IMG/VR virus record: IMGVR_UViG_3300017782_000009 | From: an uncultured virus (IMG/VR IMGVR_UViG_3300017782_000009) | Lineage: Duplodnaviria; Heunggongvirae; Uroviricota; Caudoviricetes | Strand: one strand, 5' to 3' | DNA length: 20,000 nt | Shown: piece by piece, positions 1-20,000 of the stretch | Position numbering within the stretch: the first letter of the stretch is position 1 | Layout of the letters: the number at the start of each line of letters is the position of its first letter | The notes under the pieces: model-generated | What the model saw: only the letters and a program-made list of their open reading frames with translations | The model's database searches: none | What the model was told of the DNA's origin: nothing | Translations under genes and position numbers: made by a program

Positions 1-1
1 C

Positions 2-313
2 TATAGAGTGTTACATGAAAATGGAAAAGAAGTAAAAGTAAAAGAATTAACAGTTGATCCAGGACAAAAATTATCTATGCAACGGCATCAACACAGGAGT
101 GAACATTGGTTTGTTAGTACAGGTACAGCAACCGTTTACACTTTAGATACATCAACTGATGTAGATTTATATGGAACATATAGAACACATGAGAGCTTAC
201 ATATACCGCAAGGCATGTGGCATCAGTTAGCAAATGAAACAACAGAACCGTTAACACTAGTTGAAATACAGTATGGTACTGAATGCGTGGAGGAAGACAT
301 TGAGCGAAGATAA
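2..313 (+). CDS. Cupin, mannose-6-phosphate isomerase type II C-terminal-like domain (5' partial)
   Basis: Frame is open from the window start (YRVLHE...). Motifs VKELTVDPGQKLSMQRHQHRSEHWFV, HIPQGMWHQLAN and VEIQYG..C.EEDIER match ManC/PMI-type cupins. Confidence 0.85.
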   Translation, partial: YRVLHENGKEVKVKELTVDPGQKLSMQRHQHRSEHWFVSTGTATVYTLDTSTDVDLYGTYRTHESLHIPQGMWHQLANETTEPLTLVEIQYGTECVEEDIERR

Positions 314-2003
314 AATAAAAAAACAAAAACCGTTAAAAGTTTATGTAGGCTGGGACTCTAGAGAGCCCATTGCTTTTGAGGTTTGTAAGGCAAGCATACT
401 AAAACATGCAACAGTACCAGTTAAAATTGTGCCGTTAAAAAGACATAATCTTGTAAGAGATAATATGTATTGGCGAGAAGAAGATGCACTGGCTAGTACA
501 GAATTTACATTTACTAGATTCTTAGTTCCAGACTTAATGGGTCACAGAGGCTGGGCATTGTTTATTGACTGTGACTTTTTATTCTTGACAGACATTAAAG
601 AATTGTTTGATCAGGTTAATGATAATTATGCTGTTATGTGTGTTCATCACGACTATACTCCTAAAGAAGGAGAAAAGATGGACGGACAAAAACAACTTAA
701 CTATCCACGTAAAAACTGGTCAAGTGCTGTATTATGGAATTGCGGTCATCCTGATAATAAAGTTGTTGACAAAGAGTTAGTTAACGATCCTACTATAGAC
801 GGCAAGTATATGCATAGATTTAGTTGGCTTACTGATGACAAAATAGGAAAGATTAGTCACGAATGGAATTGGTTAGTTGGTTGGTATAAGCCTGTACGTG
901 ACGGACAACCAAAAGCATTACATTACACTGAAGGCGGTCCTTGGTTTGATCAATATCGTAATTGTCCATTTAGTAAAGAATGGTATGAAGCACAAGCGGC
1001 TATGTACGAAGATAGAGTTAAAGAACTTACTCAAGAAGTAAAAGACTTAAAAAATAGAACAGTTGAGATAGACGAATTAACATTGCCTAAAGAAACTAAA
1101 ACATTACTAAATGCCTATTTACAAAATCTTATAGACCCAACAGAAGCAATTTACAAATCAAAAGAAACAATTAAACATATAACGGAGAAAAGAATGGGAG
1201 TAAAAGTAGCGGCTATCGCACCCGGCGCAGACGACTTTGATCTTGACAAGAAAGGATTAGAATATGATCCTTATTTGCAAGATTTCATTATAGGGTGTGG
1301 CGGTAACATTAGCGAGTTCAACTTGCAAGAAGGCACTAAAAACACCTTAGTTATAAGGGGTCTAGGTGGTGGAAGTCAGAAAGCATTAAAGTATTGTATA
1401 GAAAATAAAGTGGATTATTATGCAATTGATACAGGTTATTTACAACCGGGATCACGTAAAGACTACCACAGAGTCACAAGAAATAATCTACAAAACTTAG
1501 GTCCTATTGTTGATCGAGATTTAGATCGACTTGGCAAACTTAATTGGAAATGGCGTAAGCCTAGAAAAAATAATAAGAAGATTTTAATTTGTCCGCCAAG
1601 CGAAAAGGTAATGAAGTTTTACGGAGAAAACTTAGACGAGTGGTTAAAGAATACTGTTGACACAATTAAAACTTTAACTAATGCACCAATTGAAATTAGA
1701 AAGAAACCAGACAGACGTATACGTGTTACTACAGATACAATATGGGACGCACTTGATACAGCGTCATGCCTTGTAACGTATAACAGTATTGCAGCAACAG
1801 AAGCTGTACTACATAGCATACCTGCTATTGCACTAGCACCAAATGCAGCTTCAGTACTATGTAGTAATAACTTACGTGATGTTGTAAGACCAGAAGTACC
1901 TGAAAAAGAAGATGTTATAAGGTATGCGGCACATTTATCATACTGTCAATTTACAGCACAAGAATTAAGAACAGGCACTGCCTGGAAGTTACTTAATTCA
2001 TGA
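300..2003 (+). CDS. Two-domain glycosyltransferase: N-terminal GT8-like GT-A domain plus C-terminal KpsC/KpsS-like (capsule biosynthesis) domain
   Basis: N-terminal VYVGWDSRE, STEFTFTRFLVP, FIDCDFL (DxD), YPRKNWSS and LHYTEGGPW. The C-terminal half aligns by eye with ORFs 2000-2929 and 3806-4681. Likely start is TTG at 300, after GGAGG at 289-293. Confidence 0.8.
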   Translation: MSEDKIKKQKPLKVYVGWDSREPIAFEVCKASILKHATVPVKIVPLKRHNLVRDNMYWREEDALASTEFTFTRFLVPDLMGHRGWALFIDCDFLFLTDIKELFDQVNDNYAVMCVHHDYTPKEGEKMDGQKQLNYPRKNWSSAVLWNCGHPDNKVVDKELVNDPTIDGKYMHRFSWLTDDKIGKISHEWNWLVGWYKPVRDGQPKALHYTEGGPWFDQYRNCPFSKEWYEAQAAMYEDRVKELTQEVKDLKNRTVEIDELTLPKETKTLLNAYLQNLIDPTEAIYKSKETIKHITEKRMGVKVAAIAPGADDFDLDKKGLEYDPYLQDFIIGCGGNISEFNLQEGTKNTLVIRGLGGGSQKALKYCIENKVDYYAIDTGYLQPGSRKDYHRVTRNNLQNLGPIVDRDLDRLGKLNWKWRKPRKNNKKILICPPSEKVMKFYGENLDEWLKNTVDTIKTLTNAPIEIRKKPDRRIRVTTDTIWDALDTASCLVTYNSIAATEAVLHSIPAIALAPNAASVLCSNNLRDVVRPEVPEKEDVIRYAAHLSYCQFTAQELRTGTAWKLLNS

Positions 2004-2929
2004 AAGTTGTAAGTTATTTGAAAACTGTTCCTGCTGGAAACAGAAACCTGCAAAAACCTGAATTGTTAAGACAATTTGTTAACGGTGTTAATGCCGCTGG
2101 CGACATTGGTATTTTGCATGATCAAAATAACTTAATAGATTGTGACGTTGGTATGATTCAAGGTTGGGTCTATGACAAAACTACTACTGAGCATTTGCGT
2201 CTACGTAAAACAATTATAAAAACACAAAAACTTACTGGCAAACATTCTGCTACAGCAGATGCTAATTTATTTTTGTATCACGATAAAACAAACCCACATG
2301 GATATTTACGTTACAGTTTTAACGGCGTATTTCCTAGTACAGGAGAATATTGTGATAGCGAAATAGATCCTACACGGTGGACACAAATATCTCAAGATAC
2401 AGGAATAAAATTAGAACCATATAAATTAACAGGCGGCCATATTGTATTAATGTTACAACGAAATGGCGGCTGGAGTATGGGCGGACTAAATGTAGAAACG
2501 TGGGCACTAAAGACTATTGCTAATATAAGACGTTATACAGATAGACATATTATTATACGTTCACACCCTGGTGATCGATTTGCAAAGAATTATTTAAAAA
2601 CTCTACATGCTAACTTAAAAGGTCAGCCGTCGATATCAATATCAAAGATTGGTACACCTTACGAACAAGATATGCTTAATGCATGGGCAGTAGTTAATCA
2701 CAATAGTAGTGCAGCTGTTGGGCCTATTATAAACGGCTATCATTGTTTCTTAACTGACCCAAGAAATAGTCAGTGTTCTGAAGTATCAAATACAGACTTT
2801 AAACATATTGAAAAGCCATTAGAATATGATAGGGAACGTTGGTTACAACGTATTAGTATGATGCATTGGAAATTTAGTGAATTAACAAACGGATCTTGTT
2901 GGCGTCATATGAGACAGTTTATCTCCTAG
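2000..2929 (+). CDS. KpsC/KpsS-like putative glycosyltransferase (GT-B)
   Basis: ATGA overlap with the upstream gene. HIVLMLQ, IIIRSHP and AWAVVNHNSSAAVGPIING resemble the Q, HP and 'VxTxNSxxGxEAll.G' motifs of capsule-polysaccharide biosynthesis proteins. Confidence 0.6.
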   Translation: MKVVSYLKTVPAGNRNLQKPELLRQFVNGVNAAGDIGILHDQNNLIDCDVGMIQGWVYDKTTTEHLRLRKTIIKTQKLTGKHSATADANLFLYHDKTNPHGYLRYSFNGVFPSTGEYCDSEIDPTRWTQISQDTGIKLEPYKLTGGHIVLMLQRNGGWSMGGLNVETWALKTIANIRRYTDRHIIIRSHPGDRFAKNYLKTLHANLKGQPSISISKIGTPYEQDMLNAWAVVNHNSSAAVGPIINGYHCFLTDPRNSQCSEVSNTDFKHIEKPLEYDRERWLQRISMMHWKFSELTNGSCWRHMRQFIS

Positions 2930-3767
2930 TCCAATAGGACTCAGTTCTATTAACCATAATATCTTTAGGTAAACTTTTTCCTGTATTTTTACGATCACCT
3001 TTCATGTGATCAATCCATTTACCAAGTATAGTATTAATTAACGGATGTCCACCACCGCCTGTTTTTGCTTCTCGAAGATACATTTCTGCACTGTAATCAA
3101 ATGCATTAGGAAAGTCTGATTTAAATCTATTTAGAATATTACCAAACACAAAACTGTCATGCCATTCTTCTAATAAAAATATACCTTCTTCTGCTTGTTC
3201 ATATACACGTTCAAACTCTTTTAAGAACTCGTGACACACAGGATGATTAAGATTCATTCCATAAAATCCGCACTCTGGCCATGTCTGTGATCCTTTGCCT
3301 CGACCAACATATGTGATCCATTGATTATCTGGTAAGCATTCTTTAAACTCATTGTATGACCAATTACTGTGTACAAACGTATCTGCATCCATCCACACAC
3401 ACCAGCCCTTAGAGCGTTCACAAGCGTCATACACAGCATATGTCTTGTTAGCAAGGCGTATAGCGTCCCACTTAAATGCTTTATGGTGATCACGCGGTCT
3501 ACGTGCTTTAATATCTTCTGGAGGTATGCCGTTTGCTTTAGGTACATCTTTCCAACGCTCTTTAAAAGCATTTAGTTTAGGTAATGCTTCTTCTGCATTG
3601 AGTATCGTAATCTGTTCTGGATTAGGATTTATAGGGTTACAGTCCTCAGCATATACCAGTAACTTAATTCTACTATCAACTTTTTCTGCAAAACTATCTA
3701 AAAATCTTTGTCCGTATAATGTTAGTCCTGGTTGGTGAAAAGTTGTAACCACAGTTATGTCAGTCAT
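2919..3767 (-). CDS. GT-A fold nucleotide-sugar glycosyltransferase
   Basis: 282-aa ORF with ITVVTTF start, CVWMDADT (DxD), PECGF, WHDSFVF and IDHMKG. SD (GAGGA) upstream on the minus strand. Confidence 0.7.
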   Translation of the reverse strand: MTDITVVTTFHQPGLTLYGQRFLDSFAEKVDSRIKLLVYAEDCNPINPNPEQITILNAEEALPKLNAFKERWKDVPKANGIPPEDIKARRPRDHHKAFKWDAIRLANKTYAVYDACERSKGWCVWMDADTFVHSNWSYNEFKECLPDNQWITYVGRGKGSQTWPECGFYGMNLNHPVCHEFLKEFERVYEQAEEGIFLLEEWHDSFVFGNILNRFKSDFPNAFDYSAEMYLREAKTGGGGHPLINTILGKWIDHMKGDRKNTGKSLPKDIMVNRTESYWTRR

Positions 3768-3779
3768 TCGTTAATCCTC

Positions 3780-3803
3780 TTAAATACTATATAAGGTATT
3801 TAA
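3780..3803. promoter_or_regulatory. Overlapping divergent T4-late-like promoters (TAAATA on both strands)
   Basis: TTAAATAC (3780-3787) and GTATTTAA (3796-3803) form a perfect 8-bp inverted repeat in the 38-bp gap between divergent genes. Confidence 0.6.
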
Positions 3804-3805
3804 CA

Positions 3806-4681
3806 ATGATTTTTTGTCTCTACACTGATTATGGCGCACTAAATAGCAAGCCAATTTTTGAAGCATTTGCCAAAAGTGTGACCGACGCTGGCCATACAGT
3901 CATATATAATGAGCCCTATAGAGTTATGTCGCATTATGAAAACTATGACGTTGCCGTTATATGGAGTGTTCTATGGAACGGACGAATGGCACAAAACAAG
4001 ACGGTATGGGAACAGAATCGTTTATTAGATAGACCGGTTATCGTATTAGAAGTAGGCGGCATAAAAAGAGGCACAACATGGAAGGTTGGATTAAATGGCA
4101 TTAACAAAGATGCTTATTTTGGCAACGCTACTCGAGGTAGTAATCGTGCTGAACGCTTTGGCTTAGAACTTAAACCTTGGCGAACTGAAGGCGAATATAT
4201 TCTTATTTGTGGGCAACACGACAAGAGTCTGCAATGGGCAGGCATGCCTCCAATGAGCCAATGGGTTCAAAAGACTATTACAGAAATACAACAATATACA
4301 AATCGTCCTATAATATTTAGGCCTCATCCTAGATGTCCATTGCCCCATATAGAACACGAATTTAAAAACGTATTAAGGCAAGACCCACGTAAACTTACAG
4401 GCACATATGACGACTTTGATATGAAGTTTGACAACATATGGGCTACAGTAAGTTGGTCTAGTAATCCAGGCATACACAGTATTATAAACGGTGTACCTGC
4501 ATTTGTAGGACCATCAAGTTTAGCATGGAATGTTGCTAATGCACCATTAGAAGATATTGAAAATCCACACATGGGTGCAAGACAAGAATGGCTTGAAGAG
4601 TATGCACACACTGAACATACTATAGATGAAATAGCACAAGGTATTCCGTTAAATCACTTATTAAACCAATTATCTTCTTGA
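3806..4681 (+). CDS. KpsC/KpsS-like putative glycosyltransferase (GT-B)
   Basis: YILICGQHDKS, IIFRPHP and TVSWSSNPGIHSIINGVPAF. Paralog of 2000-2929. Confidence 0.6.
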   Translation: MIFCLYTDYGALNSKPIFEAFAKSVTDAGHTVIYNEPYRVMSHYENYDVAVIWSVLWNGRMAQNKTVWEQNRLLDRPVIVLEVGGIKRGTTWKVGLNGINKDAYFGNATRGSNRAERFGLELKPWRTEGEYILICGQHDKSLQWAGMPPMSQWVQKTITEIQQYTNRPIIFRPHPRCPLPHIEHEFKNVLRQDPRKLTGTYDDFDMKFDNIWATVSWSSNPGIHSIINGVPAFVGPSSLAWNVANAPLEDIENPHMGARQEWLEEYAHTEHTIDEIAQGIPLNHLLNQLSS

Positions 4682-4706
4682 CTTTACAAGCATTTTGTTA
4701 TAAAAT
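4678..4706 (+). promoter_or_regulatory. Sigma70-type promoter
   Basis: TTGACT (4678-4683), 17-bp spacer, TAAAAT (4701-4706). AGGAG SD at 4721-4725. Confidence 0.7.
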
Positions 4707-4729
4707 ATATGTATTAGTTGAGGAGAACT

Positions 4730-5941
4730 ATGCCCATGAAAACTTGCGAAGATTGCTTAGAGTTATTAATAGGACTACATACAGGTCCTAAGTTCGATGT
4801 TGAATCGCCAGATGTTAATTTTCTAGGTAGTATTGCTAGACAAACTTTTAGAGGTATTGGTTTTACAGATCGTCAATATGAAGCCGTTAAAGAAAAATTA
4901 ACAGGAACATATCGATCACAATTTGTAGAACATAATATAGATCTTAATGAGTGTATTAAAACATTAAGGGTTCCGTTAAGAAAGTTAGATCGAGCAAAAT
5001 GGATCAAAGTAATTGACAACGGGCAGGATGAACCTTATATTGGTGTACGATTTGTTTTTAGTAAAAAATTAATTGCTAAAAAAGAAAATCTAAAAAACAA
5101 AGTTGTGCATCTTGGATACGATAAAATTGAAAAGGTACATTCGTTCCAACTAACTGAATCTGCTATCTATCAAATAATAGAAGAATTTAAAAATTCGCAC
5201 TTTGATATTGAAGAGCAATTACTTAACCAACATAGGAAAATAACAGAAATAATGCAAAACAAGAATGACTATATTCCTGGTATATATAATTTTAATCTTA
5301 AGAACTTACATCAGAACGGTGTTAACTACGTTGTGTCAGCGTTAGGAGAACCAACGCCTAATAACTTATATAAGTTTTATGATAGAAGAGAATTACTAGG
5401 CCTATCTCACTTTGATCAAAATGACTTAGAACAAACTTTAAAATCTTTACTGCCATTAACTAAACGATTAATTCAACGAGAACAAACACACGTCTTAGTT
5501 AAGCCATCTGAATTTACTATTCATAATTTAGTAGAAACTATACTAGAATTATTTCGCTTTCCATTAGTAATTGTTCTAAATGAAAAGTATGCAAGAGACG
5601 AGCTTTACGAATTTAATAGAGCATTTAACGGAATCATACCAAGTGATAATATGTCTGTTATGTTTAGATTAGAAAATAAAGAACCTGATGCAGTAGAGTT
5701 TAATCGCTATATCAAAGAGAATAATTTAAACAATCCGGTTGACAAAAATACCAAAATAGTGTATATTAGTAATAATAAAGTTCCAAAACCGTTATTGACA
5801 TCTGACTGGGTGCCGATCACAGGCATTACAACTGAATCAAGGCAACCACCTAAGATAGAAACTTATTTAGGTGCTCTTGATTTAGTAATGCATTACGACA
5901 ACGATGTAGTTTGGAGAGGAAGTACAGTAGAAAAAATATGA
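4730..5941 (+). CDS. Hypothetical protein (about 400 aa) coupled to the uvsW-like gene
   Basis: Long ORF with promoter and SD; start is ATG 4730 or 4736. Its stop overlaps the helicase ATG (ATGA). No recognised catalytic motif. Confidence 0.8.
   Translation: MPMKTCEDCLELLIGLHTGPKFDVESPDVNFLGSIARQTFRGIGFTDRQYEAVKEKLTGTYRSQFVEHNIDLNECIKTLRVPLRKLDRAKWIKVIDNGQDEPYIGVRFVFSKKLIAKKENLKNKVVHLGYDKIEKVHSFQLTESAIYQIIEEFKNSHFDIEEQLLNQHRKITEIMQNKNDYIPGIYNFNLKNLHQNGVNYVVSALGEPTPNNLYKFYDRRELLGLSHFDQNDLEQTLKSLLPLTKRLIQREQTHVLVKPSEFTIHNLVETILELFRFPLVIVLNEKYARDELYEFNRAFNGIIPSDNMSVMFRLENKEPDAVEFNRYIKENNLNNPVDKNTKIVYISNNKVPKPLLTSDWVPITGITTESRQPPKIETYLGALDLVMHYDNDVVWRGSTVEKI
5739..5767 (+). promoter_or_regulatory. 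Sigma70-type promoter embedded in a coding region, upstream of uvsW
   Basis: TTGACA (5739-5744), 17-bp spacer, TATATT (5762-5767). Confidence 0.6.
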
Positions 5942-7398
5942 GTTGTAGATTAATAATACAAGACGAAGTAAACATTAAACTAGAAGGTTTAGATGTAGAT
6001 GTACGCCGTAAATTATCAAATGCATTGAAGTTTGAAGTACCATATGCAAGGTATATGCCGCAATATAAACTAGGTCGTTGGGACGGCAAGGTTGCATTTT
6101 TTGGTATAGGTGGTACAGGTTATGTTAATCATTTAGACACAGTAGTTTCAATATTACAAAAAGAAAATGTTGAAATAGTAGACATTGTAGATCAAAGACA
6201 TCCTATTCAATTAAACTTCACCCCAGTAACAAAAGATTACTGGAAGGATCAAGGCATCCAATGGCCCGAAGGTCACCCTGCAGAAGGTGAAGACATTATT
6301 CTACGTGATTACCAAGTTGAAGCCATCAACAACTTCCTTGATAATCCGCAGAGCTTGCAACAGATTGCAACTGGTGCAGGTAAAACTATTACCACAGCAA
6401 CATTAAGTCATATCAGTGAGCCTTACGGACGTAGTCTTGTAATTGTGCCAAATAAATCTCTTGTTGAACAAACGGAAGAGGATTATATAAACTGTGGACT
6501 CGACGTCGGTGTATACTTTGGTGATAGGAAACAACTTGGCAAGACTCATACTATTTGTACTTGGCAGAGCTTAAACATCTTAGATAAGAAAACTAAAGAT
6601 GGTTCTGCTGTGCTGAGTCTTGCTGAATTTTTAGAAGGTGTAAGCACAATTATTATTGACGAAGTACACCAAGCAAAAGCAGAAGTATTAAAAAAATTAC
6701 TTACACAAAACTTACGTAATGCTCCAATACGTTGGGGACTTACTGGAACTATTCCAAAAGAAAAGTTTGAGTTTGAAAGTATACATGCAAGTATTGGACC
6801 AGTTATTGGACATATTACTGCAAAAGAATTACAAGACAAAGGCGTACTTGCTGAATGTCATGTTAATGTAGTACAGTTAATCGATGTTGTTGAACACAGA
6901 GATTATCAATCAGAATTAAAATATCTAGTAACAGATAGTAATAGATTAGAATATATAGGCAAATTATTAAACACAGTTTCTCAGTCAGGCAATACTTTAA
7001 TATTAGTAGATAGAATTAGTGCAGGACAACAGTTAGCAGAGCTTATTCCTGGTAGCACATTTGTTAGTGGCACAGTTAAGGTTAAAGACAGAAAAGAAAC
7101 ATACGACGAGATTAAGGAAGGTACTAACAAAGTTATTATTGCTACATATGGTGTAGCGGCTGTTGGTCTTAACATTCCTAGAATTTTCAATCTTGTACTT
7201 ATTGAACCCGGCAAAAGTTTTGTTAGGGTTATACAAAGTATAGGTAGAGGCGTAAGAAAGGCAAAGGACAAGGACTTCGTACAAATATGGGATTTAACAT
7301 CTACATGTAAGTATGCGAAGAGACATTTAACACAACGAAAAAAATTCTATAAGGAAGCACAATATCCTTTCACTATAGAAAAAGTAGAATGGAACTAA
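5938..7398 (+). CDS. uvsW: SF2 DNA helicase, T4 UvsW-like
   Basis: LRDYQ Q-motif, Walker A ATGAGKT, DEVH, GLTGT, motif V VGLNIP and motif VI QSIGRGVR. ATG at 5938. Confidence 0.9.
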   Translation: MSCRLIIQDEVNIKLEGLDVDVRRKLSNALKFEVPYARYMPQYKLGRWDGKVAFFGIGGTGYVNHLDTVVSILQKENVEIVDIVDQRHPIQLNFTPVTKDYWKDQGIQWPEGHPAEGEDIILRDYQVEAINNFLDNPQSLQQIATGAGKTITTATLSHISEPYGRSLVIVPNKSLVEQTEEDYINCGLDVGVYFGDRKQLGKTHTICTWQSLNILDKKTKDGSAVLSLAEFLEGVSTIIIDEVHQAKAEVLKKLLTQNLRNAPIRWGLTGTIPKEKFEFESIHASIGPVIGHITAKELQDKGVLAECHVNVVQLIDVVEHRDYQSELKYLVTDSNRLEYIGKLLNTVSQSGNTLILVDRISAGQQLAELIPGSTFVSGTVKVKDRKETYDEIKEGTNKVIIATYGVAAVGLNIPRIFNLVLIEPGKSFVRVIQSIGRGVRKAKDKDFVQIWDLTSTCKYAKRHLTQRKKFYKEAQYPFTIEKVEWN

Positions 7399-7401
7399 CA
7401 T

Positions 7402-7908
7402 ATGAGAATATTAACGCTAGAAAATAAATCGTTTGAACTAAACGATATGCCAGAACAGATTGAAGATGAAATACGATTTGCTGTATTAGATAACAGTGAC
7501 CCAAAAGAAACAGATTTCTTTTTTGTACCAATGATCTTTTTAGAATCATTTAGTGCGCCAGCAATGGTAATGGAAATTAATGGAAAAGAAATAATGATGC
7601 CAGTTGATTGGAGCATTGCAGTAGGTGATAGTGAAAGTGGATCTGACTTAGAAGTACTACCACTAACAAGTATTAATGATAGAGGATTTGAAGCATTCCT
7701 CTTTAATCCGTTAACAAGTTTTAAAGTTGACTTTGGCACTGTAAAGATTACTAACTTTTACTCAGATGTAAAATGGTATTTTCCAAAAGTAAAGAACGGA
7801 CAGTTACTTTCAATACCTATTACAGAAGGCGACAATCCTTTGTGTGCATTTTTTATTAAAGAGATAAGCAGACAAAGTGAAGTTATAGACTTTGGTCAGT
7901 TATTATAA
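7402..7908 (+). CDS. Hypothetical beta-rich protein, possibly a degenerate Hint (intein-like) fold
   Basis: 168-aa ORF. The strand pattern resembles Hint blocks but the catalytic residues are missing (see findings). The ORF itself is well supported; the fold call is tentative. Confidence 0.6.
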   Translation: MRILTLENKSFELNDMPEQIEDEIRFAVLDNSDPKETDFFFVPMIFLESFSAPAMVMEINGKEIMMPVDWSIAVGDSESGSDLEVLPLTSINDRGFEAFLFNPLTSFKVDFGTVKITNFYSDVKWYFPKVKNGQLLSIPITEGDNPLCAFFIKEISRQSEVIDFGQLL

Positions 7909-7918
7909 GGAGAAACAC

Positions 7919-8275
7919 ATGACTTTAAAAGCAGGAAAAATATGGGGTCAAACAGAACTGATTCACGCAAACGGTGTACTAGAGTTTCATCGTATTGAAT
8001 ATAAAGGCGGATTTAAATGTTCAGAACACGAACACAAATTTAAATGGAACGGCTTCTTTGTTGAGTCAGGCAAGATGTTAGTACGTGTTTGGCAAGACGA
8101 TCAAGAAGGATTAGTTGACGAAACTATTTTAAATCCAGGAGACTTTATGCAAGTAAAGCCAGGCAAAGTACATCAGTTTGAAGGAATAGAAGATGGTGTA
8201 GCATTTGAACTATACTGGGCAGAGTTTAATCACGATGATATTGTTAGACGTACAGTAGGAAGTCCAGTTAAGTAA
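7919..8275 (+). CDS. Cupin-domain protein (sugar isomerase-like)
   Basis: AAGGAG SD, then ATG 7919. KIWG, CSEHEHKFKWNGFFVESG and VKPGKVHQF cupin motifs. Confidence 0.8.
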   Translation: MTLKAGKIWGQTELIHANGVLEFHRIEYKGGFKCSEHEHKFKWNGFFVESGKMLVRVWQDDQEGLVDETILNPGDFMQVKPGKVHQFEGIEDGVAFELYWAEFNHDDIVRRTVGSPVK

Positions 8276-8802
8276 TGTACAGTAAAAAGTACATAGAAGA
8301 GCTTCGTATAATACATGCTGACAAAACACGACTCAAAGGGTTTGGCGGCAAGATGAAAGACTTAGGTGAATTTCATACTTACATGGACAAATGGAATCCT
8401 TCTAGTGTACTCGACTATGGCTGTGGTAAAGGTACTATACTTGGTAAATTAAAAGAACAGTATCCAGACACAGGCTTTGCAGGATATGATCCTGCTGTAG
8501 TTTATTATGCAAATGGTGCAACTGAAGTAGACTGTGTATTCAGCAACGATGTATTAGAACACATTGAGCCTGAATTTATTGGGCAAGTATTACATCATAT
8601 AGATACACTTGCTAACAAGTACATATGGTTGCGTATAGATACCCTACCAGCTCGTAAAAGATTATCAGACGGTCGCAACGCTCATTTAATAATTGAAGAC
8701 CAAGACTGGTGGACTGAAATGATACAGCACAGCATAGACGGAATTGTGGTTTATAATAATGTTAATAAAAAAGGTAAACTAGATGTCGCAATCGAAAAAT
8801 AA
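8275..8802 (+). CDS. Class I SAM-dependent methyltransferase
   Basis: VLDYGCGKG motif I, GYDP and DVLEHIEP. TAATG coupling to the cupin gene. Confidence 0.85.
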   Translation: MYSKKYIEELRIIHADKTRLKGFGGKMKDLGEFHTYMDKWNPSSVLDYGCGKGTILGKLKEQYPDTGFAGYDPAVVYYANGATEVDCVFSNDVLEHIEPEFIGQVLHHIDTLANKYIWLRIDTLPARKRLSDGRNAHLIIEDQDWWTEMIQHSIDGIVVYNNVNKKGKLDVAIEK

Positions 8803-9064
8803 AATGGTGCCAGGTGCCGCACTAATATACGAACGCACCGACGGAGTTGTATATGCAAGATATAGAGACGCACCTCATAATAAATTACCACGTTGGATTA
8901 TAGGTGGTGACCCAGCAGGGGTTGCTAGAGCACAAGGCGATTTATTAAGTTATGCTGAATGGCAAGAATTGTGCGAACTATCAGAAGTTTATCCAACTTT
9001 AAAAAAGTTATTAGATCAACTAGTAACAACATACTATACTGTTAAAGAAACTCGACATAACTGA
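8783..9064 (+). CDS. Hypothetical protein
   Basis: 93-aa ORF filling the operon gap, AAGG upstream. Confidence 0.7.
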   Translation: MSQSKNKMVPGAALIYERTDGVVYARYRDAPHNKLPRWIIGGDPAGVARAQGDLLSYAEWQELCELSEVYPTLKKLLDQLVTTYYTVKETRHN

Positions 9065-9077
9065 GTAAGGGGTTAAT

Positions 9078-10172
9078 ATGAACAATTATATTTTTACAAG
9101 CGAAAGCGTAAGCAACGGACACCCAGATAAGGTAGCTGATCAAATTAGTGATGCACTTGTTGACGCTGGTCTAAAAGCAGGTGACGAAACTACTCGTGTT
9201 GCTGTAGAAACACTAGTAACTACTAACATGGTAACGTTAGCCGGAGAAGTAAAGAACTTTAATGTAAGCAAAGACGAAGTAAAAGAAATTGTCCGAAACA
9301 AAGTTAAAGAAATTGGTTACGAACAAGATGGCTTTCATTGGGAGAACTTAAAAATTTATAATGAAATACATAATCAAAGTTCGGACATTGCATTAGGTAC
9401 AGACGACTTTGGCGCAGGCGACCAAGGACTTATGTTTGGATATGCTTGCAACGATAATGAAGCATACATGCCTGCTCCAATATATTATGCACACAATATT
9501 TTAGAATCATTAAATACTGTTAGAAAAACTGTAGACTTTTTAGGACCAGATGCAAAGTCACAAGTAAGTATAGAGTATCAAGGACACAAACCAAAACGTG
9601 TTGATCAAATTGTTATCAGCACACAACACGCCGAAGGCAAAAACGAGATAGCTTCGGCACTAGCACAACAGTCAGCAGTTGCTGTATTAGGAGACTTAAT
9701 CGATGAAAAAACTACATGGCATCTTAACCCTACTGGAAATTTCGTTATTGGGGGTCCTGACGGTGATGCTGGTGTTACTGGGCGAAAAATTATTGTTGAT
9801 ACTTATGGGGGTTTTGCTCCTCATGGTGGCGGTGCGTTTAGTGGCAAAGACCCAACAAAAGTCGACAGAAGTGCAGCCTACATGGCCAGATGGCTCGCCA
9901 AAAATGTAGTAGCAGATGACATGGCAGATTGGTGTCAGATACAACTATCATATGCAATTGGTGTTAAAGAACCTACTAGCATCTATATTGATAGCAACGG
10001 ACATAATCGAAGTATTGAAAAGTTTATTCGTAACGAAATTGATCTAACACCTAAAGGAATAATTGATAGATTTGATCTGTTTAACTTCCATGAGTATAGT
10101 GCTAATTGCGTATACGGACATTTTGGAAATAAAGATGTTCCTTGGGAACAAATAGGATGGGAGAAATCATGA
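9078..10172 (+). CDS. metK: S-adenosylmethionine synthetase
   Basis: FTSESVSNGHPDKVADQISD, GAGDQGLMFGYA, PDAKSQV and GGPDGDAGVTGRKIIVDTYGG..HGGGAFSGKDPTKVDRSAAY. Confidence 0.98.
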   Translation: MNNYIFTSESVSNGHPDKVADQISDALVDAGLKAGDETTRVAVETLVTTNMVTLAGEVKNFNVSKDEVKEIVRNKVKEIGYEQDGFHWENLKIYNEIHNQSSDIALGTDDFGAGDQGLMFGYACNDNEAYMPAPIYYAHNILESLNTVRKTVDFLGPDAKSQVSIEYQGHKPKRVDQIVISTQHAEGKNEIASALAQQSAVAVLGDLIDEKTTWHLNPTGNFVIGGPDGDAGVTGRKIIVDTYGGFAPHGGGAFSGKDPTKVDRSAAYMARWLAKNVVADDMADWCQIQLSYAIGVKEPTSIYIDSNGHNRSIEKFIRNEIDLTPKGIIDRFDLFNFHEYSANCVYGHFGNKDVPWEQIGWEKS

Positions 10173-10327
10173 GTGACGAACAATGGGTAGATGACAGTTT
10201 AATGTTAACTAAGTTACACGACTTAGCAAGAGAACAAAATAATAAAGAGCTACGAGAAATAGCCGATAGGTTTAGTGATCTAATAAACCGAGCTCAGGGT
10301 CGTAGACATTGGACTGGCAATGAATAA
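10169..10327 (+). CDS. Small hypothetical helical protein (52 aa)
   Basis: ATGA overlap with metK, GGAG upstream. Confidence 0.65.
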   Translation: MSDEQWVDDSLMLTKLHDLAREQNNKELREIADRFSDLINRAQGRRHWTGNE

Positions 10328-10451
10328 ATGTAGTACATGTGGTGAAAGGGTATTTGAAATAAAGTATCATACCCCAGATCATCAACATGTATTTTGTGAT
10401 GCATATTGCTCACATGAATATTATAAACAAAGGAGAGACGATGAGACATAG
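10320..10451 (+). CDS. 43-aa treble-clef/TRASH(YHS)-like metal-binding protein (not in ORF track)
   Basis: Read manually: MNKCSTCGERVFEIKYHTPDHQHVFCDAYCSHEYYKQRRDDET, with CxxC-x18-CxxxC (FCxxxC). It overlaps both neighbours. Confidence 0.7.
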   Translation: MNKCSTCGERVFEIKYHTPDHQHVFCDAYCSHEYYKQRRDDET

Positions 10452-10665
10452 GATAGCAGGAGTAATTTTCCTAGCATTAGGAACATACTTCTTTATGCAG
10501 GATATGTTACCAGACTCAATGGGTGCAGGAGCCGCAATGACAACGCATCACGGAGTTCATAGCAATACATTACTAGGCTTAGGAGAAATGACATGGATGT
10601 GGTTTACAATGGCACTTGTACATTTCTTTATACGTGATTGTAATTGCAAGGAGTGTAACAAGTGA
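10441..10665 (+). CDS. Small membrane protein (74 aa), Met/His-rich with C-terminal CxCxxC
   Basis: AGGAG SD at 10431, then ATG 10441. Two hydrophobic segments flank an MTTHHGVH loop. Confidence 0.7.
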   Translation: MRHRIAGVIFLALGTYFFMQDMLPDSMGAGAAMTTHHGVHSNTLLGLGEMTWMWFTMALVHFFIRDCNCKECNK

Positions 10666-11435
10666 GAATTATAGCAGGACCATGTCAGCACGAGTCACTA
10701 GAGCAAAGTTTAAGAATTGCTGTAGAATGTAAACGTGTATGCGATAAACTTGGTATTGAATATTATTTCAAAGCAAGTTATGACAAAGCAAATCGCACAA
10801 GTGCATCTGGTATACGTGGCCAAGGTTTGGCTGCCACAATGGAAGACTTTAGATTTTTAAAACAAGAGTTGAATGTCAAGACACTAACTGATGTACACAA
10901 TCAAAATGAAATATTAAAAATTGGCGCATATTATGATGACGCTGTTGATGTTATACAGATACCTGCATTCCTTTGCAGACAAACAGACTTAATAAAAGCT
11001 GCATGTAAAACAGGTAAAATAGTAAATATAAAAAAAGGTCAGTTCTTAGCACCTTGGGATATGAAAGGTGTACTAAGTAAAACTAAAGGTGCAAAAGAAG
11101 TTTGGATAACTGAACGAGGAACTAGTTTTGGATATAATACTCTTGTCGTGGATTTCACTGGTCTACAGTATATGCTTGATAATTATGATGTGCCTATCGT
11201 GTTGGATGGCACTCACGCAGTACAGAAGCCGGGAGGACAGGGTGACTCTAGTGGCGGTAATCGTGATTATGTCCCTGGGCTCGTTCGTGCTGGGTCTGCT
11301 CTTGGGATCGACTCCTTCTTTATGGAAGTCCATGCTGACCCTGATGTAGCACCTAGTGACGGACCTAATATGTTACGACTAGAAGACTTTGAAGGAGTGG
11401 TACGTGACATCGTCAGCTATTCTTATACCAGCTAG
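10662..11435 (+). CDS. kdsA: KDO-8-phosphate synthase (metal-dependent class, Cys in AGPC)
   Basis: IIAGPC, FKASYDKANRTS, QIPAFLCRQTDL, NIKKGQFLAP, ERGTSFGY, DGTHAVQ and MEVH..PD.APSDG. Confidence 0.97.
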   Translation: MRIIAGPCQHESLEQSLRIAVECKRVCDKLGIEYYFKASYDKANRTSASGIRGQGLAATMEDFRFLKQELNVKTLTDVHNQNEILKIGAYYDDAVDVIQIPAFLCRQTDLIKAACKTGKIVNIKKGQFLAPWDMKGVLSKTKGAKEVWITERGTSFGYNTLVVDFTGLQYMLDNYDVPIVLDGTHAVQKPGGQGDSSGGNRDYVPGLVRAGSALGIDSFFMEVHADPDVAPSDGPNMLRLEDFEGVVRDIVSYSYTS

Positions 11436-12093
11436 ATATAACAGCACACGTTACCCTGGAAAGCCATTGTGTATGTTAGATGGTGTTCCCATGATAAAAC
11501 GTGTGTATGACGCTTGTATTGCGTCTAAGATACCAACATACGTGCTTACTGATGATATGCGTATTGCAGAAGTAATCCCTACTAGACATTCGTGGGTTGA
11601 CGAAGTAGATGAATATGCTAACGGTACAGAACGATGTGCAGGTGCTGTAAAACATTGTCCGTTGTTATCAGAGTACACTGAGTTTATTAATGTACAAGGT
11701 GACATGCCTGATGTTGACGTTGCTATGATACAACAAGTAAGTTGGCATCTAAAACATCACTCTGTAACAACAGCGTTTACAGAGATGCCTAAAGAAAAAC
11801 AAGATGACCCTAATACAGTTAAGATGGTACGTTCAGGAGATCGAGCTCTGTGGTTTGGCAGAGGCATGACTGGCTATGGCGATTGGCACTTAGGCATATA
11901 CGGATATAGAAGAGATGCATTAGAAAAATATTCAACACTTGAAGTAACACAAGAAGAAAATATTGAGCAACTAGAACAGTTGCGGTGGCTCAAAAACGGT
12001 TGGCAAATAGGTTGTTTGAGTGTACAATATAATGGAGTAGAAATAAACGCACCTGAGGATGTAGACTTATGGCACAAGATAAATTCCCAATAA
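11404..12093 (+). CDS. kdsB: CMP-Kdo synthetase (3-deoxy-manno-octulosonate cytidylyltransferase)
   Basis: IPARYNSTRYPGKPL, NGTERC, INVQGD.P, HLGIYGYR and EQLEQLRWL. GTG 11404 follows AGGAG. Confidence 0.95.
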   Translation: MTSSAILIPARYNSTRYPGKPLCMLDGVPMIKRVYDACIASKIPTYVLTDDMRIAEVIPTRHSWVDEVDEYANGTERCAGAVKHCPLLSEYTEFINVQGDMPDVDVAMIQQVSWHLKHHSVTTAFTEMPKEKQDDPNTVKMVRSGDRALWFGRGMTGYGDWHLGIYGYRRDALEKYSTLEVTQEENIEQLEQLRWLKNGWQIGCLSVQYNGVEINAPEDVDLWHKINSQ

Positions 12094-12536
12094 AAGATGT
12101 ATTAGCATCTATTGATCTAAACGGCAAAGGCGTTTGGAAAGAACTATCTCCCGAACAACAAAAGTCTGTAAGTTTTTGGTTGTTAAACAGATACGTTAGT
12201 GCTGTTAGAGGAAGCCGTGATAAACAAGAGATGGCTATATTCAAAGTTAACGAACACTACAACAAACATTTTAATACAATAGGTGTTGGTAAAGAAAAAG
12301 GACATCCACTACTAATGTGGCAACTATTGTGTACTAGTGGTAACTGGGGCGACATACAATTTCACCCATACATTGGTTTCAAGAAGAAAGGTGGCAATAA
12401 CAATCATGCAATCAAACTACTTGAACAAGTGTACCCTAACATGAAGACAGACGAGGTTGAATTACTTGCTAGAATATCTACAACAAAAGAACTTAAACAA
12501 CTCGCGGAAGAACATGACATTGCAACAAAACTCTAA
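12069..12536 (+). CDS. Clamp-loader small subunit, T4 gp62-like
   Basis: Pattern (DVLASID...FWLLNRYVS...VNE..N...LMWQLL...PYI..KK...IKLLEQVY...EVELL) parallels T4-type gp62. Size and replication context fit. Confidence 0.65.
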   Translation: MAQDKFPIKDVLASIDLNGKGVWKELSPEQQKSVSFWLLNRYVSAVRGSRDKQEMAIFKVNEHYNKHFNTIGVGKEKGHPLLMWQLLCTSGNWGDIQFHPYIGFKKKGGNNNHAIKLLEQVYPNMKTDEVELLARISTTKELKQLAEEHDIATKL

Positions 12537-13215
12537 ACCTAAACCGTTTGTATGTGAGTACTGTGGCACAGGATATTCCCGTGAAAAAACATTACTGGTC
12601 CATATGTGTGAGCAGAAACGCAGACACTTACAACAAAAAGAAAAACTTGTACAGTTAGGGTTTTATGCATTCAATCAGTTTTATAAATTAAGTGCAGGTG
12701 CAAGAAAAGATAAAACATATAAAGAGTTTTGTAAAAGTTCTTACTACAATGCATTTGTAAAGTTTGGAAGTTTTATTAATAATGTAAAGCCATTGTATCC
12801 TGAAAAGTATATTGACTATGTAGTAACTAGTGGAGTTAAACTTGACCACTGGTGTCGTGAAGACATGTATGAAAAATATGCAATTAACCTAATACGTAAA
12901 GAAGGTGTTGGAACAGCACTAGAACGTAGTGTAATGACTATGATGGAATGGGCTGAAGAAAACAATAGTGTATGGAATCATTATTTTAACTATGTAAGTT
13001 TAAATAGAGCGGTGTGGCACATAAAGGACGGAAAGATAAGTCCTTGGCTAGTGCTAAACTGTAATAGCGGAAAAGAAATGCTAGGTAAGTTTAACGATGA
13101 ACAATTAGGAATGATATATAGTATTACTGATCCCAAACATTGGGCTGTACGGTTTCAAAGACAGCCGTCAGATGTTGCTCTTGTAAAAGAAGTAGCAAAG
13201 GAGAGCAATTTATAA
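12514..13215 (+). CDS. Hypothetical protein with an N-terminal C2H2-like zinc finger
   Basis: KPFVCEYCGTGYSREKTLLVHMC (CxxC-x12-H). Overlaps the gp62-like gene; TAATG-coupled to the mini-DnaE. Confidence 0.8.
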   Translation: MTLQQNSKPKPFVCEYCGTGYSREKTLLVHMCEQKRRHLQQKEKLVQLGFYAFNQFYKLSAGARKDKTYKEFCKSSYYNAFVKFGSFINNVKPLYPEKYIDYVVTSGVKLDHWCREDMYEKYAINLIRKEGVGTALERSVMTMMEWAEENNSVWNHYFNYVSLNRAVWHIKDGKISPWLVLNCNSGKEMLGKFNDEQLGMIYSITDPKHWAVRFQRQPSDVALVKEVAKESNL

Positions 13216-13775
13216 TGCCAGATATTGATATAGATTTTGCTGATAGAAGTATTATATTAGACAAGATACAACACCGTGTAGCAAAACTAGATAGCGGTAA
13301 GAAACATAACACTGGGGTGTATGCTACAGAAATACCACACAATCCTGTAGATAATATATCTACAATCGAACACAAGACAGCAGAAGACAGAGGTTACTTT
13401 AAACTAGATTTTTTAAATGTGTCTATATACAAAGATGTTAAAGACGAGGCACATTTACAAGAACTTATGGAAAGGAAACCAATATGGCAACTACTGGAGC
13501 ACAAAGACTTCGTCGACAAAGTATTTCATCTCTCAGGGCACGACACTCTCTTAAAGCAATTGAAGCCTACTTCGGTACAACAATTGGCGGCTACACTGGC
13601 AATCATACGCCCAGCCAAGAGACACTTAGCAGACAAGAGCTGGGAAGAAATAGAAAAAGAAGTTTGGCTGAAACCAACAAACAATGAATATTATTTCAAG
13701 AAGGCTCACGCCTTTGCTTATGCAATGAGCGTAGTAGTGCATATGAATTTAATATGTGAGGAATTTAATCCTTAG
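13215..13775 (+). CDS. Miniature DnaE (family C DNA polymerase) catalytic-core protein, 186 aa
   Basis: MPDIDIDF, KHNTGVY, GYFKLDFL, VFHLSG, LKPTSVQQLAATLAIIRP and YYFKKAHAFAYA are collinear with DnaE motifs. GGAG SD and TAATG start. Confidence 0.85.
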   Translation: MPDIDIDFADRSIILDKIQHRVAKLDSGKKHNTGVYATEIPHNPVDNISTIEHKTAEDRGYFKLDFLNVSIYKDVKDEAHLQELMERKPIWQLLEHKDFVDKVFHLSGHDTLLKQLKPTSVQQLAATLAIIRPAKRHLADKSWEEIEKEVWLKPTNNEYYFKKAHAFAYAMSVVVHMNLICEEFNP

Positions 13776-14136
13776 GCTTTTTAACAAGTTGGACTTGTTT
13801 ACGTTTCACTCTTTTAATACTTAGATTGCCTAAGTTAACTGTTGGCCCTAGTGTAACCTTTACATCTTTACTATTCATTGTAATCATTGAATACCCAAGA
13901 CTTTGAATTTCGTTACGGAGAAAGATACTAATCGGAATCAATCGATTACTTTCCCACCACCATATGTCGCCCAAGTCTAGCAATAACTTTTTGTCTTCTT
14001 CTGTATGAAGTGATGTGTACACGTACATTGTAGTAACGTACTGATCTTGATTTACGATGATGCCGACGTACTCGTTGCCACCGTAATGCACAACACTTAT
14101 AAAGGGAAAATTTTCTTTAATATCTTTTAATAACAT
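13765..14136 (-). CDS. Hypothetical protein (123 aa)
   Basis: Clean ORF with YVGIIVNQD and WWWESNRLIPISIFL. Minus-strand TAAATA at 14179-14184 upstream. Confidence 0.8.
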   Translation of the reverse strand: MLLKDIKENFPFISVVHYGGNEYVGIIVNQDQYVTTMYVYTSLHTEEDKKLLLDLGDIWWWESNRLIPISIFLRNEIQSLGYSMITMNSKDVKVTLGPTVNLGNLSIKRVKRKQVQLVKKPKD

Positions 14137-14151
14137 TAGAACCTTTTTGTA

Positions 14152-14184
14152 ATAAATATACTTATGTTAACGTCAAGGTATTTA
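14152..14184. promoter_or_regulatory. Divergent late-like promoters
   Basis: ATAAATA on + (14152-14158), 5 nt before ATG 14164. TAAATA on - (14179-14184). Confidence 0.55.
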
Positions 14185-14943
14185 GTTCCTAATCAGACTA
14201 CAATTATTGCTAATGAAGCAGGATTCATAACGGAGTATAGACCAGTGTATCAAAGAAATCTAACAGTTTACAAAGGCATAGACAATGTGCTTGAGTTTCG
14301 TCTTAAAAACGGTGATCAAAAACCAATCGATGTCGCAGGCAAAACGCCTAAGTTTGTTGCCTTCGATGAAAATAAAAAACTAATTATTGAACACGATGGT
14401 GTGCTTAATGTCGGAGACGATAGTGCAGCAACTAGAGGATTGTTCAACGTAACTGTAACTGAAAACGATTTACTTAATGTTAAGCAACAATACTTGTCAT
14501 ATAGTCTATACCTAGTTGACGATACTACTGGTGCAAAAACAATTACATACAACGACGAAGCATTTGGTGCAACTGGCACAATCTACGTAAGTGCTACAGC
14601 ATTTCCTGGACCAGCTAACAGTTATTCAATTACAACATTCACACAAGCAGGCACAGTATGGAACAGTGAAACTATTACAGCCGAACCTGCTATTAACGGT
14701 AATGCTGCTTTACACACAGCCGCTATGTACACAGATAGTTACATAGGTGATATTGTAGTACAAGGTACACTAGACAACACTGTAGACGGCACTACACACT
14801 GGGCTGACATTGCTACTCTTACATTTACTGGTAGTGAATCAGAGCCAGTATCAGTTAACTTTAATGGTGTATTCAATCATCTACGCTTTAGTGCTAGTGC
14901 TGATCCTGACACAAAGGTTACTAAAATACTAGTAAGAAACTAG
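14164..14943 (+). CDS. Putative virion structural protein (beta-rich)
   Basis: Thr/Gly/Asn-rich composition, 'VYKGIDNVLEFRLKNGDQKPIDV' baseplate/Ig-like pattern and a late-type promoter. Confidence 0.55.
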   Translation: MLTSRYLVPNQTTIIANEAGFITEYRPVYQRNLTVYKGIDNVLEFRLKNGDQKPIDVAGKTPKFVAFDENKKLIIEHDGVLNVGDDSAATRGLFNVTVTENDLLNVKQQYLSYSLYLVDDTTGAKTITYNDEAFGATGTIYVSATAFPGPANSYSITTFTQAGTVWNSETITAEPAINGNAALHTAAMYTDSYIGDIVVQGTLDNTVDGTTHWADIATLTFTGSESEPVSVNFNGVFNHLRFSASADPDTKVTKILVRN

Positions 14944-14965
14944 ACTTTTCGGTAATCAAAACTCA

Positions 14966-14994
14966 TTGACTTTACTATAGATTTCTGCTATAAT
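14966..14994 (+). promoter_or_regulatory. Strong sigma70 promoter (extended -10) for the primase
   Basis: TTGACT (14966-14971), 17-bp spacer, TATAAT (14989-14994) preceded by TG (14986-14987). Confidence 0.85.
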
Positions 14995-15000
14995 ACTTGT

Positions 15001-15924
15001 ATGAGTATATTAGTTGACACTGTCCTTGCCTATTTGCCTGCTAAGAGGAAACAAACTCCTAGCGGATGGCTGTCCTTTAATGCACCTTGCTGTGTACATA
15101 ACGGTACAAGTGCTGATAAAAGACAACGTGGCGGTGTTATACAAAACGATGGCGGCGTTAGCTATCATTGTTTCAACTGTGGTTTTAAAGCCAGTTGGCA
15201 GCCGGGCAGAAACTTTTCTCATAAGATGCGAAAGCTCTTACAATGGCTAGGAGCACCTGATGATGTAATCAACAAGGTTGGTCTAGATGTTATGAGAGAA
15301 AATGAAGGAGTCGAGGCAAAAACTCGTATAGCCGAACTTCCAACATTTAGTTCTGTTCCGTTGCCCGAATCTGCTCGTAAGTTACAAGACTGGGCAGACT
15401 ACTGTGCAATGGAACCAGGTGGTGTAGACAAAAACTTAATAAAGATTTTTGAATACATGAAAGAGCGTAACTTGTACATTGATGACATGGACTACTATTG
15501 GACACCTGAACTAGGGTATCGTGATAGATTAATTATTCCTTTTTTATATGAAGGTAAGGTAGTAGGTTGGACAGCTCGTAGTATACTGCCAGACAAGAAG
15601 CCTAAGTACTTAACAGAAGTACAACCTGGATTTGTATTTGGTATGGACGAACAACGAATGCAAAAGATCTTTACTATACTATGTGAAGGTCAACTTGATG
15701 CAATACACGTTGAAGGATGTGCATTGGGTGGCAGTGAGATCAGTGATGGTCAAGCATTGTTGTTGAACAGAATAGGCAAAGAAGTTATAGTTGTTCCTGA
15801 CAGAGATAGTGCAGGAAGTAAACTAGTAGAACGTGCTATAGAATTAGGCTGGAGCGTTAGTTTGCCTGATTGGACTAGTGATATAAATGATATAGGTGAT
15901 TGTGTTAATGCACACGGTCGTTGA
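15001..15924 (+). CDS. DNA primase, T4 gp61-like (Zn-binding + TOPRIM); frame continues to 16005 past a TGA
   Basis: FNAPCC...RGG...YHCFNCGF zinc domain, RLIIPF, GWTAR, PKY, CEGQLDA, PDRD and DIGD. Confidence 0.9.
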   Translation: MSILVDTVLAYLPAKRKQTPSGWLSFNAPCCVHNGTSADKRQRGGVIQNDGGVSYHCFNCGFKASWQPGRNFSHKMRKLLQWLGAPDDVINKVGLDVMRENEGVEAKTRIAELPTFSSVPLPESARKLQDWADYCAMEPGGVDKNLIKIFEYMKERNLYIDDMDYYWTPELGYRDRLIIPFLYEGKVVGWTARSILPDKKPKYLTEVQPGFVFGMDEQRMQKIFTILCEGQLDAIHVEGCALGGSEISDGQALLLNRIGKEVIVVPDRDSAGSKLVERAIELGWSVSLPDWTSDINDIGDCVNAHGR

Positions 15925-16033
15925 TACACACTGTACAGTATTGTAAGTAGTGCAGAATCAAGTGCATTAAAGATAAGACTAAAAGCCAAAAAGTGGTTTA
16001 CATGAACAGTAACGTAGGATATATAATATTAAT

Positions 16034-17458
16034 ATGACAAGACAGAATACAGATTATGGATATGATATACAAAAAGTATATCTAGAAATGATGATGACAG
16101 ATGCTGAGACATTTGTTAGATGCCAAACAGTTTTTAATCCAAAGGCATTTGATAGACGCTTAGAGGCACCTGCTAAGTTCTTGAATGATTATGTAACTGA
16201 ACATAATGCTATGCCCACGTTTGATATGATCAATGCGGCAACAGATGCAAATTTAAAACACCCTGGCGATTTACAAGAGAATCATTATGATTGGCTACTG
16301 TTAGAGTTTGAAACGTTTAGTAGACACAAGGCACTTGAAGCGGCAATCTTAAAGGGTGCTGACTTATTAGAGCAGGGTGAGTATGGACCTGTTGAAGACT
16401 TAGTCAAGAAGGCTGTACAGATTGGATTGCAAAAAGACTTGGGTACAAACTATTTTGCTGACCCTAGAGCTAGACTAGAAGGTATTAAGAGTACAAACGG
16501 ACAAGTAAGTACAGGTTGGGCCGCTATTGATAAGAAACTATTCGGTGGGTTCAATAGAGGAGAGCTGAATATCTTTGCAGGTGGTTCGGGTGCAGGTAAG
16601 AGTTTGTTCTTGGCTAACCTAGGAGTTAACTGGGCTCTTGCAGGCATGAACGTATTATACTTGACCCTAGAGCTTAGTGAAGCATTAGTTAGTATGAGGG
16701 TAGACAGTATGGTTACTGGCATACCTAGTAGAGATGTATTCAAGAGCATTGATGATGTTGAGATGAAGGTTAAGATGATTGGCAAGAAGTCAGGAGCCTT
16801 TCAAGTTAAGTATATGCCCTCAGGTAAAACGCCTAATGACGTAAGAAGTTATATCAAAGAGTTTGAAATTAAGACAGGTAAAAAGATTGACGTACTGTTA
16901 ATTGACTACTTGGACTTGCTTATGCCTAATGGTGCAAAGGTAAGTGCAGAGAACTTGTACATCAAAGACAAGTATGTATCGGAAGAGTTGCGTAACCTAG
17001 CAATGGAATTGAACACAGTATTTGTTACAGCGGCACAGTTGAACAGGGGTGCTGTTGAAGAAATTGAATTTGATCACAGTCATATATCAGGTGGACTTAG
17101 TAAGATTCAAACAGCAGATAACGTACTAGGTATCTTTACTAGTAGAGCTATGCGTGAGCGTGGGCGTTATCAATTACAGTTAATGAAAACACGTAACAGT
17201 GGCGGTGTAGGTCAAAAGATTGATCTAGGCTTTGATGTAGACACACTACGTATTATAGATCTTGATGAAGATGATGATGATACAAACAGTTTTGGAACAA
17301 CTAAAACTAGCACAAGCAGTATAGTAGACAATCTAAAACGTTCGAACACACCATCACAAGATCCAAGTGACGGAGCGCCTGTACCCAAGATAAAAGCAGA
17401 AGCTGATAGTACAGCTCTTAGAAGTTTTATTAATAACTTGCCAGGTGATGATATTTAA
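16034..17458 (+). CDS. Replicative DNA helicase, T4 gp41/DnaB-like
   Basis: STGW..ID, AGGSGAGKS Walker A, TLEL, LIDYLDL, TAAQLNR and KTRN. Acidic, low-complexity C-terminal tail. Confidence 0.93.
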   Translation: MTRQNTDYGYDIQKVYLEMMMTDAETFVRCQTVFNPKAFDRRLEAPAKFLNDYVTEHNAMPTFDMINAATDANLKHPGDLQENHYDWLLLEFETFSRHKALEAAILKGADLLEQGEYGPVEDLVKKAVQIGLQKDLGTNYFADPRARLEGIKSTNGQVSTGWAAIDKKLFGGFNRGELNIFAGGSGAGKSLFLANLGVNWALAGMNVLYLTLELSEALVSMRVDSMVTGIPSRDVFKSIDDVEMKVKMIGKKSGAFQVKYMPSGKTPNDVRSYIKEFEIKTGKKIDVLLIDYLDLLMPNGAKVSAENLYIKDKYVSEELRNLAMELNTVFVTAAQLNRGAVEEIEFDHSHISGGLSKIQTADNVLGIFTSRAMRERGRYQLQLMKTRNSGGVGQKIDLGFDVDTLRIIDLDEDDDDTNSFGTTKTSTSSIVDNLKRSNTPSQDPSDGAPVPKIKAEADSTALRSFINNLPGDDI

Positions 17459-17730
17459 TGGAGTACTACATAGGTTATATTGAATGTAAGTTGCATCATA
17501 ATGAACGCATGGAAGATATATGGATTAGACGTGAACTAGGTGAAAGCCTTTGGTTCACACTAAATCAGCCTTGGTGTACCGTTGTAAAGAAACAGCGTGT
17601 ACCAGAGGCCCTACCAGCAGATGTTTACAAACGTATAGACATATATGCTGAGATAGAGGATAGTGCATGGAACAGTTACTTTGCACTAGCATATCCTAAG
17701 TTAATAAAAGAAACGGTAAAGACATGGTAA
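17458..17730 (+). CDS. Hypothetical protein (90 aa)
   Basis: TAATG coupling with the helicase. Confidence 0.7.
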   Translation: MEYYIGYIECKLHHNERMEDIWIRRELGESLWFTLNQPWCTVVKKQRVPEALPADVYKRIDIYAEIEDSAWNSYFALAYPKLIKETVKTW

Positions 17731-18272
17731 TAACATACGACAAATGGCTAGGCGATGAGGACCTAGTACGCTTTCTAGAAAGACACTTCACTTATAAGAC
17801 TCCACACTACTATATAGAGTATGCTGACAGTACTAATGCACCCAAGACTATATACGGTCGCAATGACAATCAAGAAACTGACAGTCAAATATTTTATTCA
17901 ACAGACTTTGATCCTAACAATGAAATGATCAAGTTTCTAGTTATTAAAGCAATGGAAACAATAGAAGAATGTACAGCCTTTCCTAGCATACAAGCCACAC
18001 AACTAAACTGTGAGCGAGCTCATCTTACTGTACAACACCCCGGACAAGACATTGAATGGCATCAGGACGGTGGTGAAATAACTGCTGTATACACAGCGGC
18101 CACACCCGGTGGTGGTGAATTTGTGTTTGATACTGACGCAGGAACACGTCGAATCAACTTTGAAAAGAATCAATTGTATGTGTTTGATGGTAGTCAAAAA
18201 CACAGAGCTGAAGCACCTGTTGCCAAACGCCCTCGTGTGTTGTTGGTAATGAAGTTTGGAACTACTTCTTAA
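17724..18272 (+). CDS. 2OG-Fe(II) oxygenase superfamily protein
   Basis: WHQDG (HxD), GGGEFVF, VFDG..KHRA (distal His) and PRV (2OG-binding Arg). Confidence 0.85.
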   Translation: MVITYDKWLGDEDLVRFLERHFTYKTPHYYIEYADSTNAPKTIYGRNDNQETDSQIFYSTDFDPNNEMIKFLVIKAMETIEECTAFPSIQATQLNCERAHLTVQHPGQDIEWHQDGGEITAVYTAATPGGGEFVFDTDAGTRRINFEKNQLYVFDGSQKHRAEAPVAKRPRVLLVMKFGTTS

Positions 18273-18423
18273 CTAGATCTTTTTGTGGATCTCTAGTGCT
18301 CGGAGGCGTAGGTTTAATTTCTACAGTGCCTCTTTTGCTAGTAGCATCTATGCTTACACTTACTCCCCAATTGGTATTAGGACGAATTTCACTTGCACTG
18401 CTGTTGTATACTTTTGATGTCAT
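18262..18423 (-). CDS. Small hypothetical protein, 53 aa (not in ORF track)
   Basis: MTSKVYNSSASEIRPNTNWGVSVSIDATSKRGTVEIKPTPPSTRDPQKDLVKK. It fills the gap and is preceded on the minus strand by ATAAATATCAGT-ATG. Confidence 0.6.
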   Translation of the reverse strand: MTSKVYNSSASEIRPNTNWGVSVSIDATSKRGTVEIKPTPPSTRDPQKDLVKK

Positions 18424-18431
18424 ACTGATAT

Positions 18432-19025
18432 TTATCTAGGACACGTCTTCATAGCTCGCTGTATTACATCATAATTGTTCATGACTGCTATACTGGTTAT
18501 GAATGTGGTCTCACGTATCAGTTGGGGATTATAGTCTATTTTGCCATCTAGATTGTTGTCCAGTTGTATCCAACTTGCAAGACTCTTTAACAGCAACACT
18601 TCTTCTAGACTGGGCTTGCGGGGCAGTAAAGGATTTATTTCTACTACACAAGGATAACTTGAACCTTCCATTGTGGTATACACATCAAGTAGATTCATTA
18701 ACACAAACAAACTGATGTGTCTAGGCTGTAGAGGTTCTTGCATTCTAAGTCCATAAAAAGGATTCTGTTTGCGAGCTCTTGATCGATACTCGTCTATGCG
18801 TACACCATCTTGACGTATAAGCTCAAGGTCTAAACTCTCTTGCAGTACATACTGTGGATTAAGGCGAGCCAATTCCGTTCTAACATCAACGGGTGGTATG
18901 TAAGGTTCTGGCTGTACACGAACAGGTTGGGGACGTTCTGGCTTAGTGTCTAAGGGAAGATCCTCAAGAGTGTCCGCTGTTGCTGTACAACATATCGCGA
19001 ACAACGCATACACTAAAGCCCTCAT
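18432..19025 (-). CDS. Secreted/membrane hypothetical protein, DUF5658-like C-terminal region
   Basis: Probable start ATG 19025 follows TAAATA (19031-19036). Signal peptide MRALVYALFAICCTATA. Motif LFVLMNLLDVYTT..G......EINPLL. Confidence 0.65.
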   Translation of the reverse strand: MRALVYALFAICCTATADTLEDLPLDTKPERPQPVRVQPEPYIPPVDVRTELARLNPQYVLQESLDLELIRQDGVRIDEYRSRARKQNPFYGLRMQEPLQPRHISLFVLMNLLDVYTTMEGSSYPCVVEINPLLPRKPSLEEVLLLKSLASWIQLDNNLDGKIDYNPQLIRETTFITSIAVMNNYDVIQRAMKTCPR

Positions 19026-19040
19026 GCAGTTATTTAGCAA

Positions 19041-19125
19041 GCCTGAAAGGTCGGAAGCCCATACAGCCGCGACGCGGTTAACGCAGATTTATACTAAGCG
19101 CGAAGCGTTTGCAACGCAAAAAACG
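19041..19125. repeat. Cluster of short inverted repeats (triloop hairpins)
   Basis: CCT-GAA-AGG (19042-19050), AGCCGC-GAC-GCGGTT (19065-19079), AAGCGC-GAA-GCGTTT (19096-19110) and TTTGC-AAC-GCAAA (19108-19120). Confidence 0.7.
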
Positions 19126-19259
19126 GTAGCGATAATATAGTGTACTAGACTGCCTATATAGAAACCATTAGTGTCAAACCATAGCGACACACCGAAACTA
19201 TAGCCCTAGAACACCCCGTAAAACATGATTGACTAAAAGATGAGTCTTAAACGTAAACT

Positions 19260-19469
19260 CTAGACTGACTTCCACTCTAAACTAGCAGTGCCATTGTATG
19301 CTAGTATAGCGTAGTTCAAGTCTGACTCAGTATCAAATACTAGTACGTCTTCTTCTGGCTGTGTTGTATACACTCCACGCAACAACAAATCCGTAGCAAA
19401 TGTAAATGTGTTAACATCCTTTATGAATGGTGTTGCTGTGTCCTTGTAACCGAACTTGAGTTTGTACAT
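19260..19469 (-). CDS. Hypothetical protein (69 aa)
   Basis: Minus strand reads TATAAGTA, then GGAG SD, then ATG 19469 (MYKLKFGY...). Confidence 0.7.
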   Translation of the reverse strand: MYKLKFGYKDTATPFIKDVNTFTFATDLLLRGVYTTQPEEDVLVFDTESDLNYAILAYNGTASLEWKSV

Positions 19470-19573
19470 ACTGTTACTCCATGTATACACTTACTTATAC
19501 AGTACAACACAGTGTACAGCCTAAAGTCTGACAACTCGCTTAGACTCCGTCGCTCGCTGTAGTAGAGGTAAGT

Positions 19574-19771
19574 ATGTATATGAGTATGTTTACTAATGAT
19601 AAAACTGTAATAGCTAGTATAGAAGCTAAACTTAAAGAACCTGGTAGCAAGATGTTTACACAGCGTATGCTAGAGGAACACGTAATGCGTGAGTTTAAGC
19701 AGCTTAATATATGGAAGGCTAGAACTATAGTAAGAGACGTACTACGCAAAAATGGTCGTATAGTGCTATAA
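19574..19771 (+). CDS. Small basic hypothetical protein
   Basis: GAGG upstream. 65-aa ORF with alternative ATGs at 19580 and 19586. Confidence 0.55.
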   Translation: MYMSMFTNDKTVIASIEAKLKEPGSKMFTQRMLEEHVMREFKQLNIWKARTIVRDVLRKNGRIVL

Positions 19772-20000
19772 AAATTTGTAGCAAAAAAAATTAACCACAC
19801 CTTAGATTTAGCCTAGAAGCAGTGTATATGCTCGAAATGGGTTTTAGCACCTAAAAAAATTACCGCGCAGTTTTTTATATACAAGTACTTACAGATTCTG
19901 GGTGGTGATTTTAACTCACCATATTTTTAAAAGTTGTAGGCTTAAGGCTTAATAAGTTGTTGTTTTTACTAGCGTTTATAAGCCCCGTACCCCCCGGCCA

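Follow-up and report, generated by a model that had tools for sequence, protein, structure and literature searches.

A split, minimal form of the DNA polymerase III alpha subunit (Pol III alpha) has already been described for the group 2.2 jumbo phages (Iyer, Anantharaman, Krishnan, Burroughs and Aravind, 2021, Viruses 13:63; PMC7824862). According to the accessible part of this publication, the enzyme is composed of an N-terminal protein, which binds NTPs, and a C-terminal protein, which binds Mg2+ and the template, and the two are encoded by distant genes. It is portrayed there as phage-specific and as occurring alongside a T4-like family B polymerase and without any other Pol III domains, and PA5oct and Atu_ph07 are named as group 2.2 phages. 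The accessible part of the PA5oct omics paper (PMC7318152) mentions neither gp220 and gp288, the pair of units in this phage, nor a DNA polymerase, and neither Pol III nor a split polymerase is mentioned in the accessible part of a 2026 jumbo-phage review (PMC13282480). No biochemical tests of the split mini-DnaE were found in the searchable literature, the family having been predicted from sequence.

Here, we analysed a stretch of 20,000 nucleotides (the window) from the uncultured virus IMGVR_UViG_3300017782_000009, in which an ORF at 13215..13775 had been taken for a self-contained, miniaturised DnaE polymerase core in a reading of the letters alone (the sequence-only reading). This "mini-DnaE" is not new; it is a further member of the kind described in 2021, and the ORF very probably codes for the C-terminal unit (C-unit) of the split minimal Pol III alpha, a DnaE-like, C-family enzyme, of group 2.2 jumbo phages. 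Beyond that text, our analysis adds the position of the junction between the two units (393/400 in E. coli DnaE), models of both units, dN/dS values, an estimate of abundance and one natural fusion. The features of the gene are as follows:

13198..13203, forward strand: Shine-Dalgarno-like AAGGAG, 11 nt 5' of the ATG (read from the sequence)
13215..13775, forward strand: gene of 186 codons plus stop for the probable C-unit of the minimal, split Pol III alpha (homology, model and conserved residues)
13221..13235, forward strand: codons for D3-I-D5-I-D7, the DxD metal-binding strand (aligned to 2hnh 400-406)
13401..13409, forward strand: codons for K63-L-D65 with the third catalytic Asp ('KiD' on 'KFD', E. 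coli block 539-641)
13608..13613, forward strand: codons for R132-P133 of finger motif LAxIRP (E. coli 'FRP' ending at 640)
13698..13709, forward strand: codons for the K162-A-H165 region, motif FKKAHA (E. coli NKSH, block 739-769)

The 186-amino acid frame is intact from the ATG at position 13215 and its translation begins MPDIDIDF; this ATG lies inside a longer frame of the ORF list, 13140..13775, which has a TTG start. The gene had been credited with its own Shine-Dalgarno sequence and a TAATG coupling, and both are there: the AAGGAG would serve as the ribosome-binding site of the ORF, and at 13213-13217 the stop codon of the upstream ORF (ending at 13215) has one base in common with the ATG. 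When positions 12000-16000 were compared with phage records by megablast, no match was obtained. A tblastn search with the window protein matched 94 phage records, all of them with phage names, and the proteins of isolates were at most 51% identical to it. The 40 matched records listed are 109-490 kb in length, and all except one exceed 280 kb. The identical protein is on record on 39 contigs, of which the longest has 151,705 bp. The source of the gene is an uncultured marine lineage, probably of giant phages.

All six DnaE-type motifs quoted in the sequence-only reading are found in the translation in the same order, and PHROG, profile and fold comparisons agree with their assignment. The protein matches phrog_11778 ('DNA polymerase') over its full length (E 2.5e-60) and phrog_405, a Pol III alpha family of 1190 positions, with an E value of 1.8e-6. 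A profile built from 74 homologs gave nine matches in the PDB at E <= 1, every one of them a Pol III alpha protein (E 9.5e-6 to 2e-4), and the alignment falls into three collinear blocks, which correspond to E. coli residues 400-418, 539-641 and 739-769. The single-sequence search of the PDB with the 186-amino acid protein returned no significant match (E 2.1), a Pfam scan of the protein found no family at E <= 0.01, and PF07733 scored 15.1 bits, against a gathering cut-off of 23.9, with the C-unit orthologue of the uncultured 237-kb record G003. Alignment to E. coli DnaE and a structure prediction had been suggested as checks, and the AlphaFold (AF2) model, which has a pLDDT of 96.4 and a pTM of 0.88, fits with its full length (residues 1-186) onto E. 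coli DnaE 400-781 (2hnh; Z 9.2, rmsd 4.4, 182 residues aligned). The fit to Taq DnaE 461-838 (3e0d_A) has a Z score of 9.9 and an rmsd of 3.8 over 184 aligned residues. Ranks 1-14 of the VIA-align search are occupied by C-family polymerases only (Z 6.4-9.9, 170-184 residues aligned), the best unrelated chain reaching Z 3.2, and ranks 1-17 of the Foldseek search likewise contain C-family polymerases only. The motifs are thus true DnaE motifs and more than a chance resemblance.

The residues expected to form the active site are strictly kept. D3, D5, K63, D65, R132 and P133 are invariant in all 74 sequences, whose identity to the window protein ranges from 29 to 55%, and D3, D5, K63 and D65 align with E. 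coli D401, D403, K553 and D555; the earlier statement that the three catalytic Asp residues are present is therefore correct. D7, K162 and H165 are each conserved in at least 90% of these sequences, and by alignment position K162 and H165 correspond to E. coli K758 and H760. Few columns of the alignment are as well conserved as those of the finger motifs LAxIRP and FKKxHA, which fits with a retained handling of template and dNTPs. The protein begins at the DxD strand and ends at the position of E. coli residue 781, and the internal deletions between motifs that had been noted from the sequence can be located: approximately 121 E. coli residues (418-539) are replaced by approximately 34, and approximately 98 (641-739) by approximately 11, so that roughly 87 residues are gone at each of the two sites. 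As had also been noted, the PHP domain, the GRGS segment, the clamp-binding region and the OB fold are absent from the polypeptide; this holds for the polypeptide itself, whereas in related phages the GRGS segment is encoded by a separate gene.

In Pol-beta-type nucleotidyltransferases, the helix-loop with the GRGS motif grips the triphosphate of the incoming nucleotide. Since this helix-loop is missing from the C-unit, the C-unit should need a partner. A separate gene with the GRGS motif (N-unit, 169-185 amino acids) is present in all eight related jumbo-phage genomes (PA5oct, Atu_ph07, RaK2, XacN1, Sharanji, CM1, Vibrio phage 2.275.O and G003), 14-182 kb away from the C-unit gene. The notion of a self-contained core thus has to be given up, as the GRGS half of the palm is missing, and the candidate "one subunit of a split polymerase", which the sequence-only reading had listed among others, is the correct reading. 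PF07733 finds the N-unit at one further locus per genome and covers it with model positions 18-98 in PA5oct and Atu_ph07 and 13-96 in RaK2, XacN1, Vibrio phage 2.275.O, CM1 and Sharanji; in G003, the N-unit takes up positions 20-95 and the C-unit positions 96-196, which adjoin exactly. All eight N-units contain GRGS and terminate 0-3 residues past '...EF[LF][KRE]'. The N-unit model, which is poor over residues 1-77, fits E. coli DnaE 271-393 (4jom) with Z 9.8 and the M. tuberculosis enzyme (5lew) with Z 10.2; with the N-unit profile, the alignment covers E. coli residues 285-392. The end of the N-unit therefore meets the start of the C-unit at E. coli 393/400. Neither a thumb nor a clamp-binding region was found.

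The two halves are also joined in nature. The 375-amino acid protein P0343, a singleton on a contig of 2415 nt, corresponds to the N-unit with residues 15-180 (31% identity, E 9e-23) and to the window protein with residues 189-370 (33% identity, E 2e-34), and PF07733 crosses its junction unbroken (residues 97-207, E 4.8e-16). No relatives of P0343 were found among the viral and metagenome contigs searched. In a quick, midpoint-rooted tree built with no outgroup, P0343 is nested among split forms with an SH-aLRT value of only 92, so the fusion is possibly secondary rather than ancestral. When C-units of greater length were sought, P0391 (425 amino acids) was the only match; in this singleton, which comes from a contig of 1405 nt and was set aside, an unrelated N-terminal part is joined to the C-unit from about residue 44 up to residue 186.

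The N-unit was not found in the 20-kb window by the ORF list or the Pfam scan, the nearest record (G001, a 13-kb fragment) contains no polymerase match, and neither the N-unit nor a family B polymerase was found in four long related contigs, which are 29-73% complete. Based on relatives whose C-units are 37-73% identical, we infer that the phage from which the window originates encodes both. The family B polymerase expected in a T4-type system is present in all eight N-unit-bearing genomes, and the arrangement of split halves plus family B polymerase described by Iyer et al. is thus reproduced in 8/8 genomes. Of the PHP- or GRGS-containing partner that was to be looked for elsewhere, the GRGS gene was found in the eight relatives, and PHP (PF02811) was not detected above the Pfam cut-off in any of the five related genomes tested. 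A weak PF02811 match in G003 (14.7 bits) lies inside a cytidylyltransferase (KdsB-like) gene and is spurious.

The neighbouring replication genes had been recognised as T4-type, which is borne out by a Toprim primase (phrog_47), a DnaB-like helicase (phrog_19) and a UvsW-like helicase, the RaK2 orthologues of which are annotated as gp61, gp41 and UvsW. The C-unit gene has the primase and replicative helicase genes as neighbours in the window as well as in PA5oct, Atu_ph07, RaK2, Sharanji and the Vibrio phage, and the primase is located no more than 3 kb from the C-unit in 60 of the 80 related loci. In PA5oct, the N-unit gene is found three genes upstream of a putative clamp-loader-like gene, a label that comes from reading the translation alone. 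The 233-amino acid protein encoded immediately upstream (12514-13215) had been proposed as a co-folding partner. Relatives of it occur in 78 of the 80 loci and abut the C-unit in only 14 of these 78, being otherwise 0.2-2 kb off (in G003, three other genes lie in between), and this candidate was rejected for that reason. The ESM Atlas lists this protein as 'hypothetical protein' only, and its zf-C2H2 match of 17.8 bits is below the Pfam cut-off of 25.2. For a convergent ORF of 123 amino acids, the Atlas search gave no usable match.

The C-unit gene is under strong purifying selection. The median dN/dS among its homologs is 0.134 and the maximum 0.261, as calculated from the 765 of 3160 pairs with 0.05<dS<1.5, and the length stays within 184-191 amino acids among the 120 clusters listed. 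Same-length homologs and dN/dS had been named as the check that would reveal a pseudogene, and no such pattern is seen; with invariant catalytic Asp residues and this dN/dS, the protein is a selected, functional derivative of DnaE rather than a fragment in decay, as the sequence-only reading had supposed. Both units belong to a very abundant family: in a protein collection clustered at 90% identity, at least 7995 matches to the C-unit and at least 7993 to the N-unit were obtained at E <= 0.001, with 8000 candidates scored for each. Contigs from RNA libraries, which can also hold DNA, overlap the gene at 13358-13678, 13430-13531 and 13481-13640 (three of four runs, from three studies), and none covers 13070-13354 with the 5'-most 140 bases of the gene; coverage of this kind is no proof of transcription.

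In accordance with the 2021 description, we propose that the C-unit carries the beta-strands with the three metal-binding Asp residues (D3, D5 and D65) as well as a shortened finger module for template and dNTP binding, with no thumb, and that the missing GRGS part would be supplied by a second protein of approximately 169-185 amino acids, which is encoded tens of kilobases away. Most likely, a single palm domain is restored by non-covalent association of the N and C polypeptides. This would give a heterodimer of approximately 370 residues acting as a templated, probably distributive DNA polymerase that uses dNTPs. As it is found beside a family B replicase, the mini-enzyme is probably not the main replicase; with the T4-type family B enzyme in that position, it would be an accessory polymerase, which may function in gap filling, in repair or in extending, by a short stretch, the primers that the neighbouring gp61/gp41-type primosome makes.

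The last of these roles can be worked out further. As a heterodimer, the N- and C-units could serve the T4-type primosome as its "primer-extension" polymerase, which would lengthen the RNA primers made by gp61 by a short stretch of DNA before the family B replicase with its clamp takes over, similar to eukaryotic Pol alpha or to the Bacillus DnaE beside PolC. As the halves are encoded in two distant transcription units, they might in addition work as a two-locus switch, with the activity being turned on only when both are expressed. What speaks for this reading is gene position: the C-unit gene keeps its place next to those of the primase and helicase, and in PA5oct the N-unit gene is close to putative clamp-loader-like genes. 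In this specific form, we regard the reading as rather unlikely.

How far the split polymerase is the right explanation depends on what else a protein of this kind could be. One might argue that the 186-amino acid protein is a miniature polymerase or nucleotidyltransferase that acts on its own and requires no GRGS-bearing partner, as its gene has its own start, Shine-Dalgarno-like site and stop, the product folds confidently by itself, all three catalytic Asp residues are kept and no N-unit lies within the window. However, the triphosphate-binding GS loop, which defines Pol-beta-type nucleotidyltransferases, is missing from the polypeptide, an equally abundant, complementary gene that ends exactly at the missing junction is present in 8/8 genomes, and P0343 joins both halves collinearly; we consider a stand-alone enzyme very unlikely. 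That the protein is a catalytically dead, structural remnant in the replisome, or a gene heading for loss, is the least credible of the explanations considered: its extreme reduction compared to the approximately 1160-residue cellular DnaE and the lack of a Pfam match at E <= 0.01 would be in line with decay, but not the invariance of the catalytic Asp residues, K63 and R132 across such divergent sequences, the dN/dS of about 0.13, the steady length or the RNA-library contigs over parts of the gene from three studies, with the proviso that these libraries may hold DNA.

A different objection concerns the activity of the assembled pair, which might be a template-independent or otherwise specialised nucleotidyltransferase, used for instance for tail addition or to make a nucleotide product for DNA modification or host conflict, and not a templated polymerase of the replisome. 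The high conservation of the DnaE-aligned finger motifs LAxIRP and FKKxHA and the retained place of the C-unit gene next to those of the primase and replicative helicase argue against this, as does the putative clamp-loader-like gene read from the translation near the PA5oct N-unit. On the other hand, the thumb is gone, as is much of the finger domain, the clamp-binding, OB and PHP parts are absent, the phage would already be equipped with a complete family B replicase, as seen in relatives, and the searchable literature contains no bench tests that we could find. We judge a specialised nucleotidyltransferase improbable and favour the split, templated polymerase.

To our knowledge, the split mini-DnaE of phages is the smallest known catalytic core of a C-family polymerase, and it is naturally split. 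If the pair is active, it would define the minimal set of parts for a DnaE-type enzyme, provide a system of approximately 370 residues for studying C-family catalysis, and mean that bacterial-type and archaeo-eukaryotic-type polymerases work in one replisome.

Compared to the bacterial DnaE proteins of known structure (2hnh and 4jom from E. coli, 2hpi and 3e0d from Taq, and 5lew from M. tuberculosis), the phage mini-enzyme shares the Pol-beta-type palm, including the three Asp residues and the equivalent of K553, as well as the finger motifs, which are collinear in sequence and fold. In contrast, it has no PHP, thumb, beta-clamp-binding, OB or tau-binding parts, and consists of approximately 370 residues in two chains, whereas bacterial DnaE has approximately 1160 in one. 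Measured against a full-length DnaE, the window protein itself lacks a PHP domain, a complete one-chain palm with the GS loop and a PF07733 match above the gathering score, as well as the thumb, the full fingers and the beta-clamp-binding and OB domains. Sanders et al. are said to have found in 2010 that B. subtilis DnaE, an accessory to PolC, extends primers that the main replicase then takes over. This enzyme offers a functional analogy for an accessory C-family polymerase whose gene adjoins those of a primase and a helicase, and the phage C-unit might, by this analogy, take part in primer extension; B. subtilis DnaE is, however, a full-length protein with PolC as the main replicase, whereas the phage mini-enzyme is reduced and its main replicase belongs to family B. 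The closest agreement is with the group 2.2 phages of Iyer et al.: like their C-unit, the window protein is homologous to Pol III alpha past the GS motif and carries the Asp and finger motifs, and the gene order of the window matches that of PA5oct, Atu_ph07, RaK2, Sharanji and the Vibrio phage. It differs from the members of this group in that it comes from an uncultured marine lineage and is at most 51% identical to the proteins of the isolates.

The 186-aa DnaE-like protein encoded at 13215-13775 (+), which together with its orthologues we refer to as the C-unit, is only half of the enzyme. A sequence-only reading had favoured a self-contained mini-polymerase, which fails because the GRGS half of the DnaE palm is carried on a separate gene (the N-unit) in 8/8 related genomes. 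When the whole genomes of these relatives were searched with Pfam PF07733, one further, distant locus per genome was found in all eight. Another candidate of the same reading, one subunit of a split polymerase, is thus borne out, and the GRGS-containing partner that it had suggested looking for elsewhere in the genome was present in each relative. The N-unit loci and the PF07733 model positions that they match are:

187801-188028, PA5oct, positions 18-98 (jointly with Atu_ph07)
240841-241083, Atu_ph07, positions 18-98 (jointly with PA5oct)
G003, an uncultured 237-kb related record, positions 20-95
RaK2, XacN1, Vibrio phage 2.275.O, Stenotrophomonas phage CM1 and Sharanji, positions 13-96

The N-unit and C-unit genes are ~14-182 kb apart in the eight genomes. 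The C-unit of G003, which is 73% identical to that of the window, matches PF07733 positions 96-196 (15.1 bits, under the cut-off), exactly adjoining the positions 20-95 matched by its N-unit. The eight N-unit ORFs code for 169-185 aa, all contain G-x-G-R-G-S and all end 0-3 residues past '...EF[LF][KRE]', which in a profile alignment corresponds to E. coli 'ERFL' (390-393), right before the PDFDVDF motif. The N-unit exceeds the Pfam cut-off (E 1.7e-9), and its profile covers E. coli 285-392, with 9/10 PDB matches being Pol III alpha. Confidence in the N-unit model (mean pLDDT 67) is limited to residues 78-150 and 157-185; residues 1-77 lie outside these regions and have no assigned fold. The model aligns with 4jom (Z 9.8, E. 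coli 271-393) and 5lew (Z 10.2), and 10/10 structure entries among those listed are Pol III alpha. The N-unit is therefore the counterpart of the DnaE N-terminal palm, and with at least 7993 relatives at E <= 0.001 (8000 candidates scored) it is as abundant as the C-unit. In PA5oct (L008, 186301-189528) and G003 (L092, 181954-185181), the N-unit gene is followed by genes for a small charged protein and a second small protein (108 and 136 aa), annotated 'chaperonin' in PA5oct, where the next gene product starts with a Walker-A motif and by eye is a putative clamp-loader-subunit-like protein.

The two halves are tied together by a natural fusion, P0343 (375 aa), found among the best 150 of 416 representatives. 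Residues 15-180 correspond to the G003 N-unit (31% identity, E 9e-23) and residues 189-370 to the window C-unit (33% identity, E 2e-34), with a linker of ~10 residues between '...EFIK' and 'DFDID'. PF07733 continues through the junction without a break, covering residues 97-207 with model positions 12-121 (E 4.8e-16). P0343, from a 2415-nt contig, is a singleton, and no relatives were found in two contig collections. In a quick midpoint-rooted tree its C-terminal half is placed among stand-alone C-units (SH-aLRT 92), and P0343 may therefore be a secondary fusion. A second singleton, P0391 (425 aa, 1405-nt contig), has an unrelated N-terminal region (~280 aa, with the precomputed Pfam match PF28514) fused to C-unit residues ~44 to 186 and lacks the DxD strand; insertion of a mobile element into the gene or chimeric assembly could account for it.

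On the single sequence, the evidence for a DnaE identity of the C-unit is weak: no Pfam family was matched at E <= 0.01, and with phmmer against the PDB the match to M. tuberculosis DnaE1, though in three collinear pieces, reached no better than E 2.1. Profile evidence for a DnaE fragment is clear, as a profile from 74 full-length homologs, which share 29-55% identity with the window C-unit, gave nine PDB matches at E <= 1, all of them Pol III alpha (E 9.5e-6 to 2e-4), with match blocks on E. coli DnaE at 400-418, 539-641 and 739-769. The AlphaFold2 model built on this alignment (mean pLDDT 96.4, pTM 0.88) has the C-family fold. Foldseek ranks 1-17 (best E 6.4e-4) and the top 14 VIA-align entries are all C-family polymerases, and VIA-align places the model on 3e0d_A (Z 9.9, rmsd 3.8, 184 aligned, model 1-186 on Taq 461-838), 5lew (Z 9.8) and 2hnh (Z 9.2, E. 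coli 400-781), with the first unrelated chain at Z 3.2. Invariant columns of the alignment are D3, D5, K63, D65, R132 and P133, of which D3 and D5 align with E. coli D401 and D403, and K63 and D65 with K553 and D555. In E. coli Pol III alpha the catalytic residues are D401, D403 and D555, and the three aspartates picked out from the sequence are conserved throughout the alignment. The internal deletions noted in the sequence-only reading are real, with ~121 E. coli residues (418-539) reduced to ~34 and ~98 (641-739) to ~11. By the domain boundaries reported in Lamers et al. 2006, these gaps correspond to the thumb and to part of the fingers, respectively.

The C-unit gene is a real, selected gene and no pseudogene, in agreement with the earlier view that it is not a decaying fragment. 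The profile phrog_11778 ('DNA polymerase', 197 positions) covers residues 3-182 (E 2.5e-60), and at E <= 0.001 there are at least 7995 relatives in a protein collection clustered at 90% identity (8000 candidates scored), 184-191 aa long among the 120 matches listed, and 416 among representatives at 50% identity. In IMG/VR, 545/600 pattern matches encode relatives. For dN/dS, 79 ORFs from 80 loci (one locus was left out, its ORF not being pattern-matched) and the window gave 3160 pairs, and the 765 with 0.05<dS<1.5 had a median of 0.134, the highest value being 0.261.

The frame holds 186 open codons from the ATG, and its translation contains all the DnaE motifs that had been quoted, in the order claimed. 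The reported Shine-Dalgarno sequence and TAATG coupling were also confirmed: AAGGAG at 13198-13203 precedes the ATG, which shares one base with the upstream stop. The T4-type neighbourhood was recognized correctly, and the flanking genes are:

5911-7398, UvsW-like helicase, farther upstream of the C-unit gene
12514-13215 (+), 233-aa protein, phrog_11058, function unknown
13765-14136 (-), convergent 123-aa ORF, phrog_11637, function unknown, E 2.9e-30
15001-15924, Toprim primase, phrog_47, E 6.4e-39
16034-17458, DnaB-like helicase, phrog_19, E 1.8e-69

The order ~233-aa protein, C-unit, convergent small ORF, structural protein, primase, helicase is common to the window, PA5oct, Atu_ph07, RaK2, Sharanji and the Vibrio phage. 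At its 3' end the C-unit gene shares 11 nt with the convergent ORF, whose opposite orientation is retained in 78/80 related loci as well as in the examined isolates; an Atlas search gave no usable match for this ORF. Near its N-terminus the 233-aa protein carries a C2H2-like CxxC...HxxxC motif (Pfam zf-C2H2, 17.8 bits, under the 25.2 cut-off), and it has relatives in 78/80 related loci, at varying distance from the C-unit. We do not propose it as the partner, because its relatives directly adjoin the C-unit in only 14 of these 78 loci and it is separated from the C-unit by three unrelated genes in G003 (L108, G003:C1:55000-62000, 4636-6212). By eye, these three code for putative P-loop kinase-like (150 aa), nucleotidyltransferase-like (137 aa) and peptide-deformylase-like (165 aa) proteins. 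Just upstream of the replication block, at 7892-12093, Pfam identifies host-like metabolic genes:

7892-8275, cupin
8275-8802, methyltransferase
9078-10172, S-adenosylmethionine synthetase
10662-11435, DAHP-synthetase-family protein (Pfam gives the family only; KdsA-like by eye)
11389-12093, cytidylyltransferase (Pfam gives the family only; KdsB-like by eye)

A family B polymerase, which the sequence-only reading had recommended looking for, is encoded in 8/8 related genomes. The PHP partner sought alongside it was not found over the Pfam cut-off in any of five related genomes tested; the sole weak match, under the cut-off, lies inside a cytidylyltransferase (KdsB-like) gene. In four related contigs (29-73% complete) neither the N-unit nor the family B polymerase was found. 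These genes are ~28-29 kb apart in G003 and PA5oct, and the two absences fit with both lying in the missing parts. The PA5oct family B polymerase consists of two CDS split by a putative Hef-like homing-endonuclease gene (L011, MK797984.1 216595-221821), and in Atu_ph07, too, the Pfam matches are divided between two open frames.

The stretches of DnaE that correspond to the N-unit and C-unit make up a single palm domain in solved structures. The two proteins most likely associate non-covalently, which would position the triphosphate-binding GRGS loop above the three aspartates and produce a two-chain templated DNA polymerase of ~370 residues. Lacking thumb, clamp-binding, OB and PHP parts, the pair would be expected to be distributive, and since a family B replicase is present, it would probably act as an accessory enzyme. 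The position beside primase and helicase would also allow a role in primer extension, similar to that of Bacillus DnaE alongside PolC. In the literature searched, we found no bench work on the split minimal Pol III alpha, for which Iyer et al. 2021 (PMC7824862) suggested synthesis of one strand, or repair. Routine annotation misses the C-unit half, as the Sharanji case shows: 'DNA polymerase III DnaE' is among the genes listed in the paper on this phage, but its C-unit is annotated as hypothetical. The arrangement in the eight related genomes is the one described by Iyer et al. 2021, a split minimal Pol III alpha of group 2.2 jumbo phages in which distant genes encode an NTP-binding N-terminal protein and a C-terminal protein that binds Mg2+ and template, with an accompanying family B polymerase, and the window protein is an uncultured-marine member of this kind, already described in 2021.
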